From: a virus
IMG/VR virus record: IMGVR_UViG_3300025523_000001
Reading direction: 5' to 3' (one strand)
DNA length: 40,529 nucleotides
A model generated the notes under the pieces. That model had not been told where the DNA came from. It worked only from the letters and a program-made list of their open reading frames with translations, and did not search any database. Positions within the stretch are counted from its first letter, which is position 1. The number at the start of each line of letters is the position of its first letter. A program made the position numbers and the translations under genes. Positions 1 through 40,529 of this stretch are shown one piece after another.

Positions 1-127
1 CACTTTCAACTCCTCCTCTTTTTCCTCTACATATTTCCTCATCAATTGTCGGATGACTTCACTCTTGTTTTGCATCAGTGCTTCATTTACGCGGTCGAAC
101 CGATCAAGAAGGTCCTGATCAATCCTG
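1..127. repeat. Terminal direct repeat, copy 1 (identical to 40403..40529)
   Basis: Bases 1-127 match 40403-40529 letter for letter. This implies a circular or terminally redundant molecule with 40402 bp of unique sequence. Confidence 0.97.
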
Positions 128-147
128 TATTGCCTCGTACGTTTCAC
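1..147 (-). CDS. Ribbon-helix-helix (CopG/Arc/MetJ-like) DNA-binding protein, N-terminal part; the ORF continues across the circular junction into 40402..40166
   Basis: GGGAGG at 155-160 lies 7 nt from GTG 147. The ATG at 153 is only 1 nt from the SD. Translation (M)KRTRQYRIDQDLLDRFDRVNEALMQNKSEVIRQLMRKYVEE fits a strand-helix-helix RHH pattern and stays in frame through base 1. Confidence 0.7.
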   Translation of the reverse strand, partial: MKRTRQYRIDQDLLDRFDRVNEALMQNKSEVIRQLMRKYVEEKEEELKV

Positions 148-190
148 TTTCATACCTCCCATAACCAAAAAGATGGACACAACATGCGCA

Positions 191-219
191 TTGACATGAT
201 AAAAGTTTGTGATTATAAT
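191..219 (+). promoter_or_regulatory. Perfect consensus sigma-A promoter (TTGACA-17 nt-TATAAT) with no downstream ORF
   Basis: TTGACA at 191-196, a 17-nt spacer, and TATAAT at 214-219. The 8-bp palindrome ATGCGCAT (184-191) abuts the -35 box. Confidence 0.75.
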
Positions 220-225
220 TAGTCC

Positions 226-357
226 ATGAACCATAACACAGGGTGTATTTAAATAGTATCTTTTTAATTAATTAACCTGTGCTATTTTTTATTGAACCGT
301 AACATGAGATGTAAGGGAAGAGGGAGCGAACATAAATCCGCTCTCTTTTCTATTTTT
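226..357 (+). ncRNA. Candidate ~130-nt small RNA (sRNA1), antisense to the spacer between the 169-aa gene and the RHH gene
   Basis: It is bracketed by the consensus promoter (191-219) and an intrinsic terminator (320-357). It has no SD-preceded ORF. An internal hairpin pairs CACAGG 236-241 with CCTGTG 277-282. Confidence 0.45.
320..357 (+). terminator. Intrinsic terminator for the plus-strand transcript; it overlaps the stop codon of the minus-strand 169-aa gene
   Basis: The stem pairs 320-328 with 339-347 (9 bp, 2 G-U) around a 10-nt loop. The tail reads TTTCTATTTTT. Confidence 0.6.
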
Positions 358-859
358 CCGGTTTCCCGAATTTTTCCGTAAGCGCAGCTTCTGATATAAA
401 CGTATAGGCGCCGTTACTTTTAAAATGGCCATCCGGATAATCGGCGCCGTCTATCTCTTCCACCGATATGCCCCAAGTTTTTGCGGCGTCCTTCGCTTCC
501 CACACCTTAATGCCCAGCGGTTTAAAAGTTTTTCGCATTTCCCGGTACATTTCGTATGCTTCCGCGCGATTCTTTCGTTTGTTATTACGTTCTGCTATTA
601 TTTCCTTTATTTTATCGGCAGCCGCCAGAAACTCATCTTCATCTACTTCCCATGTTCCAACCGTTTTATAATCTGTTTGTAGTCTAGATTCGCTGTTGTC
701 GAAAGTGGTTGACGGTAAAACCTCTCCAAGGCTGAATATGTAATCTTCCTTAACGGCATGTTCGACAATCGCAAATGCCTCGGCAGCTTTTGGTGTCCCC
801 TTTACAAGCTCCGGGTAAACAGTTTCGGAATAAGACGTTTCTTTATACACAATTTTCAT
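350..859 (-). CDS. Hypothetical protein, 169 aa (accessory island, second gene of the operon)
   Basis: AGGAGG lies 8 nt upstream of ATG 859, and the gene starts 19 nt after the upstream gene. I recognise no motif. Confidence 0.8.
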   Translation of the reverse strand: MKIVYKETSYSETVYPELVKGTPKAAEAFAIVEHAVKEDYIFSLGEVLPSTTFDNSESRLQTDYKTVGTWEVDEDEFLAAADKIKEIIAERNNKRKNRAEAYEMYREMRKTFKPLGIKVWEAKDAAKTWGISVEEIDGADYPDGHFKSNGAYTFISEAALTEKFGKPEK

Positions 860-878
860 TTTTGTTTCCTCCTAATTT

Positions 879-1250
879 TTATGCATTAATTTTAGCGCCT
901 TTAAATCTCCAAAACGCTTTTGTTACCGGTGTATATGCGCCACGTTCTTGTGCCACAATAACACCGTTTTGCAATTCAAGAAACCCTTGTTCTTTACGGT
1001 ATCCGGATCCTGTATAGTAATTTACGTATAAGCGTTCCTTCCCGTATTTTGCCCAGTAGTTAACGGAATAGGAATCGCTCTTCATTACGGAATTGATGTA
1101 GGTTTCAACATCTTCCACCGTAATTTCTTTTGCTTCTTTTGCCTCCTTCCATGCGAGCCGGAGAGATTCTGCAAAGTATTCCTTTACCTTTCCGCCAAAT
1201 TTACGTTGCCCTGCTTTAGCAATCTCCCAAGCCCGTTTCATAACGTTCAT
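879..1250 (-). CDS. Hypothetical protein, 123 aa (accessory island, first gene of the operon)
   Basis: AAAGGAG lies 9 nt upstream of ATG 1250. The N-terminal helix MKRAWEIAKAGQRKFGGKVKEYFAESLRLAWKEAK recalls a motif common in Firmicute mobile-element hypothetical proteins. Function is unknown. Confidence 0.8.
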   Translation of the reverse strand: MNVMKRAWEIAKAGQRKFGGKVKEYFAESLRLAWKEAKEAKEITVEDVETYINSVMKSDSYSVNYWAKYGKERLYVNYYTGSGYRKEQGFLELQNGVIVAQERGAYTPVTKAFWRFKGAKINA

Positions 1251-1281
1251 TTCTCTTATCTCCTTTCCTTATCTTGATTTC

Positions 1282-1310
1282 ATTGTATCATTTTGTATGT
1301 ACATTGTCAA
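1282..1310 (-). promoter_or_regulatory. Near-consensus sigma-A promoter for the 123-aa/169-aa operon
   Basis: The minus strand reads TTGACA (1310-1305), a 17-nt spacer, then TACAAT (1287-1282). The palindrome ATGTACAT (1297-1304) lies directly after the -35 box. Confidence 0.75.
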
Positions 1311-1389
1311 TACGTTTTTTGAATTTTTTTATTGGTTTTTGAAAAAAGTGATCCCGCCAAAAAATCCCAAAAAATTTTTTCGAGGCCTA

Positions 1390-1418
1390 TAGACAAAATA
1401 AGCCAATTTTCTTATAAT
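1390..1418 (+). promoter_or_regulatory. Near-consensus sigma-A promoter (TAGACA-17 nt-TATAAT) with no downstream ORF
   Basis: TAGACA at 1390-1395, a 17-nt spacer, and TATAAT at 1413-1418. It diverges from the 1282-1310 promoter across phased A/T tracts (1315-1381). Confidence 0.65.
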
Positions 1419-1424
1419 TTTGTT

Positions 1425-1517
1425 AGCAGGCGTTCCCAATTGTCCATGTATTTGTAAAAAATCCCCCCTATGCCTGCACAAAAATAGAGCAGGGCTTTGC
1501 CTGCTCCTTTTTTATTT
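1425..1517 (+). ncRNA. Candidate ~90-nt small RNA (sRNA2) with C-rich loop motifs
   Basis: A promoter (1390-1418) is followed by a terminator (1487-1517). The stem GCAGGC 1426-1431 / GCCTGC 1472-1477 encloses a loop containing UUCCCAA and UCCCCCCU. There is no SD-preceded ORF. Confidence 0.4.
1487..1517. terminator. Bidirectional intrinsic terminator
   Basis: GAGCAGG (1487-1493) pairs with CCTGCTC (1500-1506) around a 6-nt loop. The plus-strand tail is CTTTTTTATTT and the minus-strand tail is TATTTTTGT. Confidence 0.75.
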
Positions 1518-1546
1518 ATAAAAATCCTCCCCATAATCGAGGAGGA
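1515..1546 (-). terminator. Intrinsic terminator directly after the DUF4352 gene
   Basis: On the minus strand, TCCTCC and GGAGGA (1525-1530 / 1541-1546) form a stem followed by TTTTTATAAAT. Confidence 0.6.
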
Positions 1547-1552
1547 AAACGC

Positions 1553-2155
1553 TTATTTTAAATTGATGTTTTCTGTTTCCGTACCAAAAGCGCCCGTTTG
1601 GACTTGTACTTTTAGATCAGAAGAATTGGCGACATCTTCGGGCACATCAAAAACAATTCTGCCGCTCATTTCTGATCCTGGGTTTAAATCCTGCATGAAA
1701 AAGCTGTTATCAATAGATCCATCTTCTTTTTGGTTTGCTGACATGCTTGCATCATCATCAGCTTTATATGTCTTAGACCCTAGTTTTAGATTGAAAAAAC
1801 TCGAGTCAACCGTTACGGCTTCATTCCCGTTATTCTTTACATTCAAATCTATGACTAAGAATGTACCGTTTGCCGTTTCCTGTAATGCTGATGGGCCAAC
1901 CTTTTTAGCGGTTGAGGTTTTTGTAACCTTGTACTGCATGTCACCAACTTTAACAGTATCGCCAATTTTATATTCTTTCTTGGATGCAGCTTTTTTAGGC
2001 GAGGAAGCAGTAGTACTCTTGCTATCCTTAGAATCTTTTGCAGAATCGTCACCCCCGCCATTCGAACCTATAGCCCCAGCGACAATAATTACAACAATCA
2101 CCCAGAACCACCATTTCTTATAAAATGGTTTTTTAGTTTTTCCTTCTTTAGCCAC
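1553..2155 (-). CDS. Membrane-anchored DUF4352-family protein (N-terminal TM helix plus extracellular beta-sandwich domain)
   Basis: GTG start at 2155 with a GGGGGAA SD. A TM segment WWFWVIVVIIVAGAIG is followed by a Ser/Lys-rich linker. YKIGDTVKVGDMQYKVT...FLVIDLNVKNNGNEAVTVDSSFF...GRIVFDVP matches the DUF4352 pattern common in Bacillus prophages. Confidence 0.8.
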   Translation of the reverse strand: MAKEGKTKKPFYKKWWFWVIVVIIVAGAIGSNGGGDDSAKDSKDSKSTTASSPKKAASKKEYKIGDTVKVGDMQYKVTKTSTAKKVGPSALQETANGTFLVIDLNVKNNGNEAVTVDSSFFNLKLGSKTYKADDDASMSANQKEDGSIDNSFFMQDLNPGSEMSGRIVFDVPEDVANSSDLKVQVQTGAFGTETENINLK

Positions 2156-2278
2156 TCTAATTCCCCCTATATGTAATAATTTACGGTATTATGATAACAT
2201 AATTCCCTTACATAAAAAACACATTATTTTTTTATTTGATAAATAATTTTACCACGACCACCCACAGAAAAGAAAAAC

Positions 2279-2565
2279 TGCAAAAGTGGCTGGCCGGGAT
2301 GAATGCCCAGGTGCTCACTTTTGCACAGGCAAAATAATTTTGCATTTATTTTGCATCAATGTTTTTTAAAATGCTTCTAAAGCTTTATATATCAAGCTTT
2401 TTGTACTATAAGTTCGATTCCTGCCGAGGGCGTTTTTGGGTTGTAAAGGATTGAAAATAAAATGGCTGAATCCCTTGATATGACTGCATTTGCGGTCATT
2501 TTTTTATTGTCCGGTTTGTAAAAAAATATAAGTGTTTTAAAGATTTTTTTGCACGGATTTTGCAC
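2279..2565. other. Candidate attP: arm-type repeats flanking a core with inverted repeats and a tRNA 3'-end-like segment
   Basis: TTTTGCA(C/T) occurs at 2319, 2338, 2349 (11-bp phased pair), 2547 and 2558 (11-bp phased pair), with an inverted copy at 2279-2285. Inverted repeats AAAGCTT (2379-2385) and AAGCTTT (2394-2400) flank an 8-bp spacer. GTTCGATTCCTGCCGAGGGCG (2412-2432) resembles a T-loop, T-stem and acceptor 3' strand. The region lies directly downstream of int. Confidence 0.5.
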
Positions 2566-3688
2566 GAAAAAGCTCCTCCATTGTGTCATCCACAACCCGC
2601 GATTCAGTCTGCTCCATCTCATCCAAAACGTGCGAATATGTTTGCAAGGTTGTCACAATATCCTTATGGCCAAGCCTGCGGGATATATATTTAATGTTAA
2701 CACCCTTGTATAAGAGCATAGAAGCGTGCGTATGGCGCAAACCGTGGCAGGTAATCTCTTTAACCTTTGCTGCCTTGCAAAGCGTCCGTAACGTCTTGTT
2801 AACCGCGTTATTGGATACCAGTTGCATCTTTGTGTTAACAAACACGAGATTTTTCTTATTTCGCAATCCTGTCTGCAAAGCTTTCTTATTTTGTTCAGAT
2901 TTTAAAGTTTGCAGCATGTCCATAGTTTCTTTATCTATTGTGATCGTGCGTTTGGATGCATAGTTTTTCGTATCGCTGAAATCGTTCATGTCCTTAAAGT
3001 CCCAAGTTTTGTTTATTGTTACTGTCCGTTTTTTAAAGTCCACACAATCCCATGTAAGCCCCATTATCTCGCTAAAACGGGCGCCAGTAGCAATTGCGAA
3101 TAAAATGACATACCGGGAAATGTACCGTGGTTGTAAATTCTTCTTAGTTTCAACAACAAGCTTTTGGACTTCACTAAAATTCAGGTACTTTAATTCCTCA
3201 TTTTTCGTATCCTTTTTGCCTTTGATAATTACCTTATACGTCGGATCCTTAAAAATGATCCCTTCCTGTATCGCTTCCTGCAAACACGCCTTAATATAGG
3301 TGTGCCGTTTTTTAACCGTGTCCGTGGCATACTTAGGAGATATTTCATTTATAAATTTTTGGTACATTTCCCTAGTCAATTCCTTCATTTTCACGCCGGG
3401 GAAGTGTTCCTCCACAAGCTTTACTGACCGTTCTATATTGCGGTCATGCTCCGGGCTATGCTTGCCATTTTGGTAAAGTTCAAACCATGTCCGCATGTAT
3501 TCTGCAAAGAGCCTGTCGCCGGCCGAAATGTCCATGCCAACATGCAGCTTTTTTTCTAATTCAGCAGCTGCAATTTCGCATTCCTTCTTTGTCCTAAATC
3601 CCCCTTTTGTCTTTGTCTTAAATTTCCCAGCATCCTTATAAGACACACGATAGCGCCAGCCATTGCCTAACTTTTGTATGCTCGCCAT
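2537..3688 (-). CDS. int: Tyrosine recombinase / phage integrase
   Basis: GGAGGGTGG SD precedes ATG 3688 (MASIQKLGNGWRYRV). Catalytic motifs are present: ATGARFSE (Arg), HGLRHTHAS (HxxR) and LGHKDIVTTLQTYSHV (His and Tyr). Confidence 0.95.
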   Translation of the reverse strand: MASIQKLGNGWRYRVSYKDAGKFKTKTKGGFRTKKECEIAAAELEKKLHVGMDISAGDRLFAEYMRTWFELYQNGKHSPEHDRNIERSVKLVEEHFPGVKMKELTREMYQKFINEISPKYATDTVKKRHTYIKACLQEAIQEGIIFKDPTYKVIIKGKKDTKNEELKYLNFSEVQKLVVETKKNLQPRYISRYVILFAIATGARFSEIMGLTWDCVDFKKRTVTINKTWDFKDMNDFSDTKNYASKRTITIDKETMDMLQTLKSEQNKKALQTGLRNKKNLVFVNTKMQLVSNNAVNKTLRTLCKAAKVKEITCHGLRHTHASMLLYKGVNIKYISRRLGHKDIVTTLQTYSHVLDEMEQTESRVVDDTMEELFRAKSVQKNL

Positions 3689-3712
3689 TTTACCACCCTC
3701 CAATATTGAAAT

Positions 3713-3731
3713 AGGCGGGAGCTACCCGCCT
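3713..3731 (-). terminator. Hairpin between the repressor gene and int
   Basis: AGGCGGG-agcta-CCCGCCT forms the hairpin. The minus-strand tail is ATTTCAATATT. Confidence 0.5.
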
Positions 3732-3755
3732 GATTAAATTTCTAGCGCTAAAAAT

Positions 3756-4382
3756 TTAATACTCAATCACATTTCTTTTCAGCTTCCCTATTATTCTAAC
3801 GTTATGATTTTCATCTAATACAATTGGCTGATAGTGTGGATTCTCACTTTGCAAAATTAAAGCATTATCAGTTTTATAAACTCTTTTTAGCAATGCTTCA
3901 TCATCCACAAGGACAGCGGCAATTTCTCCGTTTTCTACTTCTTCTTGCCTGCGAATTAAGAGCAAATCGCCATCCATTATACGAGCATTAATCATACTAT
4001 CGCCTTTTGCTCTAACGTAAATATATTCTCCGCCATTTAGCCACTCGCGCGGCGTTGCGACGTAACCTTCTATATTTTCGTAAGCAATAACGCCATTTCC
4101 GCAAGAAATTTTCGCAACAATAGGAAGCATAGCTATTCCTGATTTTCTTTCTTCTAGCATTTCGTTCTTATCTAAAAGCAAATCAGATTTGTTAATATTG
4201 AAATACTCGCTGATTTTTTCAATTGCTCCGGCCCTTGGCATTTTCTTAGCATTTTCCCAGTCTGATATAGTTGATTGAGCAACGCCAAGTGCTTCAGCTA
4301 ATTCATTTGTGGTTTTATCACTTCTTTCTCTGTATCTTTTTAAGTTTTCCGCGAATATTTCTTTCACGTCTTTTCCTGTCAT
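3756..4382 (-). CDS. CI/LexA-like repressor (XRE-type HTH plus S24 self-cleaving peptidase domain)
   Basis: AGGGGGTG SD precedes ATG 4382. The HTH is TTNELAEALGVAQSTISDWEN. The S24 motifs are GDSM (Ser) and LLKRV (Lys). Confidence 0.92.
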   Translation of the reverse strand: MTGKDVKEIFAENLKRYRERSDKTTNELAEALGVAQSTISDWENAKKMPRAGAIEKISEYFNINKSDLLLDKNEMLEERKSGIAMLPIVAKISCGNGVIAYENIEGYVATPREWLNGGEYIYVRAKGDSMINARIMDGDLLLIRRQEEVENGEIAAVLVDDEALLKRVYKTDNALILQSENPHYQPIVLDENHNVRIIGKLKRNVIEY

Positions 4383-4405
4383 TATTATCACCCCCTTTAT
4401 TTCCA

Positions 4406-4433
4406 ATTATATATGCTTTTTGCGATAATACAA
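4406..4433 (-). promoter_or_regulatory. Repressor-gene promoter (TTGTAT-16 nt-TATAAT) with an operator in the spacer
   Basis: On the minus strand the -35 box is at 4433-4428 and the -10 box at 4411-4406. The spacer reads TATCGCAAAAAGCATA. Confidence 0.6.
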
Positions 4434-4497
4434 TACATCATGCAAAAAAAATATCGCTAAAAGAAATTTTTTTGTTGCAATATCGCAAAAAGCGATA
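4411..4497. promoter_or_regulatory. Operator cluster: three 17-bp sites with consensus TATCGC-N5-GCGATA
   Basis: Site 4481-4497 is a perfect palindrome, TATCGCAAAAAGCGATA. Sites 4452-4468 and 4411-4427 each have one perfect and one degenerate half-site. Confidence 0.7.
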
Positions 4498-4503
4498 TAT
4501 AAT
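4475..4503 (+). promoter_or_regulatory. Early lytic promoter (TTGCAA-17 nt-TATAAT); the spacer is exactly the perfect operator
   Basis: TTGCAA at 4475-4480, the operator at 4481-4497, and TATAAT at 4498-4503. Confidence 0.7.
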
Positions 4504-4525
4504 AGAGACATAGAAAGGAGGGGAA

Positions 4526-4789
4526 ATGATGGAAAGAATTCCAACGTATTTAAAAATGACGCTCCCGGCACTGCGCGTTAGACTTGGTCTGACACAGGAG
4601 GAAGCAGCAAAAAGGCTTGGAATTACGCGTGCAACACTAGTCAATTGGGAAAAGGATCCTTCCAAAGTTTCTTATAAGTACATGAAAAAAATGTCGGAAT
4701 TGTACTGCATCCCGATTGATTATATTTTTTTTGATAACAATATCGCTTTTAGCGATAAAGCGAGAGATGAATTCAAAATCGCAAATTAA
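4526..4789 (+). CDS. Cro-like XRE-family HTH regulator
   Basis: The SD is GAAAGGAGGGG. The HTH is LTQEEAAKRLGITRATLVNWEK. The gene diverges from the repressor gene. Confidence 0.85.
   Translation: MMERIPTYLKMTLPALRVRLGLTQEEAAKRLGITRATLVNWEKDPSKVSYKYMKKMSELYCIPIDYIFFDNNIAFSDKARDEFKIAN
4741..4757. promoter_or_regulatory. Distal fourth operator inside the 3' end of the cro-like gene
   Basis: TATCGCTTTTAGCGATA has both half-sites perfect. Its centre lies 260 bp from the centre of the 4481-4497 operator. Confidence 0.6.
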
Positions 4790-4803
4790 GGAGGAGCTTT
4801 TAC

Positions 4804-5577
4804 GTGGGAGAACTTGTTTTCATCCACAATAACCAGCCGGTAACTGACAGTTTGACGATCGCTGAAGTTTTTGGTAAGGATCACGGAAATGTTTTAAAGG
4901 ACATCAGAAAACAAATTGAATATGCTGGTCCGGATTTCGGACGCGTAAATTTTTACGAGTCCACTTATACGAACTCTCAAAACAAACAAATGCCTAAGTT
5001 TGATTTGACAGAAGAAGCATTTGTTCTTGTTGCAATGAGCTACAACACGAAAGAAGCGGTTCGGATGAAGATACGTTTCATCCAAGAATTTAAACGGATG
5101 CGTGAGCAGTTGGCAGAAATGAACAAGCCATCCTACATGATCGATGATCCGATCGAGCGAGCGAAAAAATGGATCGAGGAACAGAAAGAAAAGCAAAAGC
5201 TTAAAACCGAAAATCTTGTGCTTACCCAGCAGGTGAACGAGCTGCAGCCAAAAGCATCTTACTACGACATGATTTTGCAAAATAAATCGCTGCTATCCAT
5301 CACCAAAATCGCCAAGGATTACGGCATGAGCGGAATGGCGATGAACAAAAAACTGCATGAACTCGGCGTCCAATATAAGCAAGGAGATATTTGGCTGCTG
5401 TATGCGAAGTACCAGGACAAAGGGTACACGCAAACAACTACTCATGTGATCGACGCTGATAAAGCACGAGTGAGCACCAAATGGACGCAGAAAGGCAGAT
5501 TGTTTATTTACGAGCTGTTGAAAAATGAAGGCATTTTGCCAATCATCGAGCGCGACCAGGAAGGTGAGGCATCGTGA
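4804..5577 (+). CDS. Antirepressor-type protein (Rha-like N-terminal domain plus KilA-C/ANT-like C-terminal domain)
   Basis: GTG start with an AAGGAGGAG SD. The N-terminal PVTDSLTIAEVFGKDHGNVLKDIRK is Rha-like. The C-terminal SITKIAKDYGMSGMAMNKKLHELGVQ...WTQKGRLFIYELL is ANT-like. Confidence 0.75.
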   Translation: MGELVFIHNNQPVTDSLTIAEVFGKDHGNVLKDIRKQIEYAGPDFGRVNFYESTYTNSQNKQMPKFDLTEEAFVLVAMSYNTKEAVRMKIRFIQEFKRMREQLAEMNKPSYMIDDPIERAKKWIEEQKEKQKLKTENLVLTQQVNELQPKASYYDMILQNKSLLSITKIAKDYGMSGMAMNKKLHELGVQYKQGDIWLLYAKYQDKGYTQTTTHVIDADKARVSTKWTQKGRLFIYELLKNEGILPIIERDQEGEAS

Positions 5578-5825
5578 AACCAGAAGAAAAAGTCTGGTGG
5601 TCGATGAAGGACCTTGTAGAGCGCACCGGTCGCAGTCACGTTTGGCTGAAAGAAAAAATTTTACTCCGCCCGGAATACAAAAAGATTTTGGACTTAGAAA
5701 ACGGTGGACCGGTATATTATCCACAATCTCGCGGAGACAAATGGTGCTTTATTGCTGATCGTATGGAAGAGTTTTTAATTAAAAATTTCGCTCAAATTTT
5801 TAAAGGAGGTTCCAAGCATGCCTAA
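5574..5825 (+). CDS. Small DNA-binding protein, DUF771/excisionase-like
   Basis: WWSMKDLVERTGRSHVWLKEKILLRPEYKKILD...GDKWCFIADRMEEFL resembles DUF771-type Xis candidates. Its GTGA start overlaps the upstream stop. Confidence 0.45.
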   Translation: MKPEEKVWWSMKDLVERTGRSHVWLKEKILLRPEYKKILDLENGGPVYYPQSRGDKWCFIADRMEEFLIKNFAQIFKGGSKHA

Positions 5826-6144
5826 ATACAAACTGGTACCATTCGTAAACAACGCCGCAGCATTAACCGAAACGGAAAAATCTTCTTTAATGCGTAACTT
5901 TGTCGAGTATTCGGACGAAATGAGCGAGTATAGAAGCGGTTTTTTAAGTGGTATTAAAGTCGCACTTACAATTCTCGGCTATGAAGTTGTGGAAGAAGAT
6001 ACAGAAAAAACGGATCCAGCCCCTGCGGCAACAGAGGCTGAACAGTCTTCAACAATTGTAAATGGTGAGAATGAAACTGTGCTAAAAGTTGGCAATAGCA
6101 AAGTTGTAATCAATAAAACTGGCATCTATGCGACTAAAGAATAA
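5818..6144 (+). CDS. Hypothetical protein, 108 aa
   Basis: AAAGGAGG SD. No recognisable motif. Confidence 0.7.
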   Translation: MPKYKLVPFVNNAAALTETEKSSLMRNFVEYSDEMSEYRSGFLSGIKVALTILGYEVVEEDTEKTDPAPAATEAEQSSTIVNGENETVLKVGNSKVVINKTGIYATKE

Positions 6145-6388
6145 CATCGTATGTGCCATCTCCGTTATCTCTTAACGGTTTGTTAGTTCGAAAAACCATG
6201 TCATGTGCTGACTGTTCAATGTAAACGATAAAATTCTGCGGATAGATTGATAATCGTTTAATGAAAGAGTCTTTTTGCTCGATAATGATATTTTGAATTT
6301 CCGAAAAATCTTTCACAAATGGAGTCAAGATTTCAAAGTTACCTGTAACCTGTCTATATTCGTACGAGAGATTTATAACGTTATCCAT
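6134..6388 (-). CDS. Hypothetical protein, 84 aa, encoded antisense within the early operon
   Basis: AGAAGGTG SD precedes ATG 6388. Its 3' end overlaps the convergent 5818..6144 gene by 11 nt. Confidence 0.6.
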   Translation of the reverse strand: MDNVINLSYEYRQVTGNFEILTPFVKDFSEIQNIIIEQKDSFIKRLSIYPQNFIVYIEQSAHDMVFRTNKPLRDNGDGTYDVIL

Positions 6389-6411
6389 ATTTTCACCTTC
6401 TTTCTAAAAAG

Positions 6412-6429
6412 ATTGTCCGGCCAGACAAT
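6412..6429. terminator. Hairpin ATTGTC-cggcca-GACAAT flanked by an A-run and a T-run
   Basis: The minus-strand tail is CTTTTTAG and the plus-strand tail is TCCATTTT. The hairpin lies between the 84-aa gene start and the next plus-strand ORF. Confidence 0.4.
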
Positions 6430-6471
6430 TCCATTTTAGCAGAGAAGGCGATAAAGAAAGGAGAATTTTAA

Positions 6472-6573
6472 ATGAAAATTAAAGCCGGCGCCTGGACGAG
6501 GCTTACGCCGGAGCAAAAAGCGATTTTGCTTATGGCGTATGCCCGGGACTTGAAAGGGGGTGAACACAGATGA
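6472..6573 (+). CDS. Small hypothetical protein, 33 aa (below the ORF-track length cutoff)
   Basis: AAAGGAG SD precedes ATG 6472. Translation is MKIKAGAWTRLTPEQKAILLMAYARDLKGGEHR. Its stop overlaps the next start as ATGA. Confidence 0.5.
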   Translation: MKIKAGAWTRLTPEQKAILLMAYARDLKGGEHR

Positions 6574-6794
6574 CGAACGAACAGAAGCTTGAAATCGTAA
6601 AAAAGGCGCTCGAGAAAGGCGCTACAATCAGGATTTCTCTTCATGATCCCAAAACACAACATGAGGCGGCCGAAGCAATCCGGGAAGTATGCGGATGTAA
6701 TGGGAAGTACGGTCGCGGCGAAGAGGCACACTGGGTTGAAGTGAAGGAAGAAGATTTTTATGTCACAGCTTTTTTTGAGGAGGAAACGAAATGA
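6570..6794 (+). CDS. Hypothetical protein, 74 aa
   Basis: AAGGGGGTG SD and translational coupling on both sides. Confidence 0.7.
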   Translation: MTNEQKLEIVKKALEKGATIRISLHDPKTQHEAAEAIREVCGCNGKYGRGEEAHWVEVKEEDFYVTAFFEEETK

Positions 6795-7003
6795 TCGAGC
6801 ATCCAGACATTCGCCGGGCGATCCGCACAGGTTACCCGGATCGCGAGCCTAAATTTTATGGCTTTGATTTTTTTGGAAATGAAGTTTCCGAAGGCGAAGA
6901 AATCATGACTCTCGATGATGATTTTTTTCTCAAGGAAGAACTATCCCGCGATGCAATTGCGATCCTTCATTATATGGGAGCGAAAAGCGAGATTGCAAAA
7001 TAA
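6791..7003 (+). CDS. Hypothetical protein, 70 aa
   Basis: GAGGAGG SD and an ATGA overlap with the upstream gene. Confidence 0.7.
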   Translation: MIEHPDIRRAIRTGYPDREPKFYGFDFFGNEVSEGEEIMTLDDDFFLKEELSRDAIAILHYMGAKSEIAK

Positions 7004-7089
7004 AATGCCCCTGCTGGAACAGGAGCAAAGAAAGTAAACTTTGATGATAGTTTACAACAGTCAAATAAATTTTGAAAGGGGAACAGACA

Positions 7090-7650
7090 ATGAACGAACT
7101 CCAGCAAGCCGAATTACAAGAATGGGAAGAACAGCCGGCGGAAGAACGGCAACACTTTGAAATAACGAATCTGGAAAGCCTGACCTGGGCATTCCGCAAA
7201 CTTGCGGCTTATAAGGCAAAAGAAGCGGAGATTGCAAAGATTGCACAGCAGGAACGGCAACGGATCGACGACTGGGAAGCGGAGCAAAAGAAATCCATCC
7301 AGGGTGATATGGAATTTTTCGAAAACCTGATCCAGCGGTACCATGCCAAGCAGCTGGAAGAAAACCCAAAGGCAAAGACACTGTCTACGCCGTTTGGAAA
7401 GTCGAAAAGTCGGACAAGCAAGCCAGCGCCGGAAAAACAGGACGAAAATCAGTTGCTTGAATATGTTGTAGAAAACGGTCTGGACGAGTTTATAAAAAAA
7501 TCGGTTAAATGGGGAGATCTGAAAAAGAATTTGAAAATAGCAGAAGTTGATGGGAAAGCGGTTGTTGTCGATACGTCAACAGGTATGTACGTTCCAGGGG
7601 TTGCAATTAAGCCGGAACAAACATCCTTTACCATCGAGGTGAGTGAATAA
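7090..7650 (+). CDS. Coiled-coil protein, Mu Gam-like host-nuclease inhibitor or Sipho_Gp157-like
   Basis: GAAAGGGG lies 9 nt before ATG 7090. An N-terminal coiled coil is followed by PFGKSKSR...LDEFIKKSVKWGDLKKNL, which fits the Gam-like pattern. The gene sits next to a putative annealing protein. Confidence 0.45.
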   Translation: MNELQQAELQEWEEQPAEERQHFEITNLESLTWAFRKLAAYKAKEAEIAKIAQQERQRIDDWEAEQKKSIQGDMEFFENLIQRYHAKQLEENPKAKTLSTPFGKSKSRTSKPAPEKQDENQLLEYVVENGLDEFIKKSVKWGDLKKNLKIAEVDGKAVVVDTSTGMYVPGVAIKPEQTSFTIEVSE

Positions 7651-8207
7651 TGGCTCAACAGCAAGCTAACAGAAAAGAAGCATTAAAAGACTATGTGGAA
7701 GTAAATGTTCGAGTAGAAAAATTTTGGGAAAAATATCCGGACGGCAGGATTGAAACAGAAATTATTAGCTGGGAAAACGGCGTTATCGTTATGAAAGCAA
7801 GCATCTATAAAAATCTGACAGACAATATTCCAAGTGCAAACGGATTTGCTTATGAAAAGGAAGGCAGCACGTTCATAAACAAAACCTCTGCTCTTGAAAA
7901 TTGTGAAACATCAGCGGTTGGGCGTGCTTTAGCATTAATGGGATTTGAAATCAAAAAAAGTATCGCCAGCAAGGAAGAAGTGGAAAATGCAAAGTTACAA
8001 CAAAATGAAATGGTAACGCCGGAACAGATTGGTGAGATAAAAACAAAAGCCCTGCAATTCGCGCAGGCACGCAACCAGCCGCCGGAAAAAGTCTATGAAG
8101 CTTTAAAAATCACGAAATTTGAAGAACTGACCAGCAGGCAAGCAACAGAAGCCATTAAGAAGTTGGACAAGTGGCTAAAAGCGGCAACGGAGAAACAGGG
8201 AGCATAG
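7650..8207 (+). CDS. Putative single-strand annealing protein (Rad52/Sak-like superfamily), uncertain
   Basis: The helix motif NCETSAVGRALALMGF and the gene's position after the Gam-like gene suggest this call. The assignment is by memory of motifs only. Confidence 0.35.
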   Translation: MAQQQANRKEALKDYVEVNVRVEKFWEKYPDGRIETEIISWENGVIVMKASIYKNLTDNIPSANGFAYEKEGSTFINKTSALENCETSAVGRALALMGFEIKKSIASKEEVENAKLQQNEMVTPEQIGEIKTKALQFAQARNQPPEKVYEALKITKFEELTSRQATEAIKKLDKWLKAATEKQGA

Positions 8208-8220
8208 AAGGTGAAAAAAT

Positions 8221-8721
8221 ATGCACAGAAACTATTATGCTATCATTCCGGCGAATGTGCGGTACGACAAAGATTTAAACCCGGGTGCAAAGCTGCTGTA
8301 TGGCGAGATTGTGGCGATTTGTAATAGAAAAGGATATTGTCGGGAAACTAATAATCATTTTTCAAAGCTATATGGCGTCAGCATAAAATCAGTATATAAG
8401 TGGATGAATCAGTTAGTCAATCGAGGTTATATAACACTCGTAGACGAAAAAGACATTGTCGAAAAGTTGAAAAGTAAAAACATGAAAGGGCTTGGGTTTG
8501 GAGATGAAATATGCGAATGGTGCGGCGTTCATACAAGCGTTTTGCATAAACATCATTACCCAATACCAAAGTCAAAAGGCGGAACAAAAGTGGTTAATAT
8601 TTGTCCAAACTGTCACCACGAATTTCATTTCCACAAAAAGCAAATAAAGATTAATCTACCAGAAAAAGAATTGAAATCTTTATTGAAAGTTAGGAGTGAA
8701 AAAAATGCAGAGGGCATTTAA
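8221..8721 (+). CDS. Fusion of a winged-HTH domain (paralogous to the N-terminus of the next gene) with an HNH endonuclease domain
   Basis: The N-terminal YYAIIPANVRYDKDLNPGAKLLYGEIVAI...SVYKWMNQLVNRGYITL is wHTH-like. The C-terminal CEWCG...HKHHYPIPKSKGG...NICPNCHHEFH is HNH with two CxxC pairs. Confidence 0.75.
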   Translation: MHRNYYAIIPANVRYDKDLNPGAKLLYGEIVAICNRKGYCRETNNHFSKLYGVSIKSVYKWMNQLVNRGYITLVDEKDIVEKLKSKNMKGLGFGDEICEWCGVHTSVLHKHHYPIPKSKGGTKVVNICPNCHHEFHFHKKQIKINLPEKELKSLLKVRSEKNAEGI

Positions 8722-9400
8722 AGGAGTGTGGATACCTAAAGAAATCTGGTTGAATAAAAATCTAAGCTTAGTGGAAAAGGTGCTGCTGGTTGAAATCGAC
8801 AGTTTAGACAATGGTGATGGATGTTGGGCAAGTAATGGCTATTTCGCGGAATTTTTCGGATTAAGCAAAAACAGAATAAGCATTTTAATAAGTAGTTTGG
8901 AAAAGAAAGGCTTTATTACGACAGAGATTAAATACAAAAAAGGAAGCCGACAAATCGAGAAACGTATCATCAAAAACAGATATGCCTATTTGCGAAAACA
9001 CAAAGGGGGTATTTGTGAAAACGAATATACCCCTATATGCGAAAACGCAAAAGATAATAATACATCTATTAATAATACAAATAATATACCTTATGTTGAG
9101 ATAGTCACCTATCTCAACGATGCGGCCCATAAAAATTTCCGCCCAAATACAAAAGCTACACAAAGACTTATTAAAGCAAGGTGGAATGAAGGTTTTAGGT
9201 TAAAAGATTTTCAGACTGTTATAGACAAAAAAACAGCTGAATGGCTGCATGATACGAAAATGAATCAATATCTTAGACCAGAAACATTGTTCGGAACAAA
9301 ATTTGAAAGCTATCTAAATCAAGATTATGTTACTGGCGACTCAAATACTCCTACCCGCCCGAAAGAATTTGAATACGACATCAATGCTGGTGAGGATTAA
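8705..9400 (+). CDS. Replisome organizer / DnaD-like replication initiation protein (wHTH N-terminus plus conserved phage C-terminus)
   Basis: TAGGAG SD precedes ATG 8705. The N-terminal is WIPKEIWLNKNLSLVEKVLLVEIDSL...ISILISSLEKKGFIT. The C-terminal IVTYLNDAAHKNFRPNTKATQRLIKARWNEGFRLKDFQTVIDKK...LRPETLFG is typical of DnaD/phage replication C-terminal domains. Confidence 0.75.
   Translation: MQRAFKGVWIPKEIWLNKNLSLVEKVLLVEIDSLDNGDGCWASNGYFAEFFGLSKNRISILISSLEKKGFITTEIKYKKGSRQIEKRIIKNRYAYLRKHKGGICENEYTPICENAKDNNTSINNTNNIPYVEIVTYLNDAAHKNFRPNTKATQRLIKARWNEGFRLKDFQTVIDKKTAEWLHDTKMNQYLRPETLFGTKFESYLNQDYVTGDSNTPTRPKEFEYDINAGED
8987..9118. promoter_or_regulatory. Candidate replication origin inside the organizer gene: 3 iterons, an AT-rich stretch and a perfect 10-bp inverted repeat
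   Basis: Iterons TAT(T/A)TG(C/T)GAAAAC(A/G) start at 8987, 9010 and 9034. An AT-rich stretch covers 9049-9090. GTTGAGATAG (9095-9104) and CTATCTCAAC (9109-9118) form the inverted repeat. Confidence 0.55.
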
Positions 9401-10635
9401 TGTTAGCCGAAAAAGCACTCTTAGGAAGCTTTCTGAAAGAAAACTATCTGATCGCGGATACGGCAGTTAAGCCGGATCAGTTTCAAGACGATAGAAACCG
9501 ATGCTTATTCAACATCATGAAGGATTTACATAGTAAAGGAAAAAGCGTCGACGTCATAACATTAACCACTTTAGCGGATCCCGAAACATTCGGTGGCGTG
9601 TCGTATCTAAATGAAATAGAAAGCTATGCTAACCCGGAAAAATACGAAGAATACGAACAGCTTGTCATAGAGGCATGGAAGAACCGTGAGAAAACAAACA
9701 TCCTAACGGTTGCACGCGAAGAAGATTGGGATATTAGAAAAGTAATATCCAGCCTGGACGCCATAAACGAGCAGCAAATAGACGATTATACGCCTATAAC
9801 GGATGCCCTGGTAAAGATGTATGAAGCACCATGGCAAGAAGAAAAAGAGAAAAAAGGCGTAACAACAGGACTTACCAACCTAAACAAAATGACAAACGGT
9901 TTTCAAGATGGTGAGTTGACAATTATAGCGGCTAGGCCGAGCATGGGCAAAACGGACGTAATGCTGCACTTTGCAAAGCAGGCTGGATGGTCCGGGAACT
10001 TGCCGATTATATTTTCGCTCGAGATGTCAAAAGAAAGCATAACCAATAGACTAATAGCTTCTACGGGCCGTATAAACCGTCTGAAGATGAATAATCTGTC
10101 CGCCTTAACCGATGCCCAGAAAAAAAATTGGCCGGCTATTATCGGCAAAGTAGGAGATACAAACATCCAAATATTCGATAAGGCTGGACAAACAATCGCG
10201 GAGATGCGGGCAAAAATAAGGAAACTAATGCACAAGTTTCCCGACAGAAAGCCAATTATCTTTATTGACTATTTAACGCTTATCCGGCCGGAACAGTTTT
10301 ACGGCGGGAATGCACATCAACAGGTTACGGAAATCTCGAAAAATCTTAAAAACATGGCAAAAGAATTTAACATACCGGTTATCTGTTTAGCACAGCTATC
10401 CCGGGCGGTTGAAACCAGGAACAACAAACGACCAATGATGAGCGATATTCGGGAGTCTGGGAGCGTAGAACAGGACGCTGATTTAATCATATTTCTTTAC
10501 CGCGAAAAGTATTACAAGAAGGAAATTAATGACGATACGCTCGAGATCATATTGGCAAAACAAAGAAATGGCCCTGTCGGTACAGTTTTAGCACGATACA
10601 ACGAGTTTACGGGGGTGATCGCAGATGAAGGTTAG
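9400..10635 (+). CDS. dnaB: DnaB-like replicative DNA helicase
   Basis: Walker A is ARPSMGKTD and Walker B is IIFIDYLTLI. LAQLSRAVETRNNKRPMMSDIRESGSVEQDADLIIFLYRE is the canonical DnaB C-terminal motif. Confidence 0.93.
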   Translation: MLAEKALLGSFLKENYLIADTAVKPDQFQDDRNRCLFNIMKDLHSKGKSVDVITLTTLADPETFGGVSYLNEIESYANPEKYEEYEQLVIEAWKNREKTNILTVAREEDWDIRKVISSLDAINEQQIDDYTPITDALVKMYEAPWQEEKEKKGVTTGLTNLNKMTNGFQDGELTIIAARPSMGKTDVMLHFAKQAGWSGNLPIIFSLEMSKESITNRLIASTGRINRLKMNNLSALTDAQKKNWPAIIGKVGDTNIQIFDKAGQTIAEMRAKIRKLMHKFPDRKPIIFIDYLTLIRPEQFYGGNAHQQVTEISKNLKNMAKEFNIPVICLAQLSRAVETRNNKRPMMSDIRESGSVEQDADLIIFLYREKYYKKEINDDTLEIILAKQRNGPVGTVLARYNEFTGVIADEG

Positions 10636-11062
10636 GGATGTATACCAGGATGCGATCCGTTATGAAGAACCATTTATGGCCCATTACATTCATTGCCTGC
10701 TGTCTGACGGAAAAATCAATTTGGATGACGACGCGAGTAAGATTTTCCGGGCAGAAATTGATCAGGAAAAATTCCGGCAGTCTTATGAAAAGAACATCTT
10801 GGGAGTTAACAAGGTGAAAATATACTCGCTAAAGTTAAACAAAAACCAATTTGCTTTTATTTTCGCCGAAACCAAACAGGATGCCATGATGTTTTTTCGG
10901 TCCAAGTTTAACCGTGATCCGGTAAATTGTTATGAATATGATATTGATTTTGGCCTTTTGCGCGGGAAAGAATACGTGACATTCCGGAGCCTACGCAAAG
11001 AGCACAATAAATTCCCATCCCTGGCGTTTATTTATGAAAGGAATATGGCCTATGGAATTTAA
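10625..11062 (+). CDS. Hypothetical protein, 145 aa
   Basis: GGGGGTG SD. No recognisable motif. Confidence 0.7.
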   Translation: MKVRDVYQDAIRYEEPFMAHYIHCLLSDGKINLDDDASKIFRAEIDQEKFRQSYEKNILGVNKVKIYSLKLNKNQFAFIFAETKQDAMMFFRSKFNRDPVNCYEYDIDFGLLRGKEYVTFRSLRKEHNKFPSLAFIYERNMAYGI

Positions 11063-11558
11063 ATACAGGCCATATCCAAAAGAGCGACAGCTTGGGAAAA
11101 AGCCGCGGAAAGGACGCAAAAAGAAAGACGAAACAATAAAGGGCCGGCGGGTCCCGATGGCGTCGGTGCGCGGGAAAATCACAAAGGAACAGTATAACCA
11201 GGCTTTACAAAAACACGGTGCATCTTGTTTTATATGCGGAACGACCGAAAACCTGGAAGCGCACCATGTACGCTTTAAATCTGCCGGCGGCCGCGGGAGA
11301 TGGCGAAACATACGGTTTTTGTGCGCGGAGCATCACCGCGGGAAATACAGCCCGCACCAAAATGAGCAGCTGCGAAAAGAGTTGGAAAAACTGCACGAAA
11401 AGCTATATGGCCCATGGTTTTGGGCAGACAAATATGATCTATTCAAAGCCGGCCTGATCCCGAATACAACGGATGAAGAATTTGAAAAATTTATGGAGGG
11501 AGAAGAGAAACATGATGAACAGAACAATTTTAGTGGGAAGATTAACAGCCGATCCTGA
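11034..11558 (+). CDS. HNH-type nuclease (phage HNHc-like); the start may be ATG 11052
   Basis: [24 protein letters not shown]...LCAEHHRG is the HNH core. Confidence 0.65.
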
Positions 11559-11934
11559 ACTTAAATATACGCAAAACGGGGTGGCAGTTGTGAATTTTAC
11601 CTTGGCTGTTAACCGGCCATTTAAAAACAACGGCGAGCAACAAGCAGATTTTATAAATGTTGTCGCCTGGCGGAAAACGGCGGAAAACGTCGCAAACTAT
11701 TTAAATAAGGGATCGCTTGCAGGCGTGGACGGCCGCATCCAAACGCGAAACTATGAAGGCCAGGATGGGCGACGGGTGTATGTGACGGAAGTTGTTGCCG
11801 ACCAGGTTTCATTCTTAGAGCCAAAACAGCAGGAGCAAAAGAAGAAAGAACCACGGTATACGTCGGACCCGTCGGATCCATTTCAGCCCGGAAGTGAGAC
11901 GATAGATATTAATGAGGAGGATCTGCCATTCTGA
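11512..11934 (+). CDS. ssb: Single-stranded DNA-binding protein
   Basis: GGAGGGAG SD. The OB-fold sequence is [34 protein letters not shown]...[18 protein letters not shown]. The acidic tail ends EEDLPF. Confidence 0.93.
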
Positions 11935-11948
11935 TGATGGATAGGGAA

Positions 11949-12068
11949 ATGATGTGCTTTCAAATTGAGATGTTGACTAATTACAACCGCGAGTTTTTAG
12001 AAAACTTGTCGGATGAAGAACTGAAAGAATTATATCGGGAGAAGGTAGAAAAGATTGACGAAGTATAA
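11949..12068 (+). CDS. Small hypothetical protein, ~39 aa (start uncertain; ATG 11934 also possible)
   Basis: The ORF MMCFQIEMLTNYNREFLENLSDEELKELYREKVEKIDEV is open. Its initiation region, GATAGGGAAATGATGTGCTT, is repeated at 13296. Confidence 0.35.
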   Translation: MMCFQIEMLTNYNREFLENLSDEELKELYREKVEKIDEV

Positions 12069-12459
12069 TGCCCATAGGACGTCCGTAGATGGGGTAAATT
12101 TCGATTCTAAGCTTGAAGCCGACTATTTCATCATGCTTGAAGAAAAACGGCGCACAGGGAAAATACGGGCGTTTGAGAGGCAACCGGTATTTTTACTGCA
12201 AGATAGCTTCAAAAAGAATGGCAAGACTTTCAGGAAAATAGAGTACCGGGCGGATTTTAAGATTATCCACAATGACGGGACAATTGAAATCGTGGACGTA
12301 AAAGGCTATGAAACGCCGGAATTTAGGCTAAAACGAAAGTTATTTGAAAAGCGTTATCCATACACATTAACCGTTGTAAAGTATGTAAAAAAATATGGCG
12401 GATGGATCACAATGGATGAATATAAAAAGAGAAAGCGAGATGAAAAACGTGGCAAGTGA
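12055..12459 (+). CDS. DUF1064-family protein (RecU-like nuclease fold predicted for this family)
   Basis: KYNAHRTSVDGVNFDSKLEADYFIMLEE...YRADFKIIHNDGTIEIVDVKGYETPEFRLKRKLFEKRYP matches the DUF1064 signature. The start codon is TTG. Confidence 0.75.
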   Translation: MTKYNAHRTSVDGVNFDSKLEADYFIMLEEKRRTGKIRAFERQPVFLLQDSFKKNGKTFRKIEYRADFKIIHNDGTIEIVDVKGYETPEFRLKRKLFEKRYPYTLTVVKYVKKYGGWITMDEYKKRKRDEKRGK

Positions 12460-12700
12460 AATCCAGATTTTAGACCAGGAAATCGGAACATTTACGTGCC
12501 CGAGTTGCGGAAGTTATGCGTATCACTTCAATGGAATTTTTACAAACGATACTTTTAAAAATCAGAAAATCCTAATCGCAGTAAAATGCGAAAGCTGTGG
12601 TGCCAGGTTTGGCAGTATGCAAAGTTTTGGGAATGGAACAGATATTTTAGAATCTGTGTTGATCCGATACATTGGAAATAATTGGGAAAGATTACTATGA
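12440..12700 (+). CDS. Small zinc-ribbon protein (CPSC...CESC)
   Basis: ATG 12440 follows AGAGAAAGCGAG. Two CxxC pairs are present. Confidence 0.6.
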   Translation: MKNVASEIQILDQEIGTFTCPSCGSYAYHFNGIFTNDTFKNQKILIAVKCESCGARFGSMQSFGNGTDILESVLIRYIGNNWERLL

Positions 12701-13107
12701 ATCGAACCGAAAAACTTTCGCAACTATATAAGCAGGCGAATGAGTTAAACGAAGAACTACCAAAAGAATTAATGGACAAGCTTTCCCTCTATGGTCAGGT
12801 ACTGGAGATCATTGGCGGTCTCCACGCCGAATCCGTAAAAGCCTGGAAGCTGGCAGAAGCCAAAAGGCGGGAAACAATCGCAAGCGCCATTGTTTACGGC
12901 GCTGAGTTGGATGGTGTGGCGTACAAAACAGCCAAAGAAAAAGAAGCAGCTGCGGAAGTGATCGGTGCAGAAGCAAGACGAAATGAAGCACTGGCGGAAG
13001 CAGAAGCGCAAAGATGGAGAAATGCCTACACCAGCACGCTGGAAATGATCCAGATTTTAAAAAGGAAATATGAGCACATGAAAGAGGTAGCAAAAGGTGG
13101 AATTTGA
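12697..13107 (+). CDS. Hypothetical coiled-coil protein, 136 aa
   Basis: ATGA overlap with the upstream stop. The sequence is Ala/Glu-rich and helical. Confidence 0.65.
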   Translation: MNRTEKLSQLYKQANELNEELPKELMDKLSLYGQVLEIIGGLHAESVKAWKLAEAKRRETIASAIVYGAELDGVAYKTAKEKEAAAEVIGAEARRNEALAEAEAQRWRNAYTSTLEMIQILKRKYEHMKEVAKGGI

Positions 13108-13270
13108 ACGGAAGAAAGACGAACTAAAAGAAAAATTGCTGAAGATGGGATATTTTAAGCATCCGGATGGTCGGCAGCTGTATGAGCTATCTTTAAGCGA
13201 ATTGGAAAAAGCGTACAAAACTATAAAAAGAGGTGATGCCTTTGAACAACAAAGTAATTTTGGCAGATGA
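13097..13270 (+). CDS. Small basic protein resembling the Fur-regulated basic protein (FbpA-like) family, 57 aa
   Basis: AAGAGGT lies 9 nt before GTG 13097. KLLKMGYFKHPDGRQLYELSLSELEKAY matches my memory of the family's LYELSLSELE signature. The ORF is below the track cutoff. Confidence 0.45.
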   Translation: MEFERKKDELKEKLLKMGYFKHPDGRQLYELSLSELEKAYKTIKRGDAFEQQSNFGR

Positions 13271-13304
13271 TCGCAAGCCGTGGATGATAAAGGAAGATAG
13301 GGAA

Positions 13305-13412
13305 ATGGTGTGCTTGACACGCTGTTCCCTGTATAAAGTTTGCGCCAGCCGGCACGGGATGGATTGCAAAAGGCTGGGCGGAAGCGAAATACCGAAAGTG
13401 AGGGCGAAATGA
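13305..13412 (+). CDS. Small Cys-rich hypothetical protein, 35 aa (could extend to ATG 13236)
   Basis: AAAGGAAG lies 8 nt before ATG 13305. Translation is MVCLTRCSLYKVCASRHGMDCKRLGGSEIPKVRAK. Confidence 0.4.
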   Translation: MVCLTRCSLYKVCASRHGMDCKRLGGSEIPKVRAK

Positions 13413-13413
13413 T

Positions 13414-13629
13414 ATGTATCCGGTAACGATACACAGACGGACGGAAAAAGAAATACAGCAAGCTGTGGAGGATTTACAGAAACGCGGATTTGAACTGATT
13501 TCCCCTATTACGAACATGGGCGAATGGCGGAAGGATTTTGAATACACGTCTGACGGAAGAAGAAGATTTGCCGGCGTTAAGATGGTTAACCAATGGACAG
13601 CAAAAATGATGAAGGCGGTGAAAAAATGA
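13414..13629 (+). CDS. Hypothetical protein, 71 aa
   Basis: ORF with coupled neighbours. No recognisable motif. Confidence 0.6.
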   Translation: MYPVTIHRRTEKEIQQAVEDLQKRGFELISPITNMGEWRKDFEYTSDGRRRFAGVKMVNQWTAKMMKAVKK

Positions 13630-14021
13630 ACGCAATCTATACATGGAGAACAATAAAAGTTTTGGAGAAAGGATATGATATGAAACTGAGCGAATTAAAC
13701 TATTTACTTAAAAGAGGAGTAGAAGAAAAGGACATTGCCAAATCATTAGACATGGATCCTAAAAGCAAAGAATTCAAAAAACTAATTTACAATGCTAGGT
13801 ACATGGGCAAACACCGCAGAAGAAGCAAAGTAAACATGACGACGGAAGAATATATAAATTTACGAAAAAAAGGATTGCAAGTAAGAGAAATCGCGAGAAT
13901 CAAAAATATTAAACTTAGAACCCTTCAGTATTGGAAAAGTAGCCATGGGATCCGCGACAAGGATTTAGTTGCACAAGGCATCCTGCCGAAAACGTGCCTT
14001 ACACGAGGTGCGAAAAGATGA
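13626..14021 (+). CDS. Hypothetical protein with a possible HTH (LQVREIARIKNIKLRTLQYW), 131 aa
   Basis: GGCGGTG SD precedes ATG 13626, which overlaps the upstream stop as ATGA. Confidence 0.6.
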   Translation: MNAIYTWRTIKVLEKGYDMKLSELNYLLKRGVEEKDIAKSLDMDPKSKEFKKLIYNARYMGKHRRRSKVNMTTEEYINLRKKGLQVREIARIKNIKLRTLQYWKSSHGIRDKDLVAQGILPKTCLTRGAKR

Positions 14022-14176
14022 AGCCGCGCAAAAAGGGTGATAAGTATCGGCCTGTCGTTACGGTGCTTAAGGTAAAACGGGGACTGCCAACAAAAATTAT
14101 GGTAAGCGGCCAAGAGTACGCGCTTATTCACAAAAACCAGTATAGGGGAGCGAGGAAATGTGAGGAAAGAGAGTAA
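14018..14176 (+). CDS. Small basic hypothetical protein, 52 aa
   Basis: GAGGTG SD precedes ATG 14018. Confidence 0.5.
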   Translation: MKPRKKGDKYRPVVTVLKVKRGLPTKIMVSGQEYALIHKNQYRGARKCEERE

Positions 14177-14432
14177 GTACATTATAAAAATTGATGATGA
14201 TTATCTTATTGGATTTGAAGGTAGGGGAATCGCTAAAACATCTCATAATGGGTGGAACCAACAACCGACTGAAATGGGAGAGATACAACTTTCTAGGTAT
14301 AGAAGCGATGCAAAAGTATTTGACGGTAAGATTAATTTAAAAAGCGGATTAAACAAACTTTACGACAGAATGAGATACGGTAATTTTGATTTTGACCATT
14401 TGGAAATATATAGATACGAATATTCAGAATAG
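14160..14432 (+). CDS. Hypothetical protein, 90 aa, flanked by 19-nt direct repeats
   Basis: GTG 14160 follows GGGGAGCGAGG. ATAGGGGAGCGAG(G/A)AAATG occurs at 14142-14160 and 14429-14447. Confidence 0.65.
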   Translation: MRKESKYIIKIDDDYLIGFEGRGIAKTSHNGWNQQPTEMGEIQLSRYRSDAKVFDGKINLKSGLNKLYDRMRYGNFDFDHLEIYRYEYSE

Positions 14433-14444
14433 GGGAGCGAGAAA

Positions 14445-14723
14445 ATGACAAGATTAGCGGGTTCAGATATCGCAGGAAAAATAATGATTATGATTGCTAG
14501 AAATCTAAATGCTCGTATTTCGAAAGGGTATGAAACATATGGGCAGACGCTAGATGACTGCCCAGACGATGCTTACGACTGGCAGCAAATGCAAATCGAG
14601 GAGCTGCTGGACGGCCTGCAATACGCCCTAAAAGAAAATGCCATACTGCGTAAAAAATTGTCGGCGGAGATAAAGGAAAATTTAAATTTAAAAAGATTGC
14701 TGGAGAGGGGAATGAAGGAATGA
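14445..14723 (+). CDS. Hypothetical protein, 92 aa; possibly a small all-alpha NTP-pyrophosphohydrolase-related protein
   Basis: KGYETYGQTL...WQQMQIEELLDGLQYAL loosely resembles MazG-like helices. The call is weak. Confidence 0.3.
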   Translation: MTRLAGSDIAGKIMIMIARNLNARISKGYETYGQTLDDCPDDAYDWQQMQIEELLDGLQYALKENAILRKKLSAEIKENLNLKRLLERGMKE

Positions 14724-15283
14724 ACTTACAAAAATTATTTGAAGCACAGGCGGAACTGGACCGTCACATATACGAACAGCATCCTGTGGAAGAAGGGGAA
14801 AATCGGTTGCAAAAGAAAATGCTGGCCATGCTTGTAGAAATTGGAGAATGTGCAAATGAATTTCGAGAGTTTAAATATTGGAGCAATGACCAAACACCAC
14901 GAACTGAAGTACTTGTGTTTGCTCATTTGACTGATGGCCGACATGTTCAACGTGTTGAAAATTTTGTTATTAAGGAACTTGTCGATATCGTCCATTTTGC
15001 ATTAAGTATTGGAGTTGATTTACATTTGACAAAAATTGAGCCAGAACCGGTTATGTTTGCAAACAAGATAGAACAATTCAATGAGCTATTCGCGCAAGCA
15101 TCATACTTGTATCTTGTCACGAAAAGAAATGGGTCAGACATCGAGCTGAGAGATGAATATGTAATGATGTGGAGTATTATATTTGGTCTGGTTGGACATC
15201 TCGGCTTCACATGGGAACAAGTCGAGGATGCCTATTTTGCAAAGAATGAGGAAAATCACAAACGGCAAGAAAACGGATATTGA
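14720..15283 (+). CDS. Dimeric (all-alpha, dUTPase_2-type) dUTPase-like protein
   Basis: LQKLFEAQAELD...MLAMLVEIGECANEFREFKYWS...ELVDIVHFALSIG matches the pattern of dimeric dUTPases. Confidence 0.6.
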   Translation: MNLQKLFEAQAELDRHIYEQHPVEEGENRLQKKMLAMLVEIGECANEFREFKYWSNDQTPRTEVLVFAHLTDGRHVQRVENFVIKELVDIVHFALSIGVDLHLTKIEPEPVMFANKIEQFNELFAQASYLYLVTKRNGSDIELRDEYVMMWSIIFGLVGHLGFTWEQVEDAYFAKNEENHKRQENGY

Positions 15284-15293
15284 GGTGAAAAAG

Positions 15294-15425
15294 ATGATTG
15301 TAAAAAAAGAATGGCGCAGTAAGAAGACAGTTGGAAGCAAATTCACATCTCCATTATACATTTACACTGGATACTTTCTTTTTGGAGTTATTCCGGTTTA
15401 TATTCGCAGAGAATTAAACATGTAA
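15294..15425 (+). CDS. Small membrane protein, 43 aa
   Basis: GAGGTG SD. The hydrophobic segment is LYIYTGYFLFGVIPVYI. Confidence 0.45.
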   Translation: MIVKKEWRSKKTVGSKFTSPLYIYTGYFLFGVIPVYIRRELNM

Positions 15426-15503
15426 AATAAAAAAGACCAGGCTTTCCCTAGTCCGTTAAATATTTGTTCGGCTACCTATATTTTACAACAGGGAGGGCTT
15501 GAA

Positions 15504-15986
15504 TTGGTAGATCAATTATCATTACTCATTCCCGAAATAGATAGAGATGCAACACAGGCAAACGTAGAAAAAGCCATTGCAAAATATAGATATTACTCAC
15601 TGCAAACGGAAGATGAGTTTTTGCCAAAGATAACAGCCAGTTATTCCATGATTCCGCCAACAAATACAAATGCTTTTCATTCGTCCACAGAGGACTCAGC
15701 AATCCGTATGGTGGAATTTGAACGTGAGAGGATGGAATACCTTACCCGTTTCGCAAAAGCCGTAAATAGGCTTTCTGCACGCGAGAGAGAGGCATTTATT
15801 CTAAAGTACATGGGAGAGGAAGAACTTTATGATTATGAAGTGTACAACAAGCTAGGAATGGGAGAAACCTATTACTATACAAAGTTTAAGCCAAGGATGT
15901 TTTACAAATTCGCCATTGCAATGCGGATCGAAGTATATAAAACAAATTCGCAAAGACAAAATAAAGAAAACGCGAATGATTTATAA
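15504..15986 (+). CDS. ArpU-family phage late transcriptional regulator (sigma-like)
   Basis: TTG start after GGGAGGG. ANVEKAIAKYRYY...ITASYSMIPPTNTNAFHSSTEDSA...ERMEYLTRFAKAVNRLSAREREAFILKYM fits ArpU/RinA-type regulators. It is the last gene before the packaging genes. Confidence 0.75.
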   Translation: MVDQLSLLIPEIDRDATQANVEKAIAKYRYYSLQTEDEFLPKITASYSMIPPTNTNAFHSSTEDSAIRMVEFERERMEYLTRFAKAVNRLSAREREAFILKYMGEEELYDYEVYNKLGMGETYYYTKFKPRMFYKFAIAMRIEVYKTNSQRQNKENANDL

Positions 15987-16016
15987 AGAAACTGTGATGA
16001 TCATTCGTCTTTTAAC
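15971..16016 (+). terminator. Intrinsic terminator overlapping the ArpU stop codon
   Basis: CGAATGAT (15971-15978) pairs with ATCATTCG (16000-16007). The tail is TCTTTTAA. Confidence 0.5.
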
Positions 16017-16043
16017 CTGATATTATTGTAGTATCGAAAGAAT

Positions 16044-16066
16044 AAAAAATGCTGCGGAAACAGCAT
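16044..16066 (-). terminator. Hairpin ATGCTG-cggaaa-CAGCAT whose T-tail lies on the minus strand
   Basis: The stem pairs 16049-16054 with 16061-16066. An A6 run precedes it on the plus strand, which gives a TTTTTTATT tail on the minus strand. Confidence 0.45.
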
Positions 16067-16083
16067 TTGGTGGTTCTGCCTCA

Positions 16084-16116
16084 AGCGTCTATCCATATGG
16101 ATGGGCGCTTTTAGTA
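16084..16116 (+). terminator. Intrinsic terminator upstream of the late operon
   Basis: An 11-bp stem pairs 16084-16094 with 16099-16109 around CCATATGG. The tail is TTTTAGTAT. Confidence 0.55.
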
Positions 16117-16137
16117 TGCAATGGGCAGGTGAAGGAA

Positions 16138-16266
16138 ATGGACGACGCAATCACAAAGGCCGCAATCACACATGCGAAAGAAGCTATTACACAAGCACAG
16201 AAAGCTATTAGAATAGCGAACGAGGCAATAGCCGAAGCAGATAAAGCCATGAGAGATGAAGGGTAA
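16138..16266 (+). CDS. Small helical hypothetical protein, 42 aa
   Basis: AGGTGAAGGA SD. Translation is MDDAITKAAITHAKEAITQAQKAIRIANEAIAEADKAMRDEG. Confidence 0.45.
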   Translation: MDDAITKAAITHAKEAITQAQKAIRIANEAIAEADKAMRDEG

Positions 16267-16291
16267 TGGAAATAACGCAGGAGCAGTTACG

Positions 16292-16633
16292 ATGGCTCGA
16301 GGGATTGATATGAAAGGATTTGAAACAGACGAAGCAGCAAAACAATTCTATGCATCATCAGCGTGGAGACGGTGCAGGAAGGCTGTGCTTATCCGTGATC
16401 ACTATCTATGCCAGGAGTGCCTAAGGCGTGGCATTATTACGCAAGCCAACATCGTGCACCATATTGAAGCCCTCAAGGATGCACCGGAAAAGGCGCTGGA
16501 CATGGACAATCTGGAAACGATTTGTCCGGCATGCCACAACAAAGAGCACCCGGAAAAGCCAGGCGGTGAGAAAAAACCGAAGCGGCGAAAAGATATTTTC
16601 AAATTTTACGCAAACAACGAGGTGATTGGGTAG
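16292..16633 (+). CDS. Terminase-associated HNH endonuclease
   Basis: AGGAG SD precedes ATG 16292. The HNH core is YLCQECLRRGIITQANIVHHIEALKD...NLETICPACHNKEH. The gene lies immediately upstream of terS/terL. Confidence 0.85.
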   Translation: MARGIDMKGFETDEAAKQFYASSAWRRCRKAVLIRDHYLCQECLRRGIITQANIVHHIEALKDAPEKALDMDNLETICPACHNKEHPEKPGGEKKPKRRKDIFKFYANNEVIG

Positions 16634-16774
16634 CCCCCCCTCTTTCCAAAATTGAAAAGCCCGTCGCCATATAAACGGTGCGCACCTACTTCCACAATAT
16701 TGCCGCCGATCAATATTTTTTAGCCGGTCGTCTAAGCCAATTTTTTCTGAAAATAAACGAAGGGTGGTGATAAT

Positions 16775-17230
16775 ATGCCGACGCCAGCAAAAAATGCACG
16801 CTTGCAATTGCTCCAGGGCAATCCAGCAAAGAAAAACACCAATGAGCTAAAACGGCGGGCAGAAAAAGAAGAAAAAATGAAAATGAGCGCCGCGCATGTG
16901 AACCCGCCGTCGTGGCTTGATGAAACAGCTAAAAAGGAATTTAAACGTTTGGCAAAATTATTGTTGAGTGTTGAGCTGATCAATGAGGCCGACATCGGGC
17001 ATCTCGCCATGTACTGTGATGCCTATTCACAATATTTAACGTTTAAAAAACAAATTAAAGAGAACGGGCTATGGGTTGGCGACAGGCCAAACCCTTTTAT
17101 TTTGCGCATGAAAGATGCAGCAATGCAAATGCGATCTTTCGGATCTGATTTAGGGCTTTCCCCGGCTTCAAGAGCAAGATTAGCCATTAATCTAAGCAAA
17201 GATGAGGAAGATGACGACGACGATTTCTAA
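16775..17230 (+). CDS. terS: Terminase small subunit, P27 family
   Basis: LLQGNPAKKN...PPSWLDETAKKEFKRLAKLL...IGHLAMYCDAYSQY...MRSFGSDLGLSPASRARL is the P27-family signature. Confidence 0.9.
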   Translation: MPTPAKNARLQLLQGNPAKKNTNELKRRAEKEEKMKMSAAHVNPPSWLDETAKKEFKRLAKLLLSVELINEADIGHLAMYCDAYSQYLTFKKQIKENGLWVGDRPNPFILRMKDAAMQMRSFGSDLGLSPASRARLAINLSKDEEDDDDDF

Positions 17231-19007
17231 GCCTTTGCTGGAAATGAACTATTCCGAGCTTGAAGAATGGTGGGAAGGCTATCTTGCAGAACAAAAAAGC
17301 TGGGGAGGAATTCTCGAACAACCCTATCCGGAACTTTTAACCACATGGTACGCAGAAAGGCTTGTCGACGGATCAATTCCAGCTAGCAAAGAGAATATTC
17401 TGGCGGCAAAGCGGCATCTGCGAGATTTGGAGCGCCAGGGAACGGATGATTTTCCGTGGGTCTTTGATGAGGAAAAGGCGCATCGCCCGATTCGATTTAT
17501 CGAGCAGAAATGTAAACCGTCAAAAGGTGACTTTGATCGGTTGGTTCTTCAGCCATGGCAACATTTTGTCATCGGCAATCTGTTCGGATGGGTGCATAAA
17601 AATACCGGCATTCGTCGTTTTCGTGAAGGTCTGGTATTTGTTGGCCGGAAAAACGGGAAAACAACGCTTATTTCCGGTTTATCGAATTATATGCTGGGGT
17701 TTGATGGCGAAAATGGTGCCCGTATTTATGTTTTGGCAAACGCCGAGCAGCAGGCGCATGAACTATTTGACGAAGCAAAAGCGATGGTTGAAGAATCACC
17801 TTATTTGTCCAAGCGATACAAGCCGCAGCGGTCTGTAATCAAATATGACAAGACATATTCTAAGATTGAAGCCAGGGCATCCGACAGTAAACGTCTTGAC
17901 GGATTGAATACGCACTTAGGCATATTTGATGAAATACACGAGTTTAAGGATTTTAAGCTGATCAACGTTATTAAGAAATCAAGGGGCTCCCGTAAACAGC
18001 CATTAATCATATACATCACAACGGCCGGATATGTACTAGATGGCCCATTGATGAGCTATTACGATTCAGCGCATGAATGTTTAGAAAGCTTGGATGAAAA
18101 TTTGGACGAAAGGACATTTTACTTTATCGCCAAATTGGACAAGCCGGAAGAAGCTGATCACCCGGAACTTTGGATCAAGGCAAACCCGAACATTGGATTG
18201 ATGGACTTTGTGAACCTCGTTTCCGACTGGAAAAAGGACAGGAAAAGCCCACAAGAAAAGGCCGACTGGATGACAAAACAATTTAACATCTTTAGCGATG
18301 TTGACGAGCTGTCATTTGTTGATGTTGCTACGATAAATAAGAACAACCGCGTGATTGATGTCGATACATTGAAAGGCCGAGTCTGCTTTGGCGGATACGA
18401 CTTATCAGAAACGGAAGACTTCACAGCGGCTGTGCTTGAATTTCCATTGGATGACGGCAGCATATTTATTATGCATCATAGCTGGATACCGCAAGCCCGA
18501 TATGATCGCGACAACAACCAGCCGCGATTGAGAGAATGGGAGACAGCCGGAGATTTGACCATTGTGCCAGGTGATTACGTGAAATATGAATATGTATTTG
18601 ATTGGTTTGTCGAGAAATCTCAAATCTATAAGATTAAAAAAATCGGATATGACAAGGCGAAGGCCTTATTTTTAAACAAGGCCCTAGAAGATTACGGTTT
18701 TGATACCGAAAAAGTTATCCAGGGCTTTACCACACTCGGCGGGCCATTGCAAAACTTCAAGGAATTAATGCTTGATGGTAAAGTTATTTTCAACAATAGC
18801 AAGATTTATAGATGGTACTTGAATAATGTGCGGCTTGTAGAGGACAGGAATAAAAACTGGATCCCTACAAAGCAGTCGAAAAACCGAAAAATTGATGGTT
18901 TTGCGGCCACTTTGAACGCCCACACGTTTGCTATTCCAATGCTGATTAAGCCGGCAGGACCTGCGAAGGTTTCATTCTTCAGCGTTAGCGATCTCAAAAA
19001 GCTGTAA
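17202..19007 (+). CDS. terL: Terminase large subunit (Terminase_1 type); exact start uncertain
   Basis: The Walker A-like motif is VGRKNGKTTL. The size of ~600 aa and the position between terS and portal fit. The family-typical motif ATLNAH is present. Confidence 0.92.
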   Translation: MRKMTTTISKPLLEMNYSELEEWWEGYLAEQKSWGGILEQPYPELLTTWYAERLVDGSIPASKENILAAKRHLRDLERQGTDDFPWVFDEEKAHRPIRFIEQKCKPSKGDFDRLVLQPWQHFVIGNLFGWVHKNTGIRRFREGLVFVGRKNGKTTLISGLSNYMLGFDGENGARIYVLANAEQQAHELFDEAKAMVEESPYLSKRYKPQRSVIKYDKTYSKIEARASDSKRLDGLNTHLGIFDEIHEFKDFKLINVIKKSRGSRKQPLIIYITTAGYVLDGPLMSYYDSAHECLESLDENLDERTFYFIAKLDKPEEADHPELWIKANPNIGLMDFVNLVSDWKKDRKSPQEKADWMTKQFNIFSDVDELSFVDVATINKNNRVIDVDTLKGRVCFGGYDLSETEDFTAAVLEFPLDDGSIFIMHHSWIPQARYDRDNNQPRLREWETAGDLTIVPGDYVKYEYVFDWFVEKSQIYKIKKIGYDKAKALFLNKALEDYGFDTEKVIQGFTTLGGPLQNFKELMLDGKVIFNNSKIYRWYLNNVRLVEDRNKNWIPTKQSKNRKIDGFAATLNAHTFAIPMLIKPAGPAKVSFFSVSDLKKL

Positions 19008-19011
19008 GGGG

Positions 19012-20244
19012 GTGATGGAAACGAAACTAAAAGATCGGATAAAACGGTTTTTCAAAAACCTTGTATCCGTACAATCAAATTTTTACTCAATCAATGATCT
19101 TTCATCATCCGATTTGTTTAATAACGTCGGAGAGCTTTCAGAGTCGATTTTCAGCGCGATCAGCAGGGTTTCCAATACATTTGCTAGCATGCCATTAAAA
19201 TTGTATGATGGGTCCTATAATGAGCCCACAGACGTGCCGGCATATAATTTGCTAGTGAATGGGCCTAGATATTTTACCGGATTTGATTTTAGACGCGACA
19301 TCGAGGCACTTAGGAACCTAAAAGGAAATGTGTATGTGCAAATTTTCCGGGATATTAACGGAAATATTGTTGATTTGGCGCTGGTTAAACCGGAAGCCTG
19401 CCAGCCTTTATTTGACGTGAAGACAGGCGAACTTTATTATGCCGTATCGGCGATTGATAACGGTATGGTAAAAGAAACGATGTATATGCACTATACGCAG
19501 ATGTTGCATCTTAAATTTCCTCGTTTTGGGTCTGTAAAAGGCGTAAATCCGATGCAATTGTTAAAAAATACAATTGATTATGATTTACAAGTGAAAAAAA
19601 TTTCACTTGATCAATTAGTCGGAACAAATGAAGGGTTTATTGTCCATTATGACACCAATATGGACGAGGAGCAGCAAAAAGAAATTGTAAAGCGAATCGC
19701 ACAGTTTTATAAAGACAATGGCGGCGTACTATTCGAAGAAAACGGCGTGACAATCAGCAGAATTGAACGCGATCTTGTTGACTCTAAACTTCTTGACGTT
19801 GACCAGGTCACGCGGTCAAAGGTCGCCATGGTTTACAACATACCGGAGCACTTTCTGGGCAATTCGAATGGCTCATATAATTCACTTGAACAATTGAATT
19901 TGGAATTTGTTACCGGCAATTTAGCGGCAACTATCCGGCAATATGAGGAAGAATTTAACAAAAAATTATTGACTGAAGCACAACGAAAAAAAGGCTACCA
20001 TTTCAAGTTTAACATGAATGCTTTGCTAAGGGGAGATACGCAAACGCGGGGCGCATTTTATCAAATCGGCATTCGAAGCGGATTTTTAACCCCGAATGAT
20101 GTCCGAATTTTAGAGGATTTGCCGCCTGATAATGACCCTAACGCTAACAAACTATGGGTTTCTGGGGATTTATACACCATAGATACACCAGGATCTGAAC
20201 GGAAAGGAGGTGGATCAAATGCCGAAAGCAAAACAGCTAAATAA
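19012..20244 (+). CDS. Portal protein (HK97 family)
   Basis: 410 aa, located after terL. The C-terminal motifs FVTGNL...RQYEEEFNKKLL...LLRGD are typical of this family. Confidence 0.9.
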   Translation: MMETKLKDRIKRFFKNLVSVQSNFYSINDLSSSDLFNNVGELSESIFSAISRVSNTFASMPLKLYDGSYNEPTDVPAYNLLVNGPRYFTGFDFRRDIEALRNLKGNVYVQIFRDINGNIVDLALVKPEACQPLFDVKTGELYYAVSAIDNGMVKETMYMHYTQMLHLKFPRFGSVKGVNPMQLLKNTIDYDLQVKKISLDQLVGTNEGFIVHYDTNMDEEQQKEIVKRIAQFYKDNGGVLFEENGVTISRIERDLVDSKLLDVDQVTRSKVAMVYNIPEHFLGNSNGSYNSLEQLNLEFVTGNLAATIRQYEEEFNKKLLTEAQRKKGYHFKFNMNALLRGDTQTRGAFYQIGIRSGFLTPNDVRILEDLPPDNDPNANKLWVSGDLYTIDTPGSERKGGGSNAESKTAK

Positions 20245-20938
20245 ATTTTGGAAAATGCAAGTATCCGGAGAAAATAGCGCGGATGTTTTTATCTTTGGTG
20301 AAATAACAACAAGTGGATGGGAATCCGATGCGTCCGATACGTCGGCCAGCGCTTTTAAACGCGATTTGGATGCGCTCGGAGATGTGACGACCATTAATTT
20401 GCACATTAACAGCCCGGGCGGGGATGTGTTTGACGGCATCGCCATTGGAAACATGCTTAAGCAGCATAAAGCACAGGTAAATTGCTATGTGGATGGTGTC
20501 GCGGCGTCGATTGCAAGCGTGATTGCAATGAGCGGTGACGCTATTTATATGCCGTCTAACGCCATGCTGATGGTTCATAATCCATGGTCTTTTGCCTATG
20601 GAAATGCATCTGATTTTAGGAAACAGGCAGATAACCTGGACCATATCGCCGACAGCATTAAGCAAACATATCTGGAAAAAGCCGGCGACAAGCTTGATTT
20701 AGAGACGATCACGCAGTTAATGGACGCAGAAACATGGATGTCTGCGCAGGAGGCGTTTGAATATGGCCTGTGTGATCAAGTTTTAAACGCAAATCAGGCA
20801 GTGGCATCCATTTCCCGGGAATGGGCCGGGAGATATAAAAACGTTCCTAAGGCGCTTGTGGAGTCTTCCACGGATGCAGAAAAGCGATCAGAAAACAAAT
20901 TGCTTGCCAAAAAACTAAAAGTATTAAAAGGAGAATGA
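20219..20938 (+). CDS. ClpP-like (S14) prohead maturation protease
   Basis: AAAGGAGGTG SD precedes ATG 20219. Motifs are INSPGGDVFDG, GVAASIASVIAMSGD (Ser) and MLMVHNPW (His). Confidence 0.9.
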   Translation: MPKAKQLNKFWKMQVSGENSADVFIFGEITTSGWESDASDTSASAFKRDLDALGDVTTINLHINSPGGDVFDGIAIGNMLKQHKAQVNCYVDGVAASIASVIAMSGDAIYMPSNAMLMVHNPWSFAYGNASDFRKQADNLDHIADSIKQTYLEKAGDKLDLETITQLMDAETWMSAQEAFEYGLCDQVLNANQAVASISREWAGRYKNVPKALVESSTDAEKRSENKLLAKKLKVLKGE

Positions 20939-20942
20939 TAAC

Positions 20943-22202
20943 ATGAACATTGAACAATTAAGAAATGCCTGGATTGAAGCCGGACAAAAAGTTTCCGATA
21001 TTCAAAATCAAATTCAAACTGCTCTTTTGGATGATAGCATCACAGTCGATGCTATTAACGATCTAAAAAACAAGCTGGAAACAGCGAAGGCAAAACGCGA
21101 TCTTGCGAAACAGCAACTAGATGAAGCTGAAGCAAACGCAAAAAACCTTGAGCCGGCATCCGAACCGAAAATTAACCGTCAACCTATGCCGGAAAACATG
21201 GTAAAAGAATTTGCAAAAGACTTTAAGGACTTGATGCTTGGTAAATTCCAGCCGAAAAATGCGCTCGGCTCCGATCTTGATGCAGATGGGAATGGCGCCG
21301 GTCTTACAATTCCGCAAGACATTCAAACTAATATTAACGCTTTGAAACGTCAATATAATTCGCTTGAACAATATGTCGAGGTCATCCCTGTTTCTACGCT
21401 GAGCGGGTCCCGTGTACTGGAAAAGTGGACGGATGTCACGCCGTTTGCAAATATTGATGACGAATTTGGCACAATCGGAAACAATGATGATCCGAATTTC
21501 ACGCTTATCAAATATATGATTAAACGCTATGCCGGCATTTCCACGCTGTCGAATACACTGCTGAAAGATACAGCGGAACAGATTGTGGCTTACATCGAAC
21601 AATGGCTGGCTAAAAAGCAAGTTGTAACGCGCAATAATGCTATTTTGGCAGAACTTGCGAAACTGCCGAGTACCCAAAAGAAAACCATCAAGGATATTGA
21701 CGGTATCAAGGACATTTTTAATACTCAATTGGATCCGGCTTTGCATGCTACTACAAGGTTTTACACTAACCAATCCGGATTTAACGTGCTGGATAAGGTT
21801 AAAGATTCTGATGGCCGCTATTTGTTACAACCAATGGTTGTTGCTGATTCCTTTACTCCAATGTCAACGACCGGGCAAACATTAAAGCAAGTCCCGTCCT
21901 TGCTTGGTAAAGAATTGGTTGTCATTTCTGACCGTTGGCTGCCAAACGGTGGAACAGCCTCTACTCCGACTTACCCGCTGTATATCGGCGACATGGCGGA
22001 AACCGTAAAACTATTTGACCGTGAAAAGCTTTCGCTGATGTCTACAAACGTTGGTGCTGGCGCATTTGAAACGGATACGACAAAAATCCGTGCAATTGAC
22101 CGTTTCGATGTCCAATTGTGGGATACAGAAGCAATGGTTGTAGCGTCGTTTGCAGGAATTGCTGATCAATCTGGATCGACATCCGGAACGACTGCGAGCT
22201 GA
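20943..22202 (+). CDS. Major capsid protein (HK97 fold) with an N-terminal scaffold-like coiled coil
   Basis: 419 aa, immediately after the protease. An N-terminal delta-domain-like helix is present. Confidence 0.88.
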   Translation: MNIEQLRNAWIEAGQKVSDIQNQIQTALLDDSITVDAINDLKNKLETAKAKRDLAKQQLDEAEANAKNLEPASEPKINRQPMPENMVKEFAKDFKDLMLGKFQPKNALGSDLDADGNGAGLTIPQDIQTNINALKRQYNSLEQYVEVIPVSTLSGSRVLEKWTDVTPFANIDDEFGTIGNNDDPNFTLIKYMIKRYAGISTLSNTLLKDTAEQIVAYIEQWLAKKQVVTRNNAILAELAKLPSTQKKTIKDIDGIKDIFNTQLDPALHATTRFYTNQSGFNVLDKVKDSDGRYLLQPMVVADSFTPMSTTGQTLKQVPSLLGKELVVISDRWLPNGGTASTPTYPLYIGDMAETVKLFDREKLSLMSTNVGAGAFETDTTKIRAIDRFDVQLWDTEAMVVASFAGIADQSGSTSGTTAS

Positions 22203-22208
22203 TGAATA

Positions 22209-22523
22209 ATGGCTGATGTTGATATTTCAAATATCAAACAGGCCCTAAGAATTGATACAGACGCCGACGATGAGCTGCTTAAAGCGCTCTATTCCGCGGC
22301 GTCTGATTATATTAAAGGGGCTATTGGGGATGATGTTGAGGGGTTTTACGACAACAATTCCAGATTTAACTTAGCTGTTTTAATGTTGACCGATCACTAT
22401 TACAAAACACGATCGGCAACAAGCGAAAAAACATTACAGGAAGTACCATTTGGGGTCACTTCCTTAATTCTGGCGCTGAAAGGTGATTATTATGTCTTAC
22501 AGGACAACGGGGCAGCTGAATGA
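22209..22523 (+). CDS. Head-tail connector (gp6-like, Phage_connect_1)
   Basis: IKQALRIDTDADDELLKALYSAASDYI is the classic gp6-like N-terminus. Confidence 0.8.
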   Translation: MADVDISNIKQALRIDTDADDELLKALYSAASDYIKGAIGDDVEGFYDNNSRFNLAVLMLTDHYYKTRSATSEKTLQEVPFGVTSLILALKGDYYVLQDNGAAE

Positions 22524-22824
22524 CCGCATTACATTTGTGAAGAAGTCGTCTGTACCGAACGCAAACGGAATACCAAGCTCAAAGCCTGTTCCAGTATACA
22601 GTTGCTGGGCGAGTTTGGACACACAAAATCTGAAAGATATGCAGTCTACAGTTGGTACAGTCCTGGAAGATACAGTCACTTTTGTTATCCGGTATTTACA
22701 GGGTTATGAGATTACCAACAAGCTCCAAATATCTTATAAAAACAAGCTATATAACATTATCAACATCGTACCCGGCGAATATGACAAAGAATTTACCAAT
22801 ATAATTGCGAAGGCGGTGACGTAA
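22492..22824 (+). CDS. Head closure / head-tail adaptor protein
   Basis: LNDRITF...YSCWASLDTQ...TFVIRY...ISYKNKLYNIINIV matches the head-tail joining pattern. Confidence 0.75.
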   Translation: MSYRTTGQLNDRITFVKKSSVPNANGIPSSKPVPVYSCWASLDTQNLKDMQSTVGTVLEDTVTFVIRYLQGYEITNKLQISYKNKLYNIINIVPGEYDKEFTNIIAKAVT

Positions 22825-23300
22825 TGAGCGTGGAAGTCGATACGGGCGGCGTGGATGAGGTCCTGAAAAACATGGCCCGGAAAAGCGACAAGGTAAATCG
22901 GGAAGCCGTCAGGACTGCCGCGAAATACGTCGCTGAGAGGCTGGAAGAAAACACGCCATATGAGGACGAAAGCAAGTACCGCAGCTGGAATGAACAATTC
23001 AAGCTTGAAAACGAAAATGGCCAGGAACACAAGAAATTTAAGCACATGAAGGACGATGTGCATGTATCTGTCGGGCGGGACGGTACAGCAACTGTGGGAT
23101 ATGGCCATGATACCTATTGGCGTGTTCATTTTGTTGAAACGGGGACAATGCGAACAGGGGGTATGGTAGATAAGTCTGGAAAACGTCACTGGGGCGCAGG
23201 CATAGAAGGGCAACATTTTATCGAGCGGACGACGCAGGAAACGAAAGATGCCGCTTTTGACTTGATGGCAAAAAAAATAAAGAAGGCGTTCGGGCTGTGA
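22824..23300 (+). CDS. HK97 gp10-family neck/tail-completion protein
   Basis: The motifs YWRVHFVETGT and QHFIERT are present and synteny agrees. Confidence 0.7.
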   Translation: MSVEVDTGGVDEVLKNMARKSDKVNREAVRTAAKYVAERLEENTPYEDESKYRSWNEQFKLENENGQEHKKFKHMKDDVHVSVGRDGTATVGYGHDTYWRVHFVETGTMRTGGMVDKSGKRHWGAGIEGQHFIERTTQETKDAAFDLMAKKIKKAFGL

Positions 23301-23680
23301 CACTGCCAACAACAGAGGTCCGTGACCTATTGTTAGCTGATGAAAAGTTTTCTGCCATCATTCCGCCAGAAAAATGTTTTGCTCTGTTAATCCCAGAAGA
23401 ATTTCAAACAGTCGAAAGTGCCCCTGTGGCTTTGCTTACGCCTATATCAGGCGTTCCGTATGATTTTGCGAGCAATAGGCCAATTAGCAAACAAAACGCC
23501 GTACAGTTGCAAATATGGACGTCGTATGATGATGAAAATCTAAACGAATTTGATGATATTCTGGCAAATATTATGGAGCCTGCCGGATGGTATGAATATT
23601 GGAGTTTTGGAGTGGTAAAAGATCCGACCATTGACCTGCTTGTTACAACATGGAGGTTTCGAAAAATAACATACAAATAA
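23297..23680 (+). CDS. Tail terminator / neck protein (call based on position)
   Basis: GTG start. It is the last gene before the major tail protein. Confidence 0.5.
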   Translation: MTLPTTEVRDLLLADEKFSAIIPPEKCFALLIPEEFQTVESAPVALLTPISGVPYDFASNRPISKQNAVQLQIWTSYDDENLNEFDDILANIMEPAGWYEYWSFGVVKDPTIDLLVTTWRFRKITYK

Positions 23681-23684
23681 AATT

Positions 23685-23711
23685 GAGTCCGCGCTGCGGG
23701 CTCTTTTTATT
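23685..23711 (+). terminator. Intrinsic terminator upstream of the major tail gene
   Basis: GAGTCCGC-gct-GCGGGCTC is followed by TTTTTATT. Confidence 0.7.
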
Positions 23712-23732
23712 AAAAAAGGAGAGTGTAAAAGA

Positions 23733-24317
23733 ATGGCAGTAGTAGGTTTTGATGCGGCTAAAATTAGCATTCTTGATGACAATGAAAAAGTAACAGACAC
23801 ATTTACAATTGATAGATCAGCTGGCGGTACAATCGAGGCCAATATTTCCGGTTTAGCACCAAATATGAACGTGGTTTATGCATCTAACGTGCCTTTTTAC
23901 GTCAGTGCTAAAGGAACAAGTGAAGTTAAATGCGAATTGACCGTGGCTGATCTGGATGATCTGGGAACGGAAGCGGTAAACAAAATTTTGGGACGCGAAC
24001 AGGATTCTACGACGAAAATTACGAAAGTTGGCGTAAATACAACACCGCCTTATTGCGTTCTGGAGCTTATTTCTAAGGATAAACAAGGAAAAGGCCTTTA
24101 TCTTGGCCTGTTAAAAGGCAAATTCACATTTGACGGTGAAGATATTAAAACGTCGGATAACAACGGTTCCCAACTGTCAGAAGACAAAGTTACCATGCAG
24201 TGTATTTCTAGGAAAGATGGTTACATTTATGCGAAAGCAAAAGAAGCAGATGGGACCACACAAGCTGATTTTGAAGAATTTATTATGCCGGCTGCTACCG
24301 CACCAGCTGCTGGCTGA
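23733..24317 (+). CDS. Major tail protein
   Basis: 194 aa, in the expected syntenic position. The gene is flanked by terminators. Confidence 0.8.
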   Translation: MAVVGFDAAKISILDDNEKVTDTFTIDRSAGGTIEANISGLAPNMNVVYASNVPFYVSAKGTSEVKCELTVADLDDLGTEAVNKILGREQDSTTKITKVGVNTTPPYCVLELISKDKQGKGLYLGLLKGKFTFDGEDIKTSDNNGSQLSEDKVTMQCISRKDGYIYAKAKEADGTTQADFEEFIMPAATAPAAG

Positions 24318-24323
24318 TTATAT

Positions 24324-24347
24324 GGCTGGGGTAACCCAGCCTTTTTT
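24324..24347 (+). terminator. Intrinsic terminator downstream of the major tail gene
   Basis: GGCTGGG-gtaa-CCCAGCC is followed by TTTTTT. Confidence 0.8.
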
Positions 24348-24374
24348 CTAAAACGATGAAACGAGGGATGAAAA

Positions 24375-24677
24375 ATGGGAGTACGCTTAGAAATCACTGA
24401 TCAGGAAACAGGAAGAACACAGGTCTTTAAAAAAGATTTTGTTAGTTTCCGAAAAACTCGTGAAGCAATGAAATTGCAAGTAGATATACAGGGAATGAAC
24501 GAACTAGAAACATTTGATGCATTGCTTAATTTCGTTGTTGATCTGTTTGAAGACAAAGACCTTACACCAGATTACATCCTGGACAATCTACCGGCGGAAA
24601 GCGGAATGAACATTCTAACCGATGTTCTCGAGCAAGTAATGGGAGTCGGGAAAGATGATGGCACGGGAAAAAAGTAA
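24375..24677 (+). CDS. Tail assembly chaperone (G-like, zero-frame product)
   Basis: It lies between the major tail protein and the tape measure, and ends at the slippery site. Confidence 0.8.
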   Translation: MGVRLEITDQETGRTQVFKKDFVSFRKTREAMKLQVDIQGMNELETFDALLNFVVDLFEDKDLTPDYILDNLPAESGMNILTDVLEQVMGVGKDDGTGKK

Positions 24678-24844
24678 CGCCGGAAGAAGCCTATGAAAAC
24701 ATGAAAGAACTCTATCAAAAAATGATGGAAGCGGGATATTCTTTCCATGACATTGACGAATCGGATTATTTTGGTGCTTTAGAAATGTTATCTTCTACAC
24801 CTCGAAAAGTCATGTCCGCAGAAGATTTCTTCGATAGTATCTAA
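24375..24844 (+). CDS. Tail assembly chaperone GT-like product made by a -1 frameshift at 24668-24674
   Basis: After a slip on A_AAA_AAG, the -1 frame stays open for 56 codons (KVTPEEAYENMKELYQKMMEAGYSFHDIDESDYFGALEMLSSTPRKVMSAEDFFDSI) up to TAA 24842-24844. Confidence 0.7.
24668..24674 (+). promoter_or_regulatory. Programmed -1 ribosomal frameshift heptamer A_AAA_AAG
   Basis: In the zero frame the sequence reads GGA AAA AAG TAA. The heptamer matches the X_XXY_YYZ slippery pattern. Confidence 0.7.
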
Positions 24845-24860
24845 GAAAGGAGGTTAAAAT

Positions 24861-27800
24861 ATGCCGCAAACTGGTAAGCCATTGGGCAGCATGGTTATTA
24901 AACTCGGCTTGGATGGATCCAAATTTACGGACACACTGGCAAATATACAAAGGTCCCTTAAAACTCAATTGAGCACCATGAGGGCAAACCTAAAAGTTTA
25001 TGATGCTGTAGGTGACAATCTCGGTAAATTAGAAAATAATTATAAAGACTTAAAAAGTACTATTGCTTTACTCGAAAAAGAGAACGAACACCTTACAGCA
25101 AGTTACAAAAAACATGTAGAAGCTGGCACCGAAAATTCAAAAGCGGCCCAAAACTTAGCGAAAAAAATAAATGATAATATACAAAAACAAGCACTTTATC
25201 GTAAGCAATTAAGCCAAACAGAGCGCGCCCTGGCTGATGAAAAATCCGGCATGAATGATCTGCGGGAAGAAATCTCACGGGTTGAACAAAGTACGCAGGC
25301 ACTTGTCCAGAAAAACAAAGCCATGGGCCGGTCATTGGCCGCTAACAAAGAGGAATACAACGGTCTTAAAACTGTTATTGATAAACGAAACCAACTGATC
25401 GACAAGGAAAAAGCAAAACTGGCTGAACTTATCCGGACTAAAGGCAAGGACGATTCGGCCACAGCAGATCAACGCCTAGCCATCCAAAAACTAGAGGCAT
25501 CCCAAGCAGTAGCGATCGAACGCTATCAAAAATTAGAAAGATCGATTGGAAATGTGTCAGACTATACTATTAAATTAAGACAAAAATTATCTGATATAAG
25601 CGGTAAAATGTCGGAAAGTGCCGAAAAGGCAAACCAATGGGGGGATAAGCTATCAAAGGCTTTTACCTTGCCGATAGCGGCGTTATCGACTTTGGGGACC
25701 AAAATAAGTAGCGAACTGTCCAATGTATCAGGTAAAATTCAGGCCATGACAGGCGTAACAGGAAAAGAGGCCAAAAAGCAGGGCAAAATAGTTGGTCAAG
25801 TTTGGGCAGATGGATTCGGAGAAAGCACCGAACAAGTCGGTGAAGCTGTCATCAAGATTAAGCAAAATTTAAATGGTATTAGTGATAAACAATTAAAAAG
25901 CGTCACAGAAAAAGCTTTGACATTGTCTAAAATTACCGGCGCGGATTTAGATGAATCCCTTCGGGGCGTTAATAGTTTAATGACAAACTTTGGTATGTCA
26001 GCCGATGAAGCATTTGACTATATGGTTACCGGTGCCCAACGAGGACTGAACAAGTCTGGCGAGCTGGAAGATAATATTTCGGAGTATGGCCAATTATGGG
26101 CACAGGCTGGATTCAGCGCAAAAGACATGTTTAGTATTCTTGAAAATGGTTTAAAATCTGGAGCATATAATTTTGATAAAGTAAATGACTTTGTAAAGGA
26201 ATTTGGAATAAGCTTAAACGACGGAAGATTCCAGGAAAATATCGGCAGTTTTTCAAAGAGAACACAAGAATTATTCGACAAATATAAATCTGGAAAAGCA
26301 ACGGTTAAAGATGTTTTTGGCTCGGCGATCAATGACCTTAAAAATATGCGGAATGAGCATAAAAAATTGTCGATAGCATCCACTGTTTGGTCTAGTCTTG
26401 GCGAAGACAACGCCATGAAGGTTATTGAATCGCTGAATAATACTAACAAAGCATATGATAACGTTTCTGGAGCTGCAAAAAAAGCAGCAAAAAGTATGAA
26501 CGATACTCCTGTAGGTAAATTCAATAAAGCATGGCGTAAATTCCAGACAGATTTAAAGCCAGTTGGAGATGATCTTCTTAACTTTGGTACTAAGATGTTA
26601 CCAAAAGTTTCAGATGCAATTAATAAAGTAACAGATAAGTTTGAAAATCTTTCGCCATCTACCAGACGCACAGTTTTAGAAATAGCTGGTTTTGCTGCTG
26701 CTCTCGGACCGACAGTGAAAATCGGCGGTATGGCAGCAAATACCATTTCAAAAATGGTCAATGGTTATAGCAAATTACGTGGTGTAATTAGCAAAACAGG
26801 CAATATAATGTCTAAAATGTTTGGCGGTTTGGGCATAAAAAATGCCATAAAATTGCAAGCATCACTTGCATGGGGTAAGGTAAAAACCGCATTATCAGCT
26901 ATTGGCAAAGCTGGTAAGGCTACGGGAAAGTTTTTCAAATGGTCAGCTAGTCTGTTATGGAGCGGCGTGAAAAAATCATTGTCCGCTTTACAAATAGCAG
27001 GGAAGAAAACCGGTAAAGCGTTCGTTTGGACTGGTAAAATTGCCGTGTCTGGTACTAAGAAAGCCATACAAGGAATCGGAACGGCTGCGAGAGTGTCCGG
27101 AAGATGGATTGGAACAATGACTAAAGCGGCATTTAATTTTGGAAAAACAAGTGCGATATGGGCGGCGCAGAGGTTGAAAATCCTCGCTGTCGCAGCAGCT
27201 CAAAAAGTAGCCGCGGGAGCTGCAAAAGCGTGGGCCGTCGCACAAAGGCTTTTGAACCTTGCGATGAAAGCCAACCCGATAGGTCTTGTGATTACAGCCG
27301 TTGCCACCCTTGCCATCGGTTTAGTTTCACTATATAAGCACTCGAAAAAATTCCGTGATTTTGTAAATGGAATCAAGCAAAAAGCAAAGGAAATGGCAAA
27401 CTCGGTAAAATCGCACGTTTCCGGTATGGTTTCCGGCGTTAAGTCAAAATTTAGTAATATGAAAAATACCGCAGTAAAATTAGCCGGAAGCATGGCTAAT
27501 CAGGTGTCCAACAAACACAGCTGGCTTAACAAACATACAAACGGCGCAGCTAGATCTATGTTTAACGGGCTGAAAAAGACTTATCATAGTGGCCATAAAA
27601 CATTGGAAAACGCTACTCAAACCTTCAGACATTTGGTATCCGGTAAGTGGTCAAAACTCGGTGGAGACATCAAGAGAACAACAAAAAGCGCGCTTAATAC
27701 TGCGAAAAACTATTATAAAAGCGGGTTTAGCGCTTTAAATAAATTGACCGGCGGTAGACTTGGTAATATGTTTTCAAAAGTAAAATCTTTTAGCTCGAAA

Positions 27801-29165
27801 GTTGTCAGCACTTTTAAATCTTTACCGCATAAAATTGCCAGCGGCATAAAAAATGGCGCCAGAACAATAGCAAATGCCGGCAAACATGTCGGAAACTCAC
27901 TACTTAGAGCAATCGGCAAGCCGGTAAATGGTGTAATTAAAGGGGTAAACTGGGTTTTAAAAAGGGTTGGCGCTAAACATCTGATAAAGCATTGGCACGT
28001 GCCACAGTATGCAAAAGGCACCGGTGGGCACCCGCAGGACGGTCCAATGATTGTCGGGGATGGTAACGGAGCGCACCGGAAAGAATTAATCCAATTTCCA
28101 AACGGAAAGACGTTCCTTTCGCCTGATCGCCCGACCATGATGTTTGCGCCAAAAGGCACACAGGTAGTAGACGGCGATAATACCAAAAAAATAATGACTC
28201 TGGCAGGTATCCCAAAATATGCATCTGGGATTGGATGGCTTAAAGACAAAATTGCCGGAGGATGGGGCAAACTTAAAAATATTGGAGATAACATTTGGAA
28301 ATATGTAAGTCATCCTACTAAGTTATTAAACACGGTTGTTGAAAAATATGCTGGCAATTCAATCGCAAATTTGGCCGGTGCTATGAGAGACATAGCCAGC
28401 GGATCCGCCAAAATGATTATAAAAAATGCGGCAAGCTGGATCAAAAAAATGTTTGGTTCGACGGCAAACCCGTCCGGGTCTGGTGTCCAGCGTTGGCGGC
28501 CATATGTCATCCGCGCGCTGGCCATGAATGGTCTGTCTACGAGCAAAGCAATGGTTAACAAGGTTTTGCGCCAAATTGCAACGGAATCTGGTGGCAATCC
28601 ATTTGCTGTCCAACATGGATATACAGATATAAACACTATTACCGGGGACCTTGCAAAGGGCTTGATGCAGACAATCTCAGCAACTTTTAACGCCTATAAA
28701 TTTCCAGGCCACGGGAACATTTTTAACGGATTTGATAACCTGCTGGCGGCCCTTAACTACGCCAAACACCGTTATGGAAAAACATTAAGCGCACTTGGCA
28801 AAGGGCACGGATATGCAAATGGTGGTCTTGTGACAACCGAACAGATCGCCAAAATCGGCGAGGGAAACAAGGCTGAAATGGTTATCCCGCTAACAAATAA
28901 AACCCGGGCAATTCAGCTCATGATGCAGGCATTGGCCATCCTTGGCGGGAACGGTTCTTCCGGGCCTTCCGCAGGTGGAAGCGGATCGGGAACGGTTGAT
29001 ATGACCGATACAAACAACCTGCTAAAACAATTAATAAATCTTGTAGCAAACATTGATCCGAATGTTTACCTCGATGGTAAAAAGCTATATGACAATAACA
29101 AAAAATATAGCAATCAGGAGGCAAATATAAGAAATGTATTTAAGGGGGTGATGTCCATTGGTTGA
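24861..29165 (+). CDS. Tape measure protein with a C-terminal lytic transglycosylase (SLT) domain
   Basis: 1434 aa with coiled-coil and TM-like central repeats. IATESGGNPFAVQ...GLMQTISATF is the SLT catalytic region. Confidence 0.92.
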   Translation: MPQTGKPLGSMVIKLGLDGSKFTDTLANIQRSLKTQLSTMRANLKVYDAVGDNLGKLENNYKDLKSTIALLEKENEHLTASYKKHVEAGTENSKAAQNLAKKINDNIQKQALYRKQLSQTERALADEKSGMNDLREEISRVEQSTQALVQKNKAMGRSLAANKEEYNGLKTVIDKRNQLIDKEKAKLAELIRTKGKDDSATADQRLAIQKLEASQAVAIERYQKLERSIGNVSDYTIKLRQKLSDISGKMSESAEKANQWGDKLSKAFTLPIAALSTLGTKISSELSNVSGKIQAMTGVTGKEAKKQGKIVGQVWADGFGESTEQVGEAVIKIKQNLNGISDKQLKSVTEKALTLSKITGADLDESLRGVNSLMTNFGMSADEAFDYMVTGAQRGLNKSGELEDNISEYGQLWAQAGFSAKDMFSILENGLKSGAYNFDKVNDFVKEFGISLNDGRFQENIGSFSKRTQELFDKYKSGKATVKDVFGSAINDLKNMRNEHKKLSIASTVWSSLGEDNAMKVIESLNNTNKAYDNVSGAAKKAAKSMNDTPVGKFNKAWRKFQTDLKPVGDDLLNFGTKMLPKVSDAINKVTDKFENLSPSTRRTVLEIAGFAAALGPTVKIGGMAANTISKMVNGYSKLRGVISKTGNIMSKMFGGLGIKNAIKLQASLAWGKVKTALSAIGKAGKATGKFFKWSASLLWSGVKKSLSALQIAGKKTGKAFVWTGKIAVSGTKKAIQGIGTAARVSGRWIGTMTKAAFNFGKTSAIWAAQRLKILAVAAAQKVAAGAAKAWAVAQRLLNLAMKANPIGLVITAVATLAIGLVSLYKHSKKFRDFVNGIKQKAKEMANSVKSHVSGMVSGVKSKFSNMKNTAVKLAGSMANQVSNKHSWLNKHTNGAARSMFNGLKKTYHSGHKTLENATQTFRHLVSGKWSKLGGDIKRTTKSALNTAKNYYKSGFSALNKLTGGRLGNMFSKVKSFSSKVVSTFKSLPHKIASGIKNGARTIANAGKHVGNSLLRAIGKPVNGVIKGVNWVLKRVGAKHLIKHWHVPQYAKGTGGHPQDGPMIVGDGNGAHRKELIQFPNGKTFLSPDRPTMMFAPKGTQVVDGDNTKKIMTLAGIPKYASGIGWLKDKIAGGWGKLKNIGDNIWKYVSHPTKLLNTVVEKYAGNSIANLAGAMRDIASGSAKMIIKNAASWIKKMFGSTANPSGSGVQRWRPYVIRALAMNGLSTSKAMVNKVLRQIATESGGNPFAVQHGYTDINTITGDLAKGLMQTISATFNAYKFPGHGNIFNGFDNLLAALNYAKHRYGKTLSALGKGHGYANGGLVTTEQIAKIGEGNKAEMVIPLTNKTRAIQLMMQALAILGGNGSSGPSAGGSGSGTVDMTDTNNLLKQLINLVANIDPNVYLDGKKLYDNNKKYSNQEANIRNVFKGVMSIG

Positions 29166-30837
29166 ACGAACGTTTAATTTCGGCGGCTTAGATAGTAAAA
29201 ATGATCTCGGCATTATTGTAAATGACATCAGGAAATCTATCGGGCCCGAGATTACAGAAAATGTCCAGGACGTCCCCGGCATGGTTGGAAAAATATTTCT
29301 CGGAAACTCTTATGGCCAGCGCGTGGATGAAATTGATATTACTATCCCGGCTGATTCCAATGAGGAAGCGAGCAAAAAATTTCACGATTTATCGACCGCT
29401 TTTATTATGCTTGGCGACGATGAATATCCTATGGTTTACAGCGATGAATCAGAATGGGAATATTATGGCCATTTTAGCAGCATAACGAAACCAGAACGGA
29501 TTGACCAGGCTTCATGTTGGACAAAATGCACGCTTACCTTTTCCTGTAGTGACCCGAAAGGCTATGGCGAATACCAACAGCACGACATGACAGAAAACCC
29601 TATAATGATCACGCCGGACGGGACAGCTAACTGCTATCCTATTTTTACGTGCATGCCCAAAAAAGATGTAACCAAAATTGCGATTACTGATGAGGATGGA
29701 AATTATGTCTACTTAGGAGCTGATGTTGATCCTGATACTGGTGACGCCCCAATAGATAAGGAGCCCTTAGTTTTCCACGACACTTGTAATACATTAGCGA
29801 ATTGGACTGCTATTGATTCATCTAACATTACTTTTGAATTGGAAAATGGTATTCCATCCGGAACCATGAGAAGTACAGCAAATTCGATAAAAGTAGGGAA
29901 AACGAGTGATGGTTATGCTGATTTCGGACCTGCCACAAACGATAAAAAATGGCACGGTCCTGTTAGATTACAATGGCTCCCTAATGGATATGATGATTTT
30001 CGAATTAGAGTCCGCATGTGGAATCGTCAATATTATGCTAGAGCTCGCGGAAAATGTGAAGTATATTTGTTGGACTCAAACGGGACAAGATTTGGAAAAA
30101 TTATGCTGAAAGATAATGGAAGCAGCGAAGAAGTATATGTACAAGTACAACTGGGCACATCAAAGAATTATAAAAATATTTATTATGGTAAAGGAAACAT
30201 CAAAAAGGGGAAAAAGAAAACCAAGACAGTTAAGCTTGGAGCGGGAACAAAGAAAGTCACTGAAAAGGGAAAGACAAAAACAGTGCAGCAGTGGAAGACG
30301 GTCAAACTTGATGAAGATACATCAACTAATACTTTTACTAATTTTTATGGCTACATTGAATTAAAAAAAATAGGTAATAAATATCGTGTTGAAATCATGA
30401 AATTTGATGATAATTCAAACCCTGCTTGGAATAAACCTTTGGTATACACCTACACTGATTCTAGCGGTAAATATGCAAAACAGTTAGCTGGAATTGCTTT
30501 TTATACTGCCAAAATGGACATTAAAGAAGATGCTGCTAATCCAGTCAAGCATTATACAAATAATGGGATGGGTCTTAGTGATGTTAAAGTATGGAAAATT
30601 ATCGACGGAGGAAATGGGTCTAGCACTTCTCCCACAACCATTGCCAATAAAGGTGATGAAATAAAAATCAATTGTGAAGATCGCACCGTATATAAAAACG
30701 GCGCTATTTTTATGGATAAGCTTTATATCGGAAGTAATTTTCCAACATTACAAGGTGGTGTTGAAAAGGTATTTTCCTTCGAACCCGATCTAAGTGATGC
30801 AGACTGGTATTATGAATATAGAAGTACAAGTAATTAG
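29158..30837 (+). CDS. Distal tail protein (Dit), enlarged form with extra domains
   Basis: TTG start after AAGGGGGTG. The N-terminal FNFGGLDSKNDLGIIVNDI is the Sipho_tail signature. At 559 aa it is about twice the length of a minimal Dit. Confidence 0.8.
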   Translation: MVERTFNFGGLDSKNDLGIIVNDIRKSIGPEITENVQDVPGMVGKIFLGNSYGQRVDEIDITIPADSNEEASKKFHDLSTAFIMLGDDEYPMVYSDESEWEYYGHFSSITKPERIDQASCWTKCTLTFSCSDPKGYGEYQQHDMTENPIMITPDGTANCYPIFTCMPKKDVTKIAITDEDGNYVYLGADVDPDTGDAPIDKEPLVFHDTCNTLANWTAIDSSNITFELENGIPSGTMRSTANSIKVGKTSDGYADFGPATNDKKWHGPVRLQWLPNGYDDFRIRVRMWNRQYYARARGKCEVYLLDSNGTRFGKIMLKDNGSSEEVYVQVQLGTSKNYKNIYYGKGNIKKGKKKTKTVKLGAGTKKVTEKGKTKTVQQWKTVKLDEDTSTNTFTNFYGYIELKKIGNKYRVEIMKFDDNSNPAWNKPLVYTYTDSSGKYAKQLAGIAFYTAKMDIKEDAANPVKHYTNNGMGLSDVKVWKIIDGGNGSSTSPTTIANKGDEIKINCEDRTVYKNGAIFMDKLYIGSNFPTLQGGVEKVFSFEPDLSDADWYYEYRSTSN

Positions 30838-30845
30838 AAATTTAA

Positions 30846-30854
30846 TGTTATAAT
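30846..30854 (+). promoter_or_regulatory. Extended -10 promoter element TGTTATAAT in the Dit-Tal gap
   Basis: TG at 30846-30847 and TATAAT at 30849-30854. No good -35 box is present. Confidence 0.35.
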
Positions 30855-30860
30855 CAATTA

Positions 30861-30997
30861 TAGGCTAGGGTCGCTCCCGAAAAGAAGGCACCCACCTTCC
30901 TGCCTAGCTGTCATGGTAAAAGAAAAACAGCGGGAGGATACACTTGGAAATATGCTGAATAAATTACTTTTACAGATCCTAAAAAGGATCTTTTTTT
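30861..30997 (+). ncRNA. Candidate structured RNA or leader in the 178-bp Dit-Tal intergenic gap
   Basis: Three pairings are visible: GGCTAGG (30864-30870) with CCTAGCT (30903-30909), GAAGG-caccca-CCTTC, and CTCCCG (30873-30878) with CGGGAG (30931-30936). The last one is pseudoknot-like. The element ends in the terminator at 30974-30997. Confidence 0.3.
30974..30997 (+). terminator. Intrinsic terminator immediately upstream of the Tal RBS
   Basis: AGATCCT-aaaa-AGGATCT is followed by TTTTTT. Confidence 0.6.
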
Positions 30998-31015
30998 ATT
31001 AGGAGGTGATAGTCA

Positions 31016-33337
31016 ATGTATACAATATTAGATCCGGATTTAAATGTTTGTGGAGTGCTTGACCTAGATGGGAAAGGATGTAAGTTTTACAATGATATAC
31101 GATCAACCAAAATTGCGGATGATCAAGGTAAAATTTGGAGCGATACCTTACAAATATCAGTCCCATATGGTTATCGGGAGACAGCCTACATGACAAATGG
31201 CTATCACCTCCTTAAGCAGGGAGGGGATGGCCGTTTTTATTGTTATAGAATTTTTAGTCCAACAGATGAAGCTGGTGGCTCAACACATACAAAAACAGTT
31301 CAAGCAATCAATTTACTGGCTTGGGATTTAACGCACATATACGTACAACCAAAAACATTTAAAGCTGCAAATAGCCAAGATGCATTTGAATATATTCTTC
31401 AAAGATCAGGATGGGAAATAGGTGAGAATGATTTCTTCGGCGGGTTTAAGTCGCTTGAGATATCTGATGGCAATAATGCTATGTATTGGTTAGATCAATT
31501 CACTAGCCAATTTGGTGTTGAAATTAGGGCCTATGTAGAGGTTTATAACGGAAAAATTGTTCGAAAATTAATTGACATAGTAGAAGAATTAGGAGAATCA
31601 GAGGGGCGCAGATTTGAGTATTCTCACGATTTATTAGGAGTGACCAGAACCGGTGACGACTCGCAGATGTATACTAAGCTATATGTCTACGGAGGTACAA
31701 ATAGTAAAGGCGAGATAGTCTCAATAGCAAGTGTGAATAATGGCCGGGAGTATATTGTAGATGATGAAGCAAATGATCTCTATAACAATGGTAATCAATA
31801 CTTAGAAGGATACATTGTAAATGACAGTATTGCTAACCCTAGTGGTTTATTAGATTGGGGTAAACAGCAACTGGCCAAATACAATCATCCTAAATATACT
31901 TATACAGTTGATGTTGCACATTTAGGCTACAAGCCGAATCTTGGCGATCGTGTACAGGTTATTGATTTTTCAATGAGTCCAGAATTAACTTTGGATGCCA
32001 GGGTCATTCAACTGGATGAATCTGAGGCAAATCCAGAAAACAATAAAGTAATCCTAGGGGAATTTGTTGAGGTGCAAGTAGTTACCCCAGAGGATATTTG
32101 GAAACTACAAGCTAAGGCTGCACAGGCATACCAAGAATCACAAAAGGCCAAAGCATATAAAGTGGAGTACTTTACTCCAGATGGGACGGATTTTGCTGAT
32201 GATACAGAAAAAAGAATCATTATTAGGGTTTATCAAGGGGCTGATGAAATCACGTCGAAAATAGATAATGATAAGTTTATTTGGCAAAAAATAAATTCGG
32301 ATGGAAGCCATGATACAGATTGGGAAGATAGACATGTAGGAATCGGAAATGTAATCACAGTAGGTCCCGAAGTGTCGGGAAGCACAATTCGTTGCCAGGT
32401 TGATGATGGATTAAGTGATTCAATTTTATTTGCAACAGAAGAAGATGCGGAATACTTCGCTACCTTGCAAATGGATCCGCCTAGTGGCTGGGACGACTTT
32501 ACTAACAGTGTTGCTCAGTATGCTCAGGTAGATTATCCAAGAAGTGATATTTATTGGTCGCAAAGATATTATGGTAATAAACGCCATAGTGGTGATGGAT
32601 CGGCTAATATACAAAGTTATGTACTTACTCGCACTGATTTAACCGGAGCCATTAAAGACCGTATGTGGGTTATTCGTGGTGGACATGGTGCCCAATTTGG
32701 TATTGAGTATATTAACGGCAAGATGTGGATTTGGTCTTATTATCTTGATGTTGCTAATAATCAATGGCATGTTGTTAAATTTCCTTATCAGGCTAATAAG
32801 GTTTTGGATTGGGGAGATAGCAGCATTGTAAATCTACTAAGTACAAATGGCGGTTATAGAACGAATTTAGACGTACGAAATGGGTACGTCCTTTTTGTTT
32901 ATGGAACTACTAATCCAACATTTTATGTTTGTAAAAAAACTGATGTGGAGAACAAACAATTTAAACCATTATACACTGCCCGAGGAACTGATGTGAATTA
33001 TTTTGGAACAGATCAAACTTATCAAAGTGCGTGCCTAGACTTTCCTTACGTCTATTTTACAAGTGGCAATGGAGACGGTAGCGACCAACGTTGTTTGTAT
33101 TGTTTTGATATACGATCAAAGTCATTAGTTTACCGGATTGTTTATACATTTGACAAAGGCACAATTAATCAAATAGGTAAGTATAACGAACCAGAAGCAA
33201 TCAGTTATTACTACGACTCGGATGGAAAGAAATGGCTAATACAAGGTTTCGCCTGGGGGAATGAAGATTTAGAAGATAGCCAAAGGACAAATCAATTGTT
33301 TAGGATCAATGAACATAAAAGAGGTGATACCCCATGA
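31016..33337 (+). CDS. Tail-associated protein (Tal, prophage-tail N-terminal domain) with a large C-terminal extension
   Basis: AGGAGGTG SD. 773 aa, located after Dit. I could not assign the C-terminal ~300 aa, which is rich in W/Y/G beta-strand repeats. Confidence 0.75.
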   Translation: MYTILDPDLNVCGVLDLDGKGCKFYNDIRSTKIADDQGKIWSDTLQISVPYGYRETAYMTNGYHLLKQGGDGRFYCYRIFSPTDEAGGSTHTKTVQAINLLAWDLTHIYVQPKTFKAANSQDAFEYILQRSGWEIGENDFFGGFKSLEISDGNNAMYWLDQFTSQFGVEIRAYVEVYNGKIVRKLIDIVEELGESEGRRFEYSHDLLGVTRTGDDSQMYTKLYVYGGTNSKGEIVSIASVNNGREYIVDDEANDLYNNGNQYLEGYIVNDSIANPSGLLDWGKQQLAKYNHPKYTYTVDVAHLGYKPNLGDRVQVIDFSMSPELTLDARVIQLDESEANPENNKVILGEFVEVQVVTPEDIWKLQAKAAQAYQESQKAKAYKVEYFTPDGTDFADDTEKRIIIRVYQGADEITSKIDNDKFIWQKINSDGSHDTDWEDRHVGIGNVITVGPEVSGSTIRCQVDDGLSDSILFATEEDAEYFATLQMDPPSGWDDFTNSVAQYAQVDYPRSDIYWSQRYYGNKRHSGDGSANIQSYVLTRTDLTGAIKDRMWVIRGGHGAQFGIEYINGKMWIWSYYLDVANNQWHVVKFPYQANKVLDWGDSSIVNLLSTNGGYRTNLDVRNGYVLFVYGTTNPTFYVCKKTDVENKQFKPLYTARGTDVNYFGTDQTYQSACLDFPYVYFTSGNGDGSDQRCLYCFDIRSKSLVYRIVYTFDKGTINQIGKYNEPEAISYYYDSDGKKWLIQGFAWGNEDLEDSQRTNQLFRINEHKRGDTP

Positions 33338-36300
33338 CCATAATGGGCAGTGTAGATATTTCTTTCACAAACTCAACTAAGATTGCGAAAGGAGCAGAGC
33401 AAACAGCAACTACTGCCCAAGAAACGGCAAATGGTGCAGCACAGACAGCTGGACAGGCTCAAGCAACTGCTGAAACTGCGTCACAAACGGCAGTACAAGC
33501 GGCAGCTACAGCTGCAGATGCAGCACAAGCAGCACAGATAGCAATTACGACTGCCAATGGCAAAAACAAAGCATATTATGGTGCAACAACGCCAACCAGT
33601 CCACAATCCGGTGATATTTGGTTTGTCACCGATGCAAACGGTGAAGTAACGGCTATCCGGCATTGGGACGGCACGCAATGGGTAGACGACGTGGATAATG
33701 TCGCCGTCCAAGAAGCAATTGATGAAGCCAATCAAACGGCGGCCAATGCGCAACAAGTAGGCGAACAGGCGCAACAAACGGCGGAACAGGCGACCCAAGT
33801 GGCCCAATCGGCACAAGCGGCGGCTGATGCGGCCACTCAAGCGGCGAATAACGCACAAGCGGACGCAGATGATGCCAAAGCACAGGTGCAAAGCGCCGTG
33901 GATACTGCGAACCAAGCGGCGGAAGATGCACAGACGGCTATCAATCAAGCACAGACGGCTTTTGATAATGCGCAAGATGCTTTATCAACAGCAAACAGTG
34001 CTGTGGATACAGCGAACAACGCGAGTCAAACAGCATCCAATGCGGCTACACAATCCAGCAATGCGTGGACAAAAGCCCAGGATGCAATGGCAGAAGCACA
34101 GAAAAAAGCGGATGCATCCAGCGTTTATACAAAAACGGAGATTGATGATGCGCTCGAGGGTTACGCTACCACGACCACGGTCAACACGTTAACAGGGCGC
34201 GTAGACAGCGCAGAAACGGCTATTCAGCAAAACACCAATGCAATACAGCTTAAAGCCGATAAATCGACCGTTGACACGCTAACGGGTAGGGTTAGCACGG
34301 CAGAAGCAACTTTGACTGCGCAGGCTGACCAAATTGCTGCACGTATTACAAAAACGGATGCAGACGCAAAATATGCGACGCAGACGGCACTAACAGCGAC
34401 GGCAAACAGCCTGACGAGCAATATTTCAGCTGTACAAACAAATCTCGATAACTTACAGGTTGGCGGGAGGAACTTATTTTTAAATAGTGATTTTTCTAAT
34501 GGATATAGCAATTGGAAACCTAATGAAAATGCAACATTATCAGTATTAGACAGTGCAGACTATGGCCATGTTTTAAAGGTTGTAACAACTGGTACGTCAG
34601 CAGCATCAGGGGTAACACAGAATGTTGGTTCAAAAATAACATATGGCGAAGAATATACTGTTTCCCTGTTAATGAAAGCTGATGAGGAAACAACCGTTAA
34701 AATACAAAATTCAAATACATCTTGGTTATCTTGTGATGTGACGACCGAATGGAAATTATTTACAGTTACAATAAAGCCTACAAATTCAAATACAATAGGA
34801 TTCTTTAATTCAAGTGCTTCAACTTTTTATATGGCATATGTGAAGATTGAAAAAGGCAATAAGGCAACTGATTGGAGCCCCGCCCCTGAGGATATGGTGA
34901 CAGCTGTCCAATTTAACACGCTATCACAAACACTGGATAGTACAGTGTCACGAATTGGAAATGCAGAAGGTAATATAAGTGCATTGCAACAAACTTCCGA
35001 TTCCTTTGCGACAAGGATTTCAAATGCAGAAGGAAATATAAGTTCGTTAACGCAAACAACAAACGGATTGCAAACAACAGTGTCAGGGAAAGTTGATAAA
35101 ACAACATATAATAGTTTTGTCACGCAAACAAACACGGCGTTACAAAGCAAGTTATCAGTGCAAGATGCTGCCAGCACATACGCAACACAGTCAAGCTTGA
35201 CGCAAACAGCAAACAGCCTGACTAGTCAAATTACTTCTGTACAAACAAATCTCAATAACTTGCAAATCGGTGGTAGAAATTTAATAAAAAATAGTAACTT
35301 TTCAAACGGACTAACAAATTTCAGAGGCTGGAATCCGGGAACGTACACAAGTACAATCAGAGAGGTTGTTTCCGATACCACGCTGCCAGGATTCGAAAAT
35401 GTAGTGCATCTATCCGCAGATGCCGCATCGCAAGGATGGGGGTTTGCCCAAGATGCAATTTCTGTTTTGCCAAATACCACCTATACCTATTCATTTTGGT
35501 ATAAATTCATAAGTACGTATGGTAAGGTTGCTATTCAGATTTCAAATGGTAGCGCTGGTTTTCCGACGAATTTTTATACTTATGCAGATAATCTATGGCA
35601 TAGAGCGACTATAACCATTACTACCGGGGATAATGTTAACGCCGTTAACGTTTATGCAGGTGTGTATGGCGAATCAAAATCTGGAGAAGTGTATATTACA
35701 GGGGAAAAGTTGGAAATAGGAAACAAAGCCACAGACTGGACACCAGCACCAGAAGATATGGCGACTCAATCCCAAATCACCCAGCTATCAGATGACATCA
35801 ATTTACGTGTACAAAAAGGCGATGTGATCAATCAGATAAACGTATCTACAGAAGGTATCTTGATTGATGGTAAAAAGGTGCATATCACCGGGCAGACAAC
35901 AATTGATAATGCCGTGATTAAGGACGCCATGATACAAAGCATGACAGCCAACAAGTTGACAGCTGGCACGATTGATGCAAACGTGATTACGGTTAAAAAC
36001 ATAAACGCTAGCAACATTGTGACGGGGACGTTGGATGCAAGCAAAGCCACCATTGCAAATATTGACGCATCAAAAATTACAACAGGCACGCTTAACGCTG
36101 CACGTATTGCTGCCGGCTCCATAGATGCAAGTAAACTTAACGTTTCGTCCTTATCTGCACTTTCGGCAAATCTTGGAAGTGTAACAGCTGGAAATATTTC
36201 TGGTGTGAACATAAACATTGGAAATGGGAACTTTACCGTAGACACAGCCGGAAACCTTGTTGCGAAAAATGCAAATATCACAGGGATAATCAATGCGACA

Positions 36301-37275
36301 TCAGGGAGCTTTTCAGGTACCCTGGAAGGGGCTACCGGAACATTTAAGGGATCAATTTCAACTCCATTATTAGCAGTGCAGGCTGACGAAATTACAAGTT
36401 ATTCTGAATTTGGCCTAAAATTGCAGACAGCACAATGGCAACCAGATGAAAATCAGCCATTTGTAAATAATGGCTTTGTTGTATTTAACACATTAAATAG
36501 TGGCCTAGAAATTTATCATACGGACTTAAACGGAAATAATGGAAACTTAGCGGGATTTGAGATTGAAGCGGATACTATTAGTTTGACCGGAGATACCATT
36601 GTATTCGGAAATTTTTACCTGGATGGTGGAAATTCTATTTATAATGACTTCAATCGAATGAATGTCATTGCAAACGGTGGTGTTAGTTTAAAAGACTCAC
36701 TAAGCGGAACATATCTCGTAGTAGGTACAAGTTCTACAGGTAATACAACAATTTACGATTCAAATGATAACCAATTATTTTCAGTCGGTGGAGATGGCGT
36801 AATAAAATCAAAAGCCACTTATGATCGTACTTATTCATACTCCTCCAATATGTACGTTACATCAAACGGGTATTTTGGACGTGTCACATCAGCTTTAAAA
36901 TATAAAACTGATGTTGAAGAAGTAGACCTATCAAATGGTTATGCAGAGAGAATATTACAATTAAAACCAAAATCATGGCACGACAAAGCACAATTGGAGA
37001 GGTATAACTCAGGAGAAGATATTCATTTAGATAGAATTTATGGATTGATAGCAGAAGATGTTGAACAGGTTGGACTTAGTGAGTATGTCACATATGCTTA
37101 TGATGAAAATGGAATTAAAGAAACAGAAGGTATCCAATATGATCGACTTTGGACATTGCTTATTCCGGTGGTTAAGGATCATAAGGAACGCTTATCAATA
37201 GTAGAAGAACAAAATAACAATTTATTATTAAAAATTGCTGATCTTGAAGCTAGATTGGCAAAATTGGAGGAATAA
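33334..37275 (+). CDS. Tail fiber / receptor-binding protein with an Ala/Gln-rich coiled coil, two jelly-roll-like modules and a C-terminal S74 intramolecular chaperone domain
   Basis: 1313 aa. The N-terminus contains ANGKNKAYYG...GDIWF. GGRNL...(K)xExGNKATDW(S/T)PAPEDM occurs twice. The C-terminal LKYKTDVEEVD...YGLIAEDVEQV...IQYDRLWTLLIPVVKD fits Peptidase_S74. Confidence 0.88.
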   Translation: MTIMGSVDISFTNSTKIAKGAEQTATTAQETANGAAQTAGQAQATAETASQTAVQAAATAADAAQAAQIAITTANGKNKAYYGATTPTSPQSGDIWFVTDANGEVTAIRHWDGTQWVDDVDNVAVQEAIDEANQTAANAQQVGEQAQQTAEQATQVAQSAQAAADAATQAANNAQADADDAKAQVQSAVDTANQAAEDAQTAINQAQTAFDNAQDALSTANSAVDTANNASQTASNAATQSSNAWTKAQDAMAEAQKKADASSVYTKTEIDDALEGYATTTTVNTLTGRVDSAETAIQQNTNAIQLKADKSTVDTLTGRVSTAEATLTAQADQIAARITKTDADAKYATQTALTATANSLTSNISAVQTNLDNLQVGGRNLFLNSDFSNGYSNWKPNENATLSVLDSADYGHVLKVVTTGTSAASGVTQNVGSKITYGEEYTVSLLMKADEETTVKIQNSNTSWLSCDVTTEWKLFTVTIKPTNSNTIGFFNSSASTFYMAYVKIEKGNKATDWSPAPEDMVTAVQFNTLSQTLDSTVSRIGNAEGNISALQQTSDSFATRISNAEGNISSLTQTTNGLQTTVSGKVDKTTYNSFVTQTNTALQSKLSVQDAASTYATQSSLTQTANSLTSQITSVQTNLNNLQIGGRNLIKNSNFSNGLTNFRGWNPGTYTSTIREVVSDTTLPGFENVVHLSADAASQGWGFAQDAISVLPNTTYTYSFWYKFISTYGKVAIQISNGSAGFPTNFYTYADNLWHRATITITTGDNVNAVNVYAGVYGESKSGEVYITGEKLEIGNKATDWTPAPEDMATQSQITQLSDDINLRVQKGDVINQINVSTEGILIDGKKVHITGQTTIDNAVIKDAMIQSMTANKLTAGTIDANVITVKNINASNIVTGTLDASKATIANIDASKITTGTLNAARIAAGSIDASKLNVSSLSALSANLGSVTAGNISGVNINIGNGNFTVDTAGNLVAKNANITGIINATSGSFSGTLEGATGTFKGSISTPLLAVQADEITSYSEFGLKLQTAQWQPDENQPFVNNGFVVFNTLNSGLEIYHTDLNGNNGNLAGFEIEADTISLTGDTIVFGNFYLDGGNSIYNDFNRMNVIANGGVSLKDSLSGTYLVVGTSSTGNTTIYDSNDNQLFSVGGDGVIKSKATYDRTYSYSSNMYVTSNGYFGRVTSALKYKTDVEEVDLSNGYAERILQLKPKSWHDKAQLERYNSGEDIHLDRIYGLIAEDVEQVGLSEYVTYAYDENGIKETEGIQYDRLWTLLIPVVKDHKERLSIVEEQNNNLLLKIADLEARLAKLEE
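34402..34900 (+). repeat. Tail-fiber internal module A (paralog of 35208..35765)
   Basis: The module boundaries are conserved at nucleotide level (gcaaacagcctga...gtacaaacaaatctc; ggcaataaggcaactgattgg). The interior has diverged. Confidence 0.7.
35208..35765 (+). repeat. Tail-fiber internal module B (paralog of 34402..34900)
   Basis: Same conserved boundaries, TANSLTSxIxxVQTNLxNLQxGGRNL and GNKATDWxPAPEDM. Confidence 0.7.
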
Positions 37276-37278
37276 CAT

Positions 37279-37521
37279 ATGGAAATTCAAGCACAAGATT
37301 TTTACCAACAAATTATTACAGATTTAAAAAATCAGATTGCTACACTAGCAGACCAAAAAGCAATACAAGCAGCATTGGTAACCTTACAACAAAATGAAAT
37401 TAAGAAACTAGAAGAACAATTAAAGGAGGCGATCGAGAAAAAAGAAGAAGCAGAAAAGGAATTGGCGGCAGAAAAGGCAAAGCACTCGGGACACACACAT
37501 ACAAAAGGAGGAAATGAATGA
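37279..37521 (+). CDS. Coiled-coil hypothetical protein, 80 aa
   Basis: GGAGGA SD and helical heptad sequence. Confidence 0.65.
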   Translation: MEIQAQDFYQQIITDLKNQIATLADQKAIQAALVTLQQNEIKKLEEQLKEAIEKKEEAEKELAAEKAKHSGHTHTKGGNE

Positions 37522-37760
37522 TGAAAATTGTCATTACATCTATTAATTTCAATTACAAAAACGGATATGACGGTGATTATACAAGCGTAAACTTATATTT
37601 TAATAGTACAGGAGCAACTTTTAACCTAAATGGATTTGTGGAGGTAAGTAAAGACGAATATGCAGAAGCATCCGGGGATACAAGCAAGCTGGAAGATTTA
37701 ATTAAATCCAAGGTGGAGGAAAACATTCAAGGTACAGCATCAGACACAACAGCATCGTAA
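37518..37760 (+). CDS. Hypothetical protein, 80 aa
   Basis: AAGGAGGA SD and an ATGA overlap with the upstream gene. Confidence 0.65.
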   Translation: MMKIVITSINFNYKNGYDGDYTSVNLYFNSTGATFNLNGFVEVSKDEYAEASGDTSKLEDLIKSKVEENIQGTASDTTAS

Positions 37761-37798
37761 TTGAGTTAGGGGGTACGGATCCATTGGAGGAGATGACG

Positions 37799-38116
37799 AT
37801 GGATGAACGCATTGAGAATCATGAAGAGCGGATAACAGCGCTAGAAAAAAACTATGCCGACCTGACAAACAAAATGCAGGCGGTAGAAACAGGCCAGCTT
37901 CGCATAGAAAAAACGTTGATGGTGGAAGGAAAGGAACAGAAAAAGTTAATCAACCAGCAGCGAGAAGAACAGCAGGAATTGCTAAACAGGTTACTCGAGC
38001 ACACACTAAATATTCGGAAAAATAATGCCTATCGTAGATGGGACTTAGCCCTTGTCCTTTTTGGTGGCGGGGGCTTAATTTATGGGATCATTACCCTAAT
38101 CACAAAATTTTTCTAA
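37799..38116 (+). CDS. xhlA: XhlA-like membrane protein (N-terminal coiled coil plus C-terminal TM helix)
   Basis: GGAGGAG lies 7 nt before ATG 37799. ERITALEKNYADLTNKMQAVETGQLRIEK is followed by WDLALVLFGGGGLIYGIITLI, which resembles B. subtilis PBSX XhlA architecture. Confidence 0.6.
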   Translation: MDERIENHEERITALEKNYADLTNKMQAVETGQLRIEKTLMVEGKEQKKLINQQREEQQELLNRLLEHTLNIRKNNAYRRWDLALVLFGGGGLIYGIITLITKFF

Positions 38117-38131
38117 GGGAGCGAATGAAAA

Positions 38132-38512
38132 ATGAAATACTTATCTGATCTTAATTGGTGGAAACAGACAGCAACATTGGTAGGCGGGGTGCTAACCGCA
38201 TTGATTGCCTTTTTCGGAGCGCTTAATGTACATTTCCAATGGTTAACTGCAGACTCGGTAAACGCGTTTGTATCACTAATTGTGGCGATTGGAGCGCTGT
38301 TTGTAGGGTCAATTGCAACAATCCTAAACACCTATCTGACGAAAAAAAAGAAAGAACAGGCAACTCAGGTAGCAATCTCTTATGCACAGGACACTGCGGC
38401 CAAAGAGGATGCAGAAAGGGAAAAGATTAAAGAGATTGTGGAACAAGTATTGGAGGCACAAGGTGTTACGTCCACAAAAGAAGAAACAAAATCGTCAGCA
38501 ACTACAAAATAA
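38132..38512 (+). CDS. Holin (two TM helices plus a charged C-terminal tail)
   Basis: The TM segments are TATLVGGVLTALIAFFGAL and AFVSLIVAIGALFVGSIATIL, followed by a Lys/Glu-rich tail. The gene lies directly upstream of the endolysin. Confidence 0.8.
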   Translation: MKYLSDLNWWKQTATLVGGVLTALIAFFGALNVHFQWLTADSVNAFVSLIVAIGALFVGSIATILNTYLTKKKKEQATQVAISYAQDTAAKEDAEREKIKEIVEQVLEAQGVTSTKEETKSSATTK

Positions 38513-38515
38513 GGA

Positions 38516-39823
38516 GTGGTAAAGTTGAATAAGATCACGAAAACAATCGGCGCGCTGGCCCTATCTGCAGGGTTGGCGTTTTCTTTTGGGCCGAATACTT
38601 ATGCCGCGGCGCCGAGTGTGGATTTTATCGACGTCAGCCATCATAACGCAGAACAGGGGCTGCCTTTAAGTTTTTATCAAACAATGAAAGCTGGCGGCAT
38701 TAACTCAGTTGTAGTTAAAGTCAGTGAGGGACAAACATATGTAGATCCTGCTGCATCTGTCAACGTGGCTAATGCTAAGCAGGCAGGAATGATCGTTAAC
38801 GCTTATCATTATGCGCATTTTACAAGCAATTCTCAAGCTAAATCAGAAGCCCAATGGTTTGATAAAAAGCTTAAGTTAGTAGGATTTGATAAGCAAAAAG
38901 ATGGTTATGTAGTTGTGGATGTAGAGGATGGCTCGCTTGAAAGTGTGGGTGCTAGCAATCTCACAGAATATACAAATACGTTTATCAGTACGATGAAATC
39001 TTTAGGCTATTCAAAGGTAGATTTGTATACCGGTAACTCATTTTATAATACGTACTTAAAACCAGGTCAATTAGCAGTAGATAAACCTTGGCTTGCCAGG
39101 TACCCACTTTATCCGGAAACAGGCCAGCCGACACCAGTCTGGTACAATGGACAAAAAGGGGCTTGGCAGTGGTCCAGCACATACAAGTTTACTGGCATTC
39201 CCGGCTACTTTGACGTGAGCCAGGACTATGCCGGTAAGTACACAAACGTTGCTAAAGTCGACAACGCAACCAACACAGGCGTAGTTAAAAAGATCGGATC
39301 CTTGAGCCTGGTTGATTATCTAAAATCGAAGGGAAAAAGTGCAACGTTCAGCGCCCGCACCAAGTTGGCCAAGCAGTACGGCATTACAAACTACACTGGG
39401 ACGGCCGCCCAAAACCTGGCATTGTTGAGCAAATTAAAATCCGGTGTCAAGCCGGCAAAAGTGAACACCACAAGCAGTAAGCTGACAACATCCAGTTCGG
39501 CGGCCAAGTCAACCAGCACAACGGTTAAAACATACACGGTTAAACGCGGAGATACGCTGTCGGGCATTGCGGCAAAATACGGCACAAGCGTCGCAACCCT
39601 GCAAAAATTAAACGGCATCAGCAACCCGAATAAAATTTATGCGGGGCAAAAGCTAAAAATCTCCGGCAGTGCTTCCGCAGCGCAATACTACACGGTTAAG
39701 ACCGGGGACAATCTAACCAAAATTGCAAAGCGGTTTGGCACGTCTGTCAGTCACCTGGTGGCGCTAAATAAAATTAAAAATCCAAACCTGATCCGGGTTG
39801 GCCAAAAGCTGCGGGTAAAATAA
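38516..39823 (+). CDS. Endolysin: predicted signal peptide plus GH25 muramidase plus linker domain plus 2 LysM repeats (start may be TTG 38525)
   Basis: The N-terminal [28 protein letters not shown] looks like a Sec signal. The GH25 motifs are DFIDVSHHN and VVVDVEDG. Two repeats of YTVKxGDxLxxIAxxxGTSVxxLxxLN...GQKL are LysM. Confidence 0.9.
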
Positions 39824-39866
39824 GCCGGAGCCGGCAATAATAAGAATCCACCAGGGAATAGCAGAA

Positions 39867-39890
39867 AAGCCCTCGCATTTGCGGGGGCTT
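39867..39890. terminator. Terminator hairpin after the endolysin
   Basis: AAGCCCTCGC-attt-GCGGGGGCTT forms a 10-bp stem. The T-tails are weak on both strands. Confidence 0.6.
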
Positions 39891-40020
39891 GAAATTTTAA
39901 TTTTGCTGTTTCTATCGGGATATAACTTGTTTTTATTGGCTAATTTTATTTGCAGCGTCTCCCACCTGACCGTCACTTACCGGACGGATTTTTCGCTGCC
40001 GCCAGTCCATACTACTGTGC

Positions 40021-40045
40021 TAGCGATGGCAGGAGTCGAACCTAC
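40021..40045 (-). other. tRNA 3'-fragment-like sequence (complete T-arm plus 7 nt), not a complete tRNA
   Basis: The minus strand reads GTAGG-TTCGACT-CCTGC-CATCGCT-A. No complementary 5' acceptor strand or anticodon arm lies upstream. It matches 13 of 14 positions of the T-loop segment at 2412-2425. Confidence 0.4.
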
Positions 40046-40088
40046 CACCCTTGCGACTGGTCCCACGCATGAAATGGATATTTTTTTT

Positions 40089-40142
40089 CACGCCACATCT
40101 CCGACACATTTCATGAAGGAAATATACCGGAGGCATGGCGTG
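40089..40142. repeat. 54-nt interrupted palindrome (three helices separated by symmetric 4x4 internal loops)
   Basis: CACGCC-acat-CTCCG-acac-ATTTC-atgaag-GAAAT-atac-CGGAG-gcat-GGCGTG. On the plus strand it is preceded by a T8 run (40081-40088). Confidence 0.6.
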
Positions 40143-40165
40143 AAAGCCATATGCCTATTTCGCTT

Positions 40166-40529
40166 CTATTCAGTTTTCCAAGTTTCCGCTGTTTCTTTCA
40201 TCTCCGTCATGGCCTGTTTTTCCGTGGCATGCCAGCTTATTCCACTTTCTCCGTCCGGGATGTTGTACCCCGGCACTTCGTCCGCATACGGATATTCCGG
40301 CCCCCAAGCGAAAAAGTATTTTCCATTTTCGGCTTTCCCGACGGTATACGCTTCGTCGTCATTTGGGAAATTATCACGTATTTCAATGATTTCTTTAACT
40401 TTCACTTTCAACTCCTCCTCTTTTTCCTCTACATATTTCCTCATCAATTGTCGGATGACTTCACTCTTGTTTTGCATCAGTGCTTCATTTACGCGGTCGA
40501 ACCGATCAAGAAGGTCCTGATCAATCCTG
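40166..40529 (-). CDS. Same RHH gene: C-terminal ~78-aa domain of unknown function (40166..40402) plus the duplicated N-terminal codons inside the terminal repeat
   Basis: The ORF track gives 40166..40477, and the frame stays open to the window end. It joins base 1 in frame for a total of ~127 aa. I do not recognise the C-terminal sequence IRDNFPNDDEAYTVGKAENGKYFFAWGPEYPYADEVPGYNIPDGESGISWH. Confidence 0.7.
   Translation of the reverse strand, partial: RIDQDLLDRFDRVNEALMQNKSEVIRQLMRKYVEEKEEELKVKVKEIIEIRDNFPNDDEAYTVGKAENGKYFFAWGPEYPYADEVPGYNIPDGESGISWHATEKQAMTEMKETAETWKTE
40403..40529. repeat. Terminal direct repeat, copy 2 (identical to 1..127)
   Basis: Exact 127-bp duplicate of the window start. 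It duplicates part of the RHH gene. Confidence 0.97.

Follow-up and report, generated by a model that had tools for sequence, protein, structure and literature searches.

The best-defined element of the accessory island described here is a small RNA gene and not a protein. The window, which denotes the whole 40,529-nt stretch of DNA that was analysed, forms a circular contig (terminal repeat of 127 bp) that represents a 40.4-kb phage genome without cas genes, and the region at its start is an accessory island of a temperate Heyndrickxia coagulans phage. The 186 nt between the stop of a 169-aa gene and the start of a ribbon-helix-helix (RHH) gene hold a plus-strand CRISPR-like repeat-spacer-repeat unit with its own terminator (Table 1). 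This mini-array is probably a viral crRNA mimic of the kind termed Cracr, through which the type I-B Cascade of the host would be led to shut off its own cas operon. The first-pass annotation had pointed to an anti-CRISPR role for the island, a guess that was right in spirit, though the evidence comes from an RNA gene that had been overlooked and not from the proteins.

In its best reading, the locus adds a Bacillaceae case to the recently described viral crRNA-mimic strategy in which Cascade switches off its own operon, and it provides a clean matched phage-host pair for this strategy in type I-B. The RNA, the copied host mini-array, the PAM-flanked target in nine strains with its natural variants and the host spacers that match the phage are all identified, which makes the idea directly testable. 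H. coagulans is a probiotic and industrial fermentation organism, so phage resistance and CRISPR-based genetic tools in this species matter practically.

Layout of the island and its promoters

The block lies between the lysis genes and int and runs opposite in direction to the late genes, as the first-pass annotation had placed it. The description of the minus-strand operon given there also holds for its promoter, which has a TG extended -10 element, for the 123-aa and 169-aa ORFs, for their strong Shine-Dalgarno (SD) sequences (AGGAG, AGGAGG) and 19-nt gap, and for the 127-aa RHH protein, which matches Pfam RHH_1 above the gathering score (E 6.5e-5). The GTG is favoured as the RHH start by SD spacing and by the N-termini of the family; an alternative ATG at 163 would yield 129 aa. 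As the window is circular, the RHH gene wraps around the contig ends, running from 157 to 1 and then from 40402 to 40176. It lies on the same strand as the operon but 186 nt off, beyond the convergent RNA gene, and in other genera it adjoins the upstream genes directly. The repeat-spacer-repeat unit itself is absent from the first-pass annotation. When bases 1-2500 were compared at the DNA level with GenBank phages, a DUF4352 gene was the only match, and no tRNA genes were found in the window.

With up to one mismatch allowed, TTGACA-N17-TATAAT occurs three times in the window (shuffle mean 0.37), a number that 0/100 shuffles reach. The only perfect occurrence directly precedes the mini-array; it faces the 169-aa gene in convergent orientation and has the RHH gene behind it. 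Two palindromes had been noted at -35 boxes, and both ATGTACAT and ATGCGCAT are indeed found there, but the second of these promoters is on the plus strand and serves the mini-array. Of the unit's variants, designated V1 to V4, only V1 and V2 contain ATGCGCAT; other sequence occupies this place in V3, which has AACTTTCA-N11-TGAAAGTT around the -35, and in V4, where the upstream sequence differs although the RHH N-terminus is near-identical. Comparison of the upstream sequences revealed no consistent motif that could be an RHH operator shared across the variants. In locus L009, the promoter homologous to that of the operon has a 20-bp palindrome which recurs before the RHH gene. A putative role of the 169-aa and RHH proteins in regulating the island promoters through such palindromes is most likely.

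Table 1. Features of the accessory island and protospacers matched by host spacers
Feature	Position	Strand	Details
RHH-CTD gene, 5' part	1..157	-	GTG start at 157; 127 aa in all
Palindrome ATGCGCAT	184..191		Overlaps first base of -35; candidate operator
Mini-array promoter	191..219	+	TTGACA-17-TATAAT, 12/12; sole perfect match in window; -10 ends 6 nt before repeat 1
Repeat 1, CATGAACCATAACACAGGGTGTATTTAAAT	225..254	+	Rfam CRISPR-DR3, full length, 33.3 bits, E 0.011 (local scan)
Spacer-like sequence, AGTATCTTTTTAATTAATTAACCTGTGCTATTTTTT	255..290	+	36 nt
Repeat 2, ATTGAACCGTAACATGAGATGTAAGGGAAG	291..320	+	Rfam CRISPR-DR3 positions 8-30, 24.7 bits
Intrinsic terminator	316..357	+	13-bp stem 316-328/339-351, then U run; overlaps last codons of 169-aa gene
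169-aa gene	350..859	-	Near-ORFan; probable C-terminal HTH domain
123-aa gene	879..1250	-	N-terminal ~50 aa match Pfam PF07410 Phage_Gp111, E 1.7e-18, above cutoff
Operon promoter (123-aa/169-aa)	1282..1310	-	TTGACA-17-TACAAT with TG; palindrome ATGTACAT (1297-1304) abuts -35
Protospacer, H-1 spacer 45	4526-4491	-	35/36; PAM TCA
Protospacer, H-1 spacer 48	9501-9534		34/34
Protospacer, H-1 type I-B array spacer 32	12815..12850	+	36/36; PAM TTG
Protospacer, H-1 spacer 29	15718	-	31/35; PAM TCA
RHH-CTD gene, 3' part	40176..40402	-	Beyond circular junction; codes conserved C-terminal domain

The mini-array and its predicted target upstream of cas6

Both phage repeats are members of the H. coagulans type I-B repeat family. 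The host array repeat is GTTGAACTTTAACATTGGATGTATTTAAAT (PMC8954581, PMC3905273), which was confirmed here in locus L018. Repeat 1 exhibits 23/30 identity to this repeat and 22/30 identity to host psiR1, with which it has GAACCATAAC in common at a place where the array repeat has GAACTTTAAC. Its 4-bp hairpin is preserved by a compensatory change (ACAC/GTGT) and its 3' end forms an 8-nt handle, ATTTAAAT. Repeat 2 retains its hairpin and its first 23 nt, and its 3' end is degenerate. The period of the mini-array, 66 nt (30 + 36), is equal to that of the host array. The AT-rich, low-complexity composition of the spacer speaks against the crRNA-mimic reading. The terminator is predicted to fold at -18.9 kcal/mol (z -4.8) on the plus strand, compared with -14.0 kcal/mol on the minus strand, where the hairpin lacks a U run, so that read-through of the operon toward the RHH gene is possible. 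Promoter, sense orientation and strand-specific terminator agree for the mini-array. Spacer positions 22-36 can pair with repeat 1 (CACAGG/CCUGUG) and end in a U run, hence some transcripts might stop before repeat 2.

Copies of the mini-array occur on IMG/VR contigs and in a prophage. The unit is kept behind three different upstream sequences (V1/V2, V3 and V4) with a promoter directly before repeat 1 in each, and every variant has promoter-like hexamers at the corresponding position; given the close relationship of all phage copies, their conservation says little about selection. Related phages (L001, L004 and L016) carry truly solitary repeats of the same family. The GTDB species representatives contain neither the exact host repeat nor any array whose stem is of the repeat 1 type.

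The spacer would connect the phage unit to the regulation of the host cas genes. All nine of the H. coagulans I-B loci examined contain an identical mini-array upstream of, and divergent from, cas6. The spacer of this host mini-array (psiS) and the phage spacer agree in four blocks, at positions 1-5, 7-11, 13-17 and 19-22, and within the first 22 nt differ only at positions 6, 12 and 18, so that 19 of these 22 nt are identical. In type I Cascade, the spacer has a flipped-out, unpaired base at every sixth position. In silico, positions 1-21 of the phage spacer pair with a TCA-flanked site before cas6 in six of the nine loci, among them that of strain 2-6. This target (TCA, then AGTATATTTTTTATTAAATAA) lies 93-94 nt ahead of the cas6 start codon (ATG), directly against the -35 of the predicted cas6 promoter (TTTACA-17-TAAAAT), and outside the arrays no site in the 21-kb locus matches better. 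It also falls within a small ORF of 18 codons that is situated between cas6 and the host mini-array. When the 159-nt interval was shuffled 20,000 times, only 62 shuffles reached even the 12-nt seed present in H-1. Some observations speak against the mimic: a 1-T deletion shortens the pairing to a 12-nt seed in two of the nine loci, those of H-1 and L028; the V2/V4 variant of the spacer (AGCATC) is mismatched to all nine targets at seed position 3; and one V4 lysogen has the prophage unit and the host mini-array together. No significant self-target of the spacer was detected in the window, where the best site scored 25/36 and the shuffle maximum was 23.

The consensus promoter is predicted to drive transcription of a unit spanning 225-320 up to the terminator. 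Host Cas6 would cut both repeat hairpins to release a crRNA-like RNA of ~66 nt, composed of the 8-nt handle, the 36-nt spacer and a 3' hairpin, and this RNA may then load into the host type I-B Cascade. With a spacer that copies the seed of the host regulatory mini-array, the complex could be directed to the site before cas6. By analogy with CreR and the Cracr RNAs, the partial pairing would allow Cascade to bind without Cas3 cleavage and to repress cas6-cas8b-cas7-cas5-cas3, and the phage RNA may also compete with the phage-targeting crRNAs. Exactly matching spacers are carried by the host arrays (Table 1), so the phage would have need of a weapon that silences cas. A TCA PAM, as found at the cas6 target, is present at two of the four protospacers in the phage.

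Proteins of the island

The conserved frame of the island consists of the 123-aa protein of the Gp111 family, the 169-aa protein with its probable helix-turn-helix (HTH) domain, and the RHH protein with its additional C-terminal domain (RHH-CTD). The statement in the first-pass annotation that neither of the first two proteins can be assigned to a family fails for the 123-aa protein, which belongs to Pfam Phage_Gp111 and also matches phrog_8487. The 169-aa protein exhibits only three matches among 1.84 billion representatives. The AF2 model of this protein has a pLDDT >90 at residues ~100-169, and its comparison with phage HTH proteins in BFVD (prob 1.0, E 0.013-0.05) suggests that it is probably a DNA-binding protein with a C-terminal HTH. 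An assignment as an excisionase was rejected, the PHROG match being too weak (E 0.094), and no similarity emerged when the profile of the 169-aa family was set against that of the HTH_59 protein from L025. The 169-aa gene occurs only where the mini-array does. The C-terminal domain of the RHH protein is, as modelled, a new and confidently predicted domain that has no match among known folds.

Two of the checks proposed in the first-pass annotation gave no identification: the models of the RHH-CTD and 169-aa proteins have no fold match in the PDB, and a PADLOC screen, which covers defence models only, returned no match at E up to 1 for the four island proteins. PDB sequence searches with the island proteins likewise gave no match and an NCBIfam search gave nothing meaningful. 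A third proposed check, on co-occurrence, turned out in favour of the annotation, as both other prophage backgrounds from which the RHH side was recovered carry the 123-aa, 169-aa and RHH genes as a set. The trio also recurs on related contigs from H. coagulans. Islands of similar make-up in other genera are likewise framed by Gp111 and RHH-CTD genes but lack CRISPR-like repeats, and these genes are not specific partners of the RNA. No such repeats were found in the Caldibacillus and Caldifermentibacillus islands by a direct mismatch scan, which replaced an Rfam scan of six related loci together that was too insensitive. The RHH-CTD protein and the 169-aa near-ORFan are candidate regulators or inhibitors.

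Related systems and alternative explanations

Cracr RNAs are described by Liu et al. (bioRxiv 10.1101/2024.10.29.618823). By their definition, a Cracr spacer has at least nine PAM-proximal bases in common with a host CreR or CreA spacer, as the spacer of the phage unit does with the host psiS. The unit is moreover encoded on a virus outside a CRISPR-cas locus, both of its repeats resemble the host CRISPR type (Rfam CRISPR-DR3) with a hairpin and, in repeat 1, a handle, and a PAM-flanked, partly complementary target is found at the predicted cas promoter in 6/9 loci. In the type I-B phage mini-arrays of Shmakov et al. (PMC10120712), the seed is that of a host mini-array lying upstream of cas6, the cases being Clostridium phages c-st and phiSM101 versus the type I-B system of C. 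perfringens. As in these Cracr RNAs and regulatory mini-arrays, the unit is phage-encoded, has host-type repeats and an accessory-island position, has a PAM-proximal seed in common with the host mini-array upstream of cas6, and has its target between that mini-array and cas6 with a type I-B PAM. It differs from the published cases in its host, the Bacillaceae species H. coagulans; in its spacer, which at 36 nt is longer than the 28-nt host psiS, whereas the published phage spacers are shorter; in the Cas6-type hairpin that both repeats keep; and in the divergent RHH-CTD gene. The sections of Liu et al. and Shmakov et al. consulted here report no experimentally tested type I-B example. With host CreR, and with CreA of CreTA, the unit shares the psiR-psiS-psiR architecture and partial target complementarity, and its seed is that of the H. 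coagulans mini-array. Unlike these host RNAs it is phage-borne, has a much stronger promoter and is presumed to silence rather than tune immunity.

A conventional acr-aca operon is a possible but doubtful account, which may also add to the RNA mechanism: the 123-aa and/or 169-aa protein would be an anti-CRISPR or other anti-defence protein and the RHH protein an Aca-like repressor. A strong promoter, small genes, -35 palindromes and a small DNA-binding protein with an extra domain are shared with acr-aca operons, including that of the Acr-Aca fusion AcrIF24, which accompanies type I-F Cracrs. The co-occurrence of the three genes, the restriction of the 169-aa gene to loci with the mini-array, and the palindrome-bearing promoter that stands before both the operon and the RHH gene in L009 agree with such an arrangement, and Racr/Cracr genes often neighbour acr genes (PMC10651486, PMC10120712 and Liu et al.). 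Unlike in known acr-aca operons, however, the convergent RNA gene stands between the operon and the RHH gene, and PDB sequence and fold comparisons revealed no homology of cargo or regulator to a known Acr or Aca or to any other solved protein, Acr structures in the PDB included; the only Pfam matches are RHH_1 and Phage_Gp111. The resemblance of the 169-aa protein to DNA-binding HTH proteins and the existence of Gp111/RHH-CTD islands without repeats in other genera also argue against it.

In a wider version, judged rather unlikely, the genes from Gp111 to RHH-CTD would frame a general Bacillaceae prophage anti-defence island. The RHH-CTD protein would be a bifunctional regulator and inhibitor, the type I-B counterpart of AcrIF24 working with the crRNA mimic, and the 169-aa protein would be a new type I-B anti-CRISPR or Cascade-directed factor. 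If this were true, the frame genes would serve as markers for new anti-defence cargo.

That the RNA is purely a decoy of the Racr type, soaking up Cas6 or Cascade subunits with a spacer-like part that has no specific target, is improbable. A promoter-proximal CRISPR repeat mimic in a prophage, expected to compete for Cas proteins, is common to the phage unit and Racr (PMC10651486), and the strong promoter directly before the repeat recalls the solitary repeat units of that study. The solitary repeats in the related phages, and the alternative fold with its internal U run that could end transcripts early, would also suit a decoy. Racr RNAs have a single repeat and neither a second repeat nor a functional spacer. 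In the phage unit, by contrast, repeat 2 follows at precisely the CRISPR spacing with its hairpin intact, and a target can be named for the spacer; a decoy would need neither the host seed, mismatched at positions 6, 12 and 18 only, nor a PAM-flanked site before cas6.

The same site bears on a further, improbable reading, in which the RNA mimics a CreA antitoxin and silences a CreT-like toxin guarding the CRISPR system in place of the cas genes. CreTA modules are known from type I-B systems and the target lies inside the 18-codon ORF. This ORF has no predicted promoter or SD, and the position of the site against the -35 before cas6 is the layout described for type I-B autoregulatory mini-arrays (PMC10120712), which favours cas repression by the crRNA mimic.

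Use of the unit as a one-spacer array for superinfection exclusion, with a rival phage cleaved by the host's Cascade and Cas3, is very improbable. Viral mini-arrays with one spacer and no cas genes exist (PMC6858448), and the spacer has the canonical length of 36 nt. Unlike those arrays, the spacer matches no virus and only partially the host cas promoter region: exact 20-nt tiles, a search blind to protospacers interrupted in both tiles, recovered arrays and two chance matches but no protospacer from IMG/VR and the JGI metagenomes. It is also fixed across backgrounds and matches the host regulatory spacer.

Equally remote is a non-functional relic of recombination with the host CRISPR-cas locus: the host mini-array is clearly the source of repeat 1 and of the spacer seed, but the unit has a perfect promoter, hairpins that are kept, one of them by compensatory change, and a dedicated terminator, and it persists behind three different upstream sequences, each with a promoter before repeat 1.

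Layout of the island and its mini-array

The window is circular, and the genome is 40,402 bp once the bases that recur at its end are counted once. The minus-strand promoter, the 123-aa and 169-aa ORFs, their Shine-Dalgarno (SD) sequences and two 8-bp palindromes are all present where the first-pass annotation placed them. For the RHH gene, the GTG at 157 is more likely the start than the ATG at 163 because the SD spacing is right, the N-terminus (MKRxRQ) is typical of the family and the product has the 127 aa given in that annotation; this protein matches Pfam RHH_1 above the gathering cut-off. A repeat-spacer-repeat unit had been overlooked. The second strong promoter, whose strand had not been recognised, is the sole perfect TTGACA-17-TATAAT promoter of the window (191-219, plus strand), and it faces the 3' end of the 169-aa gene, with the RHH gene behind it, and would drive a mini-array. 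With one mismatch or fewer, TTGACA-N17-TATAAT occurs at three sites in the whole window, all inside the island (shuffle mean 0.37).

Coordinates of island features and of matching host elements (window positions unless stated)
Feature	Location	Strand	Details
Terminal direct repeat	1-127 and 40403-40529		exact, 127 bp; expected of a circular assembly
Operon promoter	1310-1282	-	TTGACA-17-TACAAT, TG extended -10
123-aa ORF	1250-879	-	SD AGGAG
169-aa ORF	859-350	-	SD AGGAGG; 19-nt gap to 123-aa ORF
RHH gene	157 (GTG) or 163 (ATG), across circular junction to 40176	-
Repeat 1 (R1)	225-254	+	Rfam CRISPR-DR3, full length
Spacer	255-290	+	36 nt
Repeat 2 (R2)	291-320	+	degenerate solely at 3' end
Hairpin and U run	316-357	+	13 bp, -18.9 kcal/mol
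DUF4352 protein	1553-2155	-	200 aa, membrane-anchored; phrog_806
H-1 spacer 32	12815-12850		36/36 identical; PAM TTG
H-1 spacer 48	9501-9534		34/34 identical; PAM CCG
H-1 spacer 45	4526-4491		35/36; PAM TCA
H-1 spacer 29	near 15718		31/35; PAM TCA
Host psiR1	mini-array upstream of cas6		CTTGAACCATAACCTTTTATGTATTTAAAC
Host psiS	mini-array upstream of cas6		AGTATTTTTTTTATTAACTAACAATATT
Host psiR2	mini-array upstream of cas6		GTTGAACTTTAACACGTTGTGTATGGAAGC

The first repeat was identified by Rfam scan, and a local scan gave a second CRISPR-DR3 match at 291-313. With its period of 66 nt the unit has the same spacing as the host array, and both a type I-B locus on a B. cereus plasmid and the H. coagulans locus show that repeats of this family have their sense orientation on the plus strand. 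The hairpin is weaker on the minus strand and has no U run there.

The first ~50 residues of the 123-aa protein, previously left without a family, match Pfam Phage_Gp111 (E 1.7e-18), and its matching PHROG families are without known function. The 169-aa protein has just three matches among 1.84 billion representatives and one close relative, in Heyndrickxia coagulans. Its AF2 model is confident at the C-terminus, which can be aligned to HTH proteins of phages in BFVD (prob 1.0, E 0.013-0.05), and HTH_59 matches a distant homologue below threshold; the protein is probably DNA-binding. For the RHH protein, 89 relatives are known from prophages of three genera, Heyndrickxia, Caldibacillus and Caldifermentibacillus, and its C-terminal domain (predicted pLDDT about 87-93) gave no fold match in the PDB. 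Neither PADLOC nor PDB sequence searches returned matches for the island proteins.

In Caldibacillus and Caldifermentibacillus, the RHH gene is the last in a series of small genes, all on one strand, that lies between lysis and int. Of four contexts examined, two (L024 and L025) have a Gp111 gene at the head of this series, and these islands contain no CRISPR-like repeats. Gene content thus marks Gp111 and RHH-CTD as the frame genes of the island; the mini-array and the 169-aa gene, by the same comparison, are specific to H. coagulans phages. The suggestion that the palindromes are operators gains general support from the H. coagulans prophage L009, where one 20-bp palindrome-bearing block, atttttaaaaaaTGTATTTACATGTAAATACA, occurs at 9545-9564 and 10703-10722 and contributes both times to a TTTACA-17-TATAAT promoter, in front of the 123-aa gene in one case and of the RHH gene in the other. 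This block is a candidate shared operator, but no RHH operator consistent across the variants emerged.

Host regulatory mini-array and the site before cas6

The module is also found in prophage L009 and in IMG/VR contigs, and all phage copies of the unit are close relatives of each other. The type I-B repeat of H. coagulans strains 2-6, H-1 and P38 is GTTGAACTTTAACATTGGATGTATTTAAAT (PMC8954581, PMC3905273). The H-1 cas locus was found via a Cas7 homologue, and its 48 array spacers were compared with the window; given the matches (table), host type I-B systems target the phage directly.

H-1 and eight more H. coagulans loci carry a mini-array upstream of cas6 and divergent from it. The phage R1 and the host psiR1 share GAACCATAAC where the array repeat reads GAACTTTAAC, which places the origin of the phage unit in the host regulatory mini-array and not in the array itself. 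Over its first 22 positions the phage spacer is identical to psiS at 19, the mismatches being at 6, 12 and 18; in type I Cascade, the bases at every sixth spacer position flip out and stay unpaired. Spacer positions 22-36 are without explanation, and are able to pair with R1.

The target, TCA|AGTATATTTTTTATTAAATAA, is located in the interval that separates the host mini-array from cas6; it precedes the cas6 ATG by 93-94 nt and adjoins a promoter-like TTTACA-17-TAAAAT, the predicted cas6 promoter. At six of the nine loci, psiS and the phage spacer each pair with it at all non-flipped positions from 1 to 21 and diverge beyond. Within the 21-kb H-1 locus no other non-array site matches either spacer as well. 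A 1-T deletion in H-1 and one other locus shortens the pairing to a 12-nt seed, and when the 159-nt interval was shuffled 20,000 times, only 62 of the shuffles reached even this. The spacer variant found in V2 and V4 (AGCATC) is mismatched to all nine targets at position 3, within the seed. Genome GCA_036225645.1 carries a V4 prophage unit (L009) alongside a type I-B locus that is intact and has a mini-array of its own (L027); host and phage mini-arrays tend not to co-occur in the account of Shmakov et al. (PMC10120712). An 18-codon ORF, MKVNVKYSQTFIKYIFIK, is found at 7130-7186 of the host locus L018 and at the same place in L027-L034, in the interval before cas6, and contains the target; it could be CreT-like, but no promoter was predicted for it.

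Proposed mode of action and classification

The sequences show how the unit is built and that it descends from a host regulator; they also show the PAM-flanked and partly complementary site at the predicted cas6 promoter and the host spacers targeting the phage. The unit would be transcribed from the 191-219 promoter and processed by Cas6 to an RNA of ~66 nt, which would load into Cascade. This complex would bind the target without cleavage and repress the cas6-cas8b-cas7-cas5-cas3 operon, and the RNA would also compete with phage-targeting crRNAs.

Shmakov et al. (PMC10120712) report Clostridium phages with copies of type I-B regulatory mini-arrays, and Liu et al. (bioRxiv 10.1101/2024.10.29.618823) report Cracr RNAs; the phage layout agrees with these descriptions. 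The element has every computable feature of a Cracr, or viral regulatory mini-array, and is a further member of this known, recently described kind. An interviral mini-array does not fit, because no protospacer of the spacer was found with exact 20-nt tiles against IMG/VR and JGI metagenomes, and the defining feature of a solitary Racr is absent. For the proteins, a place in the acr-aca class is no more than possible, the RHH gene sharing the operon's strand but lying 186 nt away behind the convergent, predicted RNA gene. The first-pass annotation is borne out in part, both in what it observed and in how it read the island: the anti-CRISPR role first proposed is retained with a different agent, most likely the predicted RNA that the earlier reading had missed.

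Neighbouring features and related phages

In the stretch from the operon promoter to the DUF4352 gene, positions 1390-1515 carry a second, near-consensus plus-strand promoter, TAGACA-17-TATAAT (11/12), with a hairpin plus T run ~70 nt further on, at 1487-1506. The sequence is conserved across related contigs and may encode a small RNA of ~90 nt. The DUF4352 protein has an N-terminal region like superinfection-exclusion (Sie-like) PHROGs, and its gene is likely a prophage moron adjoining the island. The stretch from the lysin terminator to the RHH stop contains a sequence resembling a tRNA 3' half, GGTTCGACTCCTGCCA (minus strand, 40020-40070), which may be an att remnant; ARAGORN found no tRNA there, and the sequence shows no relationship to the tRNA next to prophage L009.

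The 91-kb contig Ga0207789_1000082 contains two diverged island copies (L007 and L008). Solitary repeats of the same type I-B family directly follow promoter-like sequence in three related phages (L001, L004 and L016, the last being Clostridium phage CWou-2020a, 2498-2527), with a hairpin and T run behind the repeat in L016, and these are candidates for additional Racr- or Cracr-like units.

Follow-up and report, generated by a model that had tools for sequence, protein, structure and literature searches.

A probable CRISPR-derived repeat–spacer–repeat RNA unit in a Heyndrickxia coagulans phage as a candidate mimic of host type I-B arrays

We analysed a viral contig of 40,529 nucleotides (the window), which is a phage of Heyndrickxia (Bacillus/Weizmannia) coagulans. 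Positions 191–357 hold a compact plus-strand unit in which a consensus sigma-A promoter is followed by two divergent CRISPR-like repeats around one spacer-like segment and then by an intrinsic terminator. In its structure, this unit is very probably derived from a CRISPR array. As to function, we favour, with a probability of roughly 0.55, the reading that its RNA is an anti-CRISPR or regulatory crRNA-like RNA, which, judging from sequence features, would engage Cas6b and Cascade of the host type I-B system.

A short transcription unit with a consensus promoter and its own terminator

The unit consists of the following elements.

191–219, plus strand: sigma-A promoter, with −35 box TTGACA at 191–196, a 17-nt spacer and −10 box TATAAT at 214–219
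225–254, plus strand: psiR1, a repeat-like unit, CATGAACCATAACACAGGGTGTATTTAAAT; 33.3 bits with Rfam CRISPR-DR3 (sub-threshold) and 31.2 bits with our own covariance model
255–290, plus strand: psiS, a 36-nt spacer-like segment, AGTATCTTTTTAATTAATTAACCTGTGCTATTTTTT, with 19% G+C
291–313 (nominally 291–320), plus strand: psiR2, a 3'-truncated repeat-like unit, ATTGAACCGTAACATGAGATGTA, followed by degenerate AGGGAAG
247–312, plus strand: predicted mature crRNA-like product of 66 nt, AUUUAAAU + 36 nt + AUUGAACCGUAACAUGAGAUGU
316–357, plus strand: intrinsic terminator, with a 12-bp stem (317–328/339–350), loop 329–338 and tail UAUUUUU at 351–357

An earlier, sequence-only reading of this DNA had singled out 191–219 as an orphan perfect promoter, and this was borne out: TTGACA-17-TATAAT is the single 12/12 sigma-A site in the 40.5-kb window, and 0 of 100 dinucleotide shuffles contained such a site. 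Transcription is predicted to start at about position 226, the second base of psiR1, which itself begins 5 nt after the −10 box. Across the three sequence variants found in relatives, only 1 of the 12 hexamer positions varies, compared with 13 of 23 positions elsewhere (Fisher p = 0.0097), while the 40 nt upstream of the promoter are unrelated among the variants (11–12 of 40 identical). Judged from these alignments, the promoter is selected in its plus-strand sense. We also confirmed that no ORF preceded by a Shine–Dalgarno (SD) sequence follows it. The plus-strand ORFs are an 8-codon, leaderless-type ATG ORF at 226 and a 29-aa TTG ORF at 292–381; both lack an SD sequence and were rejected as coding candidates.

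The terminator described in the earlier reading is real and U-tailed, but in the minimum free energy (MFE) fold its stem has 12 bp and spans 317–350, rather than 9 bp at 320–347. The hairpin had escaped a simple terminator scan because the loop limit of that scan was 8 nt. It folds with an MFE of −16.2 kcal/mol on the plus strand versus −13.8 kcal/mol on the minus strand, and we consider it plus-strand-specific, since two G·U pairs become C·A mismatches on the minus strand and the U-tract is present on the plus strand only. Its stem is identical in all relatives, the sole change within the hairpin being at loop position 331; position 314, just upstream, is variable. The terminator begins directly after the psiR2 hairpin and, as had been noted, overlaps the stop codon of a convergent 169-aa gene (350–352). 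The predicted RNA (approximately 226–357) stops short of the ribosome-binding site of the neighbouring ribbon-helix-helix (RHH) gene. Its complementarity to the 196-nt spacer between these two genes (154–349), which had been claimed in full, is indeed perfect but covers 124 nt of that spacer together with 8 nt of the ORF. Together, the sequence evidence supports a genuine non-coding transcription unit, convergent with the 169-aa gene, that would start at a strong promoter and end at a terminator of its own.

Repeat–spacer–repeat anatomy related to type I-B arrays

The repeat GTTGAACTTTAACATTGGATGTATTTAAAT occurs in the type I-B arrays of H. coagulans strains 2-6, H-1 and P38 (PMC8954581 Table 4; PMC3905273 Table 4), although this repeat family was found in only 3 of the 9 coagulans strains analysed (PMC8954581). 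The identities to the host repeat given here refer to this sequence, the sole published coagulans repeat of the GTTGAAC...ATTTAAAT family. psiR1 is identical to it at 23 of 30 positions (77%), including all of the last 11 nt, which contain the predicted 8-nt 5' handle ATTTAAAT (8/8 conserved), and it forms the hairpin ACAC-AGG-GUGU. psiR2 matches the host repeat at 20 of 30 positions (67%), or at 18 of 23 over the retained part, and differs from psiR1 at 7 of 23. It keeps the 5' part of the repeat and the hairpin ACAU-GAG-AUGU, corresponding to the predicted 3' handle; it lacks the 8 nt that processing would remove and becomes degenerate exactly past position 23. Similar degeneracy is seen in the terminal repeats of real arrays, where the degenerate repeat lies at the AAAT-side end. 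The two repeats start 66 nt apart (30 + 36), and arrays of the family have a period of 65–67 nt. The 8-nt 5' handle of crRNAs in type I systems arises from a cut at the 3' base of the hairpin in the repeat; the cleavage positions in psiR1 and psiR2 are inferred from this general rule.

We built a covariance model from 27 array-repeat variants and the published host repeat, with no sequence from this phage. Its two best matches in the window were psiR1 (31.2 bits, E = 7.7e-4) and psiR2 (15.4 bits), on the same strand. Rfam CRISPR-DR3 likewise matched both repeats below threshold, and no family was returned for the unit at the Rfam gathering level. All mismatches to the host repeat lie either at positions where natural arrays also vary freely (1, 2, 8, 9 and loop positions 16–17) or in pair 15–19, where a compensatory change replaces U-A with C-G. 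In a set made up of the host repeat and 19 repeat-like units of viral origin, hairpin pairing was intact in 80 of 80 cells; pair 15–19 occurred as CG, AU, UA, GC and UG, and 0 of 500 shuffles reached the observed score. The MFE structure of the full-length transcript instead pairs the psiR1 hairpin bases with the 3' end of psiS (CACAGG/CCUGUG), and this modelled alternative could compete with recognition by Cas6b.

Two CRISPR-repeat copies placed 66 nt apart, which the earlier reading had not recognised, explain the ATTTAAAT palindrome, the direct repeats and where the terminator sits. They also account for the direct repeats TGAACC(A/G)TAACA, which we had considered as RHH operators and rejected; these have no other copies in the window. 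A tblastn search of the window with five I-B Cas proteins yielded no credible match.

The orientation of the unit agrees with that of the GTTGAAC...ATTTAAAT repeat family, which is tied to type I-B cas genes. On an Aneurinibacillus plasmid (L057), cas6-cas8b-cas7-cas5b-cas3 precede a GTTGAAC-family array in the same direction, and three degenerate repeats lie upstream of cas6, a host-side precedent within the repeat family. A homologue search with the Aneurinibacillus Cas7 gave no coagulans protein among the matches listed.

Similar units were found in other Firmicute viral contigs from IMG/VR (L034/L048, L038/L039, L040, L044 and L051). In these, a promoter lies 5–16 nt before a repeat-like unit, the spacers are short and AT-rich, and a terminator follows right after the truncated last repeat. 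This recurrence bears on the view that the unit is a functionless, decaying relic of an acquired CRISPR array fragment, next to which the promoter match is fortuitous. Degenerate repeats and the lack of a detected target would suit a relic, and since all carriers share over 95% identity along the cassette, conservation inside the RNA body is uninformative. We nevertheless consider a relic very improbable: the promoter hexamers have been kept in three divergent contexts, even where the DNA upstream is unrelated; only dispensable positions are degenerate, and the hairpin shows a compensatory change; the terminator stands exactly after the last hairpin; and viral contigs unrelated to this one show the same design.

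The spacer-like segment and its search for a target

We searched for a protospacer of psiS in 50,697 phage records and 72,556 plasmids and found none. In IMG/VR, searches with an exact 22-mer and with a 35-mer in which every sixth base was left free gave self-matches or chance matches only, and no full or partial target was found in the phage window either. Because few coagulans phages are represented in these collections, the negative result is provisional. A 12-nt match between psiS positions 2–13 and window positions 4332–4343, in a cI-like repressor gene, was treated as chance and set aside, because its E value is about 0.5 and the bases at the PAM position, CTC, are not among the I-B PAMs known for related clostridial systems. 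An AT content as high as that of psiS is reached in only 1.2% of the 36-nt windows in the phage (41% G+C); in this respect psiS resembles a promoter region. In all carriers psiS is invariant save for one SNP.

These results weigh on the possibility that the unit is an ordinary targeting mini-array, whose phage-encoded spacer would direct host Cascade–Cas3 to destroy a rival phage or plasmid, conferring superinfection exclusion or an advantage over other viruses. The canonical layout of two repeats around 36 nt, the intact 5' handle and both hairpins are what such an array would need; viral precedents are documented (PMC6858448; PMC11656645); and the location, a lysogenic-conversion region with a DUF4352 Sie-like neighbour, would be suitable. 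In contrast, the repeats differ from that of the host at 7/30 and 10/30 positions and from each other at 7/23, no protospacer was found in phages, plasmids, IMG/VR or the window, a segment of 19% G+C is atypical of coding DNA in a phage of 41% G+C, and psiS is nearly invariant among carriers. On balance, a targeting role seems doubtful.

Neighbouring genes and linkage of the cassette

The unit faces a group of minus-strand genes.

1–153, minus strand: 5' part of the RHH-CTD gene (129 aa), the remainder lying at 40166–40402
350–859, minus strand: orphan 169-aa gene, convergent with the unit and its constant neighbour in 13/13 related loci
879–1250, minus strand: 123-aa Phage_Gp111-like gene (PF07410, 1.7e-18), first gene of a minus-strand operon with the 169-aa gene
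1282–1310, minus strand: promoter of this operon, TTGACA-17-TGnTACAAT, overlapping an imperfect palindrome

The RHH-CTD gene is split between the two ends because the window is a circular contig. The promoter type found at 1282–1310 also stands directly before RHH in L018, L021 and L032. The unit is linked not to RHH but to the 169-aa gene, at whose 3' end it lies: it is kept beside the 169-aa gene in all 13 related loci, and RHH homologues without an upstream 169-aa gene (L018, L020 and L021) also lack the unit. The 169-aa protein is acidic and soluble (pI 5.06), in agreement with the earlier remark that the partner is not a small hydrophobic peptide. It has no match in Pfam, PHROG or PADLOC, forms one 90% cluster among 5.8 billion proteins, and has one remote relative, 24% identical, among 1.84 billion representatives (HMMER); its AF2 model (pLDDT 72) has no fold match in the PDB.

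The unit sits in a lysogenic-conversion (accessory) region adjoining a DUF4352 Sie-like gene. Comparison of window positions 1–1400 with the phage database returned no match, and the 96-nt unit alone gave only a weak repeat-level match, to a C. botulinum phage.

An antisense role is improbable

The sequence-only reading had taken the transcript for an antisense RNA comparable to the antitoxins of type I toxin–antitoxin (TA) pairs. We therefore considered whether the unit acts as a cis-antisense RNA, or by head-on interference, to control the 169-aa gene or read-through into RHH, with its CRISPR likeness ancestral or incidental. The convergent arrangement, 132 nt of perfect complementarity, overlap with the stop codon and a very strong promoter all suit such a role. 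So do two further facts: the unit always accompanies the 169-aa gene at its 3' end, and RHH has no promoter of its own in this window. Here the only minus-strand −10 candidate (217–212) has no −35 box, as had been claimed, and it is not conserved, reading TATAAG or TATAAA in relatives.

The claim that RHH lacks a promoter of its own did not extend to relatives, however. In L032 and L033, an RHH promoter (TTTACA-17-TGnTATAAT) lies between the unit and RHH; there the unit would fire in the opposite direction, away from that promoter, and its RNA would not be antisense to RHH mRNA. Given this separate promoter beyond the unit, the conserved role of the unit cannot be to control RHH, and the RHH homologues in L018, L020 and L021, which lack the unit, likewise speak against the proposal that it is mainly an antisense regulator of RHH. 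The likeness to RatA and SR4 stands as regards geometry, in that a convergent RNA overlaps the 3' region and stop codon of the 169-aa gene, but the identity of a type I antitoxin is unsupported: Rfam returned CRISPR-DR3 and no RatA, SR4 or similar family, and no small hydrophobic minus-strand ORF is conserved in the spacer between the 169-aa and RHH genes. Moreover, antisense control leaves unexplained the kept handle, the truncation of psiR2 at the predicted cleavage site, the compensatory change and the 66-nt period, and some of the analogous units in other viral contigs do not converge on a gene. An antisense role as the main function is accordingly improbable; an antisense side-effect would be compatible with the CRISPR-related reading.

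Three further candidates at this locus were rejected. One is a hidden minus-strand toxin of 14 codons (MFAPSSLTSHVTVQ), whose ATG is absent from variants B and C. Another is the frame starting at ATG-234, which gene callers fuse to RHH to give a 156-aa product; it has no SD sequence, and its conservation is limited to the overlap with the promoter. A ToxIN-like type III TA system was dismissed, as the unit lies downstream of the 169-aa gene on the opposite strand and the 169-aa protein is without a Pfam or PADLOC match.

A proposed route to subversion of type I-B immunity

Our preferred reading is that the unit encodes an anti-CRISPR or regulatory crRNA-like RNA. Transcription would start at the first bases of psiR1 and proceed through psiS and the truncated psiR2 to the terminator. 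Host Cas6b would recognize both 4-bp repeat hairpins and cleave at their 3' bases, freeing a 66-nt crRNA-like RNA with handles of 8 nt at the 5' end and 22 nt at the 3' end, which could then be loaded into the host type I-B Cascade. Two outcomes can be envisaged: the RNA may serve as a competitive decoy, in the manner of Racr, or as a regulatory guide similar to Cracr/crlRNA that would be directed to a host promoter, for example upstream of cas6. We regard subversion of host I-B immunity as most likely in view of the divergent repeats, the AT-rich spacer without a detected target, the promoter of maximal strength and the accessory region. The conservation pattern also fits the needs of processing, with the 5' handle kept at 8/8 positions and psiR2 degenerate exactly after position 23. 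As a counterpoint, the length of psiS is canonical at 36 nt, which fits an ordinary targeting mini-array too.

A broader proposal, speculative and rather unlikely in our estimate, is that the minus-strand cassette and the unit together form a type I-B anti-CRISPR island. The RNA would then be a Cracr guide by which host Cascade silences the promoter of cas6 or of some other defence gene. The orphan proteins of 123 and 169 aa would be new AcrIB proteins and RHH-CTD their Aca-like repressor. Through its strong, convergent transcription and its perfect complementarity, the RNA gene would also throttle the acr–aca operon, so that a single element would serve two functions.

Significance

The unit most likely belongs to a known class of viral devices that hijack or block CRISPR immunity. 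Its recognition turns an apparently anonymous prophage sRNA into a testable hypothesis, namely that a phage of H. coagulans, a species used in industry and as a probiotic, carries an RNA mimic of the host I-B array. Descriptions of RNA anti-CRISPRs and of viral crRNA-like RNAs with regulatory roles date only from 2023–2026, and the experiments in the papers considered here concern types I-F, I-C, I-E and V-A, not the I-B systems of the Bacillus group. The class may be under-counted in Firmicutes, since this unit and those of L034–L051 are too divergent for the thresholds of the published SRU finder. Such elements bear on the phage resistance of production strains and on genome editing with endogenous I-B systems, and the unit flags the adjoining orphan genes as candidate anti-defence genes.

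Comparison with known systems

RatA and SR4, antitoxins of Bacillus prophage type I systems, and lambda OOP are 3'-convergent antisense RNAs. The unit shares with them a strong promoter and a short RNA that converges with a protein gene and overlaps its 3' end. It differs in having no small hydrophobic toxin and no kinship to them in sequence or Rfam, and its anatomy is that of a CRISPR repeat–spacer–repeat.

Similarity to the solitary repeat units (SRUs) that give rise to Racr RNAs (Camara-Wilpert et al. 2023, PMC10651486) lies in a mimic of the host-subtype repeat placed directly after a strong promoter and between genes of a prophage. An SRU is also expected in a host with a CRISPR-Cas system of the same subtype; here the observation is at the species level, strains 2-6, H-1 and P38 carrying I-B with GTTGAACTTTAACATTGGATGTATTTAAAT. 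Unlike an SRU, defined as having no other (partial) repeat within 100 bp, psiR1 is not solitary, with psiR2 66 nt downstream. SRUFinder would discard the unit because of this second repeat and its less than 90% identity to a known repeat; the IMG/VR identifiers of the carriers are absent from the compared part of the SRU catalogue.

Viral mini-arrays (Medvedeva et al. 2019, PMC6858448) resemble the unit in their repeat–spacer–repeat order, dependence on host Cas proteins, canonical spacer length and absence of cas genes. Whereas the repeats of known viral mini-arrays are identical or nearly identical to those of the host (PMC11656645), those of the phage unit are 77% and 67% identical, and related viruses yielded no protospacer.

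CreA of I-B CreTA is a host-encoded crRNA-like antitoxin RNA that lies inside cas loci beside its toxin (bioRxiv 10.1101/2023.03.03.530964). It has the same order of degenerate repeat, spacer and degenerate repeat, and acts as a non-cleaving guide loaded into Cascade. The unit differs in being phage-borne, with no creT-like partner identified.

Viral crlRNAs ('Cracr') include type I-B members (Liu et al., bioRxiv 10.1101/2024.10.29.618823), and the Clostridium phages c-st and phiSM101 carry copies of I-B regulatory mini-arrays that target the region upstream of cas6 (Shmakov et al., bioRxiv 10.1101/2023.03.03.530964). In a Cracr, by definition, the spacer pairs over 9 or more PAM-proximal bp with the promoter of a host cas gene or of creT, or matches the spacer of a host CreA or CreR. 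The phage unit differs in its full-length spacer (36 nt), and we liken it to this class by its layout. It lies outside a CRISPR-cas locus, on a mobile element, as the Cracr layout prescribes. As with these RNAs, the unit is phage-borne without cas genes, has two divergent repeats around one spacer, relates to type I-B in Bacillota, and stands near accessory or anti-defence genes.

Genome context and the accessory block

The genome is that of a temperate siphovirus-type phage of Heyndrickxia (Bacillus/Weizmannia) coagulans, the source species of the named relatives of its proteins. The last 127 nt (40403–40529) are a copy of the first 127 nt (1–127), which identifies the window as a circular contig 40,402 bp long. 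Across the circle junction, at 40402–40166 (−), lies the remainder of the RHH gene, which seemingly runs off the window start. Between the lysin (38516–39823, +) and integrase (2537–3703, −) genes lies a minus-strand accessory block, which faces the plus-strand unit described below:

1553–2155, −, DUF4352/Sie-like gene
1310–1282, −, promoter TTGACA-17-TGnTACAAT
879–1250, −, Phage_Gp111-like 123-aa gene
350–859, −, orphan 169-aa gene (stop codon 350–352)
between the 169-aa and RHH genes, 196-nt spacer
153–1 joined to 40402–40166, −, RHH gene (129 aa; N-terminal ribbon-helix-helix and conserved C-terminal domain of unknown function)
191–219, +, promoter TTGACA-17-TATAAT
225–254, +, first repeat-like segment (psiR1)
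255–290, +, 36-nt spacer-like segment (psiS)
291–313, +, second repeat-like segment (psiR2)
317–328/339–350, +, terminator hairpin

In the lysin–RHH interval, GGTTCGACTCCTGCCATCGCTA (40021–40042, −) resembles a tRNA T-arm and acceptor 3′ end; ARAGORN found no tRNA gene there, and the segment may be an attP core duplicating a host tRNA 3′ end. A related 91,358-nt contig (IMGVR_UViG_3300025519_000044; L004/L005) contains two whole-cassette copies ~46 kb apart with different adjacent RHH alleles (100%-type vs 81%-type); it is an assembly concatemer or else carries two related prophages in tandem.

A plus-strand unit with CRISPR-like repeats

The promoter at 191–219 is the sole 12/12 sigma-A consensus site in the window and arose in none of 100 dinucleotide-preserving shuffles. 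No credible coding sequence lies downstream on the plus strand, where the sole ORFs, one of 8 codons from 226 and a 29-aa TTG ORF at 292–381, both lack a Shine-Dalgarno sequence; the orphan promoter proposed in the sequence-only reading is thus upheld. The 132-nt segment 226–357 folds at −30.6 kcal/mol (z = −2.9) and ends in a 12-bp hairpin followed by UAUUUUU. This terminator, also proposed earlier, is present and overlaps the stop codon of the 169-aa gene, but its stem limits differ from those first given. Its stem is more stable on the plus strand than on the minus strand (−16.2 vs −13.8 kcal/mol, a difference arising from two G·U pairs), and the U-tract occurs on the plus strand only.

In a permissive search of Rfam, CRISPR-DR3 matched twice below threshold, both times on the same strand, at 225–254 and 291–313; the 66 nt between the two correspond to one repeat of 30 nt and one spacer of 36 nt. 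For H. coagulans strains 2-6, H-1 and P38, the published type I-B repeat is GTTGAACTTTAACATTGGATGTATTTAAAT (PMC8954581, PMC3905273). psiR1 (CATGAACCATAACACAGGGTGTATTTAAAT) is identical to it at 23/30 positions, including the whole of the last 11 nt, while psiR2 (ATTGAACCGTAACATGAGATGTA, then AGGGAAG) matches it to position 23 and is degenerate beyond. Searching IMG/VR with a degenerate repeat pattern yielded 28 loci, among them arrays with periods of 65–67 nt and a degenerate terminal repeat at the AAAT-side end, which establishes the plus strand of the window as the transcribed orientation. In an Aneurinibacillus plasmid (L057), cas6-cas8b-cas7-cas5b-cas3 is followed by an array of the same repeat type in the same direction. 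With a covariance model built from 27 array-repeat variants and the published H. coagulans repeat, with no sequence from the window phage, the top match of an unfiltered search of the whole window was psiR1 (31.2 bits, E = 7.7e-4), followed by psiR2 (15.4 bits); from the E-value, we estimate at ~1e-4 the chance that the second-best match would share the strand and fall no more than a few bases from +66. The unit is real, and its original label was wrong: judged from its sequence, it adds a divergent new member to a known class, the CRISPR-mimic RNAs carried by phages (here type I-B, in a phage of H. coagulans).

As a general rule in type I systems, Cas6 cleaves the repeat at the 3′ base of its hairpin, leaving an 8-nt 5′ handle. 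Under this rule, psiR1 would supply the hairpin and the handle ATTTAAAT, identical at 8/8 positions to the H. coagulans repeat, and psiR2 would supply positions 1–22, yielding a predicted 66-nt crRNA-like RNA (247–312). psiR2 is conserved exactly as far as this predicted processing needs and then runs into the terminator. Each mismatch to the host repeat falls at a naturally variable position (1, 2, 8, 9 and loop 16–17) or at stem pair 15–19, where U-A is replaced by a compensatory C-G; this variant is common to many viral units and occurs in 0/28 collected array variants. When 19 viral repeat-like units are compared together with the host repeat, pairing of the 4-bp stem is kept in 80/80 cells, with pair 15–19 appearing as CG, AU, UA, GC and UG, and the observed covariation was reached in 0/500 shuffles. 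Assuming the type I Cas6 rule, the conservation pattern fits crRNA biogenesis.

Conservation in related loci

The unit was kept in 13/13 aligned related loci carrying the 169-aa gene and was absent where an RHH homologue has no preceding 169-aa gene (L018, L020, L021, L009), indicating that it travels with the 169-aa gene and not with RHH. Cassette identity among relatives is 95–100% from ~1250 down to 226, which makes conservation of the RNA body uninformative. Homology then breaks at the promoter, which occurs in three versions:

Version A, TTGACA-TGATAAAAGTTTGTGAT-TATAAT
Version B, TTGACA-GAATGAAAGTTTGTGCT-TATAAT
Version C (L032/L033), TTGCCA-AATTAAAAATTTTCATT-TATAAT

The DNA upstream of these versions is unrelated (11–12/40 positions identical), and variable positions amount to 1/12 in the hexamers vs 13/23 elsewhere (Fisher p = 0.0097). 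The overlapping minus-strand −10 box once proposed for RHH is altered in versions B and C, to TATAAG or TATAAA; that the hexamers are kept while this box changes indicates that the plus-strand promoter is under selection. In version C, RHH has its own promoter, TTTACA-17-TGnTATAAT, between the unit and the gene, so the suggested dependence of RHH on read-through is not a general feature.

These loci also bear on the proposal that the RNA acts in antisense to the 169-aa/RHH region. Complementarity between the unit and the 3′ end of the 169-aa mRNA is perfect, and the unit's promoter points towards the minus-strand operon, making some antisense or collision effect possible. Such an effect, however, leaves the repeat anatomy unexplained, its partner is not a small hydrophobic toxin, and RHH is independently promoted in some carriers; antisense action is therefore not the main explanation.

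Neighbouring genes and a second orphan promoter

The 169-aa protein is acidic (pI 5.06), forms one 90% cluster among 5.8 billion proteins, and has one remote relative (P0092, 24% identical); it matched no known family or fold. Because it is always linked to the CRISPR-mimic unit, it is a candidate anti-defence protein. The RHH family comprises ~90 clusters in Heyndrickxia, Caldibacillus, Caldifermentibacillus and Caenibacillus (alignment A1); its most conserved part is the C-terminal domain (NFPNDGEAY...YFFAWGPEYPYADEVP...DGESGI), also found fused to other N-termini.

The operon promoter (1282–1310, −) overlaps a palindrome that is perfect in L032 (AATGTATTTACATGTAAATACATT). In L032 this promoter-palindrome is duplicated, at 2549–2577 and 3707–3735 (+), before the 123-aa gene and before RHH; in L018 and L021 it directly precedes RHH. 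We regard it as a candidate operator by which RHH could regulate its own expression; the layout, if so, would be acr-aca-like. Another orphan promoter (TAGACA-17-TATAAT, 11/12; within 1390–1517, +), divergent from that of the operon, is followed ~70 nt downstream by a terminator that is strong and apparently bidirectional (1487–1506 plus T-run). The predicted 96-nt RNA (−26.9 kcal/mol, z = −3.8) contains no CRISPR-repeat match and no convincing ORF.

Spacer content and comparison with known systems

psiS has 19% G+C vs 41% for the genome, and 1.2% of the phage's 36-nt windows are as AT-rich. Searches of phage and plasmid collections, IMG/VR and the phage's own genome found no protospacer for it. 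Among the matches listed in a Cas7 homologue search, none came from H. coagulans. Positions 2–13 match 12 nt exactly at 4332–4343 (+), in the 5′ part of a cI-like repressor gene; with BLAST E ~0.5 and PAM-position bases CTC, which we take to be unlike the I-B PAMs of related clostridial systems, this match is probably due to chance.

Units of the same design occur in other Firmicute viral contigs:

L040, TTGACA-17-TATGGT ending 6 nt before a single repeat
L044, single repeat and terminator
L051, R-42 nt-R
L038 and L039, R-21 nt-R
L034 (185–340) and L048 (6775–6930), R-27-R-35-truncated R, terminator immediately behind the final hairpin, like the window unit
L049 (3317–3620), 5 or 6 divergent repeats, spacers 27–35 nt

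The multi-unit arrays of L034, L048 and L049 combine divergent repeats with short (27–35 nt), AT-rich spacers. On the host side, the region upstream of cas6 in L057 (5895–6045) contains three degenerate repeat-like sequences at intervals of ~60 nt, after which come a terminator and the promoter of cas6; a further such sequence lies between cas5b and cas3 (10392–10423). These are likely regulatory mini-arrays, and those upstream of cas6 suggest that such host-side arrays exist in the H. coagulans-type repeat family.

Viral CRISPR-derived RNAs of three published kinds come into question for the unit: targeting mini-arrays, solitary repeat units acting as RNA anti-CRISPRs (Racr; PMC10651486) and regulatory crRNA-like RNAs. 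In targeting mini-arrays the repeats are the same as in the host and the spacers are directed at related viruses (PMC11656645, PMC6858448), whereas the window unit has two divergent repeats. In this it resembles regulatory crRNA-like RNAs, whose repeats are divergent and whose spacer partly matches a host cas or toxin promoter (bioRxiv 10.1101/2023.03.03.530964, 10.1101/2024.10.29.618823). Given its divergent repeats, its AT-rich spacer and the lack of a protospacer in the collections searched, we consider a decoy or regulatory function more likely than targeting. Type I-B regulatory examples include the copies, in Clostridium phages c-st and phiSM101, of host mini-arrays located upstream of cas6 (bioRxiv 10.1101/2023.03.03.530964). 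In multiplexed viral crlRNA arrays, as described, the spacers are variants of each other; L034 and L048 are alike in this respect, the two spacers being variants of one sequence.
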